Below, piece after piece: positions 1-64,000 of a stretch of DNA of 64,000 nucleotides. The translations under genes were made by a program, and so were the position numbers. Within the stretch, counting starts at the first letter, position 1; every line of letters starts with the position of its first letter. The stretch covers positions 1,954 through 65,953 of the forward strand of contig JAZRCM010000002.1 of assembly GCA_045659785.1 (NCBI GenBank). The letters are read 5' to 3'. The notes below the pieces were generated by a model. The model ran no database searches. It worked only from the letters and a program-made list of their open reading frames with translations, and was not told the DNA's origin. This stretch comes from Alphaproteobacteria bacterium. GTDB lineage: Bacteria; Pseudomonadota; Alphaproteobacteria; RF32; CAG-239.

Positions 1-93
1 AAACATAGTGCTTCAGGTCGTTTCTACGAAGCAACAGGAAGTGGCTTCCAACCTGTTGAGATCAATTCAAGATCATCGAGCATACTACCGATT

Positions 94-1770
94 ATGGATA
101 TAGACAAAAGTATTGACTTGTCAAAAACAACCTTAAACGAACAAGGAATAGAAATAGTAGAATTAGGTAGTTTTCCTCAAAATATAGCTAATGAAGATAT
201 TCAACAAAAACTGGAAGCAGCATATAGTCAAAAAGCACTAACTCCAACCGGGAAATCATACACTTTAGATGGTGGAGTTAGTGAAACTGATGGCTTTAGA
301 GCCCAAAAACACAACGAATTTGAAATGGATGGCAAGAGGTATATCAGAATAAAATCTAAAAGTTGTATTGGATCATACAATAAATCGACAATAAATATGA
401 TAAAAGAAGGAGATCCTATGTGGGTTGAGGTATCTCCGATAAGATGGCAAGTTGACAGAAAAAATGGTATATTGGTGCCTGATGCTGCTTTAATATCAGG
501 TATCCGTCCCAAAGATGCGGATAAATACCTGAGCGAATATTTTTCAAAAGAAATCTTTCAACATGATACTTCTAAACAACAAGAACAACAAAGCCAACTT
601 TCTCCGGAAGAAAAAAGAGCCAGACGTCAAGGAAAGTACGGAATAACCATAAATAAAAAAAAGATGAAAGTAAAAGAACAAATTGGTTTTTACGTTGAAC
701 ATGGTATGTCTTTTATGTTGCATGGGCCATCAGGTGTTGGAAAAACCCGTCGTGTTATGGAACTTGATCCTGATTTAATCTCTATCCCTTTAGCAAAAGG
801 AATTTTGACGGAAGATGTTATTGGAAAAGTAGTTTTTCCAAGTGGTGAAGTTGCTAAAATGAAACCCATACAAGGAAATGAATGGACAGACCCCTCATGG
901 TCTCCATTTGAAGAAGGAAAAGAGCAAGGTGGTATTTGGTGCCCTCCCGCTTGGTATGTAGCTCTTTGTAATAAATGTAAAGAAGAGCCTGAAAAACCTC
1001 ACGTCCTATTTATTGATGAAGTTACTAATGTCAATGAAGGAACACAGTCTTTGATTTTCCACATTTGTTTAAACAAAACAATTACTCCAAATGCAGGACA
1101 TTTACCCCCAAATATTGTTGTAGTTTTAGCTGGCAACAACATGGACGAATCAAATGCGGCTTATACAACAGCGGAACCATTATTTCGTCGTATGTACGGA
1201 CATATTTATTTGAAAACCGATATTCCTGAATGGTTAGAATGGGGAAGCGAAAAAAACACAAAACATCCAGAAAGATTAAAAATTCACCCTATTGTTTCCT
1301 CTTTCGTTGCAACCCATGGAAAAGATGTATTCTATACAGATTATGATGCAGACAAGCCTAAAGAATATGCTATTGATCCTCGTGGTTGGGAACAGATTTC
1401 CGATATTATATATAACAATGAAGGAGAAATTAGAGAAGAGCTATTAGTAGCCAAAATGGGACCGGAACTAGCCGCAAGTTTTATGCATTATGCGGAATAC
1501 CCTCCTCTTACATTAGAAGAGGTTTTAGAAGGTGCTTATGATCGTTCTGACATCCCCGAAAAATTTGATGAAAAATTATCATTAGCTATGAGTTTCCGTT
1601 ATGTCGGAGAAAGAGATTTTGAAAAAGTTCATAATTTTGTCGAAGATAATTTAGGCAAAGAAATAGCAGCTACTTTTGATGAAGCATGGGTAGGAAAAGA
1701 TGATGACAGAGCCTTATACTTTGCTGAAATGAAGATGAAAAAAGATTTACTGAACGGAGGAGGAAGATAA
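94..1770 (+). CDS. AAA+ ATPase, MoxR/AAA_5-like, with an extra N-terminal domain of about 190 aa and a C-terminal extension. The reading frame is open from position 1, so the true 5' end may lie upstream of the window.
   Basis: Walker A (FMLHGPSGVGKTRRV), Walker B (HVLFIDEV) and a sensor-like VLAGNNMDES segment. No stop codon in frame between position 1 and the ATG at 94, and no SD before 94. Ends 2 nt before the next ORF. Confidence 0.7.
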   Translation: MDIDKSIDLSKTTLNEQGIEIVELGSFPQNIANEDIQQKLEAAYSQKALTPTGKSYTLDGGVSETDGFRAQKHNEFEMDGKRYIRIKSKSCIGSYNKSTINMIKEGDPMWVEVSPIRWQVDRKNGILVPDAALISGIRPKDADKYLSEYFSKEIFQHDTSKQQEQQSQLSPEEKRARRQGKYGITINKKKMKVKEQIGFYVEHGMSFMLHGPSGVGKTRRVMELDPDLISIPLAKGILTEDVIGKVVFPSGEVAKMKPIQGNEWTDPSWSPFEEGKEQGGIWCPPAWYVALCNKCKEEPEKPHVLFIDEVTNVNEGTQSLIFHICLNKTITPNAGHLPPNIVVVLAGNNMDESNAAYTTAEPLFRRMYGHIYLKTDIPEWLEWGSEKNTKHPERLKIHPIVSSFVATHGKDVFYTDYDADKPKEYAIDPRGWEQISDIIYNNEGEIREELLVAKMGPELAASFMHYAEYPPLTLEEVLEGAYDRSDIPEKFDEKLSLAMSFRYVGERDFEKVHNFVEDNLGKEIAATFDEAWVGKDDDRALYFAEMKMKKDLLNGGGR

Positions 1771-1771
1771 G

Positions 1772-2155
1772 ATGAACGAAGAAGCTAAAAACAAATTAAG
1801 CAAAGTTTTGTCTAATAATGCAGAAAATCCTCTTATAATTGTATCTGATGAAAATATAACTTTTGAAAATACTGTTACAATTAACGCCAACATTAATGAA
1901 CGCGATTTGCATATTGAAAGTATGTGGCAGAAAAAGATAATGTTACGAAACAGCAATAAACATCTTTTTCTTGTGATTAACGGACTTGACAATATTGAAG
2001 CTGAAGAACAAGACAAGTTTATTCATTTACTGAAAGATCGTCGTTCGGGAACATTTAAGCTTCCTGATTATGTGCAAATTGTTATTCCGGTAAAAGATAA
2101 AGAAAAAGTTTCTAAACAAATAAAATCACTATCACTGTTATGGGAAGTTAAATAA
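1772..2155 (+). CDS. Small hypothetical protein (127 aa), the middle gene of the AAA/vWA operon.
   Basis: ORF lying 2 nt after the AAA gene; its TAA stop overlaps the ATG of the next gene (TAATG). The layout suggests translational coupling. Confidence 0.55.
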   Translation: MNEEAKNKLSKVLSNNAENPLIIVSDENITFENTVTINANINERDLHIESMWQKKIMLRNSNKHLFLVINGLDNIEAEEQDKFIHLLKDRRSGTFKLPDYVQIVIPVKDKEKVSKQIKSLSLLWEVK

Positions 2156-3777
2156 TGACAGAGTACGATGCAAAGGCACAAGAAGAAGATATCAGATATA
2201 TCAGGGGAAAAGTATTACGAAAATTCCCTCTTCTCGGTGTGACTATGGCATCATTGGAAACCTATCCTGACAGCACGATAAAAACGGCTTATACAGATGG
2301 TAAGAGTATACATTACTCTCCTAAGTTTTTTGCTAAACTTTCTGATGAAGAAAAAGTTTTTGTTTATGCTCATGAAGTTATGCATGTAGCTTTCAATCAC
2401 ATTATGCGAAGCAAAGGAAGACACCATAAGTTATGGAATATTGCAACAGATTCCGTGATTAATCAGATATTGAAAGAAGAAGGTCTTCCTCTTGTAAAAG
2501 GCGGTGTAAACATAGAAGAAGCACTTAATAAATCAGCAGAAGAAATGTATGAAAAACTCTTAAAGAAAAGAGAAGAAAAAAGGAAGCAAAAGGAAGAAGA
2601 GGAAAAAAGGAAACAAGAAAAAAGCAATTCGACAACTTCGCAAGATAATCCCGAACAACAGAGAGACAATCAAGAACAGGAAGAAAATCCTCAAAGTCAA
2701 GAAGATAATAATCAGCAAATAGAGAACAACGAAGACAACAATCAAGCTGATAATGAACAAACAGAAAATACCGACGAACAAGAACAACGCGATAACGGAG
2801 ATTCCGAGGAAGGAAACTCCGATGATGAAAATTCCGTCGAAGAAAATGATGATACTTCTGATAATGAAGAAGATAGCGATGAATTTGACGAAGATATTTA
2901 TGATGTTTTAGATGATGAAAACGAAGATGTCGGACACGCAGACCACCAAATTTGGAAACAAGCCGTAGAAGAGGCAGAAAAACAACAAGCTGCAGAAAAC
3001 GTCCAAAGCGGCACAGGAGAAAGAAGCGAAGGTAACAACGATGATACTTTCGAGAAAGGCTTTGTCGCCGATAACAAAGAAGAACGTGCTCAACAAATTA
3101 AACGAGCAAGACAAATGCTTGAAAAAAGCAAAGCTGAAGCTCAAGCTTCAATACAGGGACAATCATTTGGTGATGTGGGGGAAATTTGCAGAGGAGAAGA
3201 AGTTGTTAATTGGAAAAGAGTATTAAAAAATTCAATAGAAAAAGAAGAAATGCGATGGTCATATCGTCGAGCTTCAGCGGAAAATGATTATGCTGCTAGG
3301 TTAGAAGAAGTGGAAACTGATGAAATGGCAGAAACAGAAGTTATGCTTGATGTCAGCGGTTCTGTTAATGAAAAAATGATCAAAGAATTTTTACGACAGC
3401 TTAAACCTATTTTGAAAAGTTCTAAACTCAAAGTCGGTTGTTTTGATGATAGAATATATGATTTTGCAGAAATCAAAAAAGATAAAGATATTGATGAGTT
3501 CAAAGTTCCCGGTGGCGGCGGTACAAATTTAGATAAAGCGGTACGAGCCTTTTCAAAAAGTAAAAAAGTAAACAAAATAGTATTTACGGATGGATATGCA
3601 TGGGGAAGTGATATGCCTCAAGACGATTTGAAAGGCACAAATGTTCTATGGCTCGTCTATGATAACAGAGACTTCCACCCTTGTTGCGGAAAAGTTATTT
3701 ATGTTGACAAAAAACAATTCACGCAAGGAGCAAGACAATCTTTTGCTCAACAAGGAAAAGACGGATACTTATGTTAA
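2155..3777 (+). CDS. DUF2201-type putative Zn metallopeptidase (HExxH) with a C-terminal vWA domain (MIDAS motif) and a very long acidic low-complexity linker.
   Basis: N-terminal YAHEVMHVAFNH followed by WNIATDSVINQ. C-terminal vWA with DVSGSV (DxSxS) and GGGT. About 2540-3140 is E/D/N/Q-rich. Start overlaps the previous stop. Confidence 0.7.
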   Translation: MTEYDAKAQEEDIRYIRGKVLRKFPLLGVTMASLETYPDSTIKTAYTDGKSIHYSPKFFAKLSDEEKVFVYAHEVMHVAFNHIMRSKGRHHKLWNIATDSVINQILKEEGLPLVKGGVNIEEALNKSAEEMYEKLLKKREEKRKQKEEEEKRKQEKSNSTTSQDNPEQQRDNQEQEENPQSQEDNNQQIENNEDNNQADNEQTENTDEQEQRDNGDSEEGNSDDENSVEENDDTSDNEEDSDEFDEDIYDVLDDENEDVGHADHQIWKQAVEEAEKQQAAENVQSGTGERSEGNNDDTFEKGFVADNKEERAQQIKRARQMLEKSKAEAQASIQGQSFGDVGEICRGEEVVNWKRVLKNSIEKEEMRWSYRRASAENDYAARLEEVETDEMAETEVMLDVSGSVNEKMIKEFLRQLKPILKSSKLKVGCFDDRIYDFAEIKKDKDIDEFKVPGGGGTNLDKAVRAFSKSKKVNKIVFTDGYAWGSDMPQDDLKGTNVLWLVYDNRDFHPCCGKVIYVDKKQFTQGARQSFAQQGKDGYLC

Positions 3778-5600
3778 AAATAATAACGGACGGAAGCCAT
3801 AAGTTCTTCTAAATCATTACCGTTTTTATAGTCTTCGTAACGATATTCTGCGGCAAGTCCCCAATTTGTAGAAAGAGGAATATTAGCTTCAACAGAATAT
3901 GTTGTTTTATTGCCTAACCAATTTGTTGCATACATCTGTTTAGCTTCTGCCAAAAGCTTGAAATATTGAAAATGAATATAGCTTCCGGCTGTAAATTCTA
4001 TACCGGCATATTGATTGTGAGGTAAAAATCCGCCATAAGCTCCCTCTACTCCACTATTTATGTAAAACCACAAAAAATCGGTGAGTTCGATAGTGCCACC
4101 ACCATTTACTTTTATTCTTGTTGCATATCCCTCTTTGTCGTTTTCCGGATTTAATACTCGCCAAACATCCCAATTTATGCCAAAAGAAGTCGGTGTAAAC
4201 ATTTGATTAATCGGAGATAATGATTTAATTCCCAATATATTAAATTCGCTTAAAACAGTTTTGTGCGATTTGTCATAATGTCGCCAACGAGAGTTAAGAA
4301 AATTTATTTCCGCTCCGGTTAAAAGGCCATAATCATTATCAGTTAAAGAGTGATATGCCGGACGAAATGATATTTCTTGAAAAGCTTCTCCATTGCGTTT
4401 ACCTGTTCCGATGGTTGTTCTCATCGCTTCGTGAGATTTTAATGGTGATTTTCCTGTAGGATTTTCACTCATTTGAGCCTTTTGATTTTGTAATTTATTG
4501 CGAGCCATCAACCCTTTAAAACTGCGTTTACGATATTCGGTAATTTCAAATTCTTTTTTCACAAATTGATATTGCACATATTGATAAGCAGTTTCCAAAA
4601 CATCGGCTTTTTGCTCGTCAGGAATATTATTCAAGCTATAATCATTATCTTTTACCGCTGCAATAAATGCCTTCTCCTGCTCTTTATTCATCTGCTTTAC
4701 TCTATGCACGATTTTAGATTGTCGTGACGGGCGATAGTTTATATCTTTTACCAAGTTATCGCTGTTATATACGGCCTTTATGGTATCTACCGGAATTGTC
4801 TGAACCGGAAATTTATCGGCAAGTTGCAATGACGGACGAACTGCATCAAGCATTTCCATAATCATATAAGAACAATTTTGGGTAAAGAAATAATAACGAG
4901 TTTGTGTTTGCCCTATTTCCCACAAATGAGCTACAAACATATCCAACTCTTGCGGAGAAAAATTTAAACTCAACTCCCAAATATCACGGTTTTCAATATT
5001 ATTATAGGTATTGATTATGTCATAATACGGTTTTACGGTCCAGCCACCGTAATATCCGCCGGTTAATCCATAAATAGCAAACAACACACTATTTTCTTTC
5101 CCGGCTGTAAAAGCACCATAATTTGCACCATGTGCCAACAGTTGCGTTCCTTGTCTGGATGTATCAATTCGCAATAATGTATGTCCGAAAAGAGACGACG
5201 GATTGTTCATATAAGCATCGGTAAAAAGTAAGGTAACTCCGGATGGTTGCAAGTCTTTTTTGAATTGTTCAAACTCATCACATTTTAGATTAACTTGCTC
5301 TACCAAGCTGTTGTTTTTAAGAAAAATATGTCTTGCCGGAAAAAGACACATTTTTTTCATGTCTTGTTTTTCTTCAAACAATTTTATTGTTGCTTGAAGC
5401 TCACTTTCGGGATTTGTTTTACCATCTTCTGCCAGAAAAAAACTATCACTATCAATACTTGATTCATATCCTCCGAAAAACTTAGGACGATAATGAACGA
5501 GCGACAACCATTGAGGAGAATTTGCCGTATTTTCAACTGCTGAAACCGGCGAAACCAACCACAAAAAACAAAATATGAAAAAAATAAGTCTAATCATCAT
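3774..5600 (-). CDS. Exported DUF4105 (Lnb N-terminal domain)-like protein with a probable C-terminal outer-membrane beta-barrel.
   Basis: Signal peptide MMIRLIFFIFCFLWLVSPVSA. YYFFTQNCSYMIMEMLDAVRP motif, recalled as typical of DUF4105. The protein ends ...SVRYYF, a C-terminal aromatic residue typical of OMPs. Confidence 0.5.
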   Translation of the reverse strand: MMIRLIFFIFCFLWLVSPVSAVENTANSPQWLSLVHYRPKFFGGYESSIDSDSFFLAEDGKTNPESELQATIKLFEEKQDMKKMCLFPARHIFLKNNSLVEQVNLKCDEFEQFKKDLQPSGVTLLFTDAYMNNPSSLFGHTLLRIDTSRQGTQLLAHGANYGAFTAGKENSVLFAIYGLTGGYYGGWTVKPYYDIINTYNNIENRDIWELSLNFSPQELDMFVAHLWEIGQTQTRYYFFTQNCSYMIMEMLDAVRPSLQLADKFPVQTIPVDTIKAVYNSDNLVKDINYRPSRQSKIVHRVKQMNKEQEKAFIAAVKDNDYSLNNIPDEQKADVLETAYQYVQYQFVKKEFEITEYRKRSFKGLMARNKLQNQKAQMSENPTGKSPLKSHEAMRTTIGTGKRNGEAFQEISFRPAYHSLTDNDYGLLTGAEINFLNSRWRHYDKSHKTVLSEFNILGIKSLSPINQMFTPTSFGINWDVWRVLNPENDKEGYATRIKVNGGGTIELTDFLWFYINSGVEGAYGGFLPHNQYAGIEFTAGSYIHFQYFKLLAEAKQMYATNWLGNKTTYSVEANIPLSTNWGLAAEYRYEDYKNGNDLEELMASVRYYF

Positions 5601-5650
5601 ATAAAAAAACGGCTCTTGTTATTGGCAAGAGCCGTAAACTCAACAATTAA

Positions 5651-6106
5651 TTATGCTTTGAGCATAGCAAAAATTTGTTGTGTTACATAAATTGCATCAA
5701 CATTGCTGTCCGGGAAAATTGCAGCAAAATGTTGTTGTGATTTTTTAGCAAATTCGTTTTTATCCATATTCAAGATACCTGCTAAAGTATCAAGAGTTTC
5801 ACCCTCACCGCGAGAAGCGTCGAGAGCATATTGTTCCATATTGTTTTCAATGAAGTTGAAAACCATTTTTTGTGTACCGCCGCTAACACGACCGTTAGGA
5901 TCACAACCTGAAGTACCGAAAGTAATACCGAAAGTTTGGTTACCGAAGATACCGTTAGTGGTAACAGCCAAAATTTGCGGAGCCATACCGCTTTGACCAC
6001 GCCAAGCCATAGAACCGAGACCGCAACCGGTGCTGTCAATAGCTTGAGCATTGTTAGCAGCTAATAATGCAGCACAAGCAACTGATAATAAATAGAGTTT
6101 TTTCAT
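5651..6106 (-). CDS. Small secreted hypothetical protein (151 aa), possibly DUF3015-like.
   Basis: Signal peptide MKKLYLLSVACAALLAANNAQA. Gly/Thr-rich region with two Cys. Confidence 0.45.
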   Translation of the reverse strand: MKKLYLLSVACAALLAANNAQAIDSTGCGLGSMAWRGQSGMAPQILAVTTNGIFGNQTFGITFGTSGCDPNGRVSGGTQKMVFNFIENNMEQYALDASRGEGETLDTLAGILNMDKNEFAKKSQQHFAAIFPDSNVDAIYVTQQIFAMLKA

Positions 6107-6317
6107 TTGTTAATCTCCAATATATATTGTAAACATCATAACTATAACAATACAGTTTGCTTATGAAAAGCAAAAAAATAATTATTTAACAGAATATTTA
6201 TCTTGCAAAAAGTTTTCATACTTGTTATATAGTTTACATAATCTAATTTAACTTGGCTGTGAAAAGTGTTCTTTTCCAGTCAGATTTTTTTTAATTTAAA
6301 TCGATGAGGTGATGAAA

Positions 6318-6788
6318 ATGGATAAGTTCCCTTTAACTAAAGAGGGTTTTCTTGCTCTTGAACAAGAATTGAAGAATCTTAAAGGCGTTGAACGTCCCAA
6401 CATTATTGCAGCAATTTCCGAAGCTCGCGCTCAAGGAGATTTGTCTGAAAATGCAGAATACTCAGCTGCAAAAGAAAAACAAAGCTTTATCGAAGGACGC
6501 ATACAAGAATTAGAAGTAGTTATCAGCCGTGCTCAAGTTATTGATACATCTGCAAACAAAGGCGATGTAATTCGTTTTGGTGCAAAAGTGTTGGTTGTTG
6601 ACGAAGATACCGACAAAGAAAGCAAATATCAAATTGTAGGCGATTATGAAGCTGATATTAACAAAAATAAGATTTCGGTTTCTTCTCCTTTGGCAAGAGC
6701 CTTAATCGGTAAAGAAGTCGGAGATACAGCCGAATATACTGCTCCGGGCGGCAAAAAATCTTTTGAAATTTTAGAAATTTCATACTAA
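6318..6788 (+). CDS. greA: Transcription elongation factor GreA.
   Basis: [22 protein letters not shown]...[27 protein letters not shown], which is canonical GreA. SD AGGTGA lies 7 nt upstream. The ORF track begins at the GTG at 6309. Confidence 0.9.
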
Positions 6789-6817
6789 AAATTTTATTCA
6801 TAATGAATACATATAAT

Positions 6818-6851
6818 GTCGGAAGATAAAAGCTTCCGACATTTTTATTTT
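6818..6851 (+). terminator. Rho-independent terminator of greA.
   Basis: Hairpin GTCGGAAGATAAAAGCTTCCGAC followed by ATTTTTATTTT. Confidence 0.7.
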
Positions 6852-6864
6852 GTAGGAGAAAAAT

Positions 6865-7047
6865 ATGGAAAATAACGAAAAGAAAAACATCATAAACAAC
6901 TATCAAAATCGTTGTGATTGCAGTGAAGATGATAATTGCGGATGCTCTTATCCTAACAATACAAACTCCGATTATGATGCAGTCTGTCCTAAAAATCTAA
7001 ATCAGGAAGATTGTTGCAAAAAACGTTCGGCTTCTAAAAATGCCTGA
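6865..7047 (+). CDS. Candidate small Cys-rich protein (60 aa, 8 Cys). Its 3' end overlaps the convergent trxB by 46 nt.
   Basis: A strong SD (AGGAGA) sits 6 nt before the ATG, directly after the greA terminator. Eight Cys in 60 codons is unusual in an AT-rich genome. Confidence 0.3.
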   Translation: MENNEKKNIINNYQNRCDCSEDDNCGCSYPNNTNSDYDAVCPKNLNQEDCCKKRSASKNA

Positions 7048-7940
7048 CAACCGGAGCCTGCCGCAGTTATGGCTTGGCGATATACGGAATCTTTAACATC
7101 TCCGGCAGCAAAAACACCTTGAACGGAAGTTTGACAACTTCCCGGTGTGGTAACGATGTAACCATCTTTATCAAGCTCTAATACCGATTTGAATATTTCG
7201 GTATTGGGCTTATGTCCGATTGCCACAAACAGTCCGTCAACTTTTAATTCTCTGATATTATCGGTTTTAAGGTTTTTTATTTTCACTCCGTTCATAGATT
7301 TAGGTTCATCAGTTCCTAATACATCGGTTACGACACTATCCCATTCTATATTAATTTTCGGATGGTTAAATAAACGATTTTGCAAAATTTTATCGGCTCG
7401 CAATTCGTTACGTCGATGAATCAAAGTTACCGAAGCTGCGATATTGGAAAGATAAAGCGCCTCTTCTGCCGCTGTATTTCCACCCCCTACAACGGCAACA
7501 TGGCGATTGCGATAGAAAAATCCGTCACAAGTTGCACATCCTGATACACCGAATCCCCTATATTTTTCCTCATTCGGGAGTCCGAGCCATTTAGCTGTTG
7601 CTCCGGTAGCGATTATAACACTATCAGCCTGATAAGAGTGAAGTTCGGATATCAATGTAAACGGAGGCATCGTAAAATCGACTTCCGTTATATGGTCCTC
7701 AATAACTTTTACACCTAAAGATACGGCTTGTTGATACATCCTCTCCATAAGCTGAGGTCCTGATATCGGCTCCGGAAAACCGGGGAAATTTTCAACATCG
7801 GTAGTTATGGTTAATTGTCCGCCTTTTTGAAATCCGGATATCAATAAAGGATTTAACCCTGCTCTTGCGGCATAGATTCCTGCAGTATATCCGGCAGGTC
7901 CGGAACCGACGATAATGACTTTAGATTTGAATTGTGCCAT
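7002..7940 (-). CDS. trxB: Thioredoxin-disulfide reductase.
   Basis: FAD-binding motif GSGPAGYTAGIYAARAG, redox-active CATCDG, NAD(P)-binding motif VVGGGNTAAEEA. Confidence 0.92.
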   Translation of the reverse strand: MAQFKSKVIIVGSGPAGYTAGIYAARAGLNPLLISGFQKGGQLTITTDVENFPGFPEPISGPQLMERMYQQAVSLGVKVIEDHITEVDFTMPPFTLISELHSYQADSVIIATGATAKWLGLPNEEKYRGFGVSGCATCDGFFYRNRHVAVVGGGNTAAEEALYLSNIAASVTLIHRRNELRADKILQNRLFNHPKINIEWDSVVTDVLGTDEPKSMNGVKIKNLKTDNIRELKVDGLFVAIGHKPNTEIFKSVLELDKDGYIVTTPGSCQTSVQGVFAAGDVKDSVYRQAITAAGSGCQAFLEAERFLQQSS

Positions 7941-8061
7941 AATTTTTCTCCTTGAAAATAAGATACTATTTTCATTTTTTTATTCAAGAGTAAAAATCTT
8001 TTATAAAAACTGTTGACATATAACAAAAAATGTGCGAATTAAATAGCCGATGCGTGAGATT

Positions 8062-8138
8062 GCGCTCCTAGCTCAGCTGGATAGAGCAACAGCCTTCTAA
8101 GCTGTGGGTCAGAGGTTCGAATCCTCTGGAGCGCGCCA
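8062..8138 (+). tRNA. tRNA-Arg (anticodon TCT).
   Basis: Manual fold. Acceptor GCGCTCC pairs with GGAGCGC, then discriminator G and CCA. Anticodon stem ACAGC/GCTGT with loop CTTCTAA. T-loop TTCGAAT. Confidence 0.85.
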
Positions 8139-8148
8139 GTTTCAAAAA

Positions 8149-8178
8149 AAAGAGGACATTATGTCCTCTTTTTTTATA
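8149..8178 (+). terminator. Terminator after tRNA-Arg.
   Basis: Hairpin AAGAGGACATTATGTCCTCTT followed by a T7 run. Confidence 0.7.
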
Positions 8179-8364
8179 TTCCTATTGTTACCCCAAAAAG
8201 GAAAGGAGAGCCGTTAAACTCTCCTTTGTTACTATGAAAAACAATACTCTTATCAAGTATTCCAACATTTCTATCATTTTTAATTATAACTAAAAATATA
8301 CTTATGTCAACAAAAAAAGCTTGGTAATTTAAATTACCAAGCCGAAAAAAATCCAAGAGAATAT

Positions 8365-9183
8365 TTAGATAATATCTCTCACGCTTTTTTGTCCGTTACC
8401 TGCCTGATTCATATTGAAAAAGGCATTGATGGTGATGTCATCGTATCGGAGCTGATACAAACCACCCTTCTCTATCATTTGACGTTTTTTGTTGAGCCAA
8501 TAATAGTTACCGAAGTTTTTGGTCTTGTAAAACTGCTCAGGGCGAAGGTCGAGAATGTTCTCAGCATTTAAGATGCCCATATAAGCTGCTCCTTGTACCC
8601 AATGTCTCTTGAGCAATCCGTTAGCACGTTTTCCGGCAGAACGACGATAACGTGTCATACAATTAACACAATATTCATCGCTTTCTCCGTCGTTGACAGC
8701 CTCCAAAAATTTGCTCGGAGCCTGAACATATCGCCCATCAAGGCTGTAACCGGTAACGTTTTCTCCGCCTACATTGTACATAAATAACGCACAGCCGATA
8801 ATCTGTTCATCGCTCAACTTGCGTTTGTCGAAGTGTTTGAAGAACGGTACAAGGCGGTTTTCAATATGGTAAATACACCATTCTTTACCTACCTTCTTGC
8901 TGACAATGTCCTTCTTAGTTACATAGTCACCATTAGGCTTAACAGTAACACCATACCAAGATGTCCATCGAGCTCCGCAGTGGTATGGTTTACCCTGACC
9001 TTTGTCGCCTTCAATGAGAGCGATAAAGGTAAAGATGTCCTCACTGAGTTCGGTTGCTCGAGCAACGTTGTACTCTGCCGCGTTCTTACTTCTTCTTGAA
9101 CCGTTTCCGCCACAAGTGAAACAAAGGGTCATAATGACCGCAAAAATTGCCAATATGGCAATAATCTGAGATTTTTTCTTCAT
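8365..9183 (-). CDS. Exported GH24 (phage-type) lysozyme-like protein, lipoprotein-like, with a C-terminal extension of about 90 aa.
   Basis: Signal peptide with Cys. IALIEGDKGQGKPYHCGARWTSWYGVTV resembles the lysozyme E...Y...T.GYG motif. LSDEQIIGCALFMYNVGG and AGKRANGLLKRH resemble the GL.RRR.E tail. Confidence 0.5.
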   Translation of the reverse strand: MKKKSQIIAILAIFAVIMTLCFTCGGNGSRRSKNAAEYNVARATELSEDIFTFIALIEGDKGQGKPYHCGARWTSWYGVTVKPNGDYVTKKDIVSKKVGKEWCIYHIENRLVPFFKHFDKRKLSDEQIIGCALFMYNVGGENVTGYSLDGRYVQAPSKFLEAVNDGESDEYCVNCMTRYRRSAGKRANGLLKRHWVQGAAYMGILNAENILDLRPEQFYKTKNFGNYYWLNKKRQMIEKGGLYQLRYDDITINAFFNMNQAGNGQKSVRDII

Positions 9184-9303
9184 ATAATAGTATTTTAATA
9201 AGGTTTCTAGGCTTACAGAATAACATTTTTATAAAATAAGTCAAGTTTTTTGCACAAAAAAAGCACGTTTTGTCTAACGTGCTTTTTAGGTTTCTATGTA
9301 AAA

Positions 9304-9747
9304 TTATTCAGGTTTTTGTGCGGTTAAAATAACTCCGTCTTTTATACCGGTTATTTTTACATCATCGCCGGATTTAAGATTATCTTCGCACTCAACCAGC
9401 CATACGGTATCACCGATAGACACTTTTGAACGACCATCGACAACATCTTGAACCAACTTAAAACGACGACCGATATATTGTGCAGCAGGATTGTTCAAAT
9501 TTTTACTTTCCGGAGCCACTTTAGCCAAATTCATCAGCTTTTTATATACATATAACCCGATTATGGCACAAATTGCAGCGATAACCGAAAATACTATCAC
9601 TTGTTGCGTAGTGGTAAGAGTAACAAAACTCACTACTCCGACCATTATTAAGGCGGCGAAACCGAACCAAATAACATAAGTTCCGGGAATAAAGAACTCT
9701 AACAATACAAGTCCTAATCCCAATGAAAGCCAATGAATATAATTCAT
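9304..9747 (-). CDS. NfeD-family membrane protein, partner of the SPFH protein.
   Basis: Two or three N-terminal TM helices plus a C-terminal soluble OB-like domain. Lies directly downstream of the stomatin-like gene. Confidence 0.7.
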   Translation of the reverse strand: MNYIHWLSLGLGLVLLEFFIPGTYVIWFGFAALIMVGVVSFVTLTTTQQVIVFSVIAAICAIIGLYVYKKLMNLAKVAPESKNLNNPAAQYIGRRFKLVQDVVDGRSKVSIGDTVWLVECEDNLKSGDDVKITGIKDGVILTAQKPE

Positions 9748-9756
9748 AACAAACTC

Positions 9757-10674
9757 CTATTTTTTGTTATCCATAACTTCTTTGGCAATCTCTGCAATTC
9801 CGGCCAATGAACCGATAAGATTTTGTGTATCCATCGGCAACATTAACAATTTTTGGTTTGGAGAAGTTACGATACCTTGCAAAGCTTCTACATATTTAAC
9901 ACCTAAGAAATAATTTAGGGCTTTAGCATCACCTTGAGCTATTGCATCAGACAGCATTTTTGTTGCATTTGCTTCGGCTTCTGCTGCACGTTCACGAGCT
10001 TCTGCAGCACGGAAAGCTGCTTCTCTTTCACCTTCTGCCTGCAAAATACGAGATTGTTTTTCACCTTCTGATTTCAAAATTTCTGATTGGCGAACACCTT
10101 CAGCTTCCAAAATGTTGGCACGTTTTTCACGCTCTGCCTTCATTTGACGAGCCATCGCATCTATCAAATCACGCGGTGGTGTAATATCCTTGATTTCAAC
10201 ACGGGTAACTTTAACCCCCCAAGGGATTGTTGCATCATCTACGACCGACAACAAACGCTGATTTATGGAATCACGTTGAGACAGAAGTTCGTCAATTTCC
10301 ATACCGCCGATAACCGTACGAATGTTGGTCATAACAAGGTTTAGAATAGCCAAATCCAAATCTCTTACCTGATAAGCGGCATTTTCTGCTTTTTGAATTT
10401 GAAAGAACAATACACCGTCAACCGTTACCATCGCATTATCACGAGTAATAACTTCTTGAGACGGAACATCCAAAACTTGTTCCATACGATTGATTTTTGC
10501 ACCTATTTTTTCCAAAATCGGAACTAAAATATGAAATCCCGGTTCAAGCGAACGAGTATATTTTCCTAAAAATTCAACAGTATATTCATATCCCTGTCGA
10601 ACGATTACGACCGAATTTACCAATGCCACAACAATGAGTATCAGCAAAACTATGGCAACGATTTCTATTCCCAT
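9757..10674 (-). CDS. SPFH/band-7 (stomatin/QmcA-like) protein.
   Basis: N-terminal TM, then VVIVRQGYEYTVEFLGKYTRSLEPGFHILVPILE, then a coiled-coil Ala/Glu-rich tail. Likely start is MGIEIV; the ORF track extends to 10710. Confidence 0.8.
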   Translation of the reverse strand: MGIEIVAIVLLILIVVALVNSVVIVRQGYEYTVEFLGKYTRSLEPGFHILVPILEKIGAKINRMEQVLDVPSQEVITRDNAMVTVDGVLFFQIQKAENAAYQVRDLDLAILNLVMTNIRTVIGGMEIDELLSQRDSINQRLLSVVDDATIPWGVKVTRVEIKDITPPRDLIDAMARQMKAEREKRANILEAEGVRQSEILKSEGEKQSRILQAEGEREAAFRAAEARERAAEAEANATKMLSDAIAQGDAKALNYFLGVKYVEALQGIVTSPNQKLLMLPMDTQNLIGSLAGIAEIAKEVMDNKK

Positions 10675-10740
10675 TTTATCCTCACTAAAAAAGTTAAAAC
10701 ATATTAGCATTGTATTGCTTTATATAATTTATGCAATACA

Positions 10741-11206
10741 TTATTTAATAATATCCGCTAAACTGAATTTTATAACTTTAGCCAAATCATCCGGTCTTAA
10801 TTCTATTTGAAAACCTATCTTGCCACCACTAAAAATTATGGTTTCAAAATTTGATGCCGATTGATGTATTGTTGTCTTAAAAAATTTTTTCATACCAATT
10901 GGAGAGCAACCTCCGTGAACATAGCCGGTTAACCCTAAAAGTTCTTTAGATTTAACCATTTCTATTGACTTTTCCCCAACCGCAACTGCCGCTTTTTTTC
11001 AAATCTAATTCTTCCGCAACCGGAACTAAAAAAACATAGTTACTGCCGGATTTTGCAACCGTAACCAAAGTTTTAAATACCTGTTCAGGATTTTCTCCTA
11101 ATTCCTCGGCAATTTCTGTTCCGCTAAGTGAATGATTATACAAATATTCCTTATAAGGAATTTTCATACTATCCAACTTGCGCATTGCATTTGTTTTATC
11201 TGCCAT
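10741..11206 (-). pseudogene. ybaK: ybaK (Cys-tRNA(Pro) deacylase) disrupted by a 1-nt insertion in an A7 homopolymer (plus-strand T7 at 10993-10999).
   Basis: The two track ORFs (10952-11206 and 10741-10959) align to the N- and C-halves of E. coli YbaK. Removing one A restores ...[37 protein letters not shown]. Confidence 0.75.
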
Positions 11207-11210
11207 ATTT

Positions 11211-11657
11211 TTACCATATCATAAGTAATGTTCCGAGAGTTATCAATGCCCCTCCTCCGATAACCTTCCAAGTAACAGCCTCTTTTAAGAAGATAAAAGC
11301 CATAACCATGGTTATCACAACACTGAATTTGTCAACAGGAACAACTTTTGAAGCATCACCGATTTGTAAAGCTTTGAAATAAAACAACCATGACAGTCCG
11401 GTAGCACATCCGGATAAAATCAAAAAAGTCCAACTTTTTGCCGTTATATTAGGAATTTGGTGAGCGGTTCCGGTAGCAAAAACTATTCCGAAAGTAATAA
11501 GCAAAATAACAACCGTACGAATTGCAGTTCCTAAATTAGAGTCAACATTTTCAATTCCGATTTTTGCCAATATTGAAGTTAAGGCAGCAAAAAATGCTGA
11601 CAATAAAGCATATACAACCCACATATTTTTACCTTTTCCGTTAAATATTGAAAACAT
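11211..11657 (-). CDS. Small 4-TM EamA/DMT-superfamily membrane protein (ArnE/ArnF- or SMR-like size).
   Basis: 148 aa with four hydrophobic helices. Abuts a GT2 gene. Confidence 0.5.
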   Translation of the reverse strand: MFSIFNGKGKNMWVVYALLSAFFAALTSILAKIGIENVDSNLGTAIRTVVILLITFGIVFATGTAHQIPNITAKSWTFLILSGCATGLSWLFYFKALQIGDASKVVPVDKFSVVITMVMAFIFLKEAVTWKVIGGGALITLGTLLMIW

Positions 11658-11669
11658 TTCACACCTTGT

Positions 11670-12485
11670 TTATTTTTGATTTTTTTTGCAATTAAATTGT
11701 TGAATAATCATATTCTCATCCATTTTTGTAGGACGTAATCTTTTTTCAACACCATTACAAGCATAGTTCAAAAAGTAATAAAGTCTTGCATAAGCCGGCA
11801 AATTCTTTTCATTCCAATAACGTTTCAGAGTATTTTTTGCCATTTTAAGTTTATTTTTACTCAACTGCTTGTCTCTAACTCTATATAAAGTCAAAACTTC
11901 GTTTAAGCCGTGGAATTTTTTACCTTCTCTCAGGTATCCCATCCAAACACGTGCATCTTCACAAAGTTCTCTGTCTTTAGGAAATTCTATTCTGTCAACT
12001 TGTTTTCGGTCAATCATTACCGATGACATACCTATTTGTGTTGTCTTCATATATTTCGCTAAATCAACTTCTTCATCAACATTGACTTTTCCGCTGGTTT
12101 TCAATTCCCCGTCTTCAGTCATAAAAGCATAAGACGTATGTGATAAAGCTGCACCTTTTTCTTCCATAAAAGCAACTTGTTTTGAAAGTTTATGTTTTGA
12201 CCATAAGTCATCTGAATCCAAAAATGCAATATACTGCCCTTGCGCTTGAGAAATGGCATAATTACGGCAAACACTTACACCGCTGTTTTCCGGCATATCG
12301 AAAACTTTTATTCTGTCGTCTTCCGTCGCATATTTTTGAGCTTCTTGCAAGGTATTATCCGTAGAGGCATCGTTAACTATAATAAGTTCCCAATCAGGAT
12401 ACGTTTGTGCTTGTACCGATTGAATTGTATGCTTTAAAAACTTTTCGCAGTTATATGCTGGCATAATGACTGAAACTTTTACCAT
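11670..12485 (-). CDS. Family 2 glycosyltransferase.
   Basis: VSVIMPAYNCEKFL...IIVNDASTDNT...FLDSDDLW, i.e. the GT2 signatures DxD and DSDD. Confidence 0.8.
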   Translation of the reverse strand: MVKVSVIMPAYNCEKFLKHTIQSVQAQTYPDWELIIVNDASTDNTLQEAQKYATEDDRIKVFDMPENSGVSVCRNYAISQAQGQYIAFLDSDDLWSKHKLSKQVAFMEEKGAALSHTSYAFMTEDGELKTSGKVNVDEEVDLAKYMKTTQIGMSSVMIDRKQVDRIEFPKDRELCEDARVWMGYLREGKKFHGLNEVLTLYRVRDKQLSKNKLKMAKNTLKRYWNEKNLPAYARLYYFLNYACNGVEKRLRPTKMDENMIIQQFNCKKNQK

Positions 12486-12562
12486 ATCCGGCTCCTTATC
12501 TTTTAGAGATATTATTACTTAATATTAGGTATTGGTCAATCATATTTACAAAAAAAGCGGAA

Positions 12563-13189
12563 TTATCCGCTTTTTTTAACTGTTACGATATTTGGCTCAA
12601 CAGCTTTTTTTATAGGAACCGAATTTACAGCTACTTTTTCTTGTATTACTCTTTGTTTGTTTCCTTTCTTAACAACCGTTTCTTTAATTTTAGTTTCTTT
12701 TTGAGCAATTGTTGTGTTTTTGTTTTCTTTTTTAGCAACTGTTTTTTGCGGTTGTTTTACCTCCTTTTTAGCTACGGTTTTATTGTTTGTAGTTGGCTTT
12801 TTATTATTTTGAGCTACCGTATTATTCTTTTTAGGTTCTTGTTTTTTATTATTTTGAGCAACCGTATTATTCTTTTTAGGCTCTTGTTTTTTATTATCTG
12901 TCTTTTGGACCTGTTTTTTAGGTTCAGTTTTCTTTTTCTCAGCCTTTTTAACAACTTTTTTTGATGGTTCTTTTTTTACAATGGTATTATTAATAACTTT
13001 TGTGGGTTGAACAATCTTGTAGTTGTTTGTTTCGTAGTGATAAACATTTGTATTGCTGTAACTGTCATAAGGGTATGAATACGAATATGAATAAGTCGAA
13101 TAACCTTCATACGGATATGTTGATATGGCACATCCTGATGCAAATATAACTACTGACAAGCTACAAAATATTTTTATAAAACTTTTCAT
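12563..13189 (-). CDS. Lipoprotein with a Lys-rich repetitive C-terminal region.
   Basis: Signal peptide ending ...FASGC (lipobox-like). Tandem 15 aa repeats KKQEPKKNNTVAQNN. Confidence 0.55.
   Translation of the reverse strand: MKSFIKIFCSLSVVIFASGCAISTYPYEGYSTYSYSYSYPYDSYSNTNVYHYETNNYKIVQPTKVINNTIVKKEPSKKVVKKAEKKKTEPKKQVQKTDNKKQEPKKNNTVAQNNKKQEPKKNNTVAQNNKKPTTNNKTVAKKEVKQPQKTVAKKENKNTTIAQKETKIKETVVKKGNKQRVIQEKVAVNSVPIKKAVEPNIVTVKKSG
12801..12890. repeat. Tandem direct repeat of 45 bp, two copies (two mismatches), inside the lipoprotein gene.
   Basis: TTATTATTTTGAGC[T/A]ACCGTATTATTCTTTTTAGG[T/C]TCTTGTTTT occurs twice in tandem. Confidence 0.8.
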
Positions 13190-13335
13190 ATCGATTCTCC
13201 GTTTTTTGTTATCATACCCTCTACAACGAAAGAACTTTTATTAAGGTTCAAAAAAATAAAAATATTGACTTTTGTCAATTTTGTCTTTATATTCAAGTTT
13301 AGTAACAATCAATTATTCACATAAATTTTTATCTT

Positions 13336-13794
13336 ATGACTCAAACATCAATTTTGCTTGATCAGGCTCGTTTGGATTATACCAACGCATTAAATGTCCT
13401 GACACTTGTTGAAATGCGTATAATCTCGGTTTCTGCCGAAGATTTGATGTATGCTTATTTGGTCGCCACCGAGTGGTGTAACTGGTTCAAGAACCCTGAT
13501 GCCGAAGGCAGTCCTCTTACCAAGTTTGGTCCTAACCATCCTGATTATAGCAGTGTGCTTAGCATGATGGAAGACAGTGTAAGAAATTTGGAAGACAACC
13601 TGATGATGGAAATGCCTGCCGTGTACATCGTGTTCTCACAGCTCAACCCTAATCTGGTCGCAATCAGCAAACAGGAAGACAAGTCCGGTGTACTGGAAAG
13701 CACAAAGCGATACATCAAATCGCTTGAACTTACCGCAAACTTCTACAAAGAAAGAGACGGTAGAGATGCTTTCCTCAATAAGCTTAAGGCTTAA
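13336..13794 (+). CDS. Hypothetical protein (152 aa) with clearly higher GC and a different codon style from its neighbours.
   Basis: ORF with local GC of about 45% against about 33% around it. Followed by a bidirectional terminator. Confidence 0.5.
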   Translation: MTQTSILLDQARLDYTNALNVLTLVEMRIISVSAEDLMYAYLVATEWCNWFKNPDAEGSPLTKFGPNHPDYSSVLSMMEDSVRNLEDNLMMEMPAVYIVFSQLNPNLVAISKQEDKSGVLESTKRYIKSLELTANFYKERDGRDAFLNKLKA

Positions 13795-13811
13795 GTGCTT
13801 CATTGTCACAA

Positions 13812-13848
13812 AAAAAACTCGTTGAAAAAATCAACGAGTTTTTGCTTT
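13812..13848. terminator. Bidirectional hairpin terminator.
   Basis: AAAAAAACTCGTTGAAAAAATCACGAGTTTTT-type hairpin with A-run and T-run flanks, lying between convergent genes. Confidence 0.65.
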
Positions 13849-13849
13849 T

Positions 13850-14335
13850 TTAGGCATTAGTAGAACCTAATCCCCCTTCTCTGATACCAACTGCTTCATC
13901 ATCATAAGTGATACCATAAGGTAAAAATATCCCTTGGCAAAAAGCTTTGCCGGCATCTATGTGTAAATGTTGTTTGCCGTCATTACAAAGTTTTACCCAA
14001 ATATGTCCTTCATTATCGGAATTATCAAAATAATCTTCATCAATAATCCCCACCGAATTACCAAGACGAGCATGAAACTTGAAGCCTAATCCCGATTTTG
14101 GAAAAATCCCTAAAAACCAACCGTTTTCTACTTTACACTTCAGACCTGTCGGAACTTTTAATGCTTCACCCGGAGCTAAATCTATATCAAATAATGTTTT
14201 TATATCATAACCGGCAGAACCTTTTGTTGCTCTTGTCGGCAATATTATATCATCGTATTTAATTATCGGATTTGATACGTCTTTATTGTATTGCTCAATA
14301 GATATTTTCTCAAATTTTCCAACCTTAGCCGTCAT
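13850..14335 (-). CDS. dut: dUTP diphosphatase (dUTPase) family protein with a divergent N-terminus.
   Basis: dUTPase motifs: KGSAGYDI, PKSGLG, LGNSVGIIDEDY, and C-terminal REGGLGSTN. Confidence 0.65.
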   Translation of the reverse strand: MTAKVGKFEKISIEQYNKDVSNPIIKYDDIILPTRATKGSAGYDIKTLFDIDLAPGEALKVPTGLKCKVENGWFLGIFPKSGLGFKFHARLGNSVGIIDEDYFDNSDNEGHIWVKLCNDGKQHLHIDAGKAFCQGIFLPYGITYDDEAVGIREGGLGSTNA

Positions 14336-14450
14336 TTGTTTTTCCTTTTATTATCTTTAGTAGGCTTTATATTTAATATATTTTATTTGCAAATACAAAC
14401 AAAAAAAGCCTTTGCATTTTGCAAAGGCTCGATAAAAAGATTTTCACAGA

Positions 14451-14747
14451 TTAGTCAAATGATGTTCCCCATATTCCGACATTCCACGAAATAACAACAA
14501 TCCACATTGCTATTATACCAATGTCAGTTATCTGATGTTCAAAGAACGGCATACCCACCAGATACGCAAGTCCCATAAACAATACTGCTAAAAACGCATA
14601 TAGCAGTCCATACTTTAAAGATGTATCACGACGAAACACCTGTCTTGTAAAAATACCGGAAACTGTTCCTAAAATTAGCATTCCGAGAACACGAAAAATT
14701 CCTCCTATTCCGAAAGAAGTAATCGCATATAAAAGCTCCTGTTCCAT
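14451..14747 (-). CDS. Small hypothetical membrane protein.
   Basis: 98 aa with three hydrophobic segments. Confidence 0.4.
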   Translation of the reverse strand: MEQELLYAITSFGIGGIFRVLGMLILGTVSGIFTRQVFRRDTSLKYGLLYAFLAVLFMGLAYLVGMPFFEHQITDIGIIAMWIVVISWNVGIWGTSFD

Positions 14748-14912
14748 AATAAGATTTTTTAAGGATTAATAATTATCAACTGTATGAACACAATATAATA
14801 AAAAAACTTTTTTGTCCAGTTTTTATTGTTAATAATCGTAATATTTTTGTTATTAAACTTAGAAAATTGTATATCATTTGCATAGTTTTGATATTTAACA
14901 AGCAGGTGGAAT

Positions 14913-15581
14913 ATGCTCAAAAAAATATTTTTATCTCCCTTTTTTATGCCGATGTTTTTCGTTATGGTGTGGGGCGGTTTTGTTGCTTATGTTTTTATAA
15001 ATCATAGTGATAACATTTTATCTTTCGTAAAAAACGGTCCGGTAATCGAAGATACATCACATTTAGGATATATGCTGTTGGTTGCCGCTTTGCTTTGGTA
15101 TTGTGACGACTTTAGAGATAAAATTAAAAGTTGGGGTATATTTTTGTTTTTAAGTATGTGCGCTTTTTTGAGAGAATACGGAATACATCGTCATCTTTCA
15201 AAAACGGATACCACACCTTTCAAATCTCGTTTTTTCTTAAATCCCGATAATCCGGTAGGAGAAAAAATTGTTTTCGGAATATTGCTGATTATAATTGCTG
15301 CTGCAGTTATATATTTGGCTGTAAAGTATTCAAAGTTTTTAGTTACGTCATTTTTCAAGCTTAATACAATAAGTTGGTCTGTTGCAACAATGTGTACTAT
15401 TGGTGTTGCTTCTAAAATAATAGACAGATTTCCTGCTAATTATCGTAAATCGACAGGAGTTGAGCTATCCGAGAATACTTATGCAATTATGCAACTGGTA
15501 GAAGAATCAAGCGAGATGTTTCTGCCTTATTTAGCAATATTTATAATTATTCAATACCATTTAGAACTTAAAAAACGTTAG
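14913..15581 (+). CDS. Hypothetical integral membrane protein.
   Basis: 222 aa with multiple TM helices. Confidence 0.45.
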   Translation: MLKKIFLSPFFMPMFFVMVWGGFVAYVFINHSDNILSFVKNGPVIEDTSHLGYMLLVAALLWYCDDFRDKIKSWGIFLFLSMCAFLREYGIHRHLSKTDTTPFKSRFFLNPDNPVGEKIVFGILLIIIAAAVIYLAVKYSKFLVTSFFKLNTISWSVATMCTIGVASKIIDRFPANYRKSTGVELSENTYAIMQLVEESSEMFLPYLAIFIIIQYHLELKKR

Positions 15582-15673
15582 TTTTTTGCATTTTTTTCAA
15601 AATCTTACAAAAAAGTTGAAAAAAACTGTTGCAAAATATATTTTTTGTTGCTAATAGTATTGCGTTATCCGAA

Positions 15674-15750
15674 CGGGACTTAGCTCAGCCTGGTAGAGCG
15701 CTTGCTTTGGGAGCAAGATGTCGTAGGTTCGAATCCTATAGTCCCGACCA
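15674..15750 (+). tRNA. tRNA-Pro (anticodon TGG).
   Basis: Manual fold. Acceptor CGGGACT pairs with AGTCCCG, then A and CCA. Anticodon stem CTTGC/GCAAG with loop TTTGGGA. T-loop TTCGAAT. Confidence 0.85.
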
Positions 15751-15757
15751 AACATAA

Positions 15758-15790
15758 AAACCTTACCCTTGTGGTGAGGTTTTTTTGTTT
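15758..15790 (+). terminator. Terminator after tRNA-Pro.
   Basis: Hairpin ACCTTACCCTTGTGGTGAGGT followed by T7. Confidence 0.65.
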
Positions 15791-15895
15791 GAATGGCTGG
15801 CTCAGGGTTCGAACCTACAAAAGTAGGTTTGAAAACAAGCGGTAGGCAGACGGGAGTATGCCGGTGCGAAGCAACCGTGCAGTTTCGACGAAGTC

Positions 15896-15915
15896 AATCC
15901 TATAGTCCCGACCAG
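15896..15915 (+). repeat. Partial direct duplicate of the tRNA-Pro 3' end (19/20 nt AATCCTATAGTCCCGACCA). It is followed by its own terminator hairpin at 15924-15952.
   Basis: 15896-15915 matches 15731-15750 with one mismatch. The downstream region repeats the tRNA-end, terminator, palindrome unit with divergence. Confidence 0.75.
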
Positions 15916-16016
15916 ATACAAAAAAAAGCCGCCTTTATGGTGGCTTTTTTGTGTCTGAATTAGGGAGTTAGGATTTGAACCTACGGAAGTAGGTTCGACT
16001 ACCAATTTTTATCACC

Positions 16017-16598
16017 TTATTCCTTCGGAATATAGAATTTATTTTCGTTTTTCAGTTTATTATAGTGTTCTATATCTCTATATTTGAACACTTTTGCAGG
16101 ATTGCCTCCTGCTATGGCATAAGCCGGTATCTCTCCGTGAACAACGGCACCACCTTGTATTATTGCGCCCTCGCCTATTTTTGTTCCGGGTAACAATGTT
16201 ACTCTTGATCCCATCCAAACACAATCGCCGATTATGACATCCTTTTTGATAACATCTTTTCCATAAGGGATTGTATCGCTCTCATAATTATGATTTTGTG
16301 TTAAAACCAATATATCTTGCCCACCGATAACATAATTTCCGGTAACAAACTTACCGCTTCCCATAACTCTAATTCCGTTAAAAGCATTATAATCACCGAT
16401 ATATGTAGATTTACTGAATTTCGATTTTCCGCCGATACGCAATCTTTTTCCTACTTTTTTTGCTTTCATACGAACATTGATTATATCAAGATTATAAAAC
16501 GGACTACACAAAAACACGCAATCCAAAAAACTTCTGACTTTTTTTCGTAATTTTGAAAAAGGTATCCAAAAAGTTAGTAAGCGAACAACTATTTTCAT
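16017..16598 (-). CDS. Hexapeptide-repeat (left-handed beta-helix) acyltransferase, likely a sugar O-acetyltransferase.
   Basis: GDCVWMGSRVTLLPGTKIGEGAIIQGGAVVHGEIPAYAIAGGNPAKV is a hexapeptide-repeat segment. N-terminal hydrophobic stretch. Confidence 0.7.
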   Translation of the reverse strand: MKIVVRLLTFWIPFSKLRKKVRSFLDCVFLCSPFYNLDIINVRMKAKKVGKRLRIGGKSKFSKSTYIGDYNAFNGIRVMGSGKFVTGNYVIGGQDILVLTQNHNYESDTIPYGKDVIKKDVIIGDCVWMGSRVTLLPGTKIGEGAIIQGGAVVHGEIPAYAIAGGNPAKVFKYRDIEHYNKLKNENKFYIPKE

Positions 16599-16616
16599 AT
16601 CAAAAACTCCTTTTTT

Positions 16617-17303
16617 CTAAAATAGTCCGGTATCTCTGAAACTGTAACATTCATCTTTACCGACAATTATGTGATCTTGCAATTTTATATCAACACTTTG
16701 TAATGCGGTAAAAATTTGTTTAGTTACCAAAATATCGGCTTTTGACGGAGTTACAACTCCGGTCGGATGGTTATGAACCATAATCACACTTTTGGCATTA
16801 TTGAAGATAGCAGATTTTACCACCTCAGCCGGATGGATTGCAACATTATCTGTTGTCCCCCTCTGCTGAACATCTTGTCCGATAACTTTCAATTTTGCAT
16901 CTAAAAATATGAGCATAAACTCTTCTCGTTTTTTATGTGCCATTTTCATACGACAATAGTCTATCATCGCATCCCAATTTGAAATTATGGGACTATCTGC
17001 GGCACACAAATTTTGCCAAGTCATACGCAGAGCTGCTTCTTTTACTATTGAAAATACCAGGATAGAGCTTTCTTTTAAACCGGAAAAACTCATTAAAGCA
17101 TTTTCATCTGCTCCCATAACTCCGGCAAAACTGCCAAATTCATTTATCAGAGCCTTTGCCAAAGGTTTTGTATCTTTACGGGGAATAGCCAAAGTCAGGA
17201 GAAGTTCTAGCATTTCATAATCGGCCATATCCTGTCCGTGTCCACGCAAAAAACGTTCTTTTAAGCGTTGACGATGCCCGATGTAGTCTTTTTCTTCCGC
17301 CAT
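16617..17303 (-). CDS. radC: RadC-like JAB-domain protein (UPF0758).
   Basis: N-terminal HhH-like region, C-terminal JAMM-like motif VHNHPTGVVTPSKADI. Confidence 0.8.
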   Translation of the reverse strand: MAEEKDYIGHRQRLKERFLRGHGQDMADYEMLELLLTLAIPRKDTKPLAKALINEFGSFAGVMGADENALMSFSGLKESSILVFSIVKEAALRMTWQNLCAADSPIISNWDAMIDYCRMKMAHKKREEFMLIFLDAKLKVIGQDVQQRGTTDNVAIHPAEVVKSAIFNNAKSVIMVHNHPTGVVTPSKADILVTKQIFTALQSVDIKLQDHIIVGKDECYSFRDTGLF

Positions 17304-17312
17304 TTTTAATCC

Positions 17313-18149
17313 CTACTTTTTATATGGTGGTCTGTCCAGCCCCTTAGGAGAATATGTAAACACCTCAAATCCGTCTTTTGTAACAGCCAAAGAGTGTTCA
17401 AATTGTGCTGATAAGGTTTTATCTCTGGTTACGGCAGTCCAACCGTTCGGCAAAATAAAACCGTCTTTTTTACCGATATTTATCATCGGTTCAATAGTAA
17501 AAAACATTCCCTCTTCCATAACCGGTCCGGTACCTTTTTTACCGCAGTGCATAACATTAGGTTGGTCATGAAAAACTTTTCCCAATCCGTGACCGCAGAA
17601 CATATCTACAACCGAATATCCGTATTTATGAGCATATTCTTCTATAACCGCACCGATATCCCCGAAATGAGCTCCCGGTTTAACAACTTCAATTCCGCGC
17701 ATCATACATTCGTAGGTAACATCACACAAACGAGTAGCTTTTATTTTGGGTTTACCGACATAATACATACGACTTGAATCTCCATACCATCCGTCAACAA
17801 TTACCGTAACATCAATGTTGGCAATATCACCGTTAGCCAGTTTTTGTTCCGCACTCGGTATGCCGTGGCAAATCACATGATTGACCGAAATACAAGTATA
17901 TTTCGGATACCCGTGATAATTTTTACAAGCAGAAATCGCTCCCTTGCTTTTGATATATTCGTTGCACAAATTATCCAAATATTCGGTTGATACTCCGACA
18001 TCTACATAATCGGTAATATAATCTAAAACTTCAGCGGCAAGTTTGCCTGCTTTACGCATACCTTCAAAATCTGTCGGCTCATGAATTGTTATGCGATCTG
18101 AATTTTTTCTGCTCAATTTTTTACTCCTAATTTTTTTGTTTATAAACAC
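17313..18149 (-). CDS. map: Type I methionine aminopeptidase.
   Basis: Metal ligands in DVTVIVDGWYGDSSRMYYVG, HGLGKVFHD and FTIEPMIN, which is the classic MetAP-1 arrangement. Confidence 0.88.
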   Translation of the reverse strand: MFINKKIRSKKLSRKNSDRITIHEPTDFEGMRKAGKLAAEVLDYITDYVDVGVSTEYLDNLCNEYIKSKGAISACKNYHGYPKYTCISVNHVICHGIPSAEQKLANGDIANIDVTVIVDGWYGDSSRMYYVGKPKIKATRLCDVTYECMMRGIEVVKPGAHFGDIGAVIEEYAHKYGYSVVDMFCGHGLGKVFHDQPNVMHCGKKGTGPVMEEGMFFTIEPMINIGKKDGFILPNGWTAVTRDKTLSAQFEHSLAVTKDGFEVFTYSPKGLDRPPYKK

Positions 18150-18241
18150 TACACCAGCCTCGTTTTTTTTGCAACATCAATCTTGAAGAATTCCCCTAAC
18201 GGATTATCTTTCTTATAAAACAACGAGTGAGGATTATAACA

Positions 18242-18736
18242 ATGAAAATAAATTTCGGACGTCTTGCCTATTGTTTTATATTGGTATTTTTAGCAATGAT
18301 TGCCGGTCGTTATTATAACAGTTTCGGAATGTTAAACTGGTATAATGAGATAGAAAAACCGATGATGACACCTCCCGATATGGTCTTTCCGATAGTATGG
18401 AGTATTTTATATACGCTTATGGCCATAGCCTTTTATCAGGCTTTTATGGTGGCAAGTACCGATAAAAAACGTCAAAAACTTAACGGATATTTCTTGGGAT
18501 TGTTATTTTTACACATTCTTTGGAGTTACGCATTTTTCTATATGGGATATATCGGAATGGCGCTGATTGTTGTAATTATCATCGATATTGTAAGTTATAT
18601 GATAATGATGATGTTTTGGGCGACTTCAACGGCATCTGCATTGTTATTTTTCCCATATTTTGTATGGATTTTATTTGCAACATATTTGAACGCATCTTTT
18701 GTAAACTTGAACGGTTTTGTCATATTTTTAGAATAA
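18242..18736 (+). CDS. tspO: TspO/MBR (translocator protein) family membrane protein.
   Basis: WYNEIEKPMMTPPDMVFPIVWSILYTLMAIA and LFFPYFVWILFATYLN align well to Rhodobacter TspO. SD GAGGA 8 nt upstream. The ORF track begins at the GTG at 18227. Confidence 0.75.
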   Translation: MKINFGRLAYCFILVFLAMIAGRYYNSFGMLNWYNEIEKPMMTPPDMVFPIVWSILYTLMAIAFYQAFMVASTDKKRQKLNGYFLGLLFLHILWSYAFFYMGYIGMALIVVIIIDIVSYMIMMMFWATSTASALLFFPYFVWILFATYLNASFVNLNGFVIFLE

Positions 18737-18852
18737 AGTATTAAGGCAGGCTCAAAAAGTCTGCTTTTTTATTATTTTTTTACTTGCCATTGACATCTTT
18801 TTGCATTAAAAAGTTTGGGTTAGTTTTATATGTAAAAAGAGGTTTATGAACA

Positions 18853-21483
18853 ATGACAGTAACGGTAAATCAAATAAGAAGTACCTTTCTTAACTACTTC
18901 GCAAAAAATGACCATAAAATCATACAATCATCTCCGTTAGTACCGGACAACGATCCTACTTTGATGTTTACAAACTCAGGTATGGTTCAGTTTAAGAATA
19001 TTTTGGCGGGTAATGAAACAAGAGATTATGTGCGAGCCGCTACTGCTCAAAAATCTGTTCGTGCCGGTGGTAAACATAATGACCTGGACAGTGTAGGATA
19101 TGATGTTCGACACCACACATTTTTTGAAATGTTAGGAAACTTTTCTTTCGGCGATTATTTCAAAGAAGGCGCTATTTTATATGCTTGGGAGCTTTTGACT
19201 AAAGAATTTGATATTCCGAAGGAAAAACTTGCTGTTACAATTTATCATAACGATGACGAAGCTCATGATTTATGGAAAAAAATCGCCGGTCTTCCTGAAG
19301 AAAGAATTATTCGTATTGCCACAAAAGATAACTTTTGGCAAATGGGTGATACAGGTCCTTGCGGTCCGTGTTCCGAAATCTTTTATGACCATGGTCCTGA
19401 AGTTTGGGGTGGTCTGCCCGGAACTCCTGAAGAAGACGGCGACAGATTTATCGAAATTTGGAACTTGGTGTTTGACCAGTTTGAAGACTTGCCTGACGGT
19501 AGCCGTGTCAACATTAAAAAACCGTCTATTGATACCGGTATGGGATTAGAAAGAATTGCCGCAATTTTACAGGGTGTTCACTCTAACTTTGATATTGATT
19601 TGTTCCAAAACTTAATCGGCTCTATTGCTGATTTGGCAAATTCTGATCCGAAAGGAAAATTACAGGCTTCCCATAACGTTATTGCCGATCATATGCGCTC
19701 CGCTGCCTTTTTGATTGCTGACGGTGTATTGCCGTCAAATGAAGGTCGCGGATACGTATTGCGTCGTATTATGCGTCGTGCTATGCGTCACGTTCACATG
19801 TTAGGTGTTAAAGAACCTATGATGTACAAACTCCTTCCTACTTTGCAAAAAGAAATGGGTGAAGCTTATCCTGAACTGTATCGTGCAGAAGCATTAATCA
19901 GAGAAACATTAAAAACAGAAGAAACAAAGTTTATCAAGACATTAGAAAAAGGACTTAAACTTTTAGATGAAGAAACCGCAGACATGTCTGCCGGTGATAC
20001 TTTAAACGGCGAGACCGCATTTAAGCTCTATGACACATACGGTTTCCCTCTTGATTTGACACAAGATGCTTTGAAAAATAAAGATATCAATGTTGATGTT
20101 GACGGGTTTAATACCGCTATGGAAAGACAACGTGCCGAAGCTCGTAAAAACTGGGCCGGTAGCGGTGATGAAGGTGTAGAAAAAATTTGGTTTGAAGTTT
20201 TTGATAAACTTGGAAAAAGCGAATTTTTAGGTTATAGCTCAACTAAGGCTGACGGAGAAATTAAAGCTTTGGTTCAAAACTCTCAACTTGTTGACAGTGT
20301 AAAAGAAGGAGACTTCTATTTGGTTGCAAATCAAACTCCTTTTTATGGTGAATCAGGCGGTCAGGTTGGCGATACCGGCTTTATCAAAAGCAAAGATTTT
20401 GTTGCTGAAGTGATTGATACCAAAAAGAAAATTGACGGTATGATTGTTCATATCTGTAAATTGGTTAGCGGTGAAGTTAAAATCGGCGAATTTGCAAGTT
20501 TTGAAATTAATGAAGAAAACCGCAACAAAATCAGAGCTAACCACTCTGTTACTCACTTGTTACATCGTGCATTGCGTGATATTTTGGGCGAACACGTTAC
20601 ACAAAAAGGTTCGATGGTTGCTCCGGACAGAGCTCGTTTTGATATTTCACATCACAAACAAGTTACTGCCGAAGAATTGCGACAAGCAGAGAATATTGTT
20701 AATGAAGCAGTTCGTAAAAACTATAATTGCATTACCAGAATTATGACACCGGAAGAAGCGGTTGCCGCCGGTGCAATGGCTCTATTCGGTGAAAAATACG
20801 GCGAAACTGTTCGTGTTGTAAGCATGGAAAACGATGGCGAAGTATTTTCTCGTGAATTGTGCGGTGGTACTCACGTTTCGACAACCGGAGATATCGGATA
20901 TTTTAACATTGTTTCCGAATCTGCCGTTGCGGCCGGTGTTCGTCGTATTGAATTTTTAACCGGATATGCAGCTGAAAAATATACTCAAGATATGGAAGAT
21001 AAGCTTCATCAAATCAGTTTGTTATTAAAAACAAGTCCTGCTGATATTGAAGCACGTATTAAACTTTTGATGGAAGAAAAGAAAAAGTTAGAAGCTGAAA
21101 TATTACGAGTTCGTAAAAACTTTGCAAGCAATAAAGCTGCTGATAATAAGGAAAAATTTGAAGATATTAACGGTGTTAAATTTGCTGCAAAAGTATTGAA
21201 TAATATTTCTGCAAAAGATCTTAAAGCCTTTATCGACGAAGTTAAACAACAAATTGAAAGCGGTATAATTGTTCTCTTCTCTTGCTATGATGACAAGGTA
21301 ACTGCTGTTATCGGTGTTACGGAAGATTTGACAGCTAAATATTCTGCAAATGATTTGATTAAGGTTATTGCTCCTTATATCGGAGCTAAAGGTGGCGGCG
21401 GTCGTCCTGATATGGCTCAAACCGGTGGTACTGACCTTACACAACTCAATGAAGCAGTTGATGCTTTAAGAAAAGCCATTTAA
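18853..21483 (+). CDS. alaS: Alanine--tRNA ligase.
   Basis: 876 aa. N-terminus MTVTVNQIRSTFLNYF, class II motifs, HSVTHLLHRAL editing-domain motif, C-terminal DHHA1 with GGGRPDMAQ. Confidence 0.95.
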   Translation: MTVTVNQIRSTFLNYFAKNDHKIIQSSPLVPDNDPTLMFTNSGMVQFKNILAGNETRDYVRAATAQKSVRAGGKHNDLDSVGYDVRHHTFFEMLGNFSFGDYFKEGAILYAWELLTKEFDIPKEKLAVTIYHNDDEAHDLWKKIAGLPEERIIRIATKDNFWQMGDTGPCGPCSEIFYDHGPEVWGGLPGTPEEDGDRFIEIWNLVFDQFEDLPDGSRVNIKKPSIDTGMGLERIAAILQGVHSNFDIDLFQNLIGSIADLANSDPKGKLQASHNVIADHMRSAAFLIADGVLPSNEGRGYVLRRIMRRAMRHVHMLGVKEPMMYKLLPTLQKEMGEAYPELYRAEALIRETLKTEETKFIKTLEKGLKLLDEETADMSAGDTLNGETAFKLYDTYGFPLDLTQDALKNKDINVDVDGFNTAMERQRAEARKNWAGSGDEGVEKIWFEVFDKLGKSEFLGYSSTKADGEIKALVQNSQLVDSVKEGDFYLVANQTPFYGESGGQVGDTGFIKSKDFVAEVIDTKKKIDGMIVHICKLVSGEVKIGEFASFEINEENRNKIRANHSVTHLLHRALRDILGEHVTQKGSMVAPDRARFDISHHKQVTAEELRQAENIVNEAVRKNYNCITRIMTPEEAVAAGAMALFGEKYGETVRVVSMENDGEVFSRELCGGTHVSTTGDIGYFNIVSESAVAAGVRRIEFLTGYAAEKYTQDMEDKLHQISLLLKTSPADIEARIKLLMEEKKKLEAEILRVRKNFASNKAADNKEKFEDINGVKFAAKVLNNISAKDLKAFIDEVKQQIESGIIVLFSCYDDKVTAVIGVTEDLTAKYSANDLIKVIAPYIGAKGGGGRPDMAQTGGTDLTQLNEAVDALRKAI

Positions 21484-21488
21484 TCAAC

Positions 21489-21522
21489 AAGCCCGCATTA
21501 AACCGCGGGCTTTTATTTTTGA
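21489..21522 (+). terminator. Terminator of alaS. A second hairpin lies at 21541-21568.
   Basis: Hairpin GCCCGCATTAAACCGCGGGC followed by TTTTATTTTT. Confidence 0.7.
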
Positions 21523-21632
21523 TAGTAAAATCTAAAAAAAAGGCGGTTAATAAATAACCGCTTTTTCTTGAGTTTCGTATATTCAATGCTAAATTATACG
21601 CATTAAGAAATCTTAATATTAAGGAGTTATAT

Positions 21633-23249
21633 ATGATTGAAATTATCAAAACTACCCCGTATACCGATCAAAAGATGGGGACTGCGGGTTTGCGTAAAAA
21701 ATCAAAAGTTGTGATGCAGGAACATTATTTTGAAAACTTTCTTCAAAGTATTTTTAATGTAATTGCTCCGGAAGGAAAGACTTTTGTTGTCGGTGGTGAC
21801 GGTCGTTTTTATAATAGCATTGCTATTCAAAAATTGATAAAAATGTCTGCTGCTAACGGTGTTAAAAAGCTCATTGTCGGCAAAAACGGATATCTTTCTA
21901 CTCCGGCATCATCAAATATGATTTTGAAAAATCATACTGACGGCGGTTTCGTTTTAACCGCTTCGCACAATCCGGGCGGAGAAAACGGTGACTTTGGTAT
22001 TAAATATGCCACAGAAACCGGCGGACAATGCTCAAGTCAGGTTAGTGATAAAATTTTTGAACAAACCAAAAATATTACCGAATTCAAAATCTTGCAATGC
22101 GAAGATATCAAACTTGATATATTAGGCTCTCAAAAAGTCGGAGAAATGGAAGTTGAAATCGTTGATCCGATTACAGAATATGTTAAATTGATGGAAAGCA
22201 TTTTTGACTTTGAAGCTATCAAAAAAATGTTTGCAAACGGCTTTACCATGCGTTTTGATGCTATGAATGCCGTTACCGGTCCTTACGCAATTGAAATCTT
22301 TGAAAATGTTCTCGGTGCTGCTAAAGGTTCTGTTCTTAATGCAACTCCTAAACAAGATTTCGGCGGATTGCATCCGGATCCGAACTTGGTTTATGCAAAA
22401 GAATTGGTTGACATTATGTACGGCGAAAATGCACCTGATTTTGGTGCGGCTAATGACGGCGACGGCGACCGCAATATGATTTTGGGCAAAAAATTCTTTG
22501 TTACTCCGAGTGACAGCTTGGCTATTTTGACCGATAACTATGCTTTGATACCTGCTTATAAAGATGGTATTTTCGGTGTAGCAAAATCTATGGCTACTTC
22601 AACCGCTGTTGCCAGAGTTGCCGATGCCCACAAAATCGGATACTATGAAGTTCCGACAGGTTGGAAATATTTTGTAAACCTTATGGACAGCAAACGCATT
22701 ACATTCTGCGGTGAAGAAAGCTTTGGTACCGGTTCCAGCCATATTAGAGAAAAAGACGGTATTTGGGCTGTTTTATTCTGGTTAAACGTAATTGCCGCTT
22801 CAGGAAAATCTGTTGAGGAAATTACTACCGAACATTGGCAAAAATACGGACGTAGCTACTATTTGCGTTTTGACTTCGATGGTATTCCTACCGATATTGC
22901 AAACGATTTGATGAAGAATTTGGAAGAAAAACTTCCTTCTTTAAACGGTCAGGAAATGAACGGATTTAAGATTAAATTGGCAGAAGTCTTCACGTACAAC
23001 GACCCTGTTGATCATTCTTCTACGTCAAACGGTATGAGAATCTTGATGGAAGACGGATCTCGTATTGTATTCCGTTTGTCAGGTACAAGCAGTAGCGGTG
23101 CTACTTTGCGTGTATATCTCGAAAAATTGGAACGCAATAATTTTGATGCAAATCCGCGTGATATGGTTGATGAATTGCTCAAAATGGCAATGAATATTGC
23201 CGAAATTGAGAAACGCACCGGCAAAAAACAAGCTGATGTTACAACCTAA
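21633..23249 (+). CDS. pgm: Phosphoglucomutase (alpha-D-glucose-phosphate specific).
   Basis: Active-site TASHNPGGENGD, metal loop GAANDGDGDRNM, sugar-binding motif CGEESFG. Confidence 0.9.
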   Translation: MIEIIKTTPYTDQKMGTAGLRKKSKVVMQEHYFENFLQSIFNVIAPEGKTFVVGGDGRFYNSIAIQKLIKMSAANGVKKLIVGKNGYLSTPASSNMILKNHTDGGFVLTASHNPGGENGDFGIKYATETGGQCSSQVSDKIFEQTKNITEFKILQCEDIKLDILGSQKVGEMEVEIVDPITEYVKLMESIFDFEAIKKMFANGFTMRFDAMNAVTGPYAIEIFENVLGAAKGSVLNATPKQDFGGLHPDPNLVYAKELVDIMYGENAPDFGAANDGDGDRNMILGKKFFVTPSDSLAILTDNYALIPAYKDGIFGVAKSMATSTAVARVADAHKIGYYEVPTGWKYFVNLMDSKRITFCGEESFGTGSSHIREKDGIWAVLFWLNVIAASGKSVEEITTEHWQKYGRSYYLRFDFDGIPTDIANDLMKNLEEKLPSLNGQEMNGFKIKLAEVFTYNDPVDHSSTSNGMRILMEDGSRIVFRLSGTSSSGATLRVYLEKLERNNFDANPRDMVDELLKMAMNIAEIEKRTGKKQADVTT

Positions 23250-23275
23250 TCGCAAGTAGCATAAAGAAGGCCACC

Positions 23276-25903
23276 GTGAAAAGTATATTAAGCAAAATAA
23301 AATTGCCACGTCCGGACAAACTTTTGCAAAAAAGATTGATTGCTCTGGCATATACTTTGGTGGCCTTAACTGCTACTTTAATTACTCTTTTTGTGTATCA
23401 ACAACATCTTTATATCTTTTTGTTGATTATCAGTTTCTTGACCTTTATGTGTTTGATTTTATCACTTTTAACACTAAAGTCCGGAGAAGAAGCTATCAAT
23501 TATGGCGGTTTTGCCAATGAAATTATACGTCAAAGCTCAAATGCCAAGAGAATAGAAACCTATAAAGGCAAAATAATACTGGAAAATGATGGCGCTAAAG
23601 AGCTTTTTGCACAGCAAAATATCTTACGTTTTTTACAAGAACATTTAGCCGAATATCGCAATAATAATTTTGCATATCAGCAACTTAAGAACGCTTTTAT
23701 GAATATGTCCGCCGTAAAAGTTACCCTTGCGTTGGACTTATCGGAAAACAACGAACATTCATCATGGTTTCAGGTATCGTTAAAGCCGATTTATTTGAAA
23801 AGAACAGACTTTTTTGAACAACCTTTTTCCATAAAAAAAGTCAAGAAAGATGTTTATATGTATTGGAGTTTTAGAGATATTACTGCCGAACATAATATGG
23901 AAGAAGTATTCCAAAATGAACGTTTGTATATGCACGACTTTTTAGATTATCTTCCGGCAGCTCTTTATATTGCCAATAATGAGTATAAAATAGAATATTG
24001 TAATTACGCCTTTGCCAACAAGTTGGGTAAAACACGTGAAGAAATAACAGGAACATATCTTATCGATTATTTGGCAGAAAACTCCCCTATTCCGCCGCAA
24101 ACTTCCGCATGGAACGGTTTTGTTCATTTTATCGGCAAAAACGGTAACAATATAGAGACCTGCATAAAACAAGACAGTTTCAGATATAATAATACCATAA
24201 AAATCAGAGCTGCCGCCATTACGGATTTGCCTAATGATCAAATGCTTCATAAACAACTAAGTCGTGCCGTTGATGAAATAAGCTGGCTTTTTGATTTTGC
24301 TCCGATAGGAATTGTTTTTACAAACACAAACGGCATAATTCAAGAATGTAATCCTGCGGCTTGCAACATTTTTAATATGAAAAATGACAATATAATCAAT
24401 GCCGATATTTTTGATTTAATCAGCCATAACAATAAATATTCTCTGGGAAGAGAAATGGAACAAATTGTTAATAAGGAAAAAAATACATCTTCATTAGAGT
24501 TTGTGATTTCTTCTTCCGAAAAATCGGCAACAGCACATATTATTCCGATGAAAAGATTGTTTGCGGACAAGGAAACAATAATCGACGGATTGATATTTTA
24601 TATCATAGATGCTACCGAACAAAAGAAACTTGAAAGTCAGTATGCTCAAGCTCAAAAAATGCAAGCTTTGGGACAGTTAGCCGGTGGTGTTGCTCACGAC
24701 TTTAATAATCTTTTGACCGCAATTATCGGTTTTTGTGATTTGTTATGTCAACGTCATAGTGTCGGTGACCCGTCTTATGTTGACTTAAACCAGATAAAAA
24801 ACAATGCTAATCGTGCTGCCGCTTTGGTAAAACAACTCTTAGCTTTTTCACGCAAACAGGCTTTGCAACCGAAATATATTGATGTTACCGAGAACTTTAT
24901 GGAACTTATATATATGCTGAAACGTATTATCGGCGAAAATGTTTCCTTAAAATTCCACCATGGTACGGATTTAGGCTTTATAAAAGTTGACCCCGGACAA
25001 TTTTCTCAAGTTATTATGAACTTAGCCGTAAATGCTAAAGATGCGATGAACGGTAAAGGTGACCTTAATATTACGACCTATACCAAGCAAATTACGTCAC
25101 CGCAACAATTTGGAGAAGAAATTGTTAAACCCGGCAACTTTGTTGTGATTGATGTCAGTGATACCGGTTGCGGTATTCCGGAAGAAAATTTAACTCGTAT
25201 TTTTGAGCCGTTTTTCTCAACGAAACAAAATGTTGTCGGCTCAGGTACCGGATTAGGATTGGCAATGGTTTACGGTATTGTCAGACAGACCGGAGGCTTT
25301 ATAAAAGTCAGCAGTGTGATAAATCAAGGTACTACTTTTTCTATTCATCTGCCCCGCTTTGAAAATAATCCCGATATTGAGGCAAAGGAACCGCAAAAAG
25401 CTAAAAATATTACCTCTGCGGACGGTTTGCCGATTATTAATGTTCAAACAGAAAATAATGCTACCGCAAATCAAAAATTTATATTTGGGCTTAATGTATC
25501 GGCAATCGATAGAGTTGATGCAAAAAATCCGCATGAAGGAATTAAGATTTTATTTGTTGAAGACGAAGATTCCGTTCGTAACTTTGCCGTAAGAGCCTTA
25601 AAGAAAAAGGGGTACGAAGTTATCGGTTGCAATTCTGCCGAAAATGCGTTAGAACAGCTGAAAACAAACAAAGACTTTAGTTTGCTGGTTACAGATATGA
25701 TGATGCCCGGAATGAATGGTGTCGAATTGGCTAAAATTGTAAAACAACAAATTAAAGACATTAAAATTATTCTTGCTTCCGGCTATTCCGAAGAAATTGC
25801 TCGTAATGAAATGGCGGTTTCCGAGGATATAGAATTTATGGCTAAACCGTTTAGTCTTGGTGATTTAACAAAGAAAATTTTTGATGTATTGAATAAGGCA
25901 TAA
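23276..25903 (+). CDS. cckA: Hybrid sensor histidine kinase: TM, PAS, HisKA, HATPase and a C-terminal receiver. CckA-like.
   Basis: H-box [21 protein letters not shown] boxes [10 protein letters not shown] and [10 protein letters not shown]-terminal REC domain [11 protein letters not shown]...[16 protein letters not shown] start. Confidence 0.6.
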
Positions 25904-25904
25904 A

Positions 25905-26633
25905 ATGAACAAGAGCAATAACGCACGTCAATATCCGATTGAATTTGCACATTTTTCGTACATGAGGAAGAATAATTTCATAAAAGCTCCATGTAATGCC
26001 GAAGCTTTCGATATGATAGATATGTGGCCTCATTGGCCAAATTCGGCAATTTGCATCTATGGTCCATATCGTTGCGGAAAAACTCATTTATCACACATAT
26101 TTGCCGAGAAAGTAGCCGTTCTTACTCAATATCCGTATTTTATTCCGCAAATTGAAGCAAAAGATATTGATATGCAAATTCCACCGTTGTTGTTTTCTAA
26201 ACACAGATGTTTGATTGTTGAAAATTTGGAAGAAGCTGTCAATGAAGAAGCCATATTTCACCTTTTCAATTTATACCGAAATGAAGGCGGATATATTCTC
26301 TTTACATCTGCAGTCCCGCCGGCAAGACTAAATTTTAGATTACCTGATTTGCAATCAAGACTGAATATGATTCCGGCAATAGCCATATCAAAACCCGATG
26401 ATGAGTTGCTTTCATCGCTGATTATGAAACTCTTTATGGACAGACAAATTGCAGTATCTGATGAGGTTATAAATTATATGGTTATCAATATGCAAAGGTC
26501 TTTCAGTTATGCTCATAAGCTGGTAGAAGAAATCGATAACATATCGCTCTCATATAAGCGAGCCGTTTCTGTACCTATTGTGAAAGAAGCCATAGAAGCA
26601 CTTAAAATCAATCGTCAAGGCGAGTTGTTTTAG
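25905..26633 (+). CDS. hdaA: DnaA-related AAA+ regulator Hda/HdaA.
   Basis: WPHWPNSAICIYGPYRCGKTHLSHIFAEK closely matches the HdaA Walker region. About 240 aa. Confidence 0.65.
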   Translation: MNKSNNARQYPIEFAHFSYMRKNNFIKAPCNAEAFDMIDMWPHWPNSAICIYGPYRCGKTHLSHIFAEKVAVLTQYPYFIPQIEAKDIDMQIPPLLFSKHRCLIVENLEEAVNEEAIFHLFNLYRNEGGYILFTSAVPPARLNFRLPDLQSRLNMIPAIAISKPDDELLSSLIMKLFMDRQIAVSDEVINYMVINMQRSFSYAHKLVEEIDNISLSYKRAVSVPIVKEAIEALKINRQGELF

Positions 26634-26646
26634 TTAAATGTAATGC

Positions 26647-26958
26647 CTATTGTTTTCTTATAGGCCTATATATCTTATCCCAATAAATGAACATAAGCAA
26701 AGCAAAAGGTCCGGTCATAAGCAATAGAAAAAATAAAATTACATTTCTGATAATATTTATAAGGCTAACAGATTTTACAAAATCAATCACTTTTTGACTA
26801 TCTGTGCCTGAATAAGCAATCCATATTGATTTTATTTTACTATATCCTTTTGCACGAGATTCTTCGTAATGCTTTTGCATATCTTCAATATCTTGTCTGA
26901 TTAAATCACAAAACCCGCAAAAAATTACAAATAGTATAAATCCAATTACATATCCCAT
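26647..26958 (-). CDS. Small hypothetical membrane protein.
   Basis: 103 aa with two TM helices. Confidence 0.4.
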   Translation of the reverse strand: MGYVIGFILFVIFCGFCDLIRQDIEDMQKHYEESRAKGYSKIKSIWIAYSGTDSQKVIDFVKSVSLINIIRNVILFFLLLMTGPFALLMFIYWDKIYRPIRKQ

Positions 26959-27019
26959 ATTATCCTCCTATAAGGATAATATAACATATATTTTCTAAAA
27001 CATCTATTAGTAAAACATA

Positions 27020-27523
27020 TTATACATGACATACATCTTCTTGGCACTTGATACTCAACTTTTCTTGCCCGTTTTGAGAAGAATTATCTTTTATATGTTC
27101 GGATATTTCTTTTTTGAAATCCTCAACCGAGCCGTATCCTCTGTCTATGTATGATGCCATAGTGATATAAATTAACTCGTCTAATGTCGGTCTGTTGTTT
27201 ATCAATAAATTAAGTTTACGAACAATCTTTTCTTTATATTTGTAATTATCGTTTCCAAGATTATTAAGACCGACCAGTCTGTCTTGTATTTCTTTTACGG
27301 CTTTAGCGTTATATTCTATCCTAATTCGGGCAAGTTTGCTTTGATATGTCGCAACCGAATTAAAATCAGAAACTTTTTTGAGTTGAACAGATAAATTATT
27401 TTGCGGATAGTAAGTCGCAACGGTATCTTCTAACACCGCAAACAACAATCCTTTGCTTTCCGCCTTCTGTATATTAAGAAGGAAAGCTTCGCCCAATGTA
27501 CTTTGTTTAATGTCTTGTAGCAT
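27020..27523 (-). CDS. Hypothetical protein (167 aa).
   Basis: ORF divergent from the 27673 gene. No recognisable motif. Confidence 0.4.
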   Translation of the reverse strand: MLQDIKQSTLGEAFLLNIQKAESKGLLFAVLEDTVATYYPQNNLSVQLKKVSDFNSVATYQSKLARIRIEYNAKAVKEIQDRLVGLNNLGNDNYKYKEKIVRKLNLLINNRPTLDELIYITMASYIDRGYGSVEDFKKEISEHIKDNSSQNGQEKLSIKCQEDVCHV

Positions 27524-27672
27524 CGTCCTTCTCCTTTCTAATAATTACAAATCCTATTATAATAAATATAACACATATATGCTTGTTTCTCAAGTGATAA
27601 ATTAGTTTAATAAATCTAATAAAACATTTGATTATTTTATTAAATCCTCATATAATCGTGGCTTGAGGATTA

Positions 27673-28365
27673 ATGATTATGACCGATTTGTGTTTCTCGT
27701 CAGAGACTTATATGATTGATATTAACGACGTTGCCGTATTAAACGATAGCAACGTTGATTTTGTATGCAAAAAAAATAAGGATATTGTTATTTTAATGGG
27801 AGATATGGAACAAAATATCCCCGATACCCTACTCTGCGGTCGCGAAAACATCAATAAAGCTATTGCAAATAAGGAAGAATATATTGCAGTCAAAATTGCT
27901 TTTATTTCAAAAATAAAAAAATATGATATTATCACTCAGTTTATAAAAAAGTTTCGCGGAAAATATAAAATTTGGTCTTCTAATATTTATCATACCAATC
28001 CGGAATTTATTCGCAAAATGAAAATTGAGCGTTCTTTTCGTACTAAAGAGAATGCCTACAATTTTACAAATCCGTTATACAGACGCACCGACGAAGAACG
28101 CATAAGTCGTTATGAAAAACTATGCGAAAGTATTAAAAACGGTTATGATGATAATTACCCCATTGATATTATGCTACTTCGTATGTTGGGTATAAAAGAT
28201 AATGTTAATAACGGTCATCATCGTATGGCTGTCGCCCTTGAGCAAGGTATAAAAAAGATTTCCGTTCGTTTTTCGGCAGTGGGACAAGCTCCTCGTATAT
28301 TGCACCCACTATTGAAAGTTATTGCCGACATCGCCATCAAAATAAAACAAAATAAAAACAGCTGA
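27673..28365 (+). CDS. Hypothetical protein with a ParB/sulfiredoxin-like motif (NGHHRMAVALEQG).
   Basis: A G-H-H-R-x-A-A-like element characteristic of the ParB/Srx nuclease fold, near the C-terminus. Confidence 0.4.
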   Translation: MIMTDLCFSSETYMIDINDVAVLNDSNVDFVCKKNKDIVILMGDMEQNIPDTLLCGRENINKAIANKEEYIAVKIAFISKIKKYDIITQFIKKFRGKYKIWSSNIYHTNPEFIRKMKIERSFRTKENAYNFTNPLYRRTDEERISRYEKLCESIKNGYDDNYPIDIMLLRMLGIKDNVNNGHHRMAVALEQGIKKISVRFSAVGQAPRILHPLLKVIADIAIKIKQNKNS

Positions 28366-28445
28366 TTATATTAGCTTTATCGAATATTTATGTATTGCCT
28401 AGGATTAAATAAGTTATATAAAAATTGGTAAAATATATAAACAAT

Positions 28446-28475
28446 AAAAAACTCCGGAAATCCGGAGTTTTTTTA
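28446..28475. terminator. Bidirectional terminator.
   Basis: AAAAAACTCCGGAAATCCGGAGTTTTTTT. Nearly identical in design to the hairpin at 56225-56252. Confidence 0.7.
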
Positions 28476-28937
28476 TTATCTTGTTGCGTTTTTAATTAAC
28501 CAACAAACAAATACAGTCAACCCTGTAATAGCACCTATCACAAACCAGTCCGAACTCTGATTTCTCGGTTTGAAAGAGGTAGGATATTCTGAATACTTAA
28601 TAGTATTTGAAGATTTCATAAAACTTTCCATTTTAGATTTTGAAATATAATTAAGACAACGAGGGTGCTCATGAGCGCCAGCCTTGATAAAAGTATTATA
28701 TGCTTTATAGTCATTTTTCTTAATTGCTATACAAACTCCGCTATCTCCGTTTTTATTCGGTGCATCTAAATCTAATCCACGATTTGAAGCAGCCATCAAT
28801 GATGCTAAATCACCATCAGCAGCAAGACTATACATATAATTAAAATCATCTGGCGAAAGCTTTTTTGTAGCAAAGGCTGGTGATACACAAGCAAAATAAA
28901 ATGCTATTATGGTTAAATATGTTATAAATTTTCTCAT
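28476..28937 (-). CDS. Exported or membrane-anchored protein with ankyrin-repeat-like segments.
   Basis: Signal peptide MRKFITYLTIIAFYFACVSPAFA. NGDSGVCIAIKKNDYKAYNTFIKAGA fits the ANK consensus. C-terminal TM helix. SD GGAGTG upstream. The ORF track begins at 28979. Confidence 0.45.
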   Translation of the reverse strand: MRKFITYLTIIAFYFACVSPAFATKKLSPDDFNYMYSLAADGDLASLMAASNRGLDLDAPNKNGDSGVCIAIKKNDYKAYNTFIKAGAHEHPRCLNYISKSKMESFMKSSNTIKYSEYPTSFKPRNQSSDWFVIGAITGLTVFVCWLIKNATR

Positions 28938-29106
28938 TAGTTCACACACTCCATTATTTTTCGGATATTTTAACAGCATCTTTTTTAATAAATAGTTTAT
29001 TTTATACTTTTTTATTAACTAAAAAAATATATTGACAAAATTGCCGAAAAACATTAATCTATGCTGTGTAATTAAAATTATTTATTAACAATTCTAATCT
29101 AATGTT

Positions 29107-29631
29107 ATGAACAAAAAATGTTTATTGTCATTGTTTTTTTTGATGACAGCAGCTTTTTGCTTGAGCGCACAAGCGACTATCGCTACAAGCAATGAAATCA
29201 GTGAAGCACCTGAAGTAATCCTTGGGAAAGGAAACTACTTCACCGGAGAAGTTATTGTTGCTGATGATTCTCAAATCTTCACAACAAACGAGAAAAACAT
29301 CTTTGTATGGCTTAAGGACAACAAAGCTGTTGAAGTAAAACTTCTGAAACCGGAAATTTTCCACAAAATGCTCGCTGGCGAAGAAGGTCACAAGGTTTAT
29401 GACCAATGGCCTATGATCCTCAAAATCAAGAACAAAGAGTATCTTTGTTTTTATTTTGCGACATCCGGAGGCGGCTATTATGGGCTCCCTAACGGAAAAC
29501 TTATGAAAGAACGCGGCATGAAGCAGGCCGGAGTTGTTCGCTCACAGTGGTTGACTGACAAAGAAGGAGTAAAAGAAACAAACTCTCTTCGCTCGCTAAT
29601 TCAGCAGATATCAGGCACTTCGGAGCAGTAA
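29107..29631 (+). CDS. Secreted hypothetical protein with anomalous (higher) GC.
   Basis: Signal peptide MNKKCLLSLFFLMTAAFCLSAQA. Codons such as GGC, GCG and CTC are rare elsewhere in the window. Strong terminator at 29650-29682. Confidence 0.5.
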   Translation: MNKKCLLSLFFLMTAAFCLSAQATIATSNEISEAPEVILGKGNYFTGEVIVADDSQIFTTNEKNIFVWLKDNKAVEVKLLKPEIFHKMLAGEEGHKVYDQWPMILKIKNKEYLCFYFATSGGGYYGLPNGKLMKERGMKQAGVVRSQWLTDKEGVKETNSLRSLIQQISGTSEQ

Positions 29632-29680
29632 GAACAGCGGACAGATAATTCAAGGCACCTATACACGGTGCCTTTTTTCT

Positions 29681-30496
29681 TCACAAAAAATAATTGTCCA
29701 GAAAATCATCAACTTCTGTTCTTAATTCCTCATTTAGCAACTTATCGTTATGATAATTTTGTAATCCGTCAAACATCAATTTCACCAAATTCAGCTTACG
29801 ACAAAAAGTTACCGATGCTTTATAATTTAAATCAAAGAACCAACTTATAAAAGTAAGGCTATGATCTGCGGCTGTTTGTCGTAAAGAATAATCTACTGTT
29901 TTATGCCTTTTGAAATCTTCAATAACTTCAAGACTTATTTTCAACTCAGATGACGGAGTCTGGTCTGGATTAGGCACAAATAACGGCATATACTTTTCGG
30001 TTTCATAACAAACAATATTAAAATTTGCAATTTTATCTGCATCGCGAATCAGCCAAAATATATGCTCTACCTCATCTCTGAGCTTATCATCTTTTATAGA
30101 CAGATACTCTTCGTCTTCATAAAACTTTTCTTTTACATGTCCGTGGTGTTTTATGGGTAAAGTTATTCTAATATCACTGTATTCGGGCATATCATGCAGT
30201 TTTTTGCTGCCTACAACACCATGGTCAATTCTCGGAGTTTTATTCCATAGACCGATTATTTCTTCAAATCTGGCAACATCATGCAATAAAACTGCCGTTT
30301 TAACCATATCAATAAATTCTTCACTCTGATTTTGAAACCATTTTTCATGTTTTATGATATAATTTCCGGCACCTAAAACCTGTAAAGAATGGTGTATTTT
30401 CTCTTCGGCATAGCGAATATGAAAATCGCTGTTTTTAACGATTGATAAACATCTCTCATATTCGGAATACAGTAAATTCAAAGCATTTTTCAGCAT
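29681..30496 (-). CDS. HD-domain phosphohydrolase-like protein.
   Basis: H...HD motif (VLLHDVARFE) with further downstream His/Asp residues. Confidence 0.5.
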   Translation of the reverse strand: MLKNALNLLYSEYERCLSIVKNSDFHIRYAEEKIHHSLQVLGAGNYIIKHEKWFQNQSEEFIDMVKTAVLLHDVARFEEIIGLWNKTPRIDHGVVGSKKLHDMPEYSDIRITLPIKHHGHVKEKFYEDEEYLSIKDDKLRDEVEHIFWLIRDADKIANFNIVCYETEKYMPLFVPNPDQTPSSELKISLEVIEDFKRHKTVDYSLRQTAADHSLTFISWFFDLNYKASVTFCRKLNLVKLMFDGLQNYHNDKLLNEELRTEVDDFLDNYFL

Positions 30497-30687
30497 ATTA
30501 ACCTCTCAATTTATATGTGTAATTCTATATTTTTAGAGTTATTTTTTAGTTAATAAAAAAAATGCTTGCAAAAAGAACAAAAATAGAACAATATATTTTC
30601 AGCGGATAAGTTGTCTTCATAAATTGTATTTTATGACAATTTATAAGATAGTAACTACAGTTAATTAAAAATGAAAGAGAAACGAAT

Positions 30688-31713
30688 ATGGAAAAAGATA
30701 AAGCATTAGATGCCGCCCTATCCCAAATTGAGCGCACTTTCGGTAAAGGCTCAATTATGCGTTTAGGACAAAACACAAACATTGATATTGAGGCTATTTC
30801 TACCGGTTCTTTAGGAACAGATATTGCTTTAGGAATCGGCGGACTTCCTAAAGGAAGAATTATCGAAATATATGGTCCTGAAAGCTCCGGTAAAACAACT
30901 TTTGCGTTGAGTGTTGTTGCTCAAGCTCAAAAGAAAGGCGGAGTTTGTGCATTTGTTGATGCCGAACATGCTTTAGACCCATCTTATGCCAAAAAAATCG
31001 GTGTTGATATTGAAAACCTGTTAGTTTCTCAACCGGACTCCGGTGAACAAGCTTTGGAAATTGCAGATACTTTGGTTCGTTCCGGTGCTATTGATGTTTT
31101 GGTTGTTGACTCAGTTGCCGCATTGGTTCCTAAGGCTGAATTAGAAGGAGAAATGGGCGATTCTCACATGGGTTTACAAGCAAGACTTATGTCTCAAGCT
31201 TTGCGTAAGCTTACATCAACAGTTTCACGTTCAAATACTTTAATTATATTCATCAACCAAATTCGTATGAAAATCGGTGTTATGTTCGGTAGCCCGGAAA
31301 CAACAACCGGCGGTAATGCTTTGAAGTTTTATGCTTCCGTACGTTTGGATATCAGAAGAATCGGCTCGATTAAAGATAAAGAAGATGTTATCGGTAGCCA
31401 AACCAGAGTTAAAATCGTAAAGAACAAAGTGGCTCCTCCGTTCAAAACCGTTGATTTTGATATTATGTACGGCGAAGGTATTTCTAAAACCGGTGAACTT
31501 ATCGACTTAGGTGTTAAAGCCGGATTGGTAGAAAAATCCGGTGCATGGTTCTCCTATAAGGGAGAAAAATTAGGTCAAGGTCGTGAAAATGCCAAAATAT
31601 TCTTGCGTGATCACCCTGAAATCGCTGATGAAATCGAAAATAAAATCAGAGCCGATGCCGGTCATCTGACTGTTGAAATGATTGGCGATGATATGTCTGA
31701 CGATATGGAATAA
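30688..31713 (+). CDS. recA: Recombinase RecA.
   Basis: GPESSGKTT Walker A, the [21 protein letters not shown]1 region, and [13 protein letters not shown]. Confidence 0.97.
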
Positions 31714-31714
31714 T

Positions 31715-31745
31715 CTGAAATCCCTCGCAAGAGGGATTTTTCATT
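31715..31745 (+). terminator. Terminator of recA.
   Basis: Hairpin AAATCCCTCGCAAGAGGGATTT followed by TTTT. Confidence 0.7.
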
Positions 31746-31811
31746 AATTGAAATTTATATTTTTTTTGATGTATAATGGTTGCATGTTTTTCATTATGAA
31801 AGGAGATTTAA

Positions 31812-32945
31812 ATGGCTGATATAAAAGATGATGGAAAAACAGAAGAAGAAAGAAAAAAAGAATTAGAAAAAGAAGAACAAGAAAGAAAAGAAGAAGAAAA
31901 AAAACGAGAAGCATTGTCTGAAATAGAAGCTCAAGCTAAGTCTTTATCAGATAAGTATGGCGAAAAATTTGATGTAGGGGCCTATACTGCTGCTGCTAAA
32001 AGCTATGTAGATGAACATAAATCTTTAGAAGGATTCGATAGTTCTGCCTTTATCAAAGAAAAAGATGATGAAGATAAAGGTAAAGACAAAGATAAAGAAT
32101 CTGATAACGAAAAAATTGAAAATAACAAAGCTCTTTCTTTTTCGCTGAAAGAAAAAGATGGTAAGTTTACGGCTATCGGTACCGATGGAACGGTACTTGA
32201 AGGTAAAAACTTTGAAGAAATAAATGATAAAATATGTCAAGATTTAAAACAAAAAGTTGAAAATGAAGGACGTGAATGCGTTTTGGCTTATAGGGGAAAA
32301 AATCCCGAAAGACAAGAAATATTCTCAAGAAATGCCATAATGAAACATGGTGTAGCTATTTCTGATGGTTATCCTAAAGATCCTCAATTTTGGAAAGATT
32401 TGAAGAATGAATATTTAGCAGACAAAAACCACTCTTTAAAAGAGTGGGAACGTATGACCCGTAAAATTCCTGATGATGTTATGCAACGTACTCCGGAAGA
32501 ACAAGCTCGTAATAAAAAACTGTTGGATGCTGATTTGTTGAAAAAACTTCGTAAAGGTATGACCGCTAATGAAGCAGTGGGAGCTACCGCAGGTATTCCT
32601 CCAACTCCAACTATTCCTTTGAGTATCGACCAAACTAACGGACGAGCAAATAATGTCTCCGGTATGACTAACGTTCCAAATACACCGGTTGCAAATAACA
32701 TTCCGAATATTTCCAATGTGTCTAATGAAGCCGGAACTGTAGGACAGCCTACGGGAGAACAAGTCGGCGATCAAAAAGCTCAAGACAGAAATCTGGTAGC
32801 ACAAATGCGTCGAGGTATTAACCCTAACTCTCCGGAATATCAAGCTCAAATGGCTGCAGAAGAGCAACGCAGACAAAATACGCAAGAGCTTACTCCTGAG
32901 ATGCAGGAAGAAATCAAAAAACGTGCTCAAGATAAAATTAAATAA
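31812..32945 (+). CDS. Highly charged low-complexity hypothetical protein (377 aa).
   Basis: Lys/Glu-rich N-terminus (EEERKKELEKEEQERKEEEKKRE). Asn/Pro/Thr-rich middle. Terminator at 32962-32998. Confidence 0.45.
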   Translation: MADIKDDGKTEEERKKELEKEEQERKEEEKKREALSEIEAQAKSLSDKYGEKFDVGAYTAAAKSYVDEHKSLEGFDSSAFIKEKDDEDKGKDKDKESDNEKIENNKALSFSLKEKDGKFTAIGTDGTVLEGKNFEEINDKICQDLKQKVENEGRECVLAYRGKNPERQEIFSRNAIMKHGVAISDGYPKDPQFWKDLKNEYLADKNHSLKEWERMTRKIPDDVMQRTPEEQARNKKLLDADLLKKLRKGMTANEAVGATAGIPPTPTIPLSIDQTNGRANNVSGMTNVPNTPVANNIPNISNVSNEAGTVGQPTGEQVGDQKAQDRNLVAQMRRGINPNSPEYQAQMAAEEQRRQNTQELTPEMQEEIKKRAQDKIK

Positions 32946-33084
32946 GCAGTTTTGCAACAATGAAAAAAATCCCAAAAACTTTTTGGGATTTTTTCATTTT
33001 CAGTCATGTTTAAAATTAAAAAACTATACATAACTTACAAAAAGTGGTATAATTTGTCGTATTTTTCATCATAGGAGCAAAAAA

Positions 33085-33657
33085 TTGGATATATATAGAG
33101 TAGTATGTAGCGAAAATCAAAAACTTTATCCTAATGAAACGTTTGTTGATTTTATGCCGGCAGGAATGAACCGTTCTGAAAACTCGGTTATACATGATAG
33201 CATTCTAAAAATGCGAAGAATGGCTAACCCTGAAGTTGAAAGCTTAACCAATGGATTGCTATTATACGATTTTGGTGCCGGAAGAATTGAACTCAAATTT
33301 GAAAAAGCATACAATCATATTATCCGTCGTAATCAAGAAAATTTTCGCAAAAATTACGAACACTTAATTATTCGCAGATTTAAAGAAATGAGAGAAAATG
33401 GTAAAGATAAAACTCTTAATATCAATACTGCTACTCTTGCAGTTGTTTATGATTTTTATAAAAAAGATAATGATGATCTAGTTGCTCCACAAAGTGCTAA
33501 AGAGGTGGAATTACGTCGTAAAGCGGAAGAATATCGCCAACTGCAAAAACGTAGACAAGAACTTATGGAAAAAGTAAACGAACGTTCAAAAAAAGAACGC
33601 TCGTTTACATCTGAACAATTTTTAGCTTGGAAAATGGCTCACTATCAAGGAGATTAA
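33085..33657 (+). CDS. Hypothetical protein (190 aa).
   Basis: ORF with SD-like AGGAGCAA upstream. Confidence 0.4.
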   Translation: MDIYRVVCSENQKLYPNETFVDFMPAGMNRSENSVIHDSILKMRRMANPEVESLTNGLLLYDFGAGRIELKFEKAYNHIIRRNQENFRKNYEHLIIRRFKEMRENGKDKTLNINTATLAVVYDFYKKDNDDLVAPQSAKEVELRRKAEEYRQLQKRRQELMEKVNERSKKERSFTSEQFLAWKMAHYQGD

Positions 33658-34292
33658 ATGTTATCTACATAACGTTTAATCATATCCAAGGCTTTTTTGT
33701 AATAATCTTTGCTATGAGGTGCGACATCTGATTTGACTATGTCTCTATATTCCATAGTATAAGTTCTGTCCGGATTGAGTTTTATCCCTTTAGCTTCTAT
33801 TTTTTCAAGCTTTTCATCTAACAAATCAGTAAATTCATTGATATCTACCTCATACAAACCCTCAACTTCTTCCGGCTGTAAAACTGCCTTATATGGCGAA
33901 CCGCTTACCATTGCCATATATACCATTTGAAACTCTCTATTATTTATATTTTCGATTTCGTAAATTTCTTTTGAAGTGAACAATTTCATTATATCGTCTT
34001 TATTGAGCTTGATACCAAGTTCTTCTTCTATTTCACGATATCCGTCTTTTACTTCTTCTCCTGCTTTTATATGACCGGCGGCGGTTATATCCAATTTATT
34101 GGGAAAAATATCTTTATTATGTTTACGAAGTTGCAACCATAACATAGTTTTTCCTTCTTCTGTTTTTTGCGCCAACCAACAATGAAACGTTTTGTGCCAC
34201 AAGCCTTCTCTGTGAGCTTGTGATTTCATTACTGTTCCCAAAAAATTCATATTTTCATCAAATATATCTATCAATTCATCAGCCATAGTCAT
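33654..34292 (-). CDS. Nudix hydrolase.
   Basis: Nudix box GHIKAGEEVKDGYREIEEELGI (Gx5Ex7REUxEExGU). Confidence 0.8.
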   Translation of the reverse strand: MTMADELIDIFDENMNFLGTVMKSQAHREGLWHKTFHCWLAQKTEEGKTMLWLQLRKHNKDIFPNKLDITAAGHIKAGEEVKDGYREIEEELGIKLNKDDIMKLFTSKEIYEIENINNREFQMVYMAMVSGSPYKAVLQPEEVEGLYEVDINEFTDLLDEKLEKIEAKGIKLNPDRTYTMEYRDIVKSDVAPHSKDYYKKALDMIKRYVDNI

Positions 34293-34298
34293 ATATCC

Positions 34299-35027
34299 TT
34301 AGTCCAAATAGTATTCAATAGTAGAGACGACTCTAACTTTCTTTTCAATTCTGTTCATTTCTGTTGCATTTGCCGTTTGTTCACGGGGTAAAATAGAAAA
34401 AACACCTTGGTTAGCCTTGCGAATTTTTCCAACCTTGGTGTTTGAACTTTTTGCAAACTCATTTGCGGCTGCCATAGCATTTTTTGTTGCGGCTTCCAAC
34501 ATTTGAGGTTTTATATCGTTAATCTTTGTAAATATGTAAGAAACCGGCATATAACTGTTGTTATCAAAAACGATACCTTTCGAAATCAAAATCCCCGTAG
34601 AATTTACTGCTTTTTCAATTAAATCAACATCAGTTGATTTGACTTGAATACTCTGAGTTAAAATATATCGAAAAGAATTTTGCGAATCGCTACGATAGGG
34701 ATTTGCCATAAGGTCGTTTGTTTCGGTTCTTTGTGCGATAATTTCGTTATCGTTAAAGCCAAGTTTTTTCAAAAAAGAAGTGATAATTTCTTGTTGTGCC
34801 GTCATTTTTGATTGAGATACAGCCAAGTCATTTCCGGTTACTACATATTTTATGTCCCAAACACCCAAGTCGGCTTTCACATCCATTTCGGCAAGACCTT
34901 TAACAGTCACAAAATTAGCGTCAGATTTTGCGCGATAGTAATAGTATCCGGGGAAAAATCCGCCTAATGCAATACCTATCGACAGCATAAAAGAACATAA
35001 CATTTTACATTTATCTGACATACACAT
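34299..35027 (-). CDS. SIMPL/DUF541 (BP26/YggE-like) periplasmic protein.
   Basis: N-terminal TM or signal sequence. Overall similarity pattern to the 26 kDa periplasmic immunogenic protein family. The start may be the internal Met at 35003. Confidence 0.5.
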   Translation of the reverse strand: MCMSDKCKMLCSFMLSIGIALGGFFPGYYYYRAKSDANFVTVKGLAEMDVKADLGVWDIKYVVTGNDLAVSQSKMTAQQEIITSFLKKLGFNDNEIIAQRTETNDLMANPYRSDSQNSFRYILTQSIQVKSTDVDLIEKAVNSTGILISKGIVFDNNSYMPVSYIFTKINDIKPQMLEAATKNAMAAANEFAKSSNTKVGKIRKANQGVFSILPREQTANATEMNRIEKKVRVVSTIEYYLD

Positions 35028-35186
35028 CTCCTTAACAGAAAAAACTCGTGCACTATATATAAATACTCTTCTTTTTTATTTTTAGCAACTATGAGATAAA
35101 AATATTAAGAAGTTTTATAAAAAAATTATAAAAACTATTGACGAACTTAAAAAGTTAAGTTAAATATATCTCCGTTGTCTGCTGAT

Positions 35187-35274
35187 GGAGAGTTGGCAGA
35201 GCGGTAATGCAGCGGATTGCTAATCCGTCATCGGTAACTCCGATGCACAGGTTCGAGTCCTGTACTCTCCGCCA
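35187..35274 (+). tRNA. tRNA-Ser (anticodon GCT).
   Basis: Acceptor GGAGAGT pairs with ACTCTCC, then G and CCA. Anticodon loop TTGCTAA. Long variable arm. T-loop TTCGAGT. Confidence 0.85.
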
Positions 35275-35275
35275 C

Positions 35276-35308
35276 TAAAAGCCTTGATTTATTCAAGGCT
35301 TTTTCTTT
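35276..35308. terminator. Bidirectional terminator between tRNA-Ser and the RNase H gene.
   Basis: Hairpin AAAAGCCTTGATTTATTCAAGGCTTTTT. Confidence 0.7.
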
Positions 35309-35369
35309 TATTTATCACTATAATTTTTATTCTTGATACAGTTAAATTGAGATAAGAATGAAATTTGTT

Positions 35370-35819
35370 CTATCTCTCGTAGAACTTTGCTCTGCCCTCA
35401 TTGGCGGCTAGATCCGCAAATCTGTTTCCCATAGAGTGAGTTTGAAAATTATGAGTATGAGCTTTGATTTTCTTAACCGTTATTCCTCTGCGTCTGATTT
35501 GATAAGCCCAATATTCACACATTTTATGCCTAATGTATTGCTCTTTTGTTCTCGGCTTATCTTGTATCTCATTATTTATATAAGACAAAGCTGTCAAACT
35601 GTCGGTATAAATAACCCCTCTTCCTTCTGTTAGGATACTTGCCAAATGGATTGCGAACAATTCCGCCTCGTTGTTGGAACTTGCTCTAATCCAATTAGAA
35701 TACACTTTGCGTTTTTGTCCGTCTTGAACAACAACACCTATTCCTGCAATTCCTTTTCTTTCATCATACGAACTGTCACAAAATGCTTTCATTTTATTTC
35801 CATCAACAACTTTTGCCAA
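35370..35819 (-). CDS. rnhA: Ribonuclease H (type 1 RNase H fold).
   Basis: DSS...GIGVVV, NNEAELFAIHLA, IYTDSL and KAHTHN...NRFADLAA align motif-for-motif with E. coli RnhA. The true start may be the internal Met at about 35792. Confidence 0.55.
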   Translation of the reverse strand: MAKVVDGNKMKAFCDSSYDERKGIAGIGVVVQDGQKRKVYSNWIRASSNNEAELFAIHLASILTEGRGVIYTDSLTALSYINNEIQDKPRTKEQYIRHKMCEYWAYQIRRRGITVKKIKAHTHNFQTHSMGNRFADLAANEGRAKFYER

Positions 35820-35873
35820 ATATAGAATCTCTTTTAATTCATATATATTATTCGTACAATACTTTTTCCAGTG

Positions 35874-37406
35874 TTATCTTCCATGATTTATCGTCATGTA
35901 TTTTATCACCTCACTATTAGAGGAAGTCTGTTCATCTGCATGAGATTTTTCGGGCTTATCTATAACATCTTTAGTTGTATCAAGAACTTGATGATGTAAG
36001 ACATCAGAATATCTTTTTCCGTCTTCATCTTCCCATTTAGGATAAGTGGGATCATTTAATTTAACTGTCTGTTTTTCGTTTTTTTCTGCTTTAAGAAAAT
36101 ATGAAATTTTAGGCTCAGGAATATCCGTCATCGGAACTTCATTATTCGGGTTCAAAAACTCACGCAGATTTAGCGTTTTGGTTTCTCCATCTGCTTCAAA
36201 CTGAATTGTATATAAACTTTCGACTGCCTGTTGAAAATACTCTTCTTTACATTTTTTAGGCAATCTTTTTCCTTGTTTGTAATAATCGGTATTTATCGCA
36301 TCAAGAAAAGCTTTTATTGTTTCCTGATAATCTTTATGCTTGTCAAATGATTTTACAAACTTTTCTCTCATATCTTCAGTCGTCAGCTTTCCGTCTAAAT
36401 AATCTTTAGCCATTTTGCTCATACCGTCAGCTTTTGATTTATCATAAACAAACATATTATTTATTACCAAAGCATGCTGCACTAAATCTGCATATTGAGA
36501 TAAGGTTAATTTTTTATCATACTTCGGTAGATTAAAACGTTCTGCGAGTGCTTCATTACTCTGATTACGCATATACATATATGTTTGCAACAACATATAG
36601 TTTAGCTGTTTTTTTCCGAACTCATCAAGTTCAATATCTTTTTTTCTATATTGATTAAAATTTACACCACCTATTGTATAGGCAACATTCAATGCTTTTT
36701 GATAATTTTCTTCATGCCATGGTGCATATTTTCCCGACAAATCGCTGGCGATTGCATTGAAAGAATTTTGAGTACTATACCTTGATTTGAAATTTTCTTC
36801 CCACATTTTTGTGGTTCCATTTACAATCAAATCCATATCTTTATCAAAATCTTCTCGGTACGGACTGCCGGGTTTAATCTCTCCTTTTTGTATGGCTTCT
36901 TTATAAAACTCGAAACGAGATGATACATCAAATACACTTATATCACCGGTTCGAATATATTTATCTCTTAAATATATTAACTCTGCCATATTGGCGGATA
37001 TCTCATCGTGCATATCAAGTTTATAGCTATGATCCGGACTTACGGGATATGAATACAATCCTTCTTTTTTATTATCCCTATGTTTTTGTTCATGAATAAC
37101 CGTAATTGCTATATTTTCTTCAGGAATTGTGTAACCCGGCTCATTGTCTTTGTCATAATGCAAGGTAATCGAATTATTTTTAGTTGAATAAGTTGCCAGA
37201 GATCTCGGATTTGCCAATGTGTCCACTTGATAATCAATTTCTCTGGTATGCCTTGTTAAAAGTTCTTTTTTAGGAGATTTCGGCTCGTGCTGTTCTGCAA
37301 TTTTTTGCGCTAATGACGATGACGGAACTATTGTTGTCAATATTGTTGCAGCATATATGAGCACTTTTTCTTTCCAACTTGTTGTTTTTTTATTTGTCTT
37401 TGCCAT
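35874..37406 (-). CDS. Secreted HExxH-motif protein, paralogue 1 (putative Zn metallopeptidase-like, unknown family).
   Basis: Signal peptide. VIHEQKHRDN...SYPVSPDHSYKLDMHDEISANMAELIY. About 45% identical to the 38391-39956 product. SD AGGAGA. Confidence 0.6.
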   Translation of the reverse strand: MAKTNKKTTSWKEKVLIYAATILTTIVPSSSLAQKIAEQHEPKSPKKELLTRHTREIDYQVDTLANPRSLATYSTKNNSITLHYDKDNEPGYTIPEENIAITVIHEQKHRDNKKEGLYSYPVSPDHSYKLDMHDEISANMAELIYLRDKYIRTGDISVFDVSSRFEFYKEAIQKGEIKPGSPYREDFDKDMDLIVNGTTKMWEENFKSRYSTQNSFNAIASDLSGKYAPWHEENYQKALNVAYTIGGVNFNQYRKKDIELDEFGKKQLNYMLLQTYMYMRNQSNEALAERFNLPKYDKKLTLSQYADLVQHALVINNMFVYDKSKADGMSKMAKDYLDGKLTTEDMREKFVKSFDKHKDYQETIKAFLDAINTDYYKQGKRLPKKCKEEYFQQAVESLYTIQFEADGETKTLNLREFLNPNNEVPMTDIPEPKISYFLKAEKNEKQTVKLNDPTYPKWEDEDGKRYSDVLHHQVLDTTKDVIDKPEKSHADEQTSSNSEVIKYMTINHGR

Positions 37407-37541
37407 AATTTAATCTCCTAAACGGGAAAATTGTATCATTTTTTATGCTTAATGTAAATACAAAAACTTTCTTGATTTTTTTGTCTATCTATGATATGTA
37501 ATACTCCTCGTTTTTATATTATTCACTAAATACTATTCTTT

Positions 37542-38345
37542 ATGTTTACAATCACAAAAACCATGGAGGATATTCGTATAATATGCGAAATTCTCGTTAA
37601 AAAGACCCCTTTTGTGAGGTCGTGTGAACTACATGGCACTCCAAAACTGGGTTATGAGATGTATCAGGGAGAGATGGTTAATCCATCTTGGGTATGGCCT
37701 GCAAGGGTTGAACTTACAAACGGAGAAGTGCACTTTGGCTGTTTTGTTTTTGATGAAAACACAAGCACTGCATCTTTCGGAAATGAAAACTTTTATCGTT
37801 GGAAAGAAAGAAAAGAGAACTTCTGCTATTTTGACAATGTAAAACAGGTGGCTTTCTATCCGGGAAACAAACCGAAAACGGAAGTCTTTTATGATGACAG
37901 CTGTGTGAGAGAGTTTTCATTATCAAATGATGATGTACTGCACATTTTTGAAGCTTATGTAAATTCACTTTACAATAATGCTGATGTAAAAAGTGTAGTG
38001 TTCAAAATCAAGCATGGCAATCCGTTCTACATTGCGGAAGTAACGATTGATGAAAAGACTGTTTATTACGAAATGCCGGTCGGACTTACTTATCATTCAA
38101 ATCTGCTTAATACGGCAAACCTTATTAAGGAGATTTCGGTAACAGAACTCAGCAATCCGTCGTTGTACCTTAACCCGAAAATCGGAAAGTCGTACTTGTT
38201 ATCGGAAGAAGCAATTCCTCAAAACAAGGCATGGATTGGCTCTCGTTTGATGGCTGTACAGTTTGACGTTGTCAAATTTAACTTTAAGCTCATTCCATTC
38301 AAAAAAGCAGATTTTGATGGTATAGAGCTGTTTGGCAACGTGTAA
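37542..38345 (+). CDS. Hypothetical protein (267 aa) with foreign-looking GC and codon usage, lying between the two paralogues.
   Basis: Visibly higher GC than its flanks. Followed by a bidirectional hairpin terminator at 38363-38395. Confidence 0.5.
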   Translation: MFTITKTMEDIRIICEILVKKTPFVRSCELHGTPKLGYEMYQGEMVNPSWVWPARVELTNGEVHFGCFVFDENTSTASFGNENFYRWKERKENFCYFDNVKQVAFYPGNKPKTEVFYDDSCVREFSLSNDDVLHIFEAYVNSLYNNADVKSVVFKIKHGNPFYIAEVTIDEKTVYYEMPVGLTYHSNLLNTANLIKEISVTELSNPSLYLNPKIGKSYLLSEEAIPQNKAWIGSRLMAVQFDVVKFNFKLIPFKKADFDGIELFGNV

Positions 38346-38390
38346 CATTTCTTCTTTTTGAACAAAAACCTCACTTTTATAAGTGAGGTT

Positions 38391-39956
38391 TTATTCATAT
38401 CCGTTGCGTTTTTTTATAGCCGCAAGATGTTCTATCGGATTTTTCATAAACTCCGTTATATGTTCCTTAGCTTCTGATATATAGCTTTTTTCCGGTTGTA
38501 AAACGACATCTTTACTCGTGTCTATGGTCTCAAAATATAATACTTCCGATACTCTTTCACCATCTTGATCTTTCCATTGACGATATTTAGGCTTCGGCAA
38601 ATTAATTGCGGAAACTTTTTTATTCTTCTTTTCTTTCACAAAAAATCCGTTAGATAAATCATACAAATCGCTAAACGGCATCTTATCGTTAGGATTTAAT
38701 ATTTGGAACAAATTTACATCTTCTTTTTTACCATCAACCTCAATATGAGCAGTATATAGTTTCTCCAACGCTTGTGTATAATAAGCTCCTTTATCCTTAC
38801 TCTTTCTTGGTATTTTTATATCTCCATTATAGGCTTCGCTTGATATTCGGTCTATCATTCCCTCAACAACAGAATAAAAATATTCATTTACAACACCAAA
38901 AGATTTTTCATATTCTTTAGCAATATCCTCTGCTGTTTTTTCCTTTTTAACATACGCTGTTGCCAAACTGGCCATATAATCTTGAGGAGTTTTTTCTGCA
39001 ATAGACATATGTTGAATTACAATAGCATGACGTAACAAATTGCGATATTCATCTATGGTTAAATTACCGTCGTATGCCGGCAAATAAAAACGTTCACTTG
39101 CTTCTTGATTATTTGTGCTTTTTACATGCACATAAGATTGAGCAAGCAAATAATTGAGACGTTTTTTACCGACTTCGGGAACTTCTACATCTTTTTCTAT
39201 GTACTGAGAAAAATCTACTCCGGCAATTTTATAGGTCAATTCCAAACATTTTTGATAGTTTTCATCATGAAACTCTGAATAACTACCTACATGGTCGCTG
39301 TTGTTAAAAGCATTATTTGCATTCTGTCTCGAATATGAGATTTCAACATTATTATGCCACATTTTTATAACACCATTGATAATCAATGACATTTCTTTAT
39401 CAAAATCTTCTCTGTATTCACTTTTCGGATTTATTATGCCTTGCTCTATTGCTTCTTTATAAAAATAAAACCTTGGAGATATTTCTAAAATTTTAGTATC
39501 ACCTGTTTTTAAGTATTTATCACGTATATATATTAATTCAGCAATATTCGCGGAAATTTCATTATGCATATCAAGTTTATAAGCTTGTTCCGGGCTTACG
39601 GGATATTTTCTTATACCTGCTTCTCTGTTATCTCTATGTTTTTGTTCATGAATAAGTGACATAGCCAAAAAATTTTCCGGTAAATCATAGTGGGCACCGG
39701 GTATTTTTTGATAAGACAGAGTAATTGTATTCCTATCTCCGGAATATGCTCCATAATTGACAATATTATCAAGCGTATCAACCTGATAATCTATTTTTCT
39801 GGTAGGTACAACTGTTACAATTTTGTCTGCATTATCATTGTCTTGTTGAGGAGCATCTTTAGCAACGGCAGCAGAGGGAATAATCGTAGATAAAAAGGTT
39901 GCAAAAGTAAGCAACTTTTTACGAAATCCGCCTTTTTGTGTTTTCTTTTCTGCCAT
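38391..39956 (-). CDS. Secreted HExxH-motif protein, paralogue 2.
   Basis: Signal peptide KKLLTFATFLSTIIPSAAVA. LIHEQKHRDN...KYPVSPEQAYKLDMHNEISANIAELIY. Likely start is MAEKK with SD AAGGA; the ORF track begins at 40025. Confidence 0.6.
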   Translation of the reverse strand: MAEKKTQKGGFRKKLLTFATFLSTIIPSAAVAKDAPQQDNDNADKIVTVVPTRKIDYQVDTLDNIVNYGAYSGDRNTITLSYQKIPGAHYDLPENFLAMSLIHEQKHRDNREAGIRKYPVSPEQAYKLDMHNEISANIAELIYIRDKYLKTGDTKILEISPRFYFYKEAIEQGIINPKSEYREDFDKEMSLIINGVIKMWHNNVEISYSRQNANNAFNNSDHVGSYSEFHDENYQKCLELTYKIAGVDFSQYIEKDVEVPEVGKKRLNYLLAQSYVHVKSTNNQEASERFYLPAYDGNLTIDEYRNLLRHAIVIQHMSIAEKTPQDYMASLATAYVKKEKTAEDIAKEYEKSFGVVNEYFYSVVEGMIDRISSEAYNGDIKIPRKSKDKGAYYTQALEKLYTAHIEVDGKKEDVNLFQILNPNDKMPFSDLYDLSNGFFVKEKKNKKVSAINLPKPKYRQWKDQDGERVSEVLYFETIDTSKDVVLQPEKSYISEAKEHITEFMKNPIEHLAAIKKRNGYE

Positions 39957-40060
39957 ATTTTTATCCTTTAACGGGATACATTGTAATATATTTTCAGCTA
40001 TTTGTAAATAAACAAAAAGCGACAATAGTCTGCCGCTTTTATTGATTAAAATATGTAAAA

Positions 40061-40501
40061 TTATACAATCATTGCTGTAAATTCTGCTTCAGAAACAAGC
40101 TTATCATCAACATAAGCCTTTCCTCTGAAAACGAAAATGTTACGGCGAGACTGAATTTTTTCTACATACATTTTCATTTGATCGCCAGGTTTTACAGGTT
40201 TACGGAATTTAACACCATCGATAGACATAAACAATACATTCGGTGTCTTATCTCCTTCCGAAGCTGCTGAAACAATAGCGCCTGCAGTTTGAGCCATAGC
40301 CTCAATTTGTAAAACTCCCGGCATTACAGGATTATTCGGGAAGTGACCTTGATAAAATTCTTCGTTCATTGTAAGATTTTTCAATCCCATACCTTTTTCA
40401 CCCGGAACTTCTACTTCTAATCTGTCAACCAACAAAAACGGATAACGATGCGGTAAAAGTTTCATGATATCTTCGATATAGTAGATTTTATTTTCTGACA
40501 T
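40061..40501 (-). CDS. fabZ: 3-hydroxyacyl-ACP dehydratase FabZ.
   Basis: LLPHRYPFLLVDRLEVEV...FYQGHFPNNPVMPGVLQIEAMAQTAG. Confidence 0.93.
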   Translation of the reverse strand: MSENKIYYIEDIMKLLPHRYPFLLVDRLEVEVPGEKGMGLKNLTMNEEFYQGHFPNNPVMPGVLQIEAMAQTAGAIVSAASEGDKTPNVLFMSIDGVKFRKPVKPGDQMKMYVEKIQSRRNIFVFRGKAYVDDKLVSEAEFTAMIV

Positions 40502-40524
40502 TTTTTATTTTCCTTATTTAGTTA

Positions 40525-41538
40525 TTATTTTTTTGAATTTTTTTGCAAGAATGATACTTGACGCATATAATCCTTAAACGGAACACTTGGTGTACCCATA
40601 ACCACGTTGCCAGGCTCAATATCACGCATAACACCTGACTGAGCAGCCACCTGAACTCCGCTACCGATATTAAGGTGATCGGCAAAACCTGTTTGTCCTC
40701 CGCATACAACATAATCGCCGAAATTGCAACTGCCGGCAATTCCGGTTTGAGCAACAACAATACAACCTCGTCCCATTTTGTCGTTATGTGCTATTTGAAC
40801 CAAATTGTCAACACGACAACCATCGCCGATAACTGTATCTCCTAATGCACCTCTGTCTATACAAGAGCAAGAACCGACTTCAATGTCATTACCCATAATA
40901 ACACGACCGAGTTGCGGTATGCGTTTATGAACTCCGTTGATTGTTTCAAAACCGAAACCGTCTTGTCCGATACGAGCACCGTTATAAATATAACAATTAT
41001 TTCCCATAACCGTATAGGCTATTGAACAGTGTGCGCCTAAACGGCAATTATCACCTATTACACAGCCATCAGAAATGACAGCAAACGGTTCTATAATTGT
41101 ATCGTTACCGATAACAGCATTAGCACCTATAACCACATAATCAGCGATAGATACCCCCTCTCCTATTTTAGCTGACGGATGAATTTTTGCCGTATCGGCA
41201 ATTCCGCTTTGAGGTCTTCTCTCCGCATACATAGCTTCTTTTAATTTAAGAGCAGCAACTTTAGGAGAATTAGTTGTTAAAATAACAACACCCTCTGCAA
41301 CAAAACTTGCTAATTCAGGAGTTGTAACACAAGCTGTTGCCTTAATTTCAGCGCCGGCAGCTTTTTTCTTTCTATCATAGAAGAAACATACTTCTCCATC
41401 TTGAGCATCGAACATTGTGTTAATGTCATTAATAACAACGTCATCTTTTCCGGCAGTTATAACCTCTGCTTCGCATATCTCGGCAATTTGAGATATTGTT
41501 AAACTGCCTTTATATTCAAAAAATCTGGTATCTATCAT
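40525..41538 (-). CDS. lpxD: UDP-3-O-acylglucosamine N-acyltransferase LpxD.
   Basis: N-terminal LpxD domain plus extended hexapeptide repeats. Sits at the conserved position between fabZ and bamA. Confidence 0.88.
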   Translation of the reverse strand: MIDTRFFEYKGSLTISQIAEICEAEVITAGKDDVVINDINTMFDAQDGEVCFFYDRKKKAAGAEIKATACVTTPELASFVAEGVVILTTNSPKVAALKLKEAMYAERRPQSGIADTAKIHPSAKIGEGVSIADYVVIGANAVIGNDTIIEPFAVISDGCVIGDNCRLGAHCSIAYTVMGNNCYIYNGARIGQDGFGFETINGVHKRIPQLGRVIMGNDIEVGSCSCIDRGALGDTVIGDGCRVDNLVQIAHNDKMGRGCIVVAQTGIAGSCNFGDYVVCGGQTGFADHLNIGSGVQVAAQSGVMRDIEPGNVVMGTPSVPFKDYMRQVSFLQKNSKK

Positions 41539-41553
41539 TGTTTTCTCCTTAAA

Positions 41554-43809
41554 TTAGAGACTTGTTCCAAAGTTTAATCTGAATACTTCTGTTTCATCGT
41601 AATCTTCTTTAACTACCGGAAAACCGAAGTCAATATCGATTTTACCCATAGGAGACATCCAAGTGAAACCGAAACCTACGGACACACGAGGACTTGATGA
41701 ATATTCTACAATTTCATAGCTTACGTCATCAGGTTTACCTAATGTACCGATGTCCACGAAAGTACGCCCTTTAATTCCGACTTCATCTAAACCTATCGGG
41801 AATGTCAATTCGGTACCGCCATATACCATCCAGTTGCCGCCTAGAGCATCTTTGGTATATTTATCACGAGCACCTATACCGGAACTGTCAAAACCGCGCA
41901 TTGTTGAACCGCCGAGGAAATATCTTTGGCTCAAACGAACATTTTCATTACCATATCCGGCTACATAGCCTCCGGTTACAAACATTTTCAAAGTATAATC
42001 CTCAAAAAATGTATAGTAGAGATATGATTTTGCATCAAAACGCAGATATTTGTCATCTCCGCCAAGTCCTCCGACATCATTTGAGAATGATAAATAATAT
42101 CCTTCTGTCGGAGAAATAGCATTATCACGACGGTCGTATGCCAATGTTTGACCGATACTTGAATCCATATATTTACCTTCTTGGTTTTGAATATAAATAG
42201 ACGAATGTTTGCTGACATTTTCTATTTCTTCCTGTTGTAAAGTATAACGCAACGATTGAGACAGATTATCTGTATATCTCCATCCAAAGCGTAATCTACC
42301 ACCAGTTACTCCCTGATCATATGATGATTCATCTTGATAATCTGTCTCTGTACGATAAACATCAACACCTGCACTCAAAGGCAATCCGATAAAATACGGC
42401 TCGGTAAAACTGATGTTATAGTCTTGTTCTCTTTGCGATACACCTACATCAACACCAAGTCTTTGACCTTTACCACGGAAGTTGTTTTCGGTCACACCGG
42501 CTCTGATTAAAGCTCCGTTAACAGTAGAATATCCGATACCTACATTGAAGAAACCGGTAGATTTTTCGGTAACATCAACATTAATATCCGCTTTATTTCT
42601 GTCATCTGTCGGAGATGTTTGAATATTAACATTACTAAAGTAATTTAAGTTTTCAATATTACGGCGAGATGCTCTGATTTTTGCGGCATTAAAAGCATCA
42701 CCTTCATTTAAGCGAAATTCTCTTCTGATAACTTCATCATAAGTTCTGCTGTTACCCGTAATATTAATTTGATTGATAAAAATACGAGCACCTTCACGAA
42801 TACGGAATGTAATTTCCATTGTACCGTCTTGCATATTTTTGTTTAATTCCGGTTCAACTTCTACAAAGGCAAATCCTTTTTTACCAATTTCTTCGGTTAA
42901 TGTATAAACACTTTTTTCAACCTTATCGGCATTATACCAATCACCCTCTTCTATTTCGAGTTCTTCTTTAAGGCCATCAACATCAATATCACCAATGCTT
43001 GATTTTATATTTATCTTATTAACTTTGTATCGTTTTCCTTCTTCCAATACCATTGTTATCAAAAATGATTCGCTTGAAGGGCTCAATTCCGCAACGGCAG
43101 AAATTACACGAAAATCAGCATATCCGTTTTTGAGATAGAAACGACGTAACAACTCTTTATCATAGTTTGTTTTTTCCGGGTCATAGTTTTCAGATGTTGA
43201 AAAAATACGCCACCAACGAGTTTCCTTACTCAAGATTTCGCCTTGCAAATCACTGTCGGAATAGTGTTCGTTACCGACAAAGTTTATTTTTGTAATTTTA
43301 GCCAAAGGACCTTCATCAATTTCATAGATTAAATCAACACGATTTTGGTCTCTTTCAATAACTTTCGGTTCTACCACTGCGGCATATCGTCCGACTCTCT
43401 TGTAAATATTCAAAATACGTTGGGTATCTTCTTGAACTTTGGCAACACTATATATAGAACGAGGAGCTAATTGAACTTCGCTTTCCAACATCTTATCATC
43501 AATTTTATCGTTGCCGTCAAAAAAACGTTTATTTACAATCGGATTTTCGGAAACATTAATATTCAATGTGCTTCCGTTAATATCAAATTTAACATCAGAA
43601 AACAAGCCGGTTGTATAAAGTTTCTTAAAAGCATCGTTTAACTGTTCCTGTGAAACATCACTTCCGGGAGCAATATTAACATAAGATAAGACAGTTTCAC
43701 GTTCAACACGCTGTAATCCGCTAACATTAATATTGTTAACAGGCGTAGCTAAAACATCATTTGCTCCCATAAGAGCAGGAATTAATGCTACCAAATATTT
43801 CTTTTTCAT
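41554..43809 (-). CDS. bamA: Outer membrane protein assembly factor BamA (Omp85).
   Basis: 751 aa. Signal peptide, POTRA repeats, C-terminal beta-barrel ending ...FRLNFGTSL. Lies upstream of rseP. Confidence 0.9.
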   Translation of the reverse strand: MKKKYLVALIPALMGANDVLATPVNNINVSGLQRVERETVLSYVNIAPGSDVSQEQLNDAFKKLYTTGLFSDVKFDINGSTLNINVSENPIVNKRFFDGNDKIDDKMLESEVQLAPRSIYSVAKVQEDTQRILNIYKRVGRYAAVVEPKVIERDQNRVDLIYEIDEGPLAKITKINFVGNEHYSDSDLQGEILSKETRWWRIFSTSENYDPEKTNYDKELLRRFYLKNGYADFRVISAVAELSPSSESFLITMVLEEGKRYKVNKINIKSSIGDIDVDGLKEELEIEEGDWYNADKVEKSVYTLTEEIGKKGFAFVEVEPELNKNMQDGTMEITFRIREGARIFINQINITGNSRTYDEVIRREFRLNEGDAFNAAKIRASRRNIENLNYFSNVNIQTSPTDDRNKADINVDVTEKSTGFFNVGIGYSTVNGALIRAGVTENNFRGKGQRLGVDVGVSQREQDYNISFTEPYFIGLPLSAGVDVYRTETDYQDESSYDQGVTGGRLRFGWRYTDNLSQSLRYTLQQEEIENVSKHSSIYIQNQEGKYMDSSIGQTLAYDRRDNAISPTEGYYLSFSNDVGGLGGDDKYLRFDAKSYLYYTFFEDYTLKMFVTGGYVAGYGNENVRLSQRYFLGGSTMRGFDSSGIGARDKYTKDALGGNWMVYGGTELTFPIGLDEVGIKGRTFVDIGTLGKPDDVSYEIVEYSSSPRVSVGFGFTWMSPMGKIDIDFGFPVVKEDYDETEVFRLNFGTSL

Positions 43810-43832
43810 TATTGATATCCTCTAATTCAATT

Positions 43833-44966
43833 TTATACAAACCAACGCTTAAATAAATGAACAATGTCATTCCAAGTGGCAAAAATCATTAATGCGATTA
43901 ACAAAGCAAAACCGCATTTAAATAAAAATTCTTTCACTTTCGGATTGATTTCTCTGCGAGTAACTATTTCAACCAAGAAAATAACCACATGACCGCCATC
44001 TAAAACGGGTATCGGGAATAAATTAATCAATCCCAAATTGATAGACAACAATGCCATAAATGCAATAAAATCAACTAATCCGTTTTTCTTTGATATATCT
44101 CCGGACATTTCGGCAATGCGCAAAATTCCGCCTAAATCTTCGGTACCTCTGTCGCCGACAATCATTTGTTTTACACCACGCAAAGTACCCACGGTAATAC
44201 GCCATGTTTCGCTTGTTGCCTCAACAAATGCTTGAGGAACAGACAACTTTTCATTGTCCAATTCTATTGAACTTTGTGATTTAATCCCCAACATAGGTCT
44301 TTTGGTCGTAGTTCCGTTTTCTTCGACTTCCAATGGTTTAAGATTTACCGAAAATTCCAGAGTTTCTTCGTTTCTAATGAGTTTTACGTTTGCTTTCCCG
44401 TCAGTTATCAGAGCAATTTCGGTACTTATATCGCTAAATGTTTTGATTTTCTTGCCATTGATTTCGGTTATTCTGTCCCCGGTTTGAATCCCTGCTTCAT
44501 AGGCAGCACCTTCGGGAATAACATCTCCTACAACCGGAGGAAAAGTAAATTTGCCCAAAGTGATAAACATTATGGCAAAAACCAATATTGCAAAAAGATA
44601 GTTAAATCCAGGACCGCCTAAAACTATTGCCAACTTTTTCCATGGATTTTGAAAAGCAAAAGCTTCTTTCTTTTCTTCGTCGGTTAAAGAAGAAATAATT
44701 TCATCATCTTCTCCTGCCGACGCTCCGTTAGAATCTCCTAAAAATTGACAATATCCTCCTAACGGAATCGCACATATTTTCCAATTTGTACCGTGTTTAT
44801 CGGTAAAACCGCATAACTGCTTACCGAAACCGATAGCAAAATCCGTTACTTTAACACCACAAAGACGGGCAATAATAAAATGCCCGAATTCGTGAACAAA
44901 TACCAACACTCCCAGTAATACGATAAACGGTACTACATAGTAGAAAGCATTTACTATACCACTCAT
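43833..44966 (-). CDS. rseP: RIP zinc metalloprotease RseP (site-2 protease).
   Basis: HEFGHFIIARLCGV, a PDZ domain, and a C-terminal LDGG motif. Confidence 0.9.
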   Translation of the reverse strand: MSGIVNAFYYVVPFIVLLGVLVFVHEFGHFIIARLCGVKVTDFAIGFGKQLCGFTDKHGTNWKICAIPLGGYCQFLGDSNGASAGEDDEIISSLTDEEKKEAFAFQNPWKKLAIVLGGPGFNYLFAILVFAIMFITLGKFTFPPVVGDVIPEGAAYEAGIQTGDRITEINGKKIKTFSDISTEIALITDGKANVKLIRNEETLEFSVNLKPLEVEENGTTTKRPMLGIKSQSSIELDNEKLSVPQAFVEATSETWRITVGTLRGVKQMIVGDRGTEDLGGILRIAEMSGDISKKNGLVDFIAFMALLSINLGLINLFPIPVLDGGHVVIFLVEIVTRREINPKVKEFLFKCGFALLIALMIFATWNDIVHLFKRWFV

Positions 44967-44980
44967 AAAAAACTAACCTC

Positions 44981-45760
44981 TTACATCATATATTTATAAT
45001 AAAGAACTATACCCAAAAGCAATATCGGAGCTGTAAAGATAAGACCATCAACCCTATCAAATACCCCACCGTGTCCGGGGATAAGGCTACTTGAATCTTT
45101 GACACCTACTTTGCGTTTGATTGCAGACTCAATTAAATCACCGATTTGTTCTACAACAGCCAAAACAGCGGCAACTGCGGCATAATAAATATATCCTTGC
45201 CAATTTACCAAGTATGCAAATATTGCACCGGTAGCTCCGGCAAATAACATTCCGCCGACTAAACCGGACCAAGTCTTATTCGGGCTGATTTTAGGAGCAA
45301 GTTTCGGACCTTTAAGATTGCAACCTACGGCATATCCGCCAATGTCAACACTCCAAACAACCAAAAGTAACCATAAAACGGGCAATGGAGATAATGCAAT
45401 CATAAACCACATCAAAGAGCCGACACCGATTGAGATATATGGAACACCAAGAGTTAATATCCATCTGTGTTTCTCTTCTTTTGCCTTAACAAAAACAACA
45501 ACGGTAGCTAATGCCATCATCAAAAAAATACCAAACCAAGATTGGAGCATAACTGCCGTAGCCATTGATAAAGTGTAAATTGTTGAGTAAACCGTTTTTT
45601 TGTTTTGAGCAACCATATCACTCCATTCCCAAGATAAGAGTGCACCGATGGTTAAAACCAAAAAATTAAAATAAGGAAACTCTAAAAAAATACTACCAAT
45701 AACTAACGGCCCTAAAATAAGAGCTGTTATTGTTCTTTTCAAAAGGTTACTTTTTGCCAT
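44981..45760 (-). CDS. cdsA: Phosphatidate cytidylyltransferase CdsA.
   Basis: C-terminal SLIPGHGGVFDRVDGLIF signature. Start taken at MAKSNLLKRT; the ORF track extends to 45835. Confidence 0.85.
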   Translation of the reverse strand: MAKSNLLKRTITALILGPLVIGSIFLEFPYFNFLVLTIGALLSWEWSDMVAQNKKTVYSTIYTLSMATAVMLQSWFGIFLMMALATVVVFVKAKEEKHRWILTLGVPYISIGVGSLMWFMIALSPLPVLWLLLVVWSVDIGGYAVGCNLKGPKLAPKISPNKTWSGLVGGMLFAGATGAIFAYLVNWQGYIYYAAVAAVLAVVEQIGDLIESAIKRKVGVKDSSSLIPGHGGVFDRVDGLIFTAPILLLGIVLYYKYMM

Positions 45761-46448
45761 ATCTTCTCTCCCGAGTATTATAATTTTGAATAATATCTTC
45801 CAATTCTTTACGTCCGAAGTCGGGCCATAAAACATCGGTAAAATAAAGTTCGGAATAAGCTAATTGCCACAACAGATAATTGCTTATTCTTTGTTCTCCG
45901 CTGGTTCTGACTAACATATCAGGATCAGGAATATCTTTTGTATAAAGCAATGCCGAAAACAATCTTTCATCAATATCGCTAACGTCAATACTTCCGTTCT
46001 TAACCAAAACAGCCACGCGATGAGCTGCCTTTATGATTTCTTGACGAGAGCCATAGCTGATTGCTAAGCACAAAGTAAAATCTTTATTATTTGCCGTTTG
46101 TTCTTCAATTTCGGACATTTTTACCGCAATATCACTATCCAACATATTGCGTTCGCCGATAAAAACAATGCGTGTGTTGTTCTTTTGAATTTCTTGCAAA
46201 TCGTTTTTCAAATACTCACGTAAAAGCCCCATAAGAGACTCTACCTCTTCAGGGCTGCGTTGCCAGTTTTCGGTTGAAAAAGCATATAATGTTAAATACT
46301 TTATGCCTAAGTCTTTAGCATCTCGACAAACTTGTTCGAGTTGCTTTGCACCTTGACGATGTCCGGCAACCGCTGGTAAGCCTCTTTTCTTTGCCCAACG
46401 ACGGTTGCCATCCATAATTATCGCTAAGTGATTGAGTTGATTATTCAC
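45747..46448 (-). CDS. uppS: Undecaprenyl diphosphate synthase.
   Basis: HLAIIMDGNRRWA, TLYAFSTENWQR and SGEQRISN motifs. Confidence 0.92.
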   Translation of the reverse strand: MNNQLNHLAIIMDGNRRWAKKRGLPAVAGHRQGAKQLEQVCRDAKDLGIKYLTLYAFSTENWQRSPEEVESLMGLLREYLKNDLQEIQKNNTRIVFIGERNMLDSDIAVKMSEIEEQTANNKDFTLCLAISYGSRQEIIKAAHRVAVLVKNGSIDVSDIDERLFSALLYTKDIPDPDMLVRTSGEQRISNYLLWQLAYSELYFTDVLWPDFGRKELEDIIQNYNTRERRYGKK

Positions 46449-46462
46449 GACGAACCTCTGCC

Positions 46463-47026
46463 TTACACTTGCATAATATCTTTTTCTTTTTGAGCTAAAA
46501 CTTCATCAATTTTCTTGATGCTTTCATCAGTAAATTTTTGAATTTCATTTTCATAACGTTTTTCTTCGTCTTCTGAAATTTCATTATCTTTTTTAAGCTT
46601 TTTGATTCCGTCTAAAGCATCACGACGAATATTGCGAACAGCCACTTTACTTTGCTCGGTATATTTACCGGCAACTTTTACCAATTCTTTTCTGCGTTCT
46701 TCACTCAAAGGAGGAATAGGAATACGAATTAATTGTCCGTCAGATACGGGGTTAAGACCTAAATCAGACTCCTGAATAGCTTTTTCTACAGCCTTAGCCA
46801 TACCTCTATCCCAAACACTTACAGACAAGCAACGGGCATCAGGAACACTGATTGTTCCGACTTGAGAAATTGGTGTCATAGAACCATAAGCATCAACCAT
46901 AATTCCGTCAAGCAAACTTGCATGCGCACGACCGGCACGCAACCCGCCCAAATCACTTTTAAGAGCTTCAATAGTTTTCTCCATTCTGCTCTTGGTATTT
47001 TCTTTAATTTCTGAATAGTCAGCCAT
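46463..47026 (-). CDS. frr: Ribosome recycling factor.
   Basis: 187 aa, typical RRF sequence (...RIPIPPLSEERRKELVK...). Confidence 0.93.
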   Translation of the reverse strand: MADYSEIKENTKSRMEKTIEALKSDLGGLRAGRAHASLLDGIMVDAYGSMTPISQVGTISVPDARCLSVSVWDRGMAKAVEKAIQESDLGLNPVSDGQLIRIPIPPLSEERRKELVKVAGKYTEQSKVAVRNIRRDALDGIKKLKKDNEISEDEEKRYENEIQKFTDESIKKIDEVLAQKEKDIMQV

Positions 47027-47040
47027 TTGTAACCTCTTTA

Positions 47041-47760
47041 TTAATTAATGATTGTAAAATCGCCTTCGCCCGAAATAGCCTTTAACAAAGCTTTTTCTCC
47101 TTTTTGAGCAAAAACAACTATTGGAATATTGTTATCTTTAGCTAAAGCAACTGCTGTTAAATCCATAACTTTCAAGCTTTTTTGAATAACGTCATCATAA
47201 GTTATGTGTTCATAACGCACTGCATTTGCATTCTTTTTAGGATCGTCGGAATACACACCGTCAACCTGTGTTGATTTGAGCAAAACGTCGCATCCCATTT
47301 CAGATGCTCGAAGCGCCGCACCGGTATCGGTTGTAAAATAAGGATTTCCGGTTCCTCCGGCAAAGATAATCACTCTGTTTTTTTCTAAGTGTCTTAAAGC
47401 TCTGCGATATATATAGTTTTCACAAACAGAAGGTATATTGATACCGGAAAGCACTCTTGTTGCAGTTCCCATTTTTTCGAGAGCATTTTGCAGATACAAA
47501 GCATTCATAACCGTTGCCAACATTCCGACTTGGTCTGCGACCGAACGATTGAGCCCTTTAGATGCTTCTTTTGCTCCTCTGAAAATATTACCTCCGCCAA
47601 CCACGATACAAACTTCAACGCCTTTATCGTGTACTTCCTTAATTTGTTCCGCTAATGAGTTTATAACCTGTTCATCCATCCCGAAAGCTCGGTCTCCCAT
47701 AAGTCCTTCGCCGGATAATTTAAGTAATATGCGTTTATATTTCGGTGTCATATCAAGCAT
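47041..47760 (-). CDS. pyrH: UMP kinase.
   Basis: [20 protein letters not shown] and [14 protein letters not shown]. Confidence 0.93.
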
Positions 47761-47961
47761 TCTCTATTGTTAAATTCCAGTTTATATTAATCAATTAAAT
47801 TTCTTTGTCGACTATATTTATATTTTTATTCAATGAAAACTTTAATTTTATGCTTTAAGCCATGCTTTTTTGTCGTTGTGTGGGAAAACTAAAAAAAAAT
47901 ATTTAAAATAAAATGCTTTTGTTTTACATCTAGAAGTAAATTTAAAAGAAAGGATAAAACA

Positions 47962-48600
47962 ATGATTTCTATTTTTGTTGCCTCGGCTTTAGGCGGTTAT
48001 TTGCTCGGTTCAATTCCGTTCGGACTGGTTTTATGCTACATTGCAGGACTGGGTGATATAAGAAAAATCGGCTCCGGCAATATCGGTGCTACTAACGTAT
48101 TGAGAACCGGACGTAAAGATTTAGCTTTAGCAACAGTTTTGCTTGATGCCTCAAAAGCAGGTATTGCTGCTTGGGTTGCCGGATTGCTCGCACCTGAAAA
48201 CGATATGTTGGTTATGGGAATTATGACTAAGACCAACACATTAGCTGCATTAATCGCCGGTACATCTGCTATCTTGGGACATAATTTCCCGATATGGCTA
48301 GGTTTCAAAGGCGGAAAAGGCGTTGCCTCCGCGTTCGGTTTTATCGTAGTAATGAGTCCGACATTAGGTTTGTTAGCATTGCTGACTTGGTTGGTATTTG
48401 CTTTTGCTTTTCGCTATTCTTCGTTGTCTGCTATTGCTGCTGCAACACTTACTCCGGTTTATGCATACTTTTTTGCCGGAGAAATGGAGGCTATATTCTT
48501 TAGCATGATAGCTTTGTTGGTTTTAATCAGACATCATGCCAACATTGTAAGACTCGTAAAAGGAACGGAAAGTAAAATCAGCTTTAAGAAGAAAGCATAA
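47962..48600 (+). CDS. plsY: Glycerol-3-phosphate acyltransferase PlsY.
   Basis: GSGNIGATNVLRTGRK, HNFPIWLGFKGGKGVA. Confidence 0.9.
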   Translation: MISIFVASALGGYLLGSIPFGLVLCYIAGLGDIRKIGSGNIGATNVLRTGRKDLALATVLLDASKAGIAAWVAGLLAPENDMLVMGIMTKTNTLAALIAGTSAILGHNFPIWLGFKGGKGVASAFGFIVVMSPTLGLLALLTWLVFAFAFRYSSLSAIAAATLTPVYAYFFAGEMEAIFFSMIALLVLIRHHANIVRLVKGTESKISFKKKA

Positions 48601-49721
48601 TGGCTTTGAAACAAACAATTATTGAAGCTCTGCGACTGATTAATACCGATGGTATCGGTCCGGTAAATTATGAAAAATATATAAGTGCATACGGCTCTGT
48701 TGCCGATGCACTTGTTTTTTTGGAAAAAGCAGGAAAGAAAGTACCTACTCCGTCTTGGGCTGAAAATGAATTGAAAAATGCCGAAAAACAAAATGTGCAT
48801 ATTCTACTTAAAGAAGATAATTTATATCCTCAAAAACTCTTATCTCTGAAAGATGCTCCTCCGGTCTTGTACGCAAAAGGAAATTTAAACTTATTATCGA
48901 CAGATTTATCTTTAGCCATAGTCGGAAGTCGCAATGCCAGTATTAATGCAAGAAAGTTGTCATCTAAAATTGCCTGTGATTTAACCGAAAATAAAATTTT
49001 AATAATTTCGGGAATGGCTCGAGGAATTGATGCATCTGCTCATAAGGGAGCAATGTATGCTCTTAATCAAAAAGGTCCAACCATCGCTGTATTGGGAACA
49101 GGAATTGATAAAATATATCCCACGGAAAATAAAGACTTGTATTATCAAATAGCAGAACAGGGTTTGTTATTGTCGGAAGTTCCGTTGGAAACCGAAGCTC
49201 AAGTTTCAAACTTTCCACGCAGAAACAGGATTGTTGCCGGACTAAGCTGCGGAGTTTTGGTAACTGAAGCATCTGAAAAATCAGGTTCGCTAATCACTGC
49301 AAAGATTGGAGCCCAACAGGGAAAACATTTATTTGCCGTTCCGGGTAACCCATGTGATTCAAAATCAGCCGGAACCAATAATTTATTAAGAATGGGGGCG
49401 CATTTTACCGAAAATGCAGATGACATTATTAATATATTGAAGGATTATACTGTTAATACCCCAACCTATAAGGTTGAAAAAATATGTGACGATTTATTCA
49501 TAAACTCTCTTGACAATTCTGCAAAAACTAACAATATTCCTTCTAGTTCTAAATATCCGATTGAAGAATTTTTATCAACATCGGCTGCTGATATAGATGA
49601 AGTTATACGTTATTCAAAACTGGATACAGCAACGGTAATGATGCAAATTCTCGACTTGGAAATAGAGGGAAGGATAGTTCGACTTCCGGGCAATAAAATC
49701 GCATTGAGCGAAAGAAAGTGA
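48600..49721 (+). CDS. dprA: DNA processing protein DprA (Smf).
   Basis: Rossmann-like GMARGIDASAHKGA, ...VPGNPCDSKSAGTNNLLR. Confidence 0.88.
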   Translation: MALKQTIIEALRLINTDGIGPVNYEKYISAYGSVADALVFLEKAGKKVPTPSWAENELKNAEKQNVHILLKEDNLYPQKLLSLKDAPPVLYAKGNLNLLSTDLSLAIVGSRNASINARKLSSKIACDLTENKILIISGMARGIDASAHKGAMYALNQKGPTIAVLGTGIDKIYPTENKDLYYQIAEQGLLLSEVPLETEAQVSNFPRRNRIVAGLSCGVLVTEASEKSGSLITAKIGAQQGKHLFAVPGNPCDSKSAGTNNLLRMGAHFTENADDIINILKDYTVNTPTYKVEKICDDLFINSLDNSAKTNNIPSSSKYPIEEFLSTSAADIDEVIRYSKLDTATVMMQILDLEIEGRIVRLPGNKIALSERK

Positions 49722-49732
49722 GAAAAAAAGAA

Positions 49733-52186
49733 ATGAAACTAGTTATCGTGGAATCTCCGGCAAAAGCCAAAACAATCAATAAATATTTAGGTGAAGAATA
49801 TAAAGTTCTTGCCAGTTTCGGTCATATAAGAGATTTGCCGAGTAAAGACGGTTCCGTTCAACCGGAACAAGATTTTGCCATGACTTGGGAACTGAGTTCC
49901 GGAGGACAAAAACGTCTGAAAGACATTATTGCCGCAGTTAAAGATGCTGACACGATTGTACTCGCATCCGACCCGGATAGAGAAGGAGAAGCCATTGCTT
50001 GGCACATTTTAGAAGAACTGAAAGCTCGTAACAAGATTAAAGATAAAAAAATCGAGCGTGTCGTATTTCACGAAATTACAAAATCAGCAGTAACCGAAGC
50101 AATTAAAAATCCGCGTTCGATTGACGATAATCTGGTTTCTGCATATATGGCAAGACGTGCTCTTGACTATTTGGTAGGTTTTAATCTTTCTCCTGTCTTA
50201 TGGAGAAAACTTCCCGGCTCAAAATCCGCAGGACGTGTACAATCGGTTGCGTTACGTCTTGTTTGCGAAAGAGAAAATGAGATAGAAAACTTTAAGCCGG
50301 AAGAATATTGGACCATTGATGCCGAGTTGTTTACATCAAAACAAGCTTTGATAAAATCAAAATTAGTTACTTTAGACGGTAAAAAGCTGGAAAAATTTGA
50401 CATTAACAGCGAAGAAAAAGCCCTTGCGGCAAAAGCAAAAATAGAAGCTCAAGATTTTGCGGTTTCAAATGTTGAACGCAAAAAAGCTAATCGCTACCCT
50501 GCTCCTCCGTTTACAACCTCAACTTTACAACAGGAAGCAGCTCGTAAGTTACGCTTCTCTGCTAAAAAGACAATGCAGATAGCACAAAAACTCTATGAAG
50601 AAGGTTATATTACCTATATGCGTACCGATGCGGTAAACCTTTCTAAAGATGCTATCAATGCTTGTCGTGATGCGATTGTTAAATATTTTGGTGAAGATTA
50701 TCTGCCTAAAACACCTAAAGAATATAAAAACAAGTCTAAAAATGCGCAAGAAGCTCACGAGGCTATTCGTCCGGCAGATGTATTTAATACTCCTAAAAAA
50801 ATGGAAACAAAACTTGATGCCGATGCTCATAAATTATATGAATTAATTTGGAAGCGCACTGTCGCTTGTCAAATGAATCCTGCTATTTTGGATAAGGTTT
50901 CCATTGAATCTACATCTAATGACGGACAAATTATGTTGCGTGCAAACGGTCAAGTTATCGCTTTTGACGGGTATCTCAAACTTTATCAGGAAAGTTTTGA
51001 CGATGATGACGAAGATGAAGATAACCGCCTGTTGCCAAATGTAGAAGTCGGAGAAAAAGAGACTAAAGGTGAAATTTTCACAGACAAACACTTTACTGCT
51101 CCTCCTCCTCGTTTTACCGAAGCAAGTTTGGTGAAAAAACTTGAAGAACTCGGTATTGGACGTCCGTCAACTTATGCGACTATTATTGCCGTTCTACAAG
51201 AACGTCAATATGTTAAGGTGGAAAAGCTTCGTTTTATTCCTGAAGAGAGAGGAAGAATTGTTACCGTATTTTTAGAAAACTTTTTCAAAAAATATGTAGA
51301 ATATGATTTTACCGCACAAATGGAAGAATTTTTAGATGATATTTCCGCCGGTTCTATGGAATGGAAAAAACTTTTGACCGGTTTTTGGAGCAAATTTATC
51401 AAAAATATTGAAGCGGTCAGTCCATTACAAATGACTGAAGTTATCAATAAAATTGATGAAGTATTGGGAAATCACTTATTCCCTACAAGAGAAGACGGAA
51501 CGGATCCTCGTTCTTGTCCTGATTGTAACAACGGGCGTTTAGGCATAAAATTAGGCCGTTTCGGAGCATTTATAGGTTGTTCTAACTATCCGGAATGTAA
51601 ATATACCAAACAATTGATTGACACCTCTGCCGAAGAAGAAAAAATTGCTAATGCACCGGAATTAACTAATCCTGAAGATAAGGAATTAGGTTTGATAGAC
51701 AATGAGGTTATTTATCTCAAAAAAGGTCCTTACGGTTACTATGTACAATTAGGTGCAGACAAGGGTAAGGAAAAGCCTAAACGTTGCTCTTTGCCAAAAG
51801 GATGTACACCTGAAAACATTTCTTTGGAAAAGGCTGAGATTTTGTTAAATCTGCCTCGTCAATTAGGTAACGGTATTGAAGTTAATATCGGAAAATTCGG
51901 TATGTATATAAAACAAGGCGGAAAATCTAAATCATTAACCGGCAATGATGATGTATTCAACATTACATTGGAAAGAGCCGAACAAATATTGCAAGGGGTA
52001 GCAGAAAAACCTCAAGCGACCGTAATTGGCACAAACCCGCAAAATAACGAACAAATAACCCTAAATTCAGGCAGATATGGTCCTTACTTAAAGTGTGGCA
52101 AGAACAATTACGCCCTACCGAAAGATTTACAAGGTAAAGAAATTGATATTGAAACCGCAATGAAAATAATTTCTGCAAAAAAGTAA
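49733..52186 (+). CDS. topA: DNA topoisomerase I.
   Basis: MKLVIVESPAKAKTI Toprim N-terminus, active-site Tyr region (YITYMRTD), and C-terminal Zn-ribbon-like CPDC/CSNYPEC motifs. The ORF track begins 15 nt earlier. Confidence 0.95.
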   Translation: MKLVIVESPAKAKTINKYLGEEYKVLASFGHIRDLPSKDGSVQPEQDFAMTWELSSGGQKRLKDIIAAVKDADTIVLASDPDREGEAIAWHILEELKARNKIKDKKIERVVFHEITKSAVTEAIKNPRSIDDNLVSAYMARRALDYLVGFNLSPVLWRKLPGSKSAGRVQSVALRLVCERENEIENFKPEEYWTIDAELFTSKQALIKSKLVTLDGKKLEKFDINSEEKALAAKAKIEAQDFAVSNVERKKANRYPAPPFTTSTLQQEAARKLRFSAKKTMQIAQKLYEEGYITYMRTDAVNLSKDAINACRDAIVKYFGEDYLPKTPKEYKNKSKNAQEAHEAIRPADVFNTPKKMETKLDADAHKLYELIWKRTVACQMNPAILDKVSIESTSNDGQIMLRANGQVIAFDGYLKLYQESFDDDDEDEDNRLLPNVEVGEKETKGEIFTDKHFTAPPPRFTEASLVKKLEELGIGRPSTYATIIAVLQERQYVKVEKLRFIPEERGRIVTVFLENFFKKYVEYDFTAQMEEFLDDISAGSMEWKKLLTGFWSKFIKNIEAVSPLQMTEVINKIDEVLGNHLFPTREDGTDPRSCPDCNNGRLGIKLGRFGAFIGCSNYPECKYTKQLIDTSAEEEKIANAPELTNPEDKELGLIDNEVIYLKKGPYGYYVQLGADKGKEKPKRCSLPKGCTPENISLEKAEILLNLPRQLGNGIEVNIGKFGMYIKQGGKSKSLTGNDDVFNITLERAEQILQGVAEKPQATVIGTNPQNNEQITLNSGRYGPYLKCGKNNYALPKDLQGKEIDIETAMKIISAKK

Positions 52187-52220
52187 AATAAAGTCGCCGT
52201 AAAAAGGCGACTTTATCTTT
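52187..52220 (+). terminator. Terminator of topA.
   Basis: Hairpin AAGTCGCCGTAAAAAGGCGACTT followed by a T-rich tail. Confidence 0.55.
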
Positions 52221-52316
52221 ATAAATACTATTCACAGCATATATTTTTTTATAGCAAATTTGATAAAAAAATGCTAAATTCTGTTAGAAATGTAACCAAG
52301 TTTATAAAAAAGAACA

Positions 52317-52823
52317 ATGACAAATAAAACAAATTCTACATATTCAAGAGATGAAGCATACTCGATTAAAATAGGTATGTATGCAATTTTGGTAATAGCC
52401 CTTCTCTTTGCGACATATATCATCAGACGAGATTTAACCGCTAATCAGGAGAAAAACAGCCATTATTCCATTAATGCCAGATTTGGCAGAACCGATGGCT
52501 TGAGCATTGGAAACGATGTTCGCTTGGCCGGTGTTAATGTAGGTAAAGTTATTGATATGCAGATAGATGAAAATTATCGAGTTATATTGACAATGGAAAT
52601 CAAAGAAGGAATACAAATTCCTGATGACAGTTCTGCATCTATCGTCAGTAACGGAGTTTTGGGAAGTAAATATATAGAATTGGAACCAGGCGGTTCGGAA
52701 GATTATCTCGAACAAGGAAGCGAAATATCCTTTGTTCGTGATGCGATGGTTTTAGAAGAAGTTGTTGACAGAATTATCGGTTTAGGAAAAGCAAAACGCC
52801 AAAAACAAAAGGAGCAAAAATAA
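52317..52823 (+). CDS. MlaD/MCE-domain protein, copy 1.
   Basis: N-terminal TM, then an MCE domain (RFGRTDGLSIGNDVRLAGVNVGKV...). Confidence 0.75.
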   Translation: MTNKTNSTYSRDEAYSIKIGMYAILVIALLFATYIIRRDLTANQEKNSHYSINARFGRTDGLSIGNDVRLAGVNVGKVIDMQIDENYRVILTMEIKEGIQIPDDSSASIVSNGVLGSKYIELEPGGSEDYLEQGSEISFVRDAMVLEEVVDRIIGLGKAKRQKQKEQK

Positions 52824-53281
52824 TGAGTAAACGACCATTTGAAACAATTATGGGAATTGTGGTATTAATAATTGCAGGTCTGTTCTTGGCTTTTGCATAC
52901 AGAGTTTCTGATTTACAAGTAGTTAAAGGATATGAGCTTACGGCAAAATTCTTAAAAGTCGGAGGGCTCGGAGTTGGTGCAGACGTTATGATTAACGGTA
53001 TAAAAATCGGAACGGTTGTCGGTTTGAAACTTGATAATGAAAATTATGATGCAGAAATCAAATTAAGTATTGCTCCCGATGTGAAGTTGCCGGAAGACAG
53101 TGTTGCAACTATTGCAACAAACGGTTTGATGGGCAATAAGTTTATCAAGGTAGAACCGGGAAAATCAAAAGAAATTCTGCAAAACGGTGATGAAATCACC
53201 AATACAAAAGATTTCAAAACATTAGAAGATATGGTTGGTGAAGTTATATTTATGGTGACCGGCGATGATGACAAAGAATAA
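52823..53281 (+). CDS. MlaD/MCE-domain protein, copy 2, a tandem paralogue of copy 1.
   Basis: N-terminal TM, then an MCE domain (KFLKVGGLGVGADVMINGIKIGTV...). Confidence 0.75.
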   Translation: MSKRPFETIMGIVVLIIAGLFLAFAYRVSDLQVVKGYELTAKFLKVGGLGVGADVMINGIKIGTVVGLKLDNENYDAEIKLSIAPDVKLPEDSVATIATNGLMGNKFIKVEPGKSKEILQNGDEITNTKDFKTLEDMVGEVIFMVTGDDDKE

Positions 53282-54335
53282 ACTTTTTTATACAACATTG
53301 TTTTCCGCATTATCACTGTCTTTAGGTGCCAATGCGACAGAAATAAATACCAATACCGCTATTATGCAGGCAATGGATAAAATTACCGGTCACGTAAGTC
53401 TTGTGGAAGTTCCGGTAAATCAGGAAGTTAAGTTCGGTACTTTTTCAATTTTGGTTCGTGAGTGTAAAACAAGAACTCCTGAAGAAACACCGGAAAACTT
53501 TGCCTTTGTTGATATTGTCGATGCCACACCTAAGGGCAATAAAATCAATATCTTCAAAGGGTGGATGTTATCTTCATCTCCGGCATTGAATGCTGTTGCT
53601 CATCCGGTATATGACGTATGGCTGTTGAAATGTACTGACAAAAACGTTGATACAAAATTACAGATGAATAAAGAGGAGTTAGCTGACAGAGATACAATAG
53701 AAATGAAACGTCAGCAAGCTATTATGGTTTTGGAAGAAATTGCTAAAAGTGAAGATGCGGTTGAAAATAATGGAGAACCTATCGACTTAATTCCGGCTTC
53801 GGTCGCAGAAAATAGCGAAGAAAATAAAACAGAAAAAGCTGTTGTTGAAACAACTGAAGAAGTCAAATCCGAAAATATGGTAGCAAAAACAGATAACAAT
53901 ATCAGTATTGTTGAAAATACACCGAAAGAAACTGCAACCGATGTTAAAGAGATAACTACTCCTACGGAAGAAGGAGTACCTGAAGCTTTGGTTGTAATTC
54001 AGGAGGAAAAAACGCCTGTTGCATCGCAAGAAGAATATGAAGTTATCGAAAACGTCGTTGTTATAAAAAGCGAACAGGAACAAAAACTTACTTCCGATAT
54101 AAAAAATGTTCAGGAAGAACTCAAAGAACAAGTAGCCGAAGTTGCTGAAAAAGTGGAAGAAAATACTAAAAAAGCTATTGAAGAAGCTGATAAACACATT
54201 GAAAAGATTGCGGAAGAAACAAAAGAAACCGTAAAACAAAAGGTAGATGAGGAGATTAAAGAGAAAGTTCTCTCTCCGGAAGAAATTATTTTACAGCTTG
54301 AAAAAGAATTATCGGCTAAAGCTATCGGAGAATAA
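53265..54335 (+). CDS. Secreted protein, possibly DUF2155-like, with a long Glu/Lys-rich C-terminal tail.
   Basis: Signal peptide. Conserved-looking N-terminal domain of about 130 aa, then E/K/V-rich low complexity. Confidence 0.45.
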   Translation: MMTKNKLFYTTLFSALSLSLGANATEINTNTAIMQAMDKITGHVSLVEVPVNQEVKFGTFSILVRECKTRTPEETPENFAFVDIVDATPKGNKINIFKGWMLSSSPALNAVAHPVYDVWLLKCTDKNVDTKLQMNKEELADRDTIEMKRQQAIMVLEEIAKSEDAVENNGEPIDLIPASVAENSEENKTEKAVVETTEEVKSENMVAKTDNNISIVENTPKETATDVKEITTPTEEGVPEALVVIQEEKTPVASQEEYEVIENVVVIKSEQEQKLTSDIKNVQEELKEQVAEVAEKVEENTKKAIEEADKHIEKIAEETKETVKQKVDEEIKEKVLSPEEIILQLEKELSAKAIGE

Positions 54336-55282
54336 TGAGGAGTAATAATATGAGCGAAAACGAAATTGATGTTAGTTTTGTGATGACGGTTTATAATAAA
54401 GAATATTATTTGCCGTCGGTATTAAAAGCTCTTTTAGGTCAAACAGGACTAAAAAATCCGGAATTTATTTTTGTTGATGATTTATCTTCGGATAAGTCAG
54501 TTCAAATTATCAAAGATATGACTAAAGATATTCCTAATGTGACTATTGTTGAAAACGACAGAAACAGAGGAATTAGTGCTCGAATAAATCAGGGTATCGC
54601 TTTAGCAAAGGGGAAATGGTGCCGAATGCTTGATTCTGATGACATTTTTCCGCTTGATTCTACCGAAAAAATGATAAAGCTCGCAGAAGAGCTTCCGGCT
54701 GATATGGTCTATGGTTGTTTTACCAAAACCGGAAAAGAACCGCAAGAACTTGAAAAATGTATGTTAGAAGAATTTACATATACCCATAATCAAAATGCTC
54801 TTATGGGAGTTTTGACCGGAAGATTTACCCGTATGGGACAATTAATTAAAACAGAAGTATTGAAAAAAGCCGAAGGTGCTGATGAACGTGCTTTTATCCA
54901 AGATGAATCTATTCCTTTGAGAGCTGCAATTTATGCACATGGTATAGCAAAAATGACTGCTAACGTGGTTTTGGTTCCTAAGGAAATAGGCAATTTCTCT
55001 GGTAATAAGGTTCAGCTCGATCACGACCGATTTATGGCATATTATTGGACAATAAAAGATAATACACAGCTATCTGAAAAGAATATGCATCTGATGTATA
55101 TGAGAGCCTTGTCGGCATATTGGAAATTTGTAAAGAAGACTGAAAAAAATCCGTATATGACATCTATATTCTATCGTTATTTATGGTGCAAAATGAGTAA
55201 TTGCTTACCTGATATTGAATATTTGGATAAGATATATAATATTTTTGCAGCAAGAGATGATGTTCGCAGAATAAAACCATAA
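54335..55282 (+). CDS. Family 2 glycosyltransferase.
   Basis: VSFVMTVYNKEYYL...FIFVDDLSSDKS...LDSDD. Confidence 0.75.
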   Translation: MRSNNMSENEIDVSFVMTVYNKEYYLPSVLKALLGQTGLKNPEFIFVDDLSSDKSVQIIKDMTKDIPNVTIVENDRNRGISARINQGIALAKGKWCRMLDSDDIFPLDSTEKMIKLAEELPADMVYGCFTKTGKEPQELEKCMLEEFTYTHNQNALMGVLTGRFTRMGQLIKTEVLKKAEGADERAFIQDESIPLRAAIYAHGIAKMTANVVLVPKEIGNFSGNKVQLDHDRFMAYYWTIKDNTQLSEKNMHLMYMRALSAYWKFVKKTEKNPYMTSIFYRYLWCKMSNCLPDIEYLDKIYNIFAARDDVRRIKP

Positions 55283-55340
55283 AACTATCCTAAAATACAT
55301 AAAATAATATTGACTGTTTTTTAATATATGCAATAGTATT

Positions 55341-55385
55341 GCTATGCTATGCTATGCTATGCTATGCTATGCTATGCTATGGCAT
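55341..55385. repeat. Pentanucleotide simple-sequence repeat (GCTAT)9 in the 5' leader or start region of the pyruvyl transferase gene.
   Basis: GCTATGCTATGCTATGCTATGCTATGCTATGCTATGCTATGCTAT. It contains ATGs every 15 nt that are currently in frame with the downstream CDS. Confidence 0.9.
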
Positions 55386-55410
55386 AATATATTATGAACA
55401 GGAGATAAAC

Positions 55411-56223
55411 ATGATACGCTTACACTACTGCCGTGCCAATAATTTTGGCGATGCAATGAATCCGATTTTAATTGAACGCCTTACCGGTAAAAAATGCAAA
55501 TATGCCGGAAAGTCGACTGCACAAATTGTAGGAATCGGCAGTATCTTAAATGGTTTTACTCGTCCTCGTTTCGGTAAAAGAATAAAAGATTTATTTACCT
55601 TACCGACAAATATCTGGACATCAGGTTTCATAAAAGAGGTAGATTACAAAGAAAATTTCAGAAAAAATATCCATTTTGCCGCAGTAAGAGGAAAAATTAC
55701 CAAAGAGCGTATTGAAAAAATTGTTGGTAAAAAGATTGATATGGCTCTCGGTGACGGAGGACTTTTGTTCAATCGTTTGCTTGATATTGCTCCGGAAAAG
55801 AAGTATAAAATCGGATTTACACCTCACGTTGAAGATTTAGATAATCCTCTTTTTAATAAACTTATTGATGAAATACCTCACTCAATATTGATTAATTTTA
55901 GGGATGAACCTTTGACTGTTCTTAAACAAATTGCAGAATGCGAGTTTGTTCTTTCCACATCAATGCACGGACTTATTGCTGCAGATTCTTTCGGTATTCC
56001 GAATCAATGGTTGACAGTTTCAAATAAACTTACCGGTGGAGAGTATAAATTTAAGGATTATTATTCGGTGTTTAATATCACTCCTAAAGCTTTAACGGCT
56101 GATGATGTTAAAAACCTTAACCAAAATCAAATTGAAGATTTAGCAAATCAATACAAAATAAACTATACTCAAGTTGAAGAAGTTCAAAACGATCTTTTAG
56201 AAGCCTTAATGGACATTACATAA
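55411..56223 (+). CDS. Polysaccharide pyruvyl transferase family protein (CsaB/WcaK-like).
   Basis: RANNFGDAMNP...GIGSIL N-terminal motif. Start taken at the ATG with SD AGGAGA 6 nt upstream. The ORF track begins at 55339 inside the repeat. Confidence 0.6.
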   Translation: MIRLHYCRANNFGDAMNPILIERLTGKKCKYAGKSTAQIVGIGSILNGFTRPRFGKRIKDLFTLPTNIWTSGFIKEVDYKENFRKNIHFAAVRGKITKERIEKIVGKKIDMALGDGGLLFNRLLDIAPEKKYKIGFTPHVEDLDNPLFNKLIDEIPHSILINFRDEPLTVLKQIAECEFVLSTSMHGLIAADSFGIPNQWLTVSNKLTGGEYKFKDYYSVFNITPKALTADDVKNLNQNQIEDLANQYKINYTQVEEVQNDLLEALMDIT

Positions 56224-56255
56224 TAAAAAAACTCGGGAAATCCCGAGTTTTTTAT
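56224..56255. terminator. Bidirectional terminator.
   Basis: AAAAAAACTCGGGAAATCCCGAGTTTTTT. Confidence 0.75.
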
Positions 56256-56272
56256 TATAACTTTAATTATAA

Positions 56273-56728
56273 TTAGAATGGGATATCGTCATCAATAGGA
56301 GCAGTTGCCGGAGCAGAATCCCATCCGTTTGATGCAGATGCAGAAAATACGTCTCCGCCTGAAGAAGCACCTTCACCACGTCCGTCAAGCATAACTAATG
56401 TTCCTGTATAGTTTTGCAAAACAATCTCTGTTGTGTATCTCTTTTGACCGTTAGCATCGTCCCAAGAGCGTGTTTGCAATTGACCTTCAATATAAACTTT
56501 TGAACCTTTACGCAAAAATCTTTCTGCAACATCAGCTAACTGGTTATTAAAAATAACTACACGATGCCATTCGGTTCTGTCTTTTCTTTCTCCGGAAACT
56601 TTATCTTTCCATGTATCGGTTGTAGCAACACTTAAGTTCACCACTTTACTACCGTTTTGTGTTGTATTAACTCTCGGGTCATCACCAAGATTACCGACCA
56701 AAATCACTTTGTTTATACTTCCAGCCAT
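56273..56728 (-). CDS. ssb: Single-stranded DNA-binding protein.
   Basis: [14 protein letters not shown]...[12 protein letters not shown]-fold motifs and an acidic C-terminal tail ...DDDIPF. Confidence 0.93.
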
Positions 56729-56800
56729 TTTTTCTCTCTTTTTCTCTAAAATTAAAACTACTACGAATATAATTTAATTAATATTATAGTCAAAAACAAA

Positions 56801-57919
56801 TCAATATACCTGTGTATATTCGCCATCACGAATACGATAAATAACATAAGGCAATGATTTTTCAGGAATACCGTTAATAAATGTCACTGTATCCCATCCG
56901 GTATTAATCGGATTTGCTTCAAGTTGTTTTAAGATTTTATCATATTTGAATGATTTTGTTTCTTTTACCAGATTTGACCACATTTTTACCGACAAATATC
57001 CGTAAGGCATCAATCCTTCCGGCTCAATCCCCCATAAACGAAGTCTGACCAAGCTTGATGCAAAATTCGGATTTTGTGTTAATGGAGGTAAAGACATCAT
57101 AAAACTATCTTCTGATAAATCTTTCATTTTACGAGCAAATTTCTTATTTAAGTGGTATCTGTCCGCAAAAACAACAATTTCTGAATCCATTGTTTTTAAT
57201 TTTTCAATTGTCTTTATAATATTATCATGTGTTCCTAAAACATAAACGATAGAAGCTTCGCCGTTTGTTGCCTTTGATACGGCGGCATCAATATCTCCTC
57301 CCTGCTCTGCATAGTTGATAAGAATTAAACTGCCCTTACTTTCAGGTTTTTCATATTCGAGTCTGATAGTATCGGCAACCGAAGTCATATCCATATCTTT
57401 TCCGTCATAAAATACGGCCATTGTATGTTGCGGATAGTGAGAGAACACAAAGCGTGTCAATTCTTTTGCTTGCTCCTCTTTATAGCCGGTAAAGTGGATT
57501 ATTCCTTTATGTGCACGATTATATCTGGCTTTGCTTACACTTGTCGGGTGTACCTGCAAAATTTTTGCCTTTGCCAACAATTCGGCAACATCATCGGCAG
57601 CATTGTTACAGGTGGGACCGATTACCATATAAATTTTGTTATCTGCAACCTTATTCAGTGACATCATTTGCGCAGCCGAAAGAGAAAGATTGTCATCACA
57701 AGGATCATCAATCGGTAAAAGATTTATTTTTTTACCTTGCAAACCGCCACGATTATTAATCTCATCAACCGCAATTTTTGCACCGTTAATCAATTCTTCG
57801 CTAAAATATTTATAGTCGTTACCCATAGGAGTAATAACCGCAATATTTATTTCTGCAAAAGCATTAAACGGAGAGAGTAACACAGCTCCCAACAATATAT
57901 TTCTAAAAAAGTTCTTCAT
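56801..57919 (-). CDS. Periplasmic substrate-binding protein, type 1 PBP (LivJ/LivK-like, branched-chain amino acid family). No cognate permease nearby.
   Basis: Signal peptide. INIAVITPMGNDYKYFSEELINGAKIAVDEINNRGGLQGKKINLL is typical of the Leu/Ile/Val-binding family. Confidence 0.6.
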   Translation of the reverse strand: MKNFFRNILLGAVLLSPFNAFAEINIAVITPMGNDYKYFSEELINGAKIAVDEINNRGGLQGKKINLLPIDDPCDDNLSLSAAQMMSLNKVADNKIYMVIGPTCNNAADDVAELLAKAKILQVHPTSVSKARYNRAHKGIIHFTGYKEEQAKELTRFVFSHYPQHTMAVFYDGKDMDMTSVADTIRLEYEKPESKGSLILINYAEQGGDIDAAVSKATNGEASIVYVLGTHDNIIKTIEKLKTMDSEIVVFADRYHLNKKFARKMKDLSEDSFMMSLPPLTQNPNFASSLVRLRLWGIEPEGLMPYGYLSVKMWSNLVKETKSFKYDKILKQLEANPINTGWDTVTFINGIPEKSLPYVIYRIRDGEYTQVY

Positions 57920-58090
57920 TTCGTTCTTCTTTATTTATTTTAGTACTAAACTCTACCAATATTAACTAATTTTTAATATATTGGCAAGCACAAAGCATTA
58001 TTATTGACAAAATATCGCTTTTATTTGCTTATTTTAGGGATTTTTGTTGCTAAATTTGTTGTTGCTGTCTATATTTTTCACAGGAGATTG

Positions 58091-60901
58091 ATGATGGAAT
58101 ATATAGATATAAAAGGCGCAAGAGAACATAATCTTAAAAATATTGATATAAAAATTCCAAAAAACAAACTGACGGTAATAACAGGTATATCCGGCTCAGG
58201 AAAATCGTCTCTGGCCTTTGATACAATCTATGCGGAAGGTCAACGCAGATATGTGGAAAGCCTTTCGGCTTATGCGCGCCAATTTTTAGACCTGATGAAA
58301 AAGCCCGAAGTAGACTCTATTGAGGGATTGTCGCCGGCTATTTCCATTGAGCAAAAAACAACCTCGCACAATCCTCGTTCGACAGTCGGCACAATTACCG
58401 AAATATACGATTATATGCGTCTATTATGGGCAAGAGCCGGAACTCCCTATTCTCCGGCCACCGGTCTCCCGATTGAATCTCAAACTGTTTCTCAAATGAC
58501 CGATGCGATTATAACAATGCCGGAAGGAAGTAAAATTATGCTTTTGGCACCTATAGCTCGAGGTAAAAAAGGAGAATTTAAAAAAGAATTTGAAAACTTA
58601 CAAAGACAAGGATTTCAGCGAATAAAAATTGATGGAGAAGTTTATAGCCTTGATGAAACTCCGGAATTAAATAAAAATCAAAAACATAACATTGAAGTTA
58701 TTGTTGATAGAATTGTAGTTAAAGCCGGGCTTGAAGAACGCCTGTCACAATCAATAGAAACCGCTTTGAAATTAAGCAACGGGTTGTTGTTTGTCGAAAA
58801 CATAAGTGCAGGAGAAATAAAAACTTATTCTTCTAAATTTGCCTGCCCTGTTTCGGGATTTACCATTGAAGAAATTGAGCCAAGATTATTTTCATTTAAC
58901 AATCCATACGGTGCTTGCCCTCATTGTGACGGTATCGGTGCAAGACTTTATATGGATCCGGATTTGATTGTTCCTAATCCTAATTTATCTTTATCAAAAG
59001 GTGCTATTGCCCCTTGGGATGCCGGACGTTCAGCCTTTTACAATCAAACAATTACATCTTTGTGCGATTTTTTAAGAATTGACAGTAAAATGCCATGGAA
59101 AGATATTCCTGAAAAAGCAAAAAATATCATTCTTTACGGTTCGGGAAATGTATGTGTACCGATGTATTATTCTCGTTTTGTAACAGATAAACCTTTTGAA
59201 GGTGTAATTCCTAATATGGAGCGAAGATTTTTAGAAACCGACTCGAACTGGGTAAGAGAAGAATTTGCAAAATATCAATCTTCGGCAACGTGTGATTATT
59301 GCAAAGGTAAACGTCTAAAACCGGAAGCTTCGGCTATTAAAATATGCGGACTTGATATTATGGACGCCTCAGAAATGTCAATTAAACAAGCTTTGGAATG
59401 GTTTTCGAAAGTAGAAGAACAATTATCACCTAAAAAAGCTGAAATTGCCTCTAAAATCTTGAAAGAAATAATTGAACGTCTGCAATTTTTGAATAATGTC
59501 GGACTTGGTTATTTAACACTTTCTCGTCAATCAGGTTCGTTGTCCGGCGGAGAAGCTCAAAGAATACGTTTGGCCTCGCAAATAGGTTCCGGATTAACCG
59601 GCGTTATGTATGTTTTAGATGAACCGTCAATCGGTTTACATCAAAGAGATAATGACCGCTTGTTGTCAACATTAAACAGATTGCGAGATATAGGAAACAC
59701 GGTTATAGTTGTAGAACATGACGAAGATGCAATTAAATCAGCAGATTTTTTGGTTGATATGGGCCCCGGAGCCGGAGAAAACGGCGGTAAAGTTATGGCT
59801 TTGGGTAATGTTGAGGAGGTATTAAAAAATCCTGACAGTATTACGGCACAATATATTACCGGTAAAAAAGAAATATCTGTTCCTATTCGTCGCAGAAGCG
59901 GTAACGGAAAGTTTATTGAAATTACCGGAGCCAAAACAAACAACCTTAAAAACGTTGACTTAAAAATTCCGTTAGGAACATTTACTTGTGTCACCGGCGT
60001 TTCAGGAGGAGGAAAATCTTCTCTCATTTTAGAAACACTTTTTAAGGCTATCAATAAGGAACTTAACGGAAGCCGTGAACATGCAGGAAAATATGACAAG
60101 TTGTCAGGGCTTGAAAATATTGATAAGGTTATAGATATAGACCAATCCCCCATCGGCAGAACCCCTCGTTCTAATCCGGCAACTTATACCGGTGTATTTT
60201 CTTATATCAGGGAATGGTTTGCCGGACTTCCTGAAGCAAAAGCAAGAGGTTATTCGGCAGGAAGATTTTCATTTAATGTGGCTGGGGGAAGATGTGAAGC
60301 CTGTCAAGGCGATGGTGTTACAAAAATAGAAATGCACTTTTTGCCTGATGTTTATGTGGCTTGCGATGTTTGTAAAGGAAAACGTTTTAATAGAGAAACT
60401 TTAGAAGTAAAATATAAAGGAAAATCAATTGCTGATGTTCTTGATATGACCGTTGATGAAGCACACACATTTTTTGAAGCCATACCTTCCATTAAAAATC
60501 GACTGGAACTTTTGCAAAAAGTAGGATTAGGATATATCCATCTCGGACAATCGGCAACCACATTATCAGGCGGTGAAGCACAAAGAATTAAGTTATCTAA
60601 AGAATTATCAAAGAAAGCAACTGGGAAAACTTTATATATTTTAGATGAACCGACAACAGGGCTCCATTTTGATGATATAAACAAGCTGCTAAAAGTGTTA
60701 CAAGCTCTAGTCGAGCAAGGAAATACCGTTGTTGTTATTGAACATAATCTCGATGTTATAAAAGTTGCGGATTATATAGTTGATATGGGACCTGAAGGCG
60801 GAGACGGAGGAGGAAAAATTGTTGTTCAGGGAACTCCGGAAGAAGTTGCAAAATCGAAAAAAAGTTATACGGCAAAATATTTACGTGAAAAATTGAAATA
60901 A
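58091..60901 (+). CDS. uvrA: Excinuclease ABC subunit UvrA.
   Basis: Two ABC modules ([23 protein letters not shown] and [10 protein letters not shown]), Zn-finger [20 protein letters not shown] signatures. SD AGGAG. The ORF track begins 87 nt upstream. Confidence 0.95.
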
Positions 60902-60905
60902 AAAA

Positions 60906-60943
60906 TTAAACCGCTTTGATTTGTTCTTCAAAGCGGTTTTTTG
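60906..60943. terminator. Bidirectional terminator between uvrA and the minus-strand operon.
   Basis: AAACCGCTTTGATTTGTTCTTCAAAGCGGTTTTTT. Confidence 0.75.
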
Positions 60944-60958
60944 TTAATATTTGATACG

Positions 60959-61171
60959 CTATCGCATACCTTTTAATTGTTTTAAAATTTTGTTGTATCT
61001 GGCACAGATTGCATCGTAATTTTCTTTTGAAATCAATCCTTCGGCAAAACTGTGGCGGTAATAGTCCATCTTGCTCTCTACAAGTGCGACATCTGAATAG
61101 ATAGTCTTTTCCATAGCTAATAAGGTATAAATTATAAAATAACTTCGCAAGACATATATCATTTTGTCCAA
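60959..61171 (-). CDS. Small hypothetical protein (70 aa), last gene of the minus-strand operon.
   Basis: ORF 28 nt downstream of the 279 aa gene. Confidence 0.35.
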   Translation of the reverse strand: MDKMIYVLRSYFIIYTLLAMEKTIYSDVALVESKMDYYRHSFAEGLISKENYDAICARYNKILKQLKGMR

Positions 61172-61199
61172 TATGTCAACACTGATTTTATATCTTCGT

Positions 61200-62039
61200 T
61201 TACCTATTTTTTTGCTTTGCCTTGCTCAAAACGTCTGCATTAACAACTTTTATACCTTGACTCCTAGGATTCTTCTTGCAATATCCGAGACATAGATTTT
61301 CTTCATCTAAATCAGCCCCTCTAAAACCCAACATATTTGATTCATTACCACTTGCTATTTCAAGGAACTCTTCATGTGTCATATCGGTATTATATACTCT
61401 GGGCATTGAACAATTTCTTGAATTAAAAGGATCAAACAAAAGCATTTTTCCGTTATCTTCAATCATTAAAAAATGATGTTCTTCCAAACCTTTCCACTTT
61501 GCTTTTTCTTCTCCGGTTTCTTTATCTGTAAATGTTTTTCCTTGAAGCAATGCACCCGAACATAAATACGATTTTATTCCGCAAGATTGTAAATATACCT
61601 GTGACAAAATAGCACTTTCCGTACACATTCCCATACCGCTAAACATCATGGTTGATAGTTTTACACCATTTTTGTTTTCTTCATCACGCAAAACGGACAT
61701 TCTTTTACCGCCGTCCGTTTTTACATTAAGCATCGATATTTCATCTTGAATACAGGATATTCTCAAATACAATTCCGAAGTAATTCCTAGCTCTTCAGCT
61801 TCTTTTTTAATGTTTCTATAAGTAGATACACCGCCAAAATGTCTGTTTCGTTTTTTATATTCATACCTCGAAGTAGCTCTTTCAAAAATTTCAGAAAAAG
61901 AAGATATATCTGCAATAATATCACAACCTCCTGCTTGGGAAGGAAATGCTTCTTGATTGTACGGAGATGTTGGGATTTTATCCCCTTCCTTTATATCTGT
62001 TATCAGCTGACAAATGTCACTATTATTTGCTACTTGCAT
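61200..62039 (-). CDS. Hypothetical protein with a transglutaminase/papain-like Cys-His-Asp signature.
   Basis: GMCTESAIL, similar to the G-x-C-x-x-x-A motif of transglutaminase-like proteins. A later EHHFLMIED...D segment. No signal peptide. Confidence 0.4.
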   Translation of the reverse strand: MQVANNSDICQLITDIKEGDKIPTSPYNQEAFPSQAGGCDIIADISSFSEIFERATSRYEYKKRNRHFGGVSTYRNIKKEAEELGITSELYLRISCIQDEISMLNVKTDGGKRMSVLRDEENKNGVKLSTMMFSGMGMCTESAILSQVYLQSCGIKSYLCSGALLQGKTFTDKETGEEKAKWKGLEEHHFLMIEDNGKMLLFDPFNSRNCSMPRVYNTDMTHEEFLEIASGNESNMLGFRGADLDEENLCLGYCKKNPRSQGIKVVNADVLSKAKQKNR

Positions 62040-62047
62040 AACAACAC

Positions 62048-62764
62048 CTATTTGGTTGTTTCTACCTCTTCAAGACTTTTGAAAATGCGTTTTGTCATGT
62101 CCATTTTCTTTTGGTCGCTCATTTTTATAAAATCCTCTTTTGTGATATGAACCATATCTTTGCGAGTTTTACGACCTTTCAATGCCGTATTCATCCATTT
62201 CGGATATGTATGGAATACAAGCAATTTTCTTTCATCCATCATAAAAATAAGCTCATAAGGAGTTTTTTTAGAATTATCAAAAGCCATAGAAACATCGCTT
62301 AATCGCAACATATCCGGAAAACGTTTCATAATATTGGGAAATCTGCGTTCAATATCATCAGTAGCAACATCGTGTCCACCATTTCTCACTCTTTGTTGAA
62401 CACGCAAATATGACAAATGGGCTGATGACAAACCGATAAAAATGGAAGCTATATTAAAGCCCTCTTCTTTAGCCATTTCAATGAGCTTCAAATGTGTTCT
62501 TCCCGAAGCGGTCGTTTCATATATAAAAGTTTGTTTTTTTTCCATTTTTTCACGCAAACGATTGCGAATATTACGCCCTGCTTCAAACATAAAATCGTTT
62601 ACATCTCCGTCTTCTCCTGCCAGCTCTTTAGCTTCATTATCCAAATTTATAAATTCGGCTTTTTTGAAAAACGGATCATCTTTCAAAACTTGGTCATAAA
62701 AAGTAGATTTACCTGCTCCGTTAGGACCGGCAATAACAATCATCCACGGTTTTGCTTTAGCCAT
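62048..62764 (-). CDS. Zeta-toxin/COG4185-like P-loop kinase family protein.
   Basis: MIVIAGPNGAGKSTFY Walker A right at the N-terminus, about 240 aa. Start taken at MAKAK; the ORF track extends to 62779. Confidence 0.55.
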   Translation of the reverse strand: MAKAKPWMIVIAGPNGAGKSTFYDQVLKDDPFFKKAEFINLDNEAKELAGEDGDVNDFMFEAGRNIRNRLREKMEKKQTFIYETTASGRTHLKLIEMAKEEGFNIASIFIGLSSAHLSYLRVQQRVRNGGHDVATDDIERRFPNIMKRFPDMLRLSDVSMAFDNSKKTPYELIFMMDERKLLVFHTYPKWMNTALKGRKTRKDMVHITKEDFIKMSDQKKMDMTKRIFKSLEEVETTK

Positions 62765-62936
62765 TGTAAACCCCCGCAATATGTTCGTTATAGTCTTTAT
62801 CTAAAGTCACAATGTAACGTGTACCATCTTTCTCTTCTCTGATAATACAATCGTTTTCTTCGTAATATTTCGGATAGGTATCTATCTCTATTTTACCTTG
62901 TAATCTTACAAATTTTCTTTTGAAATATTCAAACAT
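62757..62936 (-). CDS. Small 59 aa ORF missing from the supplied track. Its stop overlaps the start of the P-loop kinase gene (candidate antitoxin or adaptor).
   Basis: Translation MFEYFKRKFVRLQGKIEIDTYPKYYEENDCIIREEKDGTRYIVTLDKDYNEHIAGVYNG. SD GGAGAT 6 nt upstream. ATGGCTAA overlap with the downstream start. Confidence 0.45.
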   Translation of the reverse strand: MFEYFKRKFVRLQGKIEIDTYPKYYEENDCIIREEKDGTRYIVTLDKDYNEHIAGVYNG

Positions 62937-63044
62937 TGTTATCTCCTATATTTGACGATAATAATTTATTTTTGACAAAAAAGCAAATAAAAAAAACGGT
63001 TTTGATTACACAACCAAAACCGCTTTGACAATCAGAAGAAAAAA

Positions 63045-64000
63045 CTAGTATTCTTCACTTTGAATTGCAGGCTCCATAACTGTTTCTGCATTATCATTTT
63101 CATCAGCCACGCTTTCTCCCAAAACTTCCGAACCGGTTTCGTTTTCCAATTCTTCTTCGTCTTTTGAGTCTGCATCTAACCAAGTAACAGAAACAACCTG
63201 TTCATCTTCGGCCGTACGGAATAAAATTACACCTTGAGTTTTACGTCCGGCAATTCTTATGTCTTCTACCGGCATACGAATAAGTTTTCCGCCATCGGTA
63301 ACCATCATAATCTGGTTATTATCCTCAATCGGGAAAGAACTTACCACTTCTTTATTTCTCGGTGACATTTCCATATTAGCAATACCGGAACCGCCACGAC
63401 CGGTTACACGATATTCATAAGAAGATGAACGTTTACCATATCCGGTACAAGTAACAGTTAAGATAAACTGTTCATTTGCTTGCATTTCTTCAAATTGTTC
63501 TGCAGTCAAAATATTGAGTAATCCGGTATCCGTAGCTTTAACCGTTACGGTATTGCCGTTTTCAGCTTCCATACGTTTGATTGCGGAAGAAATGCGAGAA
63601 TATTCATCACGTTGTTCTGCCGTTGCATCACTGTGTTTCAATACTGACATTGAAATAACTTCATCTTTATCCGCAAGTTTAATACCGCGAACACCAACAG
63701 AATTACGTCCGACAAACACACGGACATCAGTAACAGGGAAACGAATACATTTACCGCCGCGAGTTGCCAACATAATGTCATCGTTTTCATCACAAATACG
63801 AACATTTATGAGCTTGTCGTCTTCGTCAAGTTTCATTGCAATCTTACCGTTTGATTGAACATTTACAAAATCCATAAGACTGTTACGACGTATCATACCG
63901 CTCTTAGTTGAAAATACGATAGACATATCTTTGCAATCTGCTTCATTTTCAGGCAAACGCATAATTGTTGTAATATTTTCGCCCTCATCTAACGGCAACA
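63045..64000 (-). CDS. gyrA: DNA gyrase subunit A, C-terminal part. The gene continues beyond the window.
   Basis: Repetitive beta-pinwheel-like blades (…TRGGKCIRF…, …TDGGKLIRM…) and an acidic C-terminal tail. The frame is open to the window edge. ParC cannot be fully excluded. Confidence 0.6.
   Translation of the reverse strand, partial: LPLDEGENITTIMRLPENEADCKDMSIVFSTKSGMIRRNSLMDFVNVQSNGKIAMKLDEDDKLINVRICDENDDIMLATRGGKCIRFPVTDVRVFVGRNSVGVRGIKLADKDEVISMSVLKHSDATAEQRDEYSRISSAIKRMEAENGNTVTVKATDTGLLNILTAEQFEEMQANEQFILTVTCTGYGKRSSSYEYRVTGRGGSGIANMEMSPRNKEVVSSFPIEDNNQIMMVTDGGKLIRMPVEDIRIAGRKTQGVILFRTAEDEQVVSVTWLDADSKDEEELENETGSEVLGESVADENDNAETVMEPAIQSEEY

What the first reader, a model, noticed from the sequence alone, without database searches (positions are those of the whole stretch)
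1..3777. Translationally coupled three-gene operon with an acidic insert: MoxR-like AAA+ ATPase, small protein, DUF2201 HExxH/vWA protein
Seen in sequence: three plus-strand ORFs separated by 2 nt and by a TAATG overlap. The first carries Walker A GPSGVGKT, Walker B LFIDEV and a MoxR-like sensor region, plus about 190 extra N-terminal residues, and its frame is open to the window edge. The third carries YAHEVMHVAFNH and WNIATDSVIN (the DUF2201_N metallopeptidase-like signature) and a vWA MIDAS motif DVSGSV. Established knowledge: MoxR-vWA pairs act as ATP-dependent chaperone-like or activation modules. Kaur, Iyer and Aravind proposed that ternary MoxR-vWA systems are NTP-dependent biological-conflict systems. 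Inference: this looks like a three-component version with an unusual intrinsically disordered acidic linker. The middle gene is tightly coupled to both neighbours and could be the effector or sensor. The locus borders a DUF4105 outer-membrane protein gene rather than housekeeping genes, consistent with an accessory system.
Basis: partly seen in the sequence, partly recalled or inferred. Interest (0 to 1): 0.72.

Follow-up and report, generated by a model that had tools for sequence, protein, structure and literature searches.

The report
Retroelement-orphaned lectin-ATPase / dead-AAA+ / peptidase-vWA cassette
The three genes are real and form a conserved accessory cassette of gut bacteria (a MoxR-type ATPase, a catalytically dead mini-AAA+ protein and a peptidase-vWA protein); in many relatives a diversity-generating retroelement hypermutates the ATPase's N-terminal binding domain, but this copy has lost that retroelement.

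Summary
Three translationally coupled plus-strand genes lie at 1-3777, with the stated Walker A/B, HExxH and MIDAS motifs. There are two small corrections. The first junction is TAAgATG, a 1-nt spacer. The ATPase lacks its first 39 codons at the window edge.

By predicted structure the ATPase is MoxR/dynein-type; its Pfam AAA_5 hit is below threshold. The 127-aa middle protein is a stand-alone AAA+ core without a P-loop, so it is an adaptor candidate rather than an effector or sensor. The third protein is DUF2201_N (HExxH), a roughly 210-aa acidic linker typical of the family, and a vWA domain.

The main new result comes from about 18 related loci. There the cassette directly follows Avd-TR-RT, and the template repeat matches a variable repeat in the 5' end of the ATPase gene. 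Nearly all mismatches fall at template adenines. The ATPase N-terminus is therefore a target of a diversity-generating retroelement (DGR), and it is a DUF6273-type C-lectin domain.

The window's lineage has no RT, TR, GC-rich IMH or target hairpin. Its N-terminal domain has diverged into a few stable alleles, while the rest of the operon is under purifying selection.

Best reading: a cytoplasmic ligand-sensing AAA+/peptidase conflict module with its specificity now hard-wired. It is a new variant of known DGR/MoxR-vWA systems.

The parts
1..1770 (+). MoxR/dynein-type AAA+ ATPase gene, 5'-truncated by the window edge (codons 40-628 of the 628-aa protein P0121)
1..93 (+). 3' end of the segment positionally equivalent to the DGR variable repeat (VR) of relatives; here a fossil without a GC-rich IMH
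   Evidence: It is positionally equivalent to the VR end ('R..xRP') of DGR-linked relatives. GC is 30-55% here against 55-70% in relatives. dN is 0.49 and omega 0.77 against L009. No TR-like copy exists in the window and no TR hits occur in the clade.
136..558 (+). beta-rich middle domain of the ATPase (GxFPQ ... YIR ... W.EV.PI.W motifs), conserved family-wide
   Evidence: AF2 strands run from E90 to E199 of P0121 with pLDDT 84-93. Nearly invariant columns are listed.
646..1218 (+). AAA+ alpha/beta core; Walker A GPSGVGKT at 724-747, Walker B VLFIDE at 1003-1020
1219..1767 (+). C-terminal all-helical region (lid plus extension) of the ATPase
   Evidence: AF2 helices H447-H623 have pLDDT mostly above 90.
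1756..1764 (+). GGAGGAGGA Shine-Dalgarno for the middle gene, embedded in the ATPase C-terminal GGGR codons
   Evidence: Read directly from the sequence.
1772..2155 (+). 127-aa stand-alone, catalytically dead AAA+ alpha/beta core ('MID')
2155..3777 (+). DUF2201 protein: zincin-like HExxH domain, acidic disordered linker, vWA domain
   Evidence: Pfam PF13203 scores 7.4e-32 and PF09967 scores 6.6e-14. PHROG 1314 scores 2.5e-74.
2215..2727 (+). DUF2201_N putative metallopeptidase domain; HEVMH at 2371-2385, WNIATD at 2434-2451
   Evidence: HExxH is conserved in 118/119 homologues and WNxAxD in 117/119. omega is 0.03.
2557..3189 (+). acidic low-complexity linker (211 aa, D+E 32%, N+Q 23%, net charge -43)
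   Evidence: Short tandem repeats in this region are shown. Its length varies across the family from 39 to 372 aa. omega is 0.19.
3340..3705 (+). vWA-like domain with MIDAS DVSGS (3349-3363)
   Evidence: MIDAS is conserved in 118/119 homologues.

Best explanation
The window holds a self-contained three-gene accessory cassette.
1. The first gene encodes an AAA+ ATPase of the MoxR/dynein-midasin type. Its N-terminus carries a small binding domain followed by a beta-rich domain.
2. The second encodes a 127-aa AAA+ core that cannot bind ATP.
3. The third encodes a DUF2201 protein: a zincin-like HExxH domain, an acidic disordered linker and a vWA/MIDAS domain.

Shown. In many relatives from gut Alphaproteobacteria the same cassette is the target module of a diversity-generating retroelement (DGR). 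Avd, the template repeat (TR) and the RT lie directly upstream. The TR rewrites, by adenine mutagenesis, a roughly 110-nt variable repeat (VR). That VR encodes part of a DUF6273-type C-lectin domain at the N-terminus of the ATPase.

Inferred mechanism. The ATPase ring displays lectin-fold sensor domains in the cytoplasm. The vWA/MIDAS partner docks on the ring, as in NorQ-NorD or CbbQ-CbbO. The dead AAA+ protein acts as an adaptor or regulatory subunit. Ligand binding is coupled through ATP hydrolysis to activation or delivery of the HExxH peptidase. This would make it a sensor-transducer-effector conflict module, probably anti-phage or anti-mobile-element.

In the window's own lineage the retroelement has been lost. 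The N-terminal domain is frozen into a few alleles that recombine between strains. The remaining genes are kept by purifying selection, so the machine probably still works with a hard-wired specificity.
For: Anatomy.
- The ORFs, motifs and gene junctions are confirmed.
- The ATPase has a MoxR/dynein-type fold.
- The middle protein is a dead AAA+ core.
- DUF2201_N and vWA domains are present with conserved HExxH, WNxAxD and MIDAS motifs.
- The trio order is conserved in Alphaproteobacteria and Clostridia MAGs.

DGR link in relatives.
- An RVT_1 RT (1.6e-19) with the LGNQTSQ and YMDD motifs lies upstream.
- Avd-like proteins match the whole bAvd profile at 1e-5, below the curated threshold.
- TR/VR pairs were found in 17 loci, with 11-25 of 12-33 mismatches at TR adenines. 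Examples are L019 25/25, L020 23/23, L027 22/22 and L041 23/23.
- The TR is 99-100% conserved across the L007 group while the VRs differ.
- A hairpin 3' of the VR has 5 of 7 pairs showing compensatory changes.
- The N-terminal domain is homologous to DUF6273 (Pfam 3e-8; hhalign 96.8%). DUF6273 is a published C-lectin DGR target (PMC10743442, PMC11792537).

Loss in the window lineage.
- No RT or TR lies in the 64-kb window.
- None lies upstream in five related contigs.
- No TR hits occur in the clade.
- The region is AT-rich and has no IMH.
- Identical N-terminal alleles sit on divergent backbones: P0121 matches P0123, P0122 matches P0125, and L001 nearly matches L012.
- On an NJ tree the window clade branches as its own lineage inside the large alphaproteobacterial group, in which RT-linked loci are scattered over several sub-clades.
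- L024 and L026 show intermediate stages of RT loss.

Still functional. omega is 0.03-0.25 for the folded domains, and all catalytic motifs are intact.
Against: - No experiment bears on function, and PADLOC finds nothing.
- The window-clade N-terminal domain is not significantly similar to the lectin domain at profile level (hhalign 6%). Its homology rests on position, the terminal R..RP motif and a compatible AF2 topology.
- The rest of this genome was not searchable, so a trans-acting DGR cannot be excluded.
- The similarity of the middle protein to the ATPase core is structural only (hhalign probability 9%).
- The peptidase activity of DUF2201_N is only predicted.
- Stable synteny next to housekeeping genes in this lineage would also fit a domesticated cellular role.
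- The NJ tree has no support values.
Confidence: 0.6

Rival explanations
1. The cassette is a dedicated chaperone or maturation module like NorQ-NorD, CbbQ-CbbO, CobS-CobT or RavA-ViaA. It would remodel or metallate one cellular client, with no role in conflict.
For: The ATPase has a MoxR-type fold close to CbbQ and NorQ. It has a vWA/MIDAS partner. Synteny is stable and selection is purifying in this lineage. Neighbours are mostly housekeeping genes.
Against: No neighbour recurs across 25 loci, so there is no candidate client. Distribution is patchy across two phyla, with multiple copies per genome. In relatives a DGR diversifies the ATPase N-terminus. That makes sense for recognising variable targets, not one fixed client. 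An HExxH domain is fused to the vWA domain.
Confidence: 0.15
2. The cassette is a prophage remnant or phage moron. It would be a phage-derived MoxR-like ATPase plus DUF2201 module that serves phage replication or host takeover.
For: PHROG 1297 scores 2.6e-26 and PHROG 1314 scores 2.5e-74. DUF2201 homologues occur in N4-like phages with an AAA gene nearby, and MoxR-like ATPases occur in phiTE/CR3-type phages. L007 lies next to lambda-like tail genes. DUF6273 lectin targets are typical of gut phages.
Against: Identity to phage proteins is only 22-34%. IMG/VR holds no close relative. Among 146 flanking ORFs from 25 loci, only one locus has tail genes. No phage genes lie nearby in the window. The GC content of the locus matches the rest of the window.
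Confidence: 0.15
3. The window's copy is still an active DGR target, served in trans by an RT/TR located elsewhere in the genome.
For: The VR-equivalent segment is by far the most divergent part of the gene (dN 0.49, omega 0.77). L024 lacks a local RT/TR, yet 20 of its 24 VR mismatches to the L007-type TR fall at adenines. An AT-rich palindrome lies where relatives have the target hairpin.
Against: N-terminal alleles are identical on divergent backbones. L001 and L012 differ by 2 residues in this segment. There is no GC-rich IMH and no similarity to any TR. No RT lies in 64 kb.
Confidence: 0.07

Closest known systems
DGR-associated MoxR-vWA 'VMAP ternary' conflict systems (Kaur et al. 2020, PMC7159879; Dore et al. 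2024, PMC10907252)
   Same: Both combine a MoxR-type AAA+ ATPase, a vWA protein and a third component. In both, a DGR diversifies a C-lectin-fold domain. Both are predicted cytoplasmic sensor-transducer-effector systems.
   Different: In the published systems the variable FGS/C-lectin domain sits at the C-terminus of the vWA protein or of a separate target. Here it is at the N-terminus of the ATPase. Here the third component is a dead AAA+ core rather than a VMAP. The vWA is the DUF2201 type fused to a zincin-like domain. The hosts are gut Alphaproteobacteria and Clostridia, not multicellular cyanobacteria, actinobacteria or Chromatiales. The window copy has no DGR.
iSTAND ternary systems (Kaur et al. 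2020)
   Same: Both are MoxR-vWA pairs whose third partner is an inactive P-loop NTPase domain.
   Different: The iSTAND core is a STAND-type domain. The middle protein here is a minimal 127-aa AAA+ core with no other domain. Homology between the two was not tested.
Tentaclins and other DUF6273 C-lectin DGR targets of gut phages (PMC10743442; PMC11792537; bioRxiv 10.1101/2024.10.15.618418)
   Same: Both have a DUF6273-type C-lectin domain with the VR at its C-terminal end. [quoted passage not shown] RT-less copies of the targets also exist in that family.
   Different: In tentaclins the lectin domain is followed by Ig/Fn3 domains, and the proteins are virion-associated receptor binders. Here it is followed by an AAA+ ATPase with no signal peptide, and the gene lies in a cellular operon.
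CPR/DPANN DGR targets with C-lectin fused to AAA or midasin-like ATPase (cited in PMC10907252 and in Wu et al. 2018, PMC5758913)
   Same: In both, a DGR-diversified domain and an AAA-type ATPase share one polypeptide.
   Different: They come from different lineages and a different RT clade. [quoted passage not shown] No DUF2201 or dead-AAA+ partners are reported for them.
NorQ-NorD, CbbQ-CbbO, RavA-ViaA (characterised MoxR-vWA chaperone pairs)
   Different: They have no N-terminal sensor domain, no peptidase domain on the vWA partner and no dead-AAA+ third gene. They are linked to a defined client operon, which this cassette is not.
Phage MoxR-like ATPase (PHROG 1297) and DUF2201 (PHROG 1314, mislabelled 'HNH endonuclease') of N4-like and phiTE-like phages
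   Same: They belong to the same two protein families.
   Different: Identity is only 22-34%. The phage versions have no lectin domain and no acidic linker of comparable size (the phiA41 protein is 389 aa). Gene order differs, and their function is equally unknown.

Membership tests
MoxR / AAA_5 (dynein-midasin-related) AAA+ ATPases | Match to Pfam AAA_5/AAA_3 at the curated threshold | tested here: not met
   AAA_5 scores E 0.0065 and 16.9 bits against a cutoff of 22. Relatives behave the same way: P0144 scores 16.1 bits and P0223 scores 20.2 bits. A PDB profile search gives only marginal hits.
MoxR / AAA_5 (dynein-midasin-related) AAA+ ATPases | Fold of the ATPase core closest to MoxR, dynein or midasin modules | tested here: met
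MoxR / AAA_5 (dynein-midasin-related) AAA+ ATPases | Intact Walker A and Walker B motifs and a genetically linked vWA/MIDAS partner | tested here: met
   GPSGVGKT and VLFIDE are present and conserved in 114/120 and 119/120 homologues. The vWA gene lies two genes downstream and is translationally coupled.
DUF2201 (PF13203 + PF09967) | Both Pfam domains above the gathering score, with HExxH and MIDAS motifs | tested here: met
   PF13203 scores 111.5 bits (cutoff 23.2) and PF09967 scores 52.5 bits (cutoff 26.4). HEVMH, WNIATD and DVSGS are present and conserved in at least 117 of 119 homologues.
Diversity-generating retroelement (the window locus itself) | RT with (I/L)GxxxSQ, a TR, and a VR differing from the TR at adenines, plus IMH | tested here: not met
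   No RT or TR lies in the 64-kb window. None lies upstream in close relatives. There are no TR hits and no GC-rich IMH or hairpin. The rest of the genome was not searchable.
Diversity-generating retroelement (related cassettes L005, L007, L014-17, L019-23, L027-30, L041, L081) | RT, Avd, TR/VR pair with adenine-specific mismatches, and a target-site inverted repeat | tested here: met
   The RT is RVT_1 at 1.6e-19 with LGNQTSQ and YMDD motifs. The Avd-like protein scores 1e-5 over the full profile, below the curated cutoff. The adenine bias is shown. The hairpin with covariation is shown.
DUF6273-type C-lectin variable domain | Profile similarity of the ATPase N-terminus to DUF6273 | tested here: inconclusive
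   This is met for relatives: Pfam hits in 5 of 45 members, best 3e-8, and alphaproteobacterial versus clostridial hhalign at 96.8%. It is not met for the window clade (hhalign 6%). There, only position and an AF2 beta-alpha-alpha-beta-beta-beta-beta topology agree.
VMAP ternary system (Kaur et al. 2020) | A VMAP protein (helical VMAP-C/M domains) as third component, and effector domains C-terminal to the vWA | tested here: not met
   The third component is an AAA+ alpha/beta core. The vWA is C-terminal with nothing after it. No VMAP HMM was available, so absence is judged from the gene content of the cassette.
Known anti-phage defence systems (PADLOC-DB v2) | A match of any of the three proteins to a PADLOC model | tested here: not met
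   There were no hits at E <= 1.

The most novel reading that the evidence does not exclude
The cassette family may be a protein-level 'adaptive recognition' machine of gut bacteria. In this reading a cytoplasmic AAA+ unfoldase ring uses lectin-fold antigen-binding domains whose specificity a DGR reprograms. The ring hands recognised foreign proteins, for example phage proteins, to a dedicated metallopeptidase-vWA partner, and a dead AAA+ subunit gates the ring. The window's lineage would then be a natural experiment. The diversifier has been discarded, and a handful of successful specificities are maintained and exchanged by recombination.
Probability: 0.3. Interest if true: 0.8.

Novelty: new variant of a known kind. 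Interest (0 to 1): 0.6.

Why it matters
DGR targets are almost always surface or virion receptor binders with the variable region at the C-terminus. The few cytoplasmic 'antigen sensor' cases known so far put the lectin domain on a vWA or STAND protein.

This family puts a DGR-diversified lectin domain on the N-terminus of a MoxR-type motor. It couples that motor to two uncharacterised partners: a dead AAA+ core, and DUF2201, a widespread family also found in phages with no known function. This gives DUF2201 and phage MoxR-like ATPases their first functional context.

The family also offers matched natural pairs for testing what DGR-tuned intracellular recognition is for. These are DGR-linked, recently orphaned, and long-orphaned copies such as the one in this window.

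For the window itself the result is more modest. It holds an intact, selected, retroelement-less descendant.

Tried and rejected
- Exact look-ups of the window's DUF2201 and ATPase proteins found no record. The middle protein's look-up returned only short contigs. The window's own upstream DNA therefore could not be read. All related assemblies break in a repeat-rich divergent gene.
- The metagenome scan for closer contexts gave one 3.4-kb contig.
- IMG/VR held no close relatives, so I dropped 'phage-borne cassette' as the main reading.
- I considered a retron or DRT explanation for the upstream RT. I rejected it because TR/VR pairs show adenine-specific mismatches, an Avd-like gene is present, and the RT carries the LGNQTSQ motif.
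- A profile-profile test of the middle protein against the ATPase core aligned the expected Walker B to sensor-1 region, but at only 9% probability. A PDB sequence search found nothing. Only structure prediction settled the fold.
- I looked for RT or Avd remnants and Rfam families in the conserved 750-nt upstream intergenic region of relatives and found none.
- I looked for recurrent neighbours that might be effectors or clients and found none.
- The predicted model could not be cropped, so the fold of the window protein's N-terminal domain was not searched on its own.

Full report
**1. The observation**

Three plus-strand ORFs occupy 1-3777.

The first frame is open to nt 1. A database protein identical over the whole window part, P0121 (628 aa), shows that the window lacks the first 39 codons.

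Junction 1 reads TAAgATG, with the stop at 1768-1770 and the start at 1772. The spacer is therefore one base, not two. A GGAGGAGGA Shine-Dalgarno lies inside the ATPase's last codons. Junction 2 is the TAATG overlap at 2153-2157.

All quoted motifs are present:
- GPSGVGKT at nt 724-747
- VLFIDE at nt 1003-1020
- HEVMH, WNIATD and DVSGS in ORF3

Pfam places ORF3 firmly in DUF2201_N (7.4e-32) and DUF2201/vWA (6.6e-14).

The acidic segment is real: 211 aa, 32% D+E, net charge -43. A linker of this size and charge is the family norm, with a median of 212 aa across 116 homologues.

**2. The ATPase**

Pfam AAA_5 and other AAA models hit only below threshold. NCBIfam and PADLOC give nothing useful. 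PHROG 1297 'ATPase' matches at 2.6e-26.

Upstream of the AAA+ core lie a small N-terminal domain (residues 1-75) and a beta-rich domain (about residues 85-225). An all-helical region follows the core.

**3. The middle gene**

The 127-aa protein has no significant family hit. Its family comprises about 200 representative clusters among 1.84 billion proteins; all but a few of the listed members are 110-165 aa (range 67-265).

The gene sits between the ATPase and DUF2201 genes in most surveyed loci that have both; 49 of the 58 loci with both genes had a 70-aa-or-longer ORF in the gap (alignment A5).

The family lacks a P-loop: only 1 of 158 members has GxxxxGK[ST]. The Walker-B-equivalent in the window protein is LVINGLD.

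It is therefore a catalytically dead, lid-less AAA+ core. That makes it a plausible adaptor or regulatory subunit of the ATPase ring, not an effector or sensor. It is the most strongly constrained gene of the three, with omega 0.05-0.1.

**4. The key finding: relatives are DGR target cassettes**

Homologues are confined to uncultured gut and rumen Alphaproteobacteria and Clostridia.

Close relatives (62-94% identity) keep exactly the window's synteny: a divergent repeat-protein gene, the trio, then Lnb_N, DUF3015, greA and trxB. They have no reverse transcriptase.

At 40-50% identity, many loci carry a 347-aa RVT_1 reverse transcriptase immediately upstream. An Avd-like gene lies further upstream. 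It matches the full-length bAvd profile at 1e-5, which is below the curated threshold.

In 17 such loci, a 110-140-nt sequence 250-380 nt upstream of the RT matches a sequence in the 5' part of the ATPase gene. The mismatches fall almost only at adenines of the upstream copy: 25/25, 23/23, 22/22 and 23/23 in the cleanest cases.

Across the L007 group the upstream copy (TR) is 99-100% conserved, while each variable repeat (VR) is different.

The RT has the LGNQTSQ and YMDD motifs. From Wu et al. 2018 and my own knowledge, these are typical of DGR RTs.

About 27 nt 3' of the VR lies a hairpin. Five of its seven pairs show compensatory double changes across 11 loci. This matches the inverted repeat that promotes mutagenic homing, as described in the introduction of PMC5758913.

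These loci are bona fide DGRs. [quoted passage not shown]

**5. The variable domain**

The VR encodes '...W[ST]AS...VRCV...G......RPALP'.

The N-terminal domain of clostridial members hits Pfam DUF6273, in 5 of 45 members with a best E-value of 3e-8. The alphaproteobacterial domain is homologous to it (hhalign 96.8%, E 2.9e-10).

DUF6273 has been shown by others to be a C-type-lectin fold with the VR at its C-terminal end. It is diversified by DGRs in gut phages. The 'tentaclins' carry it at their N-terminus (PMC10743442, PMC11792537, bioRxiv 10.1101/2024.10.15.618418).

N-terminal VRs are rare: 3 of 372 in Wu et al., against 'near-universal' C-terminal VRs in Roux et al..

**6. State of the window's copy**

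Several results indicate that the DGR has been lost here.
- No RT and no TR-like copy exist in the 64-kb window.
- None exists in the 0.7-1.9 kb upstream of the gene in five related contigs, including a lenient search for remnants.
- The clade's sequences match none of eight TR types.
- The region equivalent to the IMH and hairpin is AT-rich.
- The N-terminal domain is shorter ('MIRLP...') and lacks the W[ST]AS motif. It is no longer recognisably similar by profile (hhalign 6%). Only its position, the terminal R..RP motif (LP in the window) and a compatible AF2 topology link it to the lectin domain.
- The segment is the fastest-evolving part of the gene (dN 0.49, omega 0.77). Yet identical N-terminal alleles occur on clearly different backbones: P0121 matches P0123, P0122 matches P0125, and L001 differs from L012 by 2 residues in this segment. 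That pattern fits a few stable alleles moved by recombination, not ongoing hypermutation.
- Recombination is visible directly. The AAA+ and C-terminal part is identical at DNA level between the window and L009, while neighbouring parts have dS of 0.4-0.5.

On a rough NJ tree, RT-linked loci are scattered through the alphaproteobacterial group; the window clade branches as its own lineage within that group, not inside an RT-linked sub-clade.

Intermediate stages of loss exist. L024 has no RT or TR, but 20 of its 24 VR mismatches to the L007 TR are at adenines. L026 retains an RT fragment. Loss of the DGR is therefore the parsimonious history.

The rest of the operon is under purifying selection, with all catalytic motifs intact:
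- DUF2201_N, omega 0.03
- vWA, omega 0.14
- middle gene, omega 0.05-0.1
- ATPase overall, omega 0.24-0.41

**7. Context and mobility**

Immediate neighbours in 25 loci are diverse and mostly housekeeping genes. No phage, defence or client gene recurs among them.

One locus (L007) abuts lambda-like tail genes and a restriction-modification cluster. IMG/VR has no close relative.

Distant homologues (22-34% identity) occur in lytic phages. DUF2201 is found in N4-like phages with an AAA gene nearby, and MoxR-like ATPases are found in phiTE/CR3-type phages.

The cassette thus behaves as a self-contained accessory module of cellular genomes that has distant phage cousins.

**8. Mechanism**

What is shown: the domain anatomy, the conserved gene order and coupling, the DGR targeting in relatives, and the purifying selection.

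What is inferred:
- By analogy with NorQ-NorD and CbbQ-CbbO, the vWA/MIDAS protein docks on the AAA+ ring.
- The lectin-fold N-terminal domains act as ligand sensors.
- The dead AAA+ core acts as an adaptor or gate.
- ATP hydrolysis couples recognition to the HExxH peptidase.

None of the three proteins has an obvious signal peptide at its N-terminus, judging by inspection of the sequences. The target is therefore presumably intracellular.

A DGR on such a sensor argues for recognition of variable, probably foreign, proteins. This is the logic proposed for DGR-diversified MoxR-vWA and STAND systems by Kaur et al. and Dore et al..

I put about 0.6 on the overall picture. Confidence is much higher for the anatomy and the DGR link, and about 0.4-0.5 for the conflict mechanism itself.

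**9. Comparison and novelty**

The nearest described systems are the DGR-associated VMAP ternary MoxR-vWA systems. This cassette differs from them in four ways:
- the placement of the variable domain (ATPase N-terminus rather than vWA C-terminus)
- the third component (a dead AAA+ core rather than VMAP)
- the DUF2201 zincin-vWA partner
- the host range

The searchable library holds no paper that mentions both DGRs and DUF2201. It holds four papers that mention DUF2201 or its accessions; none has the term in its title or abstract, and I did not read them, so whether any bears on function is untested.

I rate the family as a new variant of a known kind. The window's copy is its retroelement-less descendant.

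Noticed in passing
L005:7950-7985, L007:7873-7908 and 9 other related loci; window ~114-125: A conserved hairpin (GCCCGAGCGAAGCGAGGGC type) lies about 27 nt 3' of the VR in DGR-linked relatives. Five of its seven pairs show compensatory changes. At the positionally equivalent place the window has an AT-rich palindrome, TTGACTTGTCAA. L009 has TTGATTTATCAC there, which is partly compensatory. The window clade offers too few distinct sequences to test this.
   Followed up: partly
L005:7820-7930; L008 and L023 VR regions: Some DGR-linked loci have 2-nt indels in the VR relative to the TR. These separate the lectin-domain coding part from the ATPase ORF; L008, for example, has a 72-aa ORF plus a 558-aa ORF. 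They could be real inactivating events or assembly consensus artefacts of a hypervariable population.
   Followed up: no
window 646-1767 versus L009: The AAA+ and C-terminal part of the ATPase gene is identical at DNA level to L009 (dS about 0). The adjacent beta-domain (dS 0.39) and the middle gene (dS 0.52) are diverged. This indicates recent mosaic recombination inside the operon.
   Followed up: partly
L009:751-1515, L010:550-1302, L001:1146-1868 (upstream of the window edge): The roughly 750-nt AT-rich intergenic region upstream of the ATPase gene is 94% identical between L009 and L010 and 78% identical to L001. That is more conserved than parts of the coding sequence. It has no RT or Avd remnant, no Rfam family and no convincing ORF.
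   Followed up: partly
L001:1-1146 (-), and the same gene in L002, L003, L009-L011: The divergent upstream gene in relatives encodes a signal peptide, an ankyrin-like region and long 15-nt tandem repeats encoding GGDVG. Every assembly of this lineage breaks in it, which is why the far upstream context is unknown.
   Followed up: no
window 6865-7047 (+): A 60-aa Cys-rich ORF (MENNEKKNIINNYQNRCDCSEDDNCGCSYPNN...) overlaps the 3' end of trxB on the opposite strand. It is called as a 60-aa gene at the same place in all related contigs.
   Followed up: no
window 8365-9183 (-), 9304-10710 (-): In the relatives' annotations, a gene with a weak Phage_lysozyme hit lies next to an NfeD/Band_7 pair. The tRNA-Arg at 8062-8138 lies between this block and trxB.
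   Followed up: no
L005:11602-11675 (-): In one DGR-linked chromosomal locus a tRNA gene lies 114 nt after the DUF2201 stop codon. This may mark an integration site for the cassette.
   Followed up: no
PHROG 1314; RefSeq N4-like phage records (e.g. NC_048659.1, NC_070861.1): The DUF2201 metallopeptidase/vWA family is labelled 'HNH endonuclease' in PHROGs and in RefSeq phage annotations. The original GenBank records say 'metallopeptidase' or 'von Willebrand factor type A'. In phiA41 an HNH gene lies adjacent, which suggests the label propagated from a neighbour.
   Followed up: partly
SIG384 (L043, L045, L089), CANQHL (L074, L075, L080), CARNVA (L067, L068, L082): Some Clostridia MAGs carry three or more paralogous lectin-ATPase genes. 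Many of these have no adjacent DUF2201 or middle gene, which suggests a separate, expanded branch of the family.
   Followed up: no

What the first reader, a model, noticed from the sequence alone, without database searches (positions are those of the whole stretch)
15674..16016. tRNA-Pro followed by degenerate direct and inverted copies of its own 3' end, a tRNA-Pro integration hotspot scar
Seen in sequence: the last 19 nt of tRNA-Pro (AATCCTATAGTCCCGACCA) recur at 15896-15915. Each copy is followed by a terminator hairpin (15758-15790 and 15924-15952). Each is then followed by a palindrome built from the tRNA T-arm sequence GTAGGTTCGAA: GGTTCGAACCTACAAAAGTAGGTTTGAA at 15805-15833 and GATTTGAACCTACGGAAGTAGGTTCGAC at 15971-15999. 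Together these form a duplicated unit of about 165 bp. Between the copies lies a short GC-rich stretch at 15846-15895 with no ORF. Established knowledge: tRNA 3' ends are the attachment sites of integrase-mobilised islands, and tandem att-like repeats are what remains after serial integration and excision. Inference: tRNA-Pro here is, or was, an active integration site. The GC-rich spacer could be a small RNA or an element remnant.
Basis: partly seen in the sequence, partly recalled or inferred. Interest (0 to 1): 0.55.

Follow-up and report, generated by a model that had tools for sequence, protein, structure and literature searches.

The report
tRNA-Pro integration hotspot with mini-element
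The repeats behind this tRNA-Pro gene mark a real integration hotspot, and the 164-bp piece between them belongs to a previously uncatalogued family of tiny, gene-less, structured elements that sit behind tRNA genes in uncultured gut Alphaproteobacteria.

Summary
tRNA-Pro(UGG) lies at 15674-15750. Its last 19 nt recur exactly at 15896-15914. Each copy is followed by a terminator hairpin and a T-arm palindrome.

The hotspot reading is supported by related genomes. In conspecific contigs, identity to the window stops exactly at the tRNA's CCA and a different element end follows. In a sister-species MAG the same end, carrying a truncated integrase-like start, follows the second 19-mer. Related species carry a large-serine-recombinase island at the same CCA.

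The 164-bp unit is more than a random scar. Homologous units of 164-203 bp follow tRNA-Pro in several genera. Each has a terminator, an inverted T-arm copy, a direct T-arm half, a GC-rich core and the tRNA 3' end. The core's hairpins keep pairing through compensatory changes, and no Rfam family matches. A homologous core follows tRNA-Arg, with arms rewritten to match tRNA-Arg.

Best reading: a non-autonomous, CIME-like mini-element whose terminal copy of the tRNA end acts as a second attachment site. A host structured RNA is the main rival. The enzyme and the mobile form are unknown.

The parts
15674..15750 (+). tRNA-Pro(UGG) gene with encoded CCA. It is the primary attachment target.
   Evidence: ARAGORN. 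Rfam RF00005, 69.3 bits.
15732..15750 (+). Repeat copy 1 (b): the tRNA 3' end from mid T-loop to CCA.
   Evidence: Exact 19-mer, 2 copies, 0 expected. Homology of conspecific contigs L001/L003 ends at 15751.
15749..15791 (.). Terminator hairpin 1. It is element-borne and follows the regenerated tRNA end.
   Evidence: Terminator scan 15756-15784 plus T-run. Inverted repeat I2.
15797..15818 (+). Inverted copy of the tRNA-Pro T-arm. Its outer, acceptor-side part is degenerate.
   Evidence: 15804-15818 is 93% complementary to 15723-15737 (I5). Comparison with the tRNA 3' half.
15808..15833 (+). Palindrome 1: the inverted T-arm half, a 4-nt loop, then the direct T-arm 5' half GTAGGTTTGA.
   Evidence: I10. 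Helix 1 of model R1, which keeps pairing in 17 relatives.
15833..15895 (+). GC-rich core (G). Hairpin H1 is 15845-15848/15859-15862 with loop GACGGGAGTA. H2 is 15865-15867/15871-15873. The enclosing helix is 15840-15843/15874-15877. The core lies exactly after the TT(C/T)GA of the T-loop copy.
   Evidence: GC 0.58. R1 match 15805-15882, 68.2 bits. Covariation.
15896..15914 (+). Repeat copy 2 (b): the displaced or duplicated tRNA 3' end, usable as a secondary attachment site.
   Evidence: In L012 an integrase-bearing element end follows this copy directly.
15913..15957 (.). Terminator hairpin 2, probably the native tRNA-Pro terminator.
   Evidence: Inverted repeats I4 and I7. Near-identical terminator directly after tRNA-Pro in L044 of another species.
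15969..16004 (+). Truncated second unit. It holds an inverted T-arm copy (15969-15985), palindrome 2 (15974-15998) and the first 6 nt of a G core (CTACCA, 15999-16004).
   Evidence: I3 is 94% complementary to 15722-15738. R1 match 15971-16030, 32.1 bits. Homology of the alternative haplotype (L004, L005, L007, L008, L011) starts at 15995.
15616..15673 (+). tRNA-Pro promoter region (inferred).
   Evidence: Promoter-like site 15616-15644. This stretch is nearly invariant between the window and L012 while sequence further upstream diverges.

Best explanation
tRNA-Pro(UGG) is an integration hotspot in this clade of low-GC gut Alphaproteobacteria.

In the window it is occupied by one complete and one truncated copy of a gene-less modular element. 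The complete unit (15751-15914) has five parts:
- its own terminator for the tRNA;
- an inverted copy of the tRNA T-arm;
- a direct copy of the T-arm 5' half;
- a GC-rich core of three small hairpins, placed exactly after the TTCGA of that T-loop copy;
- the last 19 nt of the tRNA.

Shown:
- the anatomy above;
- membership of a conserved family found behind tRNA-Pro in several genera;
- a homologous core behind tRNA-Arg, with arms rewritten to match tRNA-Arg;
- occupancy of the site that differs between strains and species;
- direct placement of an integrase-like element end after either the tRNA's own CCA or the second 19-mer.

Inferred:
- The unit is a non-autonomous integrative element of attP size. 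It is CIME-like, keeping both att-type repeats and no genes.
- It entered at the tRNA 3' end and regenerated that end.
- It now offers a second attachment site, at which further elements stack (tandem accretion).
- It spreads by hitch-hiking with integrase-bearing elements.
- The conserved folded core and tRNA-matched arms suggest that a single-stranded (DNA or RNA) form of the element matters for its propagation. The enzyme is not identified.
For: Site variability
- Homology of conspecific contigs stops at 15751, then a different terminator and element end follow.
- L012 reads tRNA, unit, second 19-mer, the same element end, then ATG MALKYNHLERRNHTYYFRYWIP, truncated after 31 codons.
- A large-serine-recombinase island starts at the CCA in L056, L057 and L059. 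The same island end occurs in L037 and L015.
- In another species, strains differ: tRNA-term-IR-pal in L044/L046 against tRNA-term-IR-pal-G-19mer-term-IR-pal in L043/45/47. The same contrast holds for L061 against L032.

Native flank after the second repeat
- The window's terminator 2 resembles the L044 terminator.

Family
- An exact 19-mer scan of metagenomes gave 22 loci. Many have the same architecture, with unit lengths of 164-203 nt.
- Model R1 finds 18 full cores in 13 loci.
- Rfam finds nothing but tRNAs.

Other content between the same repeats
- L021 and L033 carry a 213-214-nt filler that R1 does not match.

tRNA-matched arms
- L027 has a tRNA-Arg array with a 174-nt unit repeated twice, four copies of ATCCTCTCGAGATCGCCA, and a 17-nt inverted T-arm copy that is 94% complementary.
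- L034 carries a third arm set.

Spread or exchange rather than slow decay
- tRNA + unit + second repeat are 241/241 identical between the window and L012. The flanks are 86.6% and 89.4% identical.
- Conspecific L002 carries SNPs in the H1 loop and in repeat 2.

Core folding
- 95.4% of cells are paired and 8 of 19 pairs changed on both sides. 0 of 500 shuffles reach this. Slid controls pair at 17-42%.
- G.U cells outnumber A.C cells 17 to 7 on the tRNA strand.

Literature
- Tandem accretion at the attR copy of a tRNA end and CIMEs are described in PMC5704250.
- T-stem-region attP sites are the commonest class in Islander (PMC4383910).
Against: - No integrase or any other gene lies between the two repeats in the window. 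No recombinase lies within several kb.
- No full-length parent element carrying this core was found. Viral-contig scans gave nothing or chance hits.
- A 164-bp circle is very small for excision by a tyrosine integrase.
- Presence/absence polymorphisms (L043 vs L044, L032 vs L061) can equally be deletions between the roughly 113-nt repeats rather than insertions.
- The core is a clean insertion after TTCGA, with no duplicated overlap region. A tyrosine-integrase junction would not look like this.
- Hairpin covariation is not needed for a double-stranded att arm.
- Some units sit away from any tRNA-Pro or behind a different partial repeat (L018, L020, L034). Simple integration at a matching 19-mer does not explain these.
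Confidence: 0.5

Rival explanations
1. The unit is a host gene for a structured non-coding RNA of about 120 nt (roughly 15797-15914, tRNA strand). Its 3' end copies the acceptor/T-stem end of tRNA-Pro, perhaps so that tRNA enzymes process or protect it. Integrases use that copy only incidentally.
For: - Three hairpins are maintained by compensatory changes in 17 distinct sequences.
- The G.U excess lies on the tRNA strand.
- The region is a GC-rich island in AT-rich DNA.
- It is followed by its own terminator.
- It sits between housekeeping genes, with no island, in L016, L028 and L035 (rlmE - tRNA-Pro - unit - argS).
- It is 100% conserved between two species.
Against: - No promoter-like site lies between terminator 1 and the core, and a terminator stands upstream of it.
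- The window's core folds no better than shuffles (z = +0.18).
- The stems are only 3-6 bp.
- The unit is dispensable within species (L044 vs L043, L061 vs L032).
- It is often truncated at different points (L017, L025, L042, L022).
- Within-species SNPs hit the conserved H1 loop and the 3' mimic.
- The arms change with the neighbouring tRNA. That suits a targeting or insertion logic better than a single RNA function.
- No Rfam family matches.
Confidence: 0.2
2. The element is mobilised as a folded single strand, like integron attC sites or CTX-phage attP, or like an IS200/IS605-type or rolling-circle element. In the fold, the inverted T-arm copy pairs with the split direct copy to mimic the duplex tRNA T-arm. 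The GC-rich core sits at the exchange point.
For: - The inverted copy is the continuous complement of the T-arm half plus the start of the 19-mer. The core sits exactly at TTCGA| in three different arm sets, with no target duplication.
- The region 15723-15999 folds as single-stranded DNA at -67 kcal/mol, z = -9.5.
- Hairpin covariation and strand-asymmetric G.T pairs are expected for a folded strand.
- Units with different arms are concatenated in L034.
Against: - No HUH transposase, TnpB or integron integrase gene was seen in any locus (gene tables).
- The attC core motifs RYYYAAC/GTTRRRY are absent.
- Hairpins H1 and H3 are not alike, whereas IS200/IS605 ends are.
- The strong fold energy comes mainly from the terminators and the tRNA-derived repeats.
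Confidence: 0.15
3. Plain local tandem duplication of the tRNA 3' flank, by slippage or unequal crossing-over, with no site-specific recombination. The GC-rich stretch would be filler.
For: - Arrays have the form X-G-X with identical X copies (L032). L027 has an exact 174-nt tandem duplicate.
- Homologous recombination between repeats can create and remove copies.
Against: - The two window units are only about 72% identical.
- The core is conserved across genera and recurs behind a different tRNA with matching arms.
- Unrelated elements abut the same repeat boundary at single-base precision.
Confidence: 0.07

Closest known systems
Genomic islands in tRNA genes marked by a displaced 3' tDNA fragment (Williams 2002; Islander, PMC4383910)
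   Same: An intact tRNA is followed by a co-oriented copy of its 3' end that starts in the T-loop. Occupancy of the site varies. An integrase-like gene start lies next to the repeat in relatives.
   Different: In the window only 145 bp and no gene lie between the tRNA and the fragment. The Islander definition requires an integrase per island.
CIMEs (cis-mobilizable elements) and tandem accretion at attR (Pavlovic 2004 and Bellanger 2011, as reviewed in PMC5704250)
   Same: The element kept both att-type repeats and lost its recombination and transfer genes. A second element is integrated at the distal repeat (L012).
   Different: Known CIMEs are kilobases of decayed ICE or IME. This one is 164-203 bp and conserved across genera. 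It has a folded core and inverted plus direct T-arm copies. No parent ICE or IME is known, and mobility is not shown.
Tycheposon arrays and scattered partial tRNAs in Prochlorococcus islands (bioRxiv 10.1101/2020.12.28.424599)
   Same: Repeated integrations at one tRNA push older elements outward and leave partial tRNAs and degraded remnants.
   Different: Those remnants are not reported as a conserved structured module with tRNA-matched inverted arms.
Folded single-stranded attachment sites (integron attC; CTX-phage attP) - from general knowledge, not tested here by homology
   Same: Imperfect palindromes are conserved in structure more than in sequence. A folded strand could mimic the duplex target.
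   Different: There are no attC core motifs, no IntI or Xer context, and the content between repeats is itself a homologous family.
IS200/IS605-derived miniature elements (PATEs) - from general knowledge
   Same: Short and gene-less, with subterminal hairpins. Inserted 3' of a fixed pentanucleotide (TTCGA) without target duplication.
   Different: The end hairpins are unlike each other. No TnpA or TnpB is nearby. The element is always embedded in tRNA-derived arms.

Membership tests
tDNA integration site (Islander principle) | Intact tRNA gene plus a co-oriented fragment identical to its 3' end | tested here: met
   19/19 identity, same strand, 164 nt apart.
tDNA integration site (Islander principle) | Integrase gene between the tDNA and the fragment | tested here: not met
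   Only 145 bp lie between them, holding only mechanical ORFs of 56 and 67 aa. An integrase-like start is seen only in relatives, after the repeat.
tDNA integration site (Islander principle) | Site occupied differently in related genomes, with breakpoints at the repeat boundary | tested here: met
CIME | [quoted passage not shown] | tested here: met
   Two exact 19-mers flank a gene-less 145 bp.
CIME | Derived by decay from an ICE or IME | tested here: inconclusive
   No parent with this core was found in 78 loci or in viral contigs.
CIME | Excises or transfers together with an element accreted at its att site | not testable with these tools
   Only the static arrangement unit-repeat-integrase remnant is seen in L012. 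The 241/241 identity across species is compatible with co-transfer.
Known structured RNA family (Rfam 15) | Match to a covariance model at gathering score | tested here: not met
   E-value mode gives only terminator-like noise.
Structured RNA in general | Base pairs kept by compensatory change | tested here: met
   Caveats: 17 related sequences, an alignment fitted to the model, and short stems.
Structured RNA in general | Own promoter and a defined transcript | tested here: inconclusive
   No sigma-70-like site between terminator 1 and the core. No expression data.
Two-piece (permuted) alphaproteobacterial tmRNA | Match to RF01849/RF04321 or an ARAGORN tmRNA call | tested here: not met
   A genuine alpha_tmRNA lies elsewhere in L031.
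Integron attC / CALIN | RYYYAAC ... GTTRRRY core sites and cassette ORFs | tested here: not met
   Read from sequence. The outer ends are AATCC / GGRTT. No intI in the gene tables.
IS200/IS605 miniature element | Similar subterminal hairpins at both ends, with TnpA or TnpB in the genome neighbourhood | tested here: not met
   H1 and H3 differ. No such Pfam families in any locus table.
Hammerhead ribozyme | CUGAUGA ... GAAA ... UH core around three stems | tested here: not met
   CTGATGAG occurs in only some copies, as part of hairpin H2. L027 and L018 lack it. The Rfam Hammerhead_II match is 14.8 bits against a threshold of 37.

The most novel reading that the evidence does not exclude
A previously undescribed class of miniature, protein-less elements colonises the 3' side of tRNA genes. 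A conserved folded GC-rich core is inserted at a fixed T-loop position (after TTCGA) of a partial tRNA copy. It is accompanied by an inverted copy of the same T-arm. All tRNA-derived arms are rewritten to match whichever tRNA is targeted (Pro, Arg and at least one more). The element would propagate as a folded single strand, or with the help of an unknown recombinase, and it plants portable copies of tRNA attachment sites around the genome.
Probability: 0.3. Interest if true: 0.8.

Novelty: new variant of a known kind. Interest (0 to 1): 0.55.

Why it matters
tRNA genes are the classic landing pads for islands and prophages, and partial tRNA copies are normally treated as passive scars. Here the material between two such copies is a conserved, structured, gene-less module. 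It recurs across genera and retargets between tRNAs with matching arms.

If it is a non-autonomous integrative element, it would be an extreme lower size limit for such elements. It would also give a mechanism for multiplying attachment sites and for stacking islands in poorly known gut Alphaproteobacteria. If it is an RNA, it is a new tRNA-end-mimicking family.

Either way, it gives island-finding software a concrete pattern. That software currently needs an integrase for each tDNA fragment, so it would miss this.

Tried and rejected
- tmRNA or permuted tmRNA: rejected.
- Pseudo-tRNA: ARAGORN and Rfam call nothing at 15797-15914.
- Hammerhead: the CTGATGAG word is only part of a covarying hairpin in some copies.
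- Acceptor-stem pairing between the outer part of the inverted copy and the second 19-mer: not maintained. It is degenerate in the window unit. Variant repeats in L027 and L018 show no compensation, and the Arg-type pairs only through GATC.
- H1 loop pairing with the acceptor strand: the loop drifts (GACGGGAGTA to GATAGAAATA) without support.
- Phage or provirus parent: viral-contig scans for the 19-mer and the palindrome found nothing. The H1-core pattern gave 3 chance hits that match only 18-38 model positions.
- Full-length integrase behind the L012 remnant: the 31-aa start, padded with X to meet the length minimum, found only a 56-aa fragment on a 529-nt contig.
- The alternative haplotype beside the hexapeptide transferase gene (L004 and others) as the other end of a small island: extension via its vWA protein (L074, 17 kb) shows a large variable region. 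It holds an SNF2 helicase, a small resolvase and a polysaccharide-modification cluster. There is no tRNA and no unit within 10 kb, and even the transferase gene is missing. It remains unclear whether this is one large island or a rearrangement.
- Further RadC-anchored look-ups (P0013, P0011, P0016) hit lineages without tRNA-Pro next to radC.

Full report
**1. The observation**

ARAGORN and Rfam place tRNA-Pro(UGG) at 15674-15750. Its last 19 nt, AATCCTATAGTCCCGACCA, recur exactly at 15896-15914, 164 nt downstream. No match is expected by chance, even allowing three mismatches.

Each copy is followed by a hairpin and a T-run. The first (15756-15784) is called by the scan. The second (15918-15954) is seen as an inverted repeat.

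A palindrome built from the T-arm word GTAGGTTCGA follows each hairpin, at 15808-15833 and 15974-15999. That word occurs five times in 64 kb, all at this locus.

The two units are about 72% identical over about 100 nt. GC peaks at 0.58 in 15840-15899. The mechanical ORFs across the region are not preserved in relatives, whose units differ in length by non-multiples of three.

**2. Context**

The flanking genes are housekeeping: a 222-aa membrane protein, a hexapeptide transferase, radC, map, tspO and alaS. The nearest genome is a roe-deer colon MAG labelled Alphaproteobacteria. No recombinase gene lies near the tRNA in the window. The other two tRNAs in the window have no 3'-end repeats.

**3. 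The site is variable**

Contigs 96-98% identical to the window fall into three types.

- Type A equals the window. In L002 the second 19-mer and the H1 loop each carry one SNP.
- Type C (L001, L003) loses homology at 15751, the base after the tRNA. It continues with another terminator and an element end.
- Type B (five contigs) loses homology at 15995, inside the second palindrome. It continues with a 180-aa ORF and a vWA gene.

In the sister-species MAG L012, tRNA + unit + second 19-mer are 241/241 identical to the window, while the flanks are 87-89% identical. Straight after the second 19-mer comes the type-C element end. It is followed by ATG MALKYNHLERRNHTYYFRYWIP..., which I read from general knowledge as an integrase-like N-terminus. 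It is cut off after 31 codons. So the same element end is found after the tRNA's own CCA in some genomes and after the second copy in another.

In related species a DUF2924 + large-serine-recombinase island begins at the tRNA-Pro CCA. Its left end recurs in two further lineages (L037, L015). Several lineages also carry a decayed 5' half of tRNA-Pro with a GC-rich insert upstream of the intact gene.

The window's terminator 2 resembles the terminator that directly follows tRNA-Pro in the unoccupied relative L044. Insertion of the unit at the tRNA end predicts this.

**4. The unit belongs to a family**

A metagenome scan for the 19-mer returned 22 loci. Many show the same order of parts:

- tRNA-Pro;
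- a terminator;
- an inverted T-arm copy (AGGRTTYGAACCTAC);
- a short loop;
- GTAGGTTCGA;
- a GC-rich core starting CTAC(C/A)AG;
- G(T/A)C;
- the 19-mer;
- another terminator.

This is usually followed by a further inverted copy and palindrome that stop about 6 nt into a core.

A covariance model of the palindrome and the first two core hairpins finds 18 full cores in 13 loci, plus truncated copies. These include both window copies. Rfam has no match.

Strains of one species differ by the presence of core + repeat (L043 vs L044; L032 vs L061). Units are mosaic: L018 and L070 share loop, T-arm half, core and 19-mer but differ in terminator and inverted copy. A different filler, not matched by R1, lies between the same 19-mers in L021 and L033.

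**5. The arms follow the tRNA**

In L027 two identical 174-nt units follow tRNA-Arg(UCU). Their core is homologous to the Pro-type core. The inverted copy, the direct T-arm half (AGAGGTTCGA) and the terminal repeat (ATCCTCTCGAGATCGCCA, four copies) are those of tRNA-Arg. L034 has a third arm set.

In all three sets the core begins right after the TTCGA of the T-loop copy. The tRNA sequence resumes after the core, with no duplicated overlap.

**6. Structure**

On the model alignment of 17 distinct cores, 95.4% of cells pair and 8 of 19 pairs have changes on both sides. No shuffle of 500 reaches these values, and slid controls pair at 17-42% (MAFFT-based version). H1 occurs as GGCA/TGCC, GGCG/CGCC, GCGA/TCGC and GCCG/CGGC.

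G.U cells outnumber A.C cells 17 to 7 on the tRNA strand.

Several points count against a strong RNA claim. The stems are short. The window core alone folds no better than shuffles (z = +0.18). No promoter-like site precedes it.

As a single strand, 15723-15999 folds into two long imperfect palindromes centred on the terminators (z = -9.5).

**7. Interpretation**

The hotspot reading is supported. The most economical account of the unit is a gene-less, attP-sized integrative element. It is CIME-like (PMC5704250). Its distal tRNA-end copy serves as a secondary attachment site for accretion. T-stem-region attachment sites are the commonest class in Islander (PMC4383910).

This account leaves several things unexplained:

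- the hairpin covariation;
- the tRNA-matched inverted arm;
- the clean T-loop placement of the core;
- units far from a matching tRNA (L018, L020, L034).

Two rivals therefore stay open: a host structured RNA, and an element handled as a folded single strand. The enzyme is unknown.

**8. Novelty**

Tandem partial tRNAs at hotspots are well known. A conserved, structured, 164-203-bp module with retargetable tRNA arms is not described in any library or paper I could reach. I rate it a new variant of a known kind. I give about 0.3 probability that it is a genuinely new class of element.

Noticed in passing
L027 2616-3240: tRNA-Arg(UCU) is followed by two identical 174-nt units with a core homologous to the tRNA-Pro unit but arms copied from tRNA-Arg. 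Two more copies of the tRNA-Arg 3' end follow. The last is followed by a terminator and flank with no inverted copy.
   Followed up: yes
L034 150-460 and 640-1760: A third arm set (GCTGTTCGA ... AGTCCAGTCA) surrounds a homologous core. An acyltransferase gene next to it is flanked by AGTCCAGTCAA(A) repeats, as if a one-gene island had integrated at that pseudo-tRNA end.
   Followed up: partly
L044 6650-6930; L038 6740-6948; L069 4740-4990: Upstream of the intact tRNA-Pro lies a decayed 5' half of the same tRNA that stops in the anticodon loop (GCTTGCTTTGGG|CTCGAGG). A terminator and about 200 nt of GC-rich sequence follow. This looks like a 5'-fragment (anticodon-loop) type of integration scar.
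   Followed up: partly
L056/L057/L059 5932-10699; L037 7317-7420; L015 11385-11480: An island starting at the tRNA-Pro CCA encodes DUF2924 and a 568-aa large serine recombinase. The same island left end occurs in lineages whose tRNA-Pro T-arms differ.
   Followed up: partly
L053 and L055 5930-6480: In a common gut species with a different tRNA-Pro, GC-rich repeats flanked by a 37-nt or longer copy of the tRNA 3' part follow the gene in some strains but not in L058. The assemblies contain runs of N there.
   Followed up: no
L014 and L029 (whole loci): Dense arrays of 11-16 tRNA genes, of the kind seen in large phages, include a tRNA-Pro identical to the host gene through its whole length.
   Followed up: no
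L043 7590-9940: Two serpin genes are inserted between the truncated unit and the epimerase gene. The insert is flanked by a 15-16-nt duplication (ATATTTTTTATTCTGC) and is absent in L044/L046 of the same species.
   Followed up: partly
window 16017-16598 versus L074 11240-11260: The hexapeptide transferase gene next to the locus is itself variable. It is missing in a 17-kb contig that is 97.7% identical over radC-map-tspO. That contig instead carries a vWA gene, a polysaccharide-modification cluster, a small resolvase and an SNF2 helicase.
   Followed up: partly
L021 2978-3300; L033 849-1182: A different filler of 213-214 nt, not matched by model R1, lies between the same two 19-mers. It also starts with a terminator and an inverted T-loop copy (AGGATTCGAACC).
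   Followed up: no
window 8365-9183 (-), next to tRNA-Arg 8062-8138: The 272-aa ORF beside tRNA-Arg has a weak phage-lysozyme Pfam hit in the precomputed table for L001. No tRNA-Arg 3'-end repeat exists in the window.
   Followed up: no

Follow-up and report, generated by a model that had tools for sequence, protein, structure and literature searches.

The probable products of two neighbouring minus-strand genes, here called A and B, are exported zinc proteases that belong to a fast-evolving, lineage-restricted family. Taken together, predicted signal peptides, a gluzincin layout of the catalytic domain and promoter-like sites of their own make exported zinc endopeptidases the most likely identity for both products. 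The genes lie within 35187–40060 of the window (the whole stretch of DNA analysed, 64,000 nucleotides), on either side of a 267-aa plus-strand ORF. The paralogue pair and the middle ORF are bounded by fabZ on one side and by an RNase H-like gene and tRNA-Ser(GCT) on the other.

Layout and conservation of the locus

Both flanks of the block were confirmed as first annotated. The tRNA-Ser(GCT) gene (35187..35274, plus strand) was identified by ARAGORN and by Rfam (tRNA, 60.8 bits), and the same tRNA is found at congener loci L001 and L070; its 3' side carries a terminator-like hairpin (35277..35303, plus strand) with an 11-bp stem followed by a T-tract. The divergent RNase H-like gene (35370..35819, minus strand; 149 aa) matched Pfam RNase_H (E 8e-15) and PHROG 531 (E 5e-15), and reached only 25 bits against NCBIfam RNase HI, for which the cut-off is 160. 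It is 84% identical in congeners, a conserved neighbour that stands outside the protease family. At the other boundary is the housekeeping gene fabZ (40061..40501, minus strand; Pfam FabA, E 2e-32). Paralogue A (35874..37406, minus strand) has 510 aa and paralogue B (38391..39956, minus strand) has 521 aa from its ATG, close to the 510 and about 520 aa given at first pass. Pairwise comparison of the two ORF products gave 44% identity across 507 aa (E 7e-155), and we read A and B as tandem copies from an ancient duplication.

The duplication noted earlier for the Shine-Dalgarno-containing leaders extends further upstream. Besides alignable leaders, A and B share the same promoter-like TTTACA-17-TACAAT, at 37430..37458 (minus strand) for A and at 39980..40008 (minus strand) for B, and the leader of A can be aligned to those of both B and the orthologues. 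A terminator-like hairpin (40015..40040, minus strand) ends the bamA-lpxD-fabZ transcription unit ahead of the B promoter; an alternative TTG start of B at 40025, present in the ORF list, would reach into this fabZ terminator. A second hairpin (38365..38392), between B and the convergent middle ORF, has a 12-bp stem and a U-tract (dG -17.3 kcal/mol, z -5.7), and 0 of 200 shuffles folded as well. It matches the terminator first assigned to the middle ORF and is likely bidirectional. With a promoter-like site for each paralogue and terminators bracketing the units, A and B would each be transcribed from their own similar promoter, independently of fabZ.

The same gene order, fabZ-B-ORF-(A)-RNaseH-tRNA-Ser-SIMPL-NUDIX, was found in two congeneric MAGs, one of which lacks only A. 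B occurs in all three congeners, directly after bamA-lpxD-fabZ. The first-pass annotation had remarked that lpxA is absent from its expected place after fabZ. This observation stands: no lpxA-like sequence was found in the 64-kb window, where an lpxA query matched only lpxD. In the synteny comparison that had been proposed, to see whether relatives have fabZ-lpxA at this locus, congeners had the same lpxA-less order. The missing lpxA is shared across this genus-level group as a conserved trait and does not reflect a recent disruption.

It had also been proposed that the block was mobilised at tRNA-Ser, and a horizontally acquired island displacing lpxA would account for the tRNA gene at its border, its lineage-specific genes and the lack of lpxA after fabZ. 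We give this account almost no credence, since the congeneric MAGs share the gene order, tRNA included, and since both flanks are housekeeping genes in ordinary transcription units. The fabZ-recA region does vary among congeners through orphan-ORF indels, as an island might. No integrase, recombinase or other mobility gene was detected in 35187–40060 with Pfam, NCBIfam and PHROG, and the far boundary showed no att-like copy of the tRNA 3' end; the only long direct repeats were the paralogue cores (D1 and D2). There was no compositional anomaly, with GC of the block genes inside the window range (z -1.4 to +0.5 relative to window genes). A plasmid search returned no family copies. We regard the locus as part of the chromosome, stable although plastic, and not as a mobile element. 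Carriage of the family by phages was rejected, the best of two 'phage' matches, the one inspected, being a mislabelled bacterial fragment.

The ORF between the paralogues (37542..38345, plus strand; taken from the ORF list) is an orphan. It matched no family in Pfam, NCBIfam, PHROG or PADLOC, and its relatives amount to only three clusters among 5.8 billion proteins, all from the genus-level group; in congeners it is 79–81% identical and in the same position. Its description as GC-anomalous and foreign was not borne out. The 59 window genes have a mean GC of 0.367 (sd 0.029), and the ORF, at 0.381, is close to it (z +0.47; z +1.7 for GC3); it looks GC-rich only because it is flanked by the AT-rich paralogues (GC 0.33, z about -1.3). 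We also considered whether the block could be an interbacterial toxin–immunity cassette, with A and B as exported toxins and the orphan ORF as their immunity protein or inhibitor, in keeping with tandem fast-evolving paralogues, conservation of the ORF with B in three congeners, and the occurrence of tandem pairs at other family loci (below). This is very improbable: the ORF is encoded on the strand opposite to A and B, lacks a signal peptide, unlike them, and at ~80% is better conserved than the putative toxins. Moreover, it was absent beside every other family member examined, and neither PADLOC nor polymorphic-toxin domains were found.

The zincin-like domain of A and B

Paralogue A can be divided into a predicted Sec signal (aa 1–33), a zincin-like N-domain (aa ~50–262) and a helical C-terminal half with a conserved PxYxxWxDxDGxRxSxV motif (aa 453–469). 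As read from the sequence together with a hydrophobicity scan, the leader of A, MAKTNKKTTSWKEK-VLIYAATILTTIV-PSSSLA/Q (slash at the cleavage-like site), consists of a basic n-region, a hydrophobic core and a cleavage-like site, and that of B, ...LLTFATFLSTII-PSAAVA/K, fits the Sec signal layout. In both, the hydrophobic core spans 12–13 residues and follows the basic n-region. The leader is modelled with low pLDDT in A. Putative Sec signal peptides on A and B are thus plausible from their sequences.

The IDYQVDT, HEQKHRDN and YKLDMH[DN]EISAN blocks named at first pass are present in both proteins and conserved across their family. In A the zincin-like catalytic-core domain (aa 50–262, modelled with AF2) maps to 36621..37259 (minus strand). 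Within it, HEQKH (aa 105–109; 37080..37094, minus strand), whose H, E and H are invariant, is a putative zinc-binding and catalytic motif, and Glu135 (in EISAN; 37002..37004, minus strand), 26 residues after H109, is a putative third zinc ligand. The counterparts in B are HEQKH at aa 103–107 (39636–39650, minus strand) and Glu133 (39558–39560, minus strand).

AF2 models of A were confident, both for the full-length protein (pLDDT 85.2, pTM 0.81) and for the N-domain (pLDDT 91.5, pTM 0.90). Within the full-length model, pLDDT was 96–97 in the 10-residue blocks spanning residues 101–150. Both models have the same order of elements: strands 54–64, 71–74 and 79–85, a helix at 96–114 carrying HExxH, and a helix at 124–153 carrying E135. 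Three strands N-terminal to the HExxH helix form the sheet expected of a zincin fold, the HExxH itself sits on an alpha-helix and is conserved family-wide, and the invariant E135, on the helix after the active-site helix, would be the third ligand of a gluzincin. A canonical backing helix ahead of the active-site helix was not evident from the element order.

Structural searches pointed the same way at low significance. Foldseek comparison of the full-length and domain models with the PDB gave no significant match (best E 0.68 and 1.2), nor did BFVD (best E 0.1). About 20 of the 50 best weak PDB fold matches were gluzincins (MATCAP, selecase, proabylysin, projannalysin, BlaR1, anthrax LF), with local structural alignments of 50–58 columns at 3.2–3.6 Å rmsd and 19–26% identity. 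In the viral structure library, the named weak matches were mostly SprT-like, lethal factor, M34, PolyVal MPTase, IrrE and a crAss zincin. PDB sequence and profile searches with A, the full-length family profile and the N-domain profile returned nothing relevant.

The domain resembles gluzincins (clan MA(E)) in having a small beta-sheet ahead of the active-site helix, the HExxH helix and, 26 residues on in the next helix, an invariant Glu. The best local structural alignments to A were those of minigluzincins (selecase, proabylysin, projannalysin) and of M48/M56 (BepA/HtpX, BlaR1). An E-x-x-A-D context of the Glu ligand is typical of M48/M56, and the E-x-x-A-N of A and B resembles it. By contrast with gluzincins, the domain of A is ~210 aa long with four extra long helices and no obvious backing helix, the family has added invariant residues (R147, Y150 and Y210) that lack an assigned counterpart, and the C-terminal half of ~250 aa is unique to it. 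Globally, neither fold nor sequence matched gluzincins significantly.

Only one Pfam family was recurrently matched by family members: PF20573 (DUF6782, 'Putative metallopeptidase family'), which is itself uncharacterised. Five of 91 distant members matched it (best E 8.8e-6), over a region that takes in the sheet and the HExxH helix and reaches into the Glu helix, and in three distant members HExxH falls at profile positions ~96–99. The three matches with known scores, at 14–17 bits, fall short of the gathering score of 27 bits. These matches concern a distant subgroup only; A, B and 43 close relatives had no Pfam match at all, PF20573 included, and a search seeded with P0248 found no DUF6782-labelled relatives.

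We infer from motif invariance, the models, the weak zincin fold matches and the DUF6782 matches that the domain is zincin-like and a putative metallopeptidase, an assignment we keep at that level because no solved peptidase was matched with statistical significance, whether by fold or by profile. The zincin-like metallopeptidase of the first-pass annotation thus holds as regards HExxH and Glu invariance and a modelled gluzincin order of elements, and did not gain a significant structural match, from Foldseek or otherwise. The lack of such a match, together with the unusual all-helical bundle that makes up the rest of the N-domain, would also suit a domain that is zincin-shaped without being a protease, whether a binding module, a pseudo-enzyme or a metal-dependent hydrolase of non-peptide substrates. 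We think this unlikely. HExxH+E zincin domains of clan MA are nearly always peptidases. Catalysis is further favoured because H-E-x-x-H and the downstream Glu are nearly always kept in a family whose mean column identity is 11% (alignment A4, below), at least one member without the catalytic Glu (P0173, HKQKH) being a point for the non-protease reading.

An undescribed family in gut and rumen Alphaproteobacteria

The family comprises 162 clusters at 90% identity. A profile search yielded 386 clusters at 50% identity, a lower bound on the family. All 63 of the genome loci located were in gut or rumen alphaproteobacterial MAGs or on evidently mis-binned contigs. A and B had no family match in Pfam, NCBIfam, PHROG or PADLOC, the largest family members showed no accessory domains in Pfam, and a literature search on HEQKH or DUF6782 found nothing relevant. 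The family is undescribed and confined to uncultured Alphaproteobacteria of gut and rumen.

Distant relatives match A over the catalytic-core region (aa 50–262). HExxH is retained in 249 of 250 family domains. In alignment A3 (41 diverse sequences) invariance is limited to H105, E106, H109, E135, R147, Y150, Y210, G247 and F250. In alignment A4 (91 sequences), only H, H, E and R remain invariant, and the Glu of HExxH is present in ≥90%.

The family is multi-copy, with several copies per genome, and forms tandem pairs at 7 of 63 loci; together with the paralogy of A and B this agrees with the duplicated family proposed at first pass. Other members occupy many unrelated loci, and no recurrent partner gene was found in the neighbourhood-conservation analysis, where the commonest neighbour occurred at 9 of 63 loci. 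In the loci examined, the family was not associated with genes of secretion systems, with phages or with plasmids. One member has an N-terminal ankyrin repeat.

Signal or lipobox-like N-terminal leaders occur in about 45–55 members, among them A, B and their orthologues. Because some three-quarters of members have no signal peptide of any kind, export is not a family-wide trait. We tried a C-terminal positive, T4SS-like signal as an alternative for the leaderless members and rejected it, their net charge being the same as in signal-bearing forms. An RGR-like C-terminal tail is present in only ~31 of 199 members.

Both A and B are ~65% identical to their orthologues, compared with 89–100% for neighbouring genes; at ~65% amino-acid identity, saturation of synonymous sites is to be expected. 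Divergence is uneven along the proteins, with conservation among orthologues of 78–88% in the catalytic core and 50–65% in the C-terminal half. A and B are the fastest-evolving genes of their neighbourhood.

Possible roles

BepA of E. coli has an M48 gluzincin domain and a helical TPR domain besides its signal peptide. A and B have a similar outline (predicted signal peptide, N-terminal gluzincin-like domain, helical C-terminal half of ~250 aa), B directly follows bamA-lpxD-fabZ in three congeners, and E-x-x-A-N after the Glu ligand recalls the M48/M56 motif. By analogy, they might be periplasmic proteases for envelope quality control or assembly tied to bamA-lpxD-fabZ. That role seems to us quite unlikely, however. 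Peptidase_M48 and TPR domains were not found in A, B or relatives with Pfam even at E<=1; B has its own promoter, beyond the fabZ terminator; and other members are at unrelated loci with no conserved neighbour. Furthermore, the family is multi-copy, with A present or absent among congeners, most members are without a signal peptide, and ~65% identity against 89–100% for neighbours is too fast for a housekeeping factor.

HExxH zincin cores within larger, fast-evolving, lineage-specific proteins, as here, are also seen among secreted or translocated effectors and toxins of host-associated bacteria (anthrax lethal factor M34, NleC/NleD-type effectors) and among 'polyvalent' zincin domains of phages or ICEs (MPTase-PolyVal, SprT-like). 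The family domain had weak fold matches to LF/M34 (PDB and viral library) and to SprT and PolyVal (viral library), and one member had a weak MPTase-PolyVal match; none of these similarities was significant. It is possible that A and B are 'effectors', as first suggested.

For A and B as exported zinc proteases, we propose the following. After a Sec-type signal peptide, each would have an N-domain of ~210 residues with a gluzincin layout, in which, by the numbering of A, His105, His109 and Glu135 would bind zinc and Glu106 would act as general base. The fast-diverging helical C-terminal half probably selects the substrate or target. The enzymes would act as zinc endopeptidases outside the cytoplasm, on host, dietary, competitor or envelope proteins.

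A broader picture, offered tentatively and with more doubt than belief, is of an expanding, lineage-specific arsenal of zinc proteases with an elaboration of the gluzincin core not seen before, used by Alphaproteobacteria of the mammalian gut against host or competitor proteins. Copies like A and B might leave by the Sec or lipoprotein route and the leaderless majority, including the ankyrin fusion, by another; the fast-diverging C-terminal half would set target specificity, and repeated tandem duplication would give rise to new specificities.

The gain here is a useful annotation together with a biochemical hypothesis that is concrete; the system itself is not of a new kind. The family has neither a Pfam model nor a literature, and it merits a database model. 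The uncultured Alphaproteobacteria of gut and rumen are widespread but barely characterised. If A, B and their like are exported proteases, they would be good candidates for mediating interaction of these bacteria with host, diet or neighbours.

Anatomy of the block downstream of fabZ

The window has a GC content of ~36%, and its source organism is Gram-negative. ORF listing and Pfam place a run of rseP-bamA-lpxD-fabZ on the minus strand, ending at fabZ (40061–40501, minus strand; Pfam). Downstream of a terminator-like hairpin (40040>40015, minus strand), a promoter-like TTTACA-17-TACAAT (40008>39980, minus strand) precedes paralogue B (38391–39956, minus strand), of 521 aa counted from its ATG. 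The mechanical ORF call had started B at a TTG at 40025, so that it overlapped B's promoter as well as the terminator of fabZ; the true start is likely the ATG at 39956, which has an AAGGA Shine-Dalgarno and agrees with the starts of the orthologues. A strong hairpin (38365–38392; dG −17.3 kcal/mol, z −5.7) lies between B and a convergent 267-aa ORF, the middle ORF (37542–38345, plus strand). A second promoter-like TTTACA-17-TACAAT (37458>37430, minus strand) stands ahead of the 510-aa paralogue A (35874–37406, minus strand), followed by an RNase H-like gene (35370–35819, minus strand; Pfam E 8e-15) and tRNA-Ser(GCT) (35187–35274, plus strand; tRNA gene call and Rfam). A and B share 44% identity along their full length (E 7e-155) and their promoters and leaders can be aligned with each other, so the two-paralogue arrangement described at this site by the first-pass annotation is real. 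So is the lack of lpxA after fabZ: no lpxA-like sequence was found anywhere across the 64-kb window.

The middle ORF had been described as foreign in GC, which did not hold up: its value, 0.381, is close to the 0.367 ± 0.029 averaged over genes (z +0.47); A and B are AT-rich, at 0.33. Neither it nor A or B had a match in Pfam, NCBIfam, PHROGs, PADLOC or the sequences of PDB. Just three clusters related to the middle ORF turned up anywhere, each from the same group; it lacks a signal peptide and was never found beside other members of the A/B family. Its strand, predicted compartment and distribution make a role in immunity or inhibition appear unlikely. The RNase H-like gene, whose position is kept in the congeners, is divergent, scoring 25 bits for NCBIfam RNase HI (cut-off 160) and with a match of about equal quality to PHROG 531, a phage RNase H family (E 5e-15).

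A zincin-like domain and its variants

Among 5.8 billion protein clusters, 162 are related to A; every one of them is unnamed or 'hypothetical', and none has a Pfam domain. A profile search of 1.84 billion representatives yielded 386 cluster representatives at E ≤ 1e-3. What the family shares is an N-terminal domain of ~210 residues (aa ~50–262 of A), in which HExxH is kept in 249 of 250 cases. The sole exception, P0173 (408 aa), has HKQKH, with the catalytic Glu changed to Lys, and is a candidate pseudo-enzyme. In an alignment of 41 members picked deliberately for diversity, the only invariant columns were H105, E106, H109, E135, R147, Y150, Y210, G247 and F250. When the most distant members were taken in (91 sequences), only the two His, E135 and R147 remained invariant, with E106 in at least 90%.

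AlphaFold2 models of full-length A (85.2 pLDDT, 0.81 pTM) and of the domain (91.5, 0.90) both run from a three-stranded sheet through the HEQKH helix to a long E135 helix, as modelled the gluzincin order. The E-I-S-A-N context of E135 resembles what we take to be the E-x-x-A-D of M48/M56. Fold searches of PDB and BFVD with these models gave no significant match; among the weak matches, zincin peptidases predominated in both independent libraries. Those in PDB, with local alignments of 50–58 columns at 3.2–3.6 Å, were MATCAP, selecase, proabylysin, projannalysin, BlaR1 and anthrax lethal factor; those in BFVD were SprT-like, lethal factor, M34, PolyVal metallopeptidase, IrrE and a crAss 'zincin protease'. 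The only Pfam family recurring among distant members was PF20573, 'Putative metallopeptidase family (DUF6782)', in 5 of 91 (best E 8.8e-6), and HExxH fell at the same profile position (~96–99) in all three members examined. Motif invariance, the models and the weak zincin matches give a better foundation to the first-pass reading of a metalloprotease-like duplicated family with secretion signals, which is reasonable and which we still infer.

Near the C-terminus, and far in sequence from the catalytic domain, P-x-Y-x-x-W-x-D-x-D-G-x-R-x-S-x-V is nearly invariant in short and long forms (A aa 453–469, window 36000–36050). It might pack against or occlude the active site.

The secretion signals have a narrower reach than the domain. 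At the N-terminus of A, B and their orthologues, a basic stretch and a 12–13-residue hydrophobic core are followed by SLA|Q, AVA|K, SSA|Q or SFA|K; the leader of A is low in pLDDT. Similar leaders occur in ~45–55 family members, some with a lipobox-like L-x-G-C. About three quarters of members are leaderless, longer (median 657 vs 540 aa) and extended by an extra C-terminal region. Predicted Sec export thus characterises the subfamily containing A and B and does not extend to the whole family. Among the leaderless members, one, P0138 (L071 6001–7830), has an N-terminal ankyrin repeat just below the Pfam threshold (Ank_2, E 2.7e-5); its context is ordinary chromosomal, and the 301-aa ORF next to it gives a faint Ank_2 match as well.

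An inherited block in a plastic region

Synteny was compared with two congeneric MAGs whose housekeeping proteins are 89–100% identical to those of the window. In the roe-deer MAG RGIG4207 the order was identical (pyrH-frr-uppS-cdsA-rseP-bamA-lpxD-fabZ-B-ORF-A-RNaseH-tRNA-Ser-SIMPL-NUDIX...recA); the water-deer MAG RGIG9009 had the same order without A. In both, fabZ is followed by B. The block contains no integrase, no att-like repeat was found, and its genes show no GC anomaly relative to the window's genes. Mobilisation at tRNA-Ser, earlier raised as a possibility, is therefore not upheld; gene order and content indicate a vertically inherited chromosomal feature of the genus-level group, in which some members have A and others do not. 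With 44% identity between A and B and ~65% between orthologues, the duplication that gave rise to the two probably predates this group.

The region is nonetheless plastic: the NUDIX-recA stretch (window 31812–33657; congener loci L001 13700–16982 and L070 12801–14686) differs by whole orphan ORFs among the three genomes. The window has two, of 190 aa and 377 aa, the latter Glu/Lys-rich, low in complexity and 71–80% identical to its counterparts. Between these two, L001 carries a further pair (156 and 219 aa); L070 lacks the 190-aa ORF. These ORFs had no credible family match, the 190-aa ORF giving only a weak NleE-family match (E 0.0075).

No family copy was found on plasmids, and there were two 'phage' matches, the second weaker than the first. 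The best, MT838386.1 ('UNVERIFIED: Bacteriophage sp.'), is a 7-kb faecal contig with DUF3078, a 772-aa family member and a UvrD helicase. Because bacterial locus L004 has this same context, this best match most likely comes from a bacterial chromosome, of which it is a fragment, and not from a phage.

Distribution and evolutionary rate

Scanning one genome per species gave 63 family loci, all in gut or rumen metagenome-assembled Alphaproteobacteria (human, deer, sheep, goat, buffalo), a few evidently mis-binned contigs aside. Family members are scattered over many different chromosomal spots, with ordinary housekeeping genes around them, and the neighbourhoods of the 63 loci contained no recurrent partner gene. 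Copy number reaches two or three in several genomes, and tandem pairs are present at 7 of the 63 loci. Back-to-back pairs of much larger members (~900–950 aa and ~765–775 aa, 12 bp apart) occur in other gut alphaproteobacterial genomes (L004 5274–10295; L013, L015 ~3082–8277); tandem duplication thus recurs as a habit of the family.

Five family-gene contigs (L007, L011, L013, L019 and L039) are deposited under the bin names Candidatus Gastranaerophilaceae, Bacteroidaceae or Eubacteriales. Over A and RNase H, L007 (JAZTXF010000076.1) matches the window at 100% identity, so the five look like alphaproteobacterial contigs placed in the wrong bins. The bin that contains L007 also contains L011, which has a third copy at 35% identity, so the window's genome probably has at least three.

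Identity to the congeners was 97–100% for frr, recA, bamA and uppS, 92–94% for fabZ and lpxD, 84% for the RNase H-like gene, 79–81% for the middle ORF, and only 65–66% for A and B. In A and B, conservation is 78–88% for the catalytic core (aa 101–200) and 32–68% for the C-terminal half and leader. This fits a constrained active site with a fast-changing recognition surface, a pattern to be expected of proteins facing host, phage or competitors. A and B resemble BepA in outline architecture; their rate pattern does not fit an envelope housekeeping protease.

The family is restricted to uncultured gut Alphaproteobacteria, multi-copy and fast-evolving. It is a new family in a known superfamily, not a new kind of system, and merits both a database model and a biochemical test.

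What the first reader, a model, noticed from the sequence alone, without database searches (positions are those of the whole stretch)
55290..55430. (GCTAT)9 pentanucleotide repeat with in-frame ATGs upstream of a polysaccharide pyruvyl transferase gene, a candidate phase-variation switch
Seen in sequence: nine perfect GCTAT units at 55341-55385 sit between the GT2 gene and the pyruvyl transferase gene. The repeat yields ATG codons every 15 nt, and in the present state they are in frame with the downstream CDS, giving MLCYAMLCYAMLCYG.... A good SD (AGGAGA) and ATG at 55411 lie about 25 nt after the repeat. Established knowledge: in Haemophilus lic1/lic2 and similar loci, tetra- or pentanucleotide repeats containing start codons switch surface-polysaccharide modification genes on and off by slipped-strand mispairing. 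Inference: gain or loss of a unit (5 nt) would shift the upstream ATGs out of frame, or alter promoter-RBS spacing. That would give stochastic switching of polysaccharide pyruvylation.
Basis: partly seen in the sequence, partly recalled or inferred. Interest (0 to 1): 0.6.

Follow-up and report, generated by a model that had tools for sequence, protein, structure and literature searches.

The report
Variable 5-base repeat before sugar-modifying gene
A perfect run of the 5-base unit GCTAT sits just upstream of a surface-polysaccharide pyruvyl transferase gene in an uncultured gut alphaproteobacterium, and its copy number runs from 3 to 10 among almost identical strains, so it is a real mutational hot spot of the kind bacteria use to vary their surface, though it cannot work by the reading-frame mechanism first proposed.

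Summary
The repeat is real, but it has 8 perfect GCTAT units (55341-55380), not 9. It lies in the 128-nt gap between a GT2 glycosyltransferase gene (54335-55282) and a PF04230 polysaccharide pyruvyl transferase (PT) gene (55411-56223). Nothing like it is expected by chance, and it is the only notable simple repeat in the 64 kb.

Independent public assemblies of the same species carry 3, 4, 5, 6, 6, 6, 8, 8 and 10 units between unchanged flanks. Some of these PT genes differ by only 1-2 nt in 813. Nine further contigs end inside the repeat. A sister lineage has a unique 38-nt sequence in its place, and other strains lack the PT gene altogether. Hypermutability is therefore supported.

The proposed frame switch is not supported. 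The conserved start codon (ATG 55411, with its ribosome-binding site) lies 3' of the repeat. An in-frame ATG stays at -42 for every n>=3, so adding or removing units cannot put the gene out of frame.

A conserved promoter-like site (TTGACT...TAGTAT) ends directly 5' of the repeat. The most likely reading is a repeat in the promoter-proximal leader that grades expression, as at H. influenzae hmw1A or M. catarrhalis uspA2. That effect is inferred, not shown. This is a new member of a known kind.

The parts
55341..55380 (+). (GCTAT)8 perfect pentanucleotide repeat, the hypermutable element
   Evidence: Copy number is 3-10 in other assemblies.
55310..55339 (+). Promoter-like site P1: TTGACT (55310-15), then either N16 + TG + AATAGT (55332-37) or N18 + TAGTAT (55334-39). 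It ends directly 5' of the repeat.
   Evidence: Consensus scan. The stretch ttgactgttttttaatatatgcaatagta is identical in every PT-bearing allele, including lineages about 14% diverged in the coding sequence. The transcription start is not mapped.
55380..55388 (+). Extended -10-like element P2 (TGgCATAAT), formed by the last repeat unit plus the GG flank. It is an alternative promoter 3' of the repeat.
   Evidence: Read directly from the sequence. CATAAT is conserved in the other alleles but reads CATAAG in L032. Inference only.
55400..55405 (+). Shine-Dalgarno sequence AGGAGA, 5 nt before the start codon
   Evidence: Conserved in all alleles. Predicted accessibility is unchanged for n=0-12.
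55411..56223 (+). Polysaccharide pyruvyl transferase family gene (270 aa), the gene downstream of the repeat
   Evidence: PF04230, 42 bits against a cut-off of 25.3. The N-terminus is conserved in homologues. The gene is accessory: absent in L019, L021, L022, L023, L025 and L027.
54335..55282 (+). GT2 glycosyltransferase gene, the last gene of the MlaD-MlaD-DUF2155-GT2 run upstream. No terminator was detected before the repeat.
56226..56253 (-). Terminator-like hairpin between the convergent PT and SSB genes. It is also present in strains that lack PT.
55339..55410 (+). Open in-frame extension of the PT ORF through the repeat (TTG 55339; ATGs 55354 and 55369). Most likely not coding.
   Evidence: Gene callers sometimes used it (P0121, P0129, P0131), but no SD precedes it and homologues lack it.

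Best explanation
The (GCTAT)n tract is a hypermutable simple-sequence repeat, a contingency-type locus. It lies in the promoter-proximal leader of an accessory polysaccharide pyruvyl transferase gene of an uncultured ruminant-gut alphaproteobacterium.

Slipped-strand mispairing adds or removes 5-bp units. This part is shown by natural variation: 3-10 units among near-identical strains.

The tract lies 3' of a conserved sigma-70-like promoter (TTGACT...TAGTAT) and 5' of the ribosome-binding site and conserved start codon. Unit changes therefore do not frameshift the gene. They change the length and sequence of the initially transcribed region or 5' leader, or the distance between upstream promoter elements and a second, extended -10-like element at the 3' edge of the repeat. 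The expected result is graded or stochastic variation in how much pyruvyl transferase is made, and hence in pyruvylation of a surface glycan. This step is inferred by analogy with hmw1A and uspA2 and was not tested.
For: - Repeat: perfect 8-unit tract, 0 expected by chance, and the only such repeat in 64 kb.
- Copy number in complete intergenic regions: 3 (L032), 4 (L038), 5 (L040), 6 (L011, L033, L036), 8 (window, L012), 10 (L035).
- Differences in copy number between nearly identical PT genes: window vs L033, 1 nt in 813 but 8 vs 6 units; L036 vs L038, 1 nt, 6 vs 4 units; L011 vs L032, 2 nt, 6 vs 3 units.
- Broken contigs: nine further contigs from nine samples end inside the repeat. For the seven Logan contigs, taking Logan's word length as 31 (my own recollection, consistent with each starting on exactly 29 repeat bases plus GG), this implies n>=7 or a mixed population, because 31-mers repeat only from n=7. 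Two are non-Logan assemblies, including the species-representative MAG.
- Persistence: the repeat is kept, and kept perfect, in lineages 5% (L034) and 14% (L035) diverged in the PT coding sequence.
- Start codon 3' of the repeat: all homologues start at the position of ATG 55411, and a strong SD lies at 55400-05.
- Promoter-like site directly 5' of the repeat, invariant across alleles.
- Context typical of contingency loci: an accessory surface-glycan modification gene that also shows presence/absence and a non-repeat allele within the species.
- Known precedents for upstream or 5'-UTR repeats acting as rheostats: hmw1A (PMC12721329); uspA2 and modO (PMC7302503).
Against: - No expression data, no mapped transcription start and no read-level counts within one population. 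The step from copy number to expression is inference.
- The RNA folding model shows no change in accessibility of the SD and AUG with n (0.70-0.71 for n=0-12). One obvious post-transcriptional route is therefore not supported.
- No terminator separates GT2 from PT. Read-through transcription could make the local promoter, and hence the repeat, less important.
- The promoter calls are consensus matches no more frequent than in shuffled sequence (11 found against 12.5 expected).
- Between-sample differences in assemblies show strain-level polymorphism. They do not prove high-frequency reversible switching.
Confidence: 0.6

Rival explanations
1. Translational ON/OFF switch. Translation starts at a codon in or at the 5' edge of the repeat (TTG 55339, or the first ATG 55344, possibly on a leaderless mRNA). 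Unit changes then move that start in or out of frame with the PT coding sequence.
For: - The frame is open through the whole repeat, and the repeat has no stop codon in any frame.
- The P1 geometry would place a transcription start near A55344, the first ATG (sequence reading).
- The first ATG is in frame when n mod 3 = 0, and the TTG when n mod 3 = 2.
- Gene callers produced extended products (P0129, P0131).
Against: - The conserved N-terminus of the family is at ATG 55411, which has its own strong SD. PT would be made whatever the upstream frame.
- An in-frame ATG at -42 exists for every n>=3.
- There is no SD before the TTG or the repeat ATGs.
- Out-of-frame upstream ORFs stop before the SD.
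- Observed n values fall in all three residue classes.
Confidence: 0.08
2. Neutral microsatellite. The tract is a slippage-prone sequence that varies in length but has no consequence for PT expression.
For: - Variation by itself needs no function.
- Predicted SD accessibility is independent of n.
- A sister lineage does without the repeat.
Against: - It is the only such repeat in 64 kb, so the genome is not generally repeat-rich.
- It lies exactly between the conserved promoter-like site and the SD of an accessory surface-glycan gene.
- It is kept long and perfect in lineages up to 14% diverged, whereas neutral bacterial microsatellites decay or contract.
- By the k=31 argument, most Logan samples hold n>=7.
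Confidence: 0.27
3. Assembly or sequencing artefact. The differences in copy number arise from mis-assembly of a short repeat.
For: Contig ends inside the repeat include one with evident errors (L001: TATGCGATGATATGC). Some contigs have low coverage (L035 at 1.9x, L032 at 2.8x, from the record names).
Against: - The tract is 15-50 nt, which I take (my own assumption; read lengths were not checked) to be shorter than single Illumina reads.
- Nine complete contigs from different assemblers (MEGAHIT, SPAdes, Logan) and an NCBI MAG give clean perfect repeats with identical flanks.
- The differences are 1-5 whole units.
Confidence: 0.03

Closest known systems
Haemophilus influenzae hmw1A/hmw2A (ATCTTTC)n repeat in the 5'-UTR (PMC12721329)
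   Same: A non-triplet repeat upstream of the start codon of a surface-structure gene, lying 3' of the promoter. Copy number varies among strains. It acts, and is here presumed to act, as a rheostat rather than a frame switch.
   Different: - The unit is 7 bp there and 5 bp here.
- There are at least 11 units there and 3-10 here.
- The hmw leader forms a long hairpin with a G-rich arm that RNase III cleaves. The fold here is only a modest self-hairpin, and SD accessibility does not change with n.
- The host is an uncultured alphaproteobacterium rather than a gammaproteobacterium, and the target is a glycan-modifying enzyme rather than an adhesin.
- Transcription of the repeat is not shown here.
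Moraxella catarrhalis uspA2 (AGAT)n and modO (CAACG)n upstream repeats (PMC7302503)
   Same: Tetra- or pentanucleotide repeats upstream of the ORF whose length varies between strains. For uspA2, length grades the mRNA level.
   Different: The organism, unit sequence and target gene all differ. The uspA2 repeat lies 132 bp upstream with 13-18 units. modO expression has not been analysed either.
Haemophilus influenzae lic1/lic2A-type tetranucleotide switches
   Same: A hypermutable short repeat linked to a gene that decorates a surface glycan, giving population heterogeneity through slippage.
   Different: In lic1 and lic2A the repeat lies inside the translated frame, 3' of the start codons, so unit changes frameshift the protein. 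Here the conserved start is 3' of the repeat and the frame cannot be lost.
Promoter-spacer repeats (H. influenzae hifA/B TA repeats; Neisseria opc and fetA poly-C; own knowledge)
   Same: Intergenic repeats that alter transcription.
   Different: Those tracts lie between the -35 and -10 hexamers. Here both P1 hexamers lie 5' of the repeat. No observed n gives a canonical spacing between TTGACT and the downstream CATAAT: the spacer is 67 nt at n=8 and still 42 nt at n=3.

Membership tests
SSR-mediated contingency (phase-variable) locus | Perfect tandem repeat of a short unit, long enough to slip (at least 3 units for pentanucleotides) | tested here: met
   8 perfect units at 55341-55380, with 0 expected by chance.
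SSR-mediated contingency (phase-variable) locus | Repeat lies within, or immediately upstream of, a gene (coding sequence, promoter or leader) | tested here: met
   It lies in the 128-nt GT2-PT intergenic region and ends 30 nt before ATG 55411.
SSR-mediated contingency (phase-variable) locus | Copy number differs among closely related strains while the flanks stay constant | tested here: met
   n = 3, 4, 5, 6, 8 among PT genes that differ by at most 10 of 813 nt, and n = 10 in a diverged lineage.
SSR-mediated contingency (phase-variable) locus | High-frequency, reversible change within a clonal population | not testable with these tools
   The only evidence is indirect: 9 contigs end inside the repeat. 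Read-level data are needed.
SSR-mediated contingency (phase-variable) locus | A change in copy number alters expression of the associated gene | not testable with these tools
   There are no expression data. The fold model shows no n-dependence of SD accessibility.
In-frame (translational) SSR switch, lic1/opa type | Repeat lies in the translated frame, 3' of the functional start codon, so non-triplet changes frameshift the product | tested here: not met
   The conserved family N-terminus is at ATG 55411, 3' of the repeat. An in-frame ATG at -42 exists for all n>=3.
Promoter-spacer SSR switch (between -35 and -10) | Repeat lies between the two promoter hexamers, so n sets the spacer length | tested here: not met
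   For the conserved P1, both hexamers are 5' of the repeat. The TTGACT-to-CATAAT distance is 67 nt at n=8 and 42 nt at n=3, never 16-18. The weaker TTGCTA (55339-44) would lie 18 nt from CATAAT only at n=4 (sequence arithmetic).
5'-UTR / upstream SSR rheostat (hmw1A, uspA2 type) | Repeat lies between the transcription start and the start codon and is transcribed | tested here: inconclusive
   P1 predicts a transcription start at about 55344-55346, inside the first unit. An alternative extended -10 (55380-88) would put the start 3' of the repeat. No transcription-start data are available.
Polysaccharide pyruvyl transferase family (Pfam PF04230) | Sequence scores above the Pfam gathering threshold | tested here: met
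   42.0 bits against a cut-off of 25.3, E 1.4e-10. The NCBIfam CsaB model matches only weakly, 20 bits against 213. No PDB relative was found by sequence. Substrate and activity are untested.

The most novel reading that the evidence does not exclude
The 5-bp unit is about half a helical turn. Each gain or loss would flip the rotational phase between the conserved upstream block (TTGACT plus the T/A-rich tract, 55310-55339) and the extended -10-like element created at the 3' edge of the repeat (TGgCATAAT, 55380-88). This would make a parity (odd/even) toggle rather than a length rheostat. In addition, every unit forms a TGnTAnnnT extended -10-like motif (TGCTATGCT), so the tract would be a tandem array of RNA-polymerase/sigma-binding sites whose number changes by slippage. 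Among complete contigs, 7 of 9 have an even n (4, 6, 6, 6, 8, 8, 10 against 3 and 5). The sample is small and partly non-independent, and the non-repeat allele's 38-nt spacer corresponds to an odd n (7).
Probability: 0.1. Interest if true: 0.7.

Novelty: new member of a known kind. Interest (0 to 1): 0.45.

Why it matters
Repeat-driven phase variation has been worked out almost entirely in a few cultured pathogens (Haemophilus, Neisseria, Campylobacter, Moraxella). Here public metagenome assemblies alone show a hypermutable repeat upstream of a surface-glycan pyruvylation gene in an uncultured ruminant-gut alphaproteobacterium.

The same locus varies in three ways: by copy number, by replacement of the repeat with a palindrome-bearing unique sequence, and by presence or absence of the gene. 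That pattern points to strong diversifying pressure (phage, host immunity or lectins) on pyruvylation of a surface polysaccharide in a commensal.

It also gives a concrete, testable case of an upstream pentanucleotide repeat, for which the mechanism (leader length, promoter phasing) is poorly understood.

Tried and rejected
- **JGI metagenome scan with the PT protein.** It returned only three distant relatives (32-38% identity) and no same-species loci, so it gave no repeat counts.
- **Exact look-up of the window's GT2 (310-aa form).** Not on record.
- **P0124.** It is the same sequence as P0001, so that look-up was wasted.
- **The non-repeat allele's 38 nt as a decayed repeat.** Its alignment score to (GCTAT)7 is no better than 26% of shuffles. 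Rejected.
- **The non-repeat allele as ancestral.** Not supportable. The repeat occurs in three lineages, including L035, whose coding sequence is closer to the non-repeat lineage (77 against 112 differences).
- **SD sequestration that depends on n.** Predicted unpaired probability is 0.70-0.71 for n=0-12. Rejected as far as folding models go.
- **Known RNA family in the intergenic region.** None: the only Rfam hit is a chance-level E=0.16 match elsewhere.
- **More specific naming of PT.** NCBIfam gave only a sub-threshold CsaB match and PDB sequence search gave nothing.
- **Compositional sign of recent transfer of the PT gene.** None was apparent in the profile (GC 0.30-0.39 across the region).
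- **Repeats upstream of PT homologues in sister species (L002, L003, 64% identity).** None. There the gene sits at a different locus with its own TTGACA-N17-TATCAT promoter.

Full report
**1. What is in the sequence**

Window 55341-55380 is eight perfect GCTAT units. TRF reports 8.4 copies of TGCTA at 55340-55381 with 100% matches.

A 25-nt piece of the repeat never occurs in 100 dinucleotide-preserving shuffles. A regex census finds no other 5-mer repeat of at least 4 units in the 64 kb; the only other simple repeat is an A9 run at 47891. The window is 36% G+C.

The genes around the repeat are:
- topA, 49718-52186
- two MlaD-domain genes, 52317-52823 and 52823-53281
- DUF2155, 53265-54335
- GT2 glycosyltransferase, 54335-55282
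- the 128-nt gap that holds the repeat
- PF04230 polysaccharide pyruvyl transferase (PT), 55411-56223
- convergent ssb, 56273-56728 on the minus strand
- a periplasmic binding protein gene, 56801-57919 on the minus strand
- uvrA, 58004-60901

The PT match to Pfam is above threshold (42 bits against 25.3). NCBIfam gives only a weak CsaB match, and no PDB relative is found by sequence.

**2. Where it comes from**

The PT protein is 100% identical to one in an "Alphaproteobacteria bacterium" MAG from roe-deer colon (RGIG4207, L001). Relatives at 64% identity occur in yak-rumen and other gut MAGs. The organism is an uncultured gut alphaproteobacterium.

**3. The repeat is hypermutable**

Exact-protein look-ups returned many independent assemblies of this locus. 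Complete intergenic regions, all with the same flanks (...ttgactgttttttaatatatgcaatagta[t/a]t-(GCTAT)n-ggcataatatattatgaacaggagataaacATG), are listed below.

| Units (n) | Locus | Source |
|---|---|---|
| 3 | L032 | ERZ1767473 |
| 4 | L038 | SRR24653848 |
| 5 | L040 | ERZ28594688 |
| 6 | L011 | ERZ28019339 |
| 6 | L033 | ERZ27302838 |
| 6 | L036 | GCA_054265175.1 |
| 8 | window | this window |
| 8 | L012 | ERZ28593983 |
| 10 | L035 | ERZ25021409 |

The PT coding sequences in these contigs are almost identical while n differs:
- window vs L033: 1 difference in 813 nt, but 8 vs 6 units
- L036 vs L038: 1 difference, 6 vs 4 units
- L011 vs L032: 2 differences, 6 vs 3 units

The repeat therefore changes far faster than point substitutions accumulate. 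It varies on both of the two GT2-3'-end haplotypes that flank the cassette.

Nine further contigs stop inside the repeat:
- L001, the species-representative MAG, which has erroneous bases at its end
- L015, a MEGAHIT k141 contig
- seven Logan contigs: L013, L014, L034, L037, L039, L041, L042

Taking Logan's word length as k=31 (my own recollection), a break is expected only when n>=7 or the population is mixed, because repeated 31-mers appear only from n=7. Each of these contigs begins with exactly the first unique 31-mer, CTAT(GCTAT)5GG. Longer tracts such as the window's are therefore probably the commoner state.

**4. Other alleles of the same locus**

A sister lineage (L020, L024, L026, L028; PT about 95% identical in protein, 110 of 813 nt different) has the same promoter-like block and the same SD. 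In place of tt(GCTAT)n-g it carries a unique 38-nt sequence, atatgcaaattgcatatcgtgttacttgtgctgtggta.

That sequence is not a decayed repeat. It contains a perfect palindrome, ATATGCAA-A-TTGCATAT. It also contains a 9-nt arm that pairs with the ATATGCAAT in the promoter spacer.

The repeat is present in three lineages: the window clade; L034, with 38 differences; and L035, with 112 differences from the window but only 77 from the non-repeat lineage. I therefore cannot say which state is ancestral.

Six further contigs with an identical SSB lack the PT gene entirely. In these the GT2 stop is followed by the shared terminator hairpin and then ssb.

In sister species the PT homologue sits at a different locus (FadL-PT-GT4-fmt-def). 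It has a terminator and its own TTGACA-N17-TATCAT promoter, and no repeat.

**5. Why the frame-switch model fails**

- Homologues at 43-67% identity all begin M-[I/L]-[K/R]-L-[H/F/Y]-Y, aligned with ATG 55411. That codon has a strong SD (AGGAGA, 5-nt spacing). The real coding sequence therefore starts 3' of the repeat.
- Slippage adds or removes units without moving the 3' flank. The ATGs nearest the gene thus keep fixed offsets (-32, -37, -42 and so on), and the ATG at -42 is in frame for every n>=3.
- The two other frames stop at -16 (TGA 55395) and -26 (TAA 55385), before the SD, for every n.
- Only a start fixed at the 5' edge would shift frame: TTG 55339 is in frame when n mod 3 = 2, and the first ATG 55344 when n mod 3 = 0. 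Neither has an SD, and the downstream SD-ATG would still make native PT.
- The extended products in databases (P0121, P0129, P0131) are choices made by gene callers.

**6. The most likely mechanism**

The block TTGACT (55310-15), followed by either N16-TG-AATAGT or N18-TAGTAT (ending at 55337 or 55339), is the best local sigma-70-like site. It is invariant in all PT-bearing alleles, whereas the sequence just upstream of it differs between haplotypes. It ends directly 5' of the repeat, so a transcription start about 7 nt downstream would fall in the first unit. The tract would then be the 5' end of the leader.

This is the architecture of the H. influenzae hmw1A heptamer repeat, which is transcribed in the 5'-UTR and grades expression (PMC12721329). 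It also resembles upstream repeats at M. catarrhalis uspA2 (AGAT) and modO (CAACG) (PMC7302503).

A second candidate is an extended -10-like TGgCATAAT at 55380-88, created by the last unit plus GG. If this is the working promoter, the repeat lies in its upstream region and sets the distance and phase to the conserved block.

Folding the predicted leader gives a repeat-internal 5' hairpin that grows with n. The unpaired probability of the SD and AUG does not change (0.70-0.71 for n=0-12), so n-dependent masking of the SD is not supported. No Rfam family matches. No terminator separates GT2 from PT, so read-through transcription is possible.

The link from copy number to expression is therefore inference. 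What is shown is hypermutability, position relative to the start codon, and conservation of the promoter-like block.

**7. Comparison and novelty**

Pentanucleotide repeats are established mediators of phase variation, for example H. influenzae hsdM GACGA and an LPS gene (PMC2651432), and the pentanucleotide repeat reported upstream of M. catarrhalis modO (PMC7302503).

As a kind, this is an intergenic contingency repeat of the rheostat type. It fails the test for a lic1-type in-frame switch and for a -35/-10 spacer switch. Its membership of the transcribed 5'-UTR class is unresolved without a mapped transcription start.

The new aspects are the host (an uncultured gut alphaproteobacterium) and the target (a PF04230 pyruvyl transferase; a literature search for pyruvyl with phase-variable repeats listed nothing with 'pyruvyl' among its top 15 hits). 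Also new is that the variation is visible directly in public metagenome assemblies, alongside a non-repeat allele and a gene-absent allele.

I rate it a new member of a known kind, interest 0.45.

Noticed in passing
L019, L021, L022, L023, L025, L027 (about 2957-3036 in each) compared with window 55283-56272: The pyruvyl transferase gene is an accessory cassette. Six contigs encoding an SSB identical to the window's go straight from the GT2 stop to the shared terminator hairpin and ssb, with no PT gene. Short similar motifs (tACATAA) at both cassette edges suggest deletion or insertion through short direct repeats.
   Followed up: partly
L020:3871-3900 (minus strand of the locus); the same in L024, L026 and L028: The non-repeat allele replaces the repeat with 38 unique nt carrying a perfect palindrome, ATATGCAA-A-TTGCATAT. 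A 9-nt arm also pairs with the ATATGCAAT in the promoter spacer. It looks like an operator, which would mean one lineage has regulated control and the other stochastic control of the same gene.
   Followed up: partly
L001:1-30 (JAFTWG010000013.1, end of contig): The contig of the GTDB species-representative MAG ends inside the repeat with corrupted units (TATGCGATGATATGC). NCBI annotated a partial 289-aa PT that starts in the repeat (MBQ8785091.1, P0121).
   Followed up: yes
window 55262-55310 compared with L011:2860-2910: Near-identical PT cassettes are joined to two different GT2 3' ends and downstream spacers (…agaataaaaccataaaactatcctaaaatac… against …aggattaaaccttaaaaaaaaatcaaaatac…). This implies recombination around the cassette.
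   Followed up: no
window 12765-12897 (within the minus-strand ORF 12563-13189): A 45-bp in-frame tandem repeat (2-3 copies, 86-96% matches) lies inside a 208-aa lysine-rich protein with a lipoprotein-type signal (…VIFASGC). The repeated peptide is KKQEPKKNNTVAQNN. This is a possible size-variable surface lipoprotein.
   Followed up: partly
window 31834-31904: A purine-rich (AAG/AGA) low-complexity tract is reported by TRF under several periods. Its coding context was not examined.
   Followed up: no
window 47891-47899: An A9 homopolymer is the only other simple repeat above threshold in the window. Its gene context and variability were not checked.
   Followed up: no
L002:1522-6599 and L003: In sister species (PT 64% identical) the PT gene lies at a different locus, paired with a GT4 glycosyltransferase between a FadL-family porin gene and fmt-def. 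It has its own terminator and a TTGACA-N17-TATCAT promoter. PT therefore travels as a small PT-plus-glycosyltransferase pair inserted among housekeeping genes.
   Followed up: partly
L036:15771-16487: A zeta-toxin/AAA_33 gene with small neighbouring ORFs lies downstream of uvrA in a related MAG. Whether the window has the same insert was not checked.
   Followed up: no
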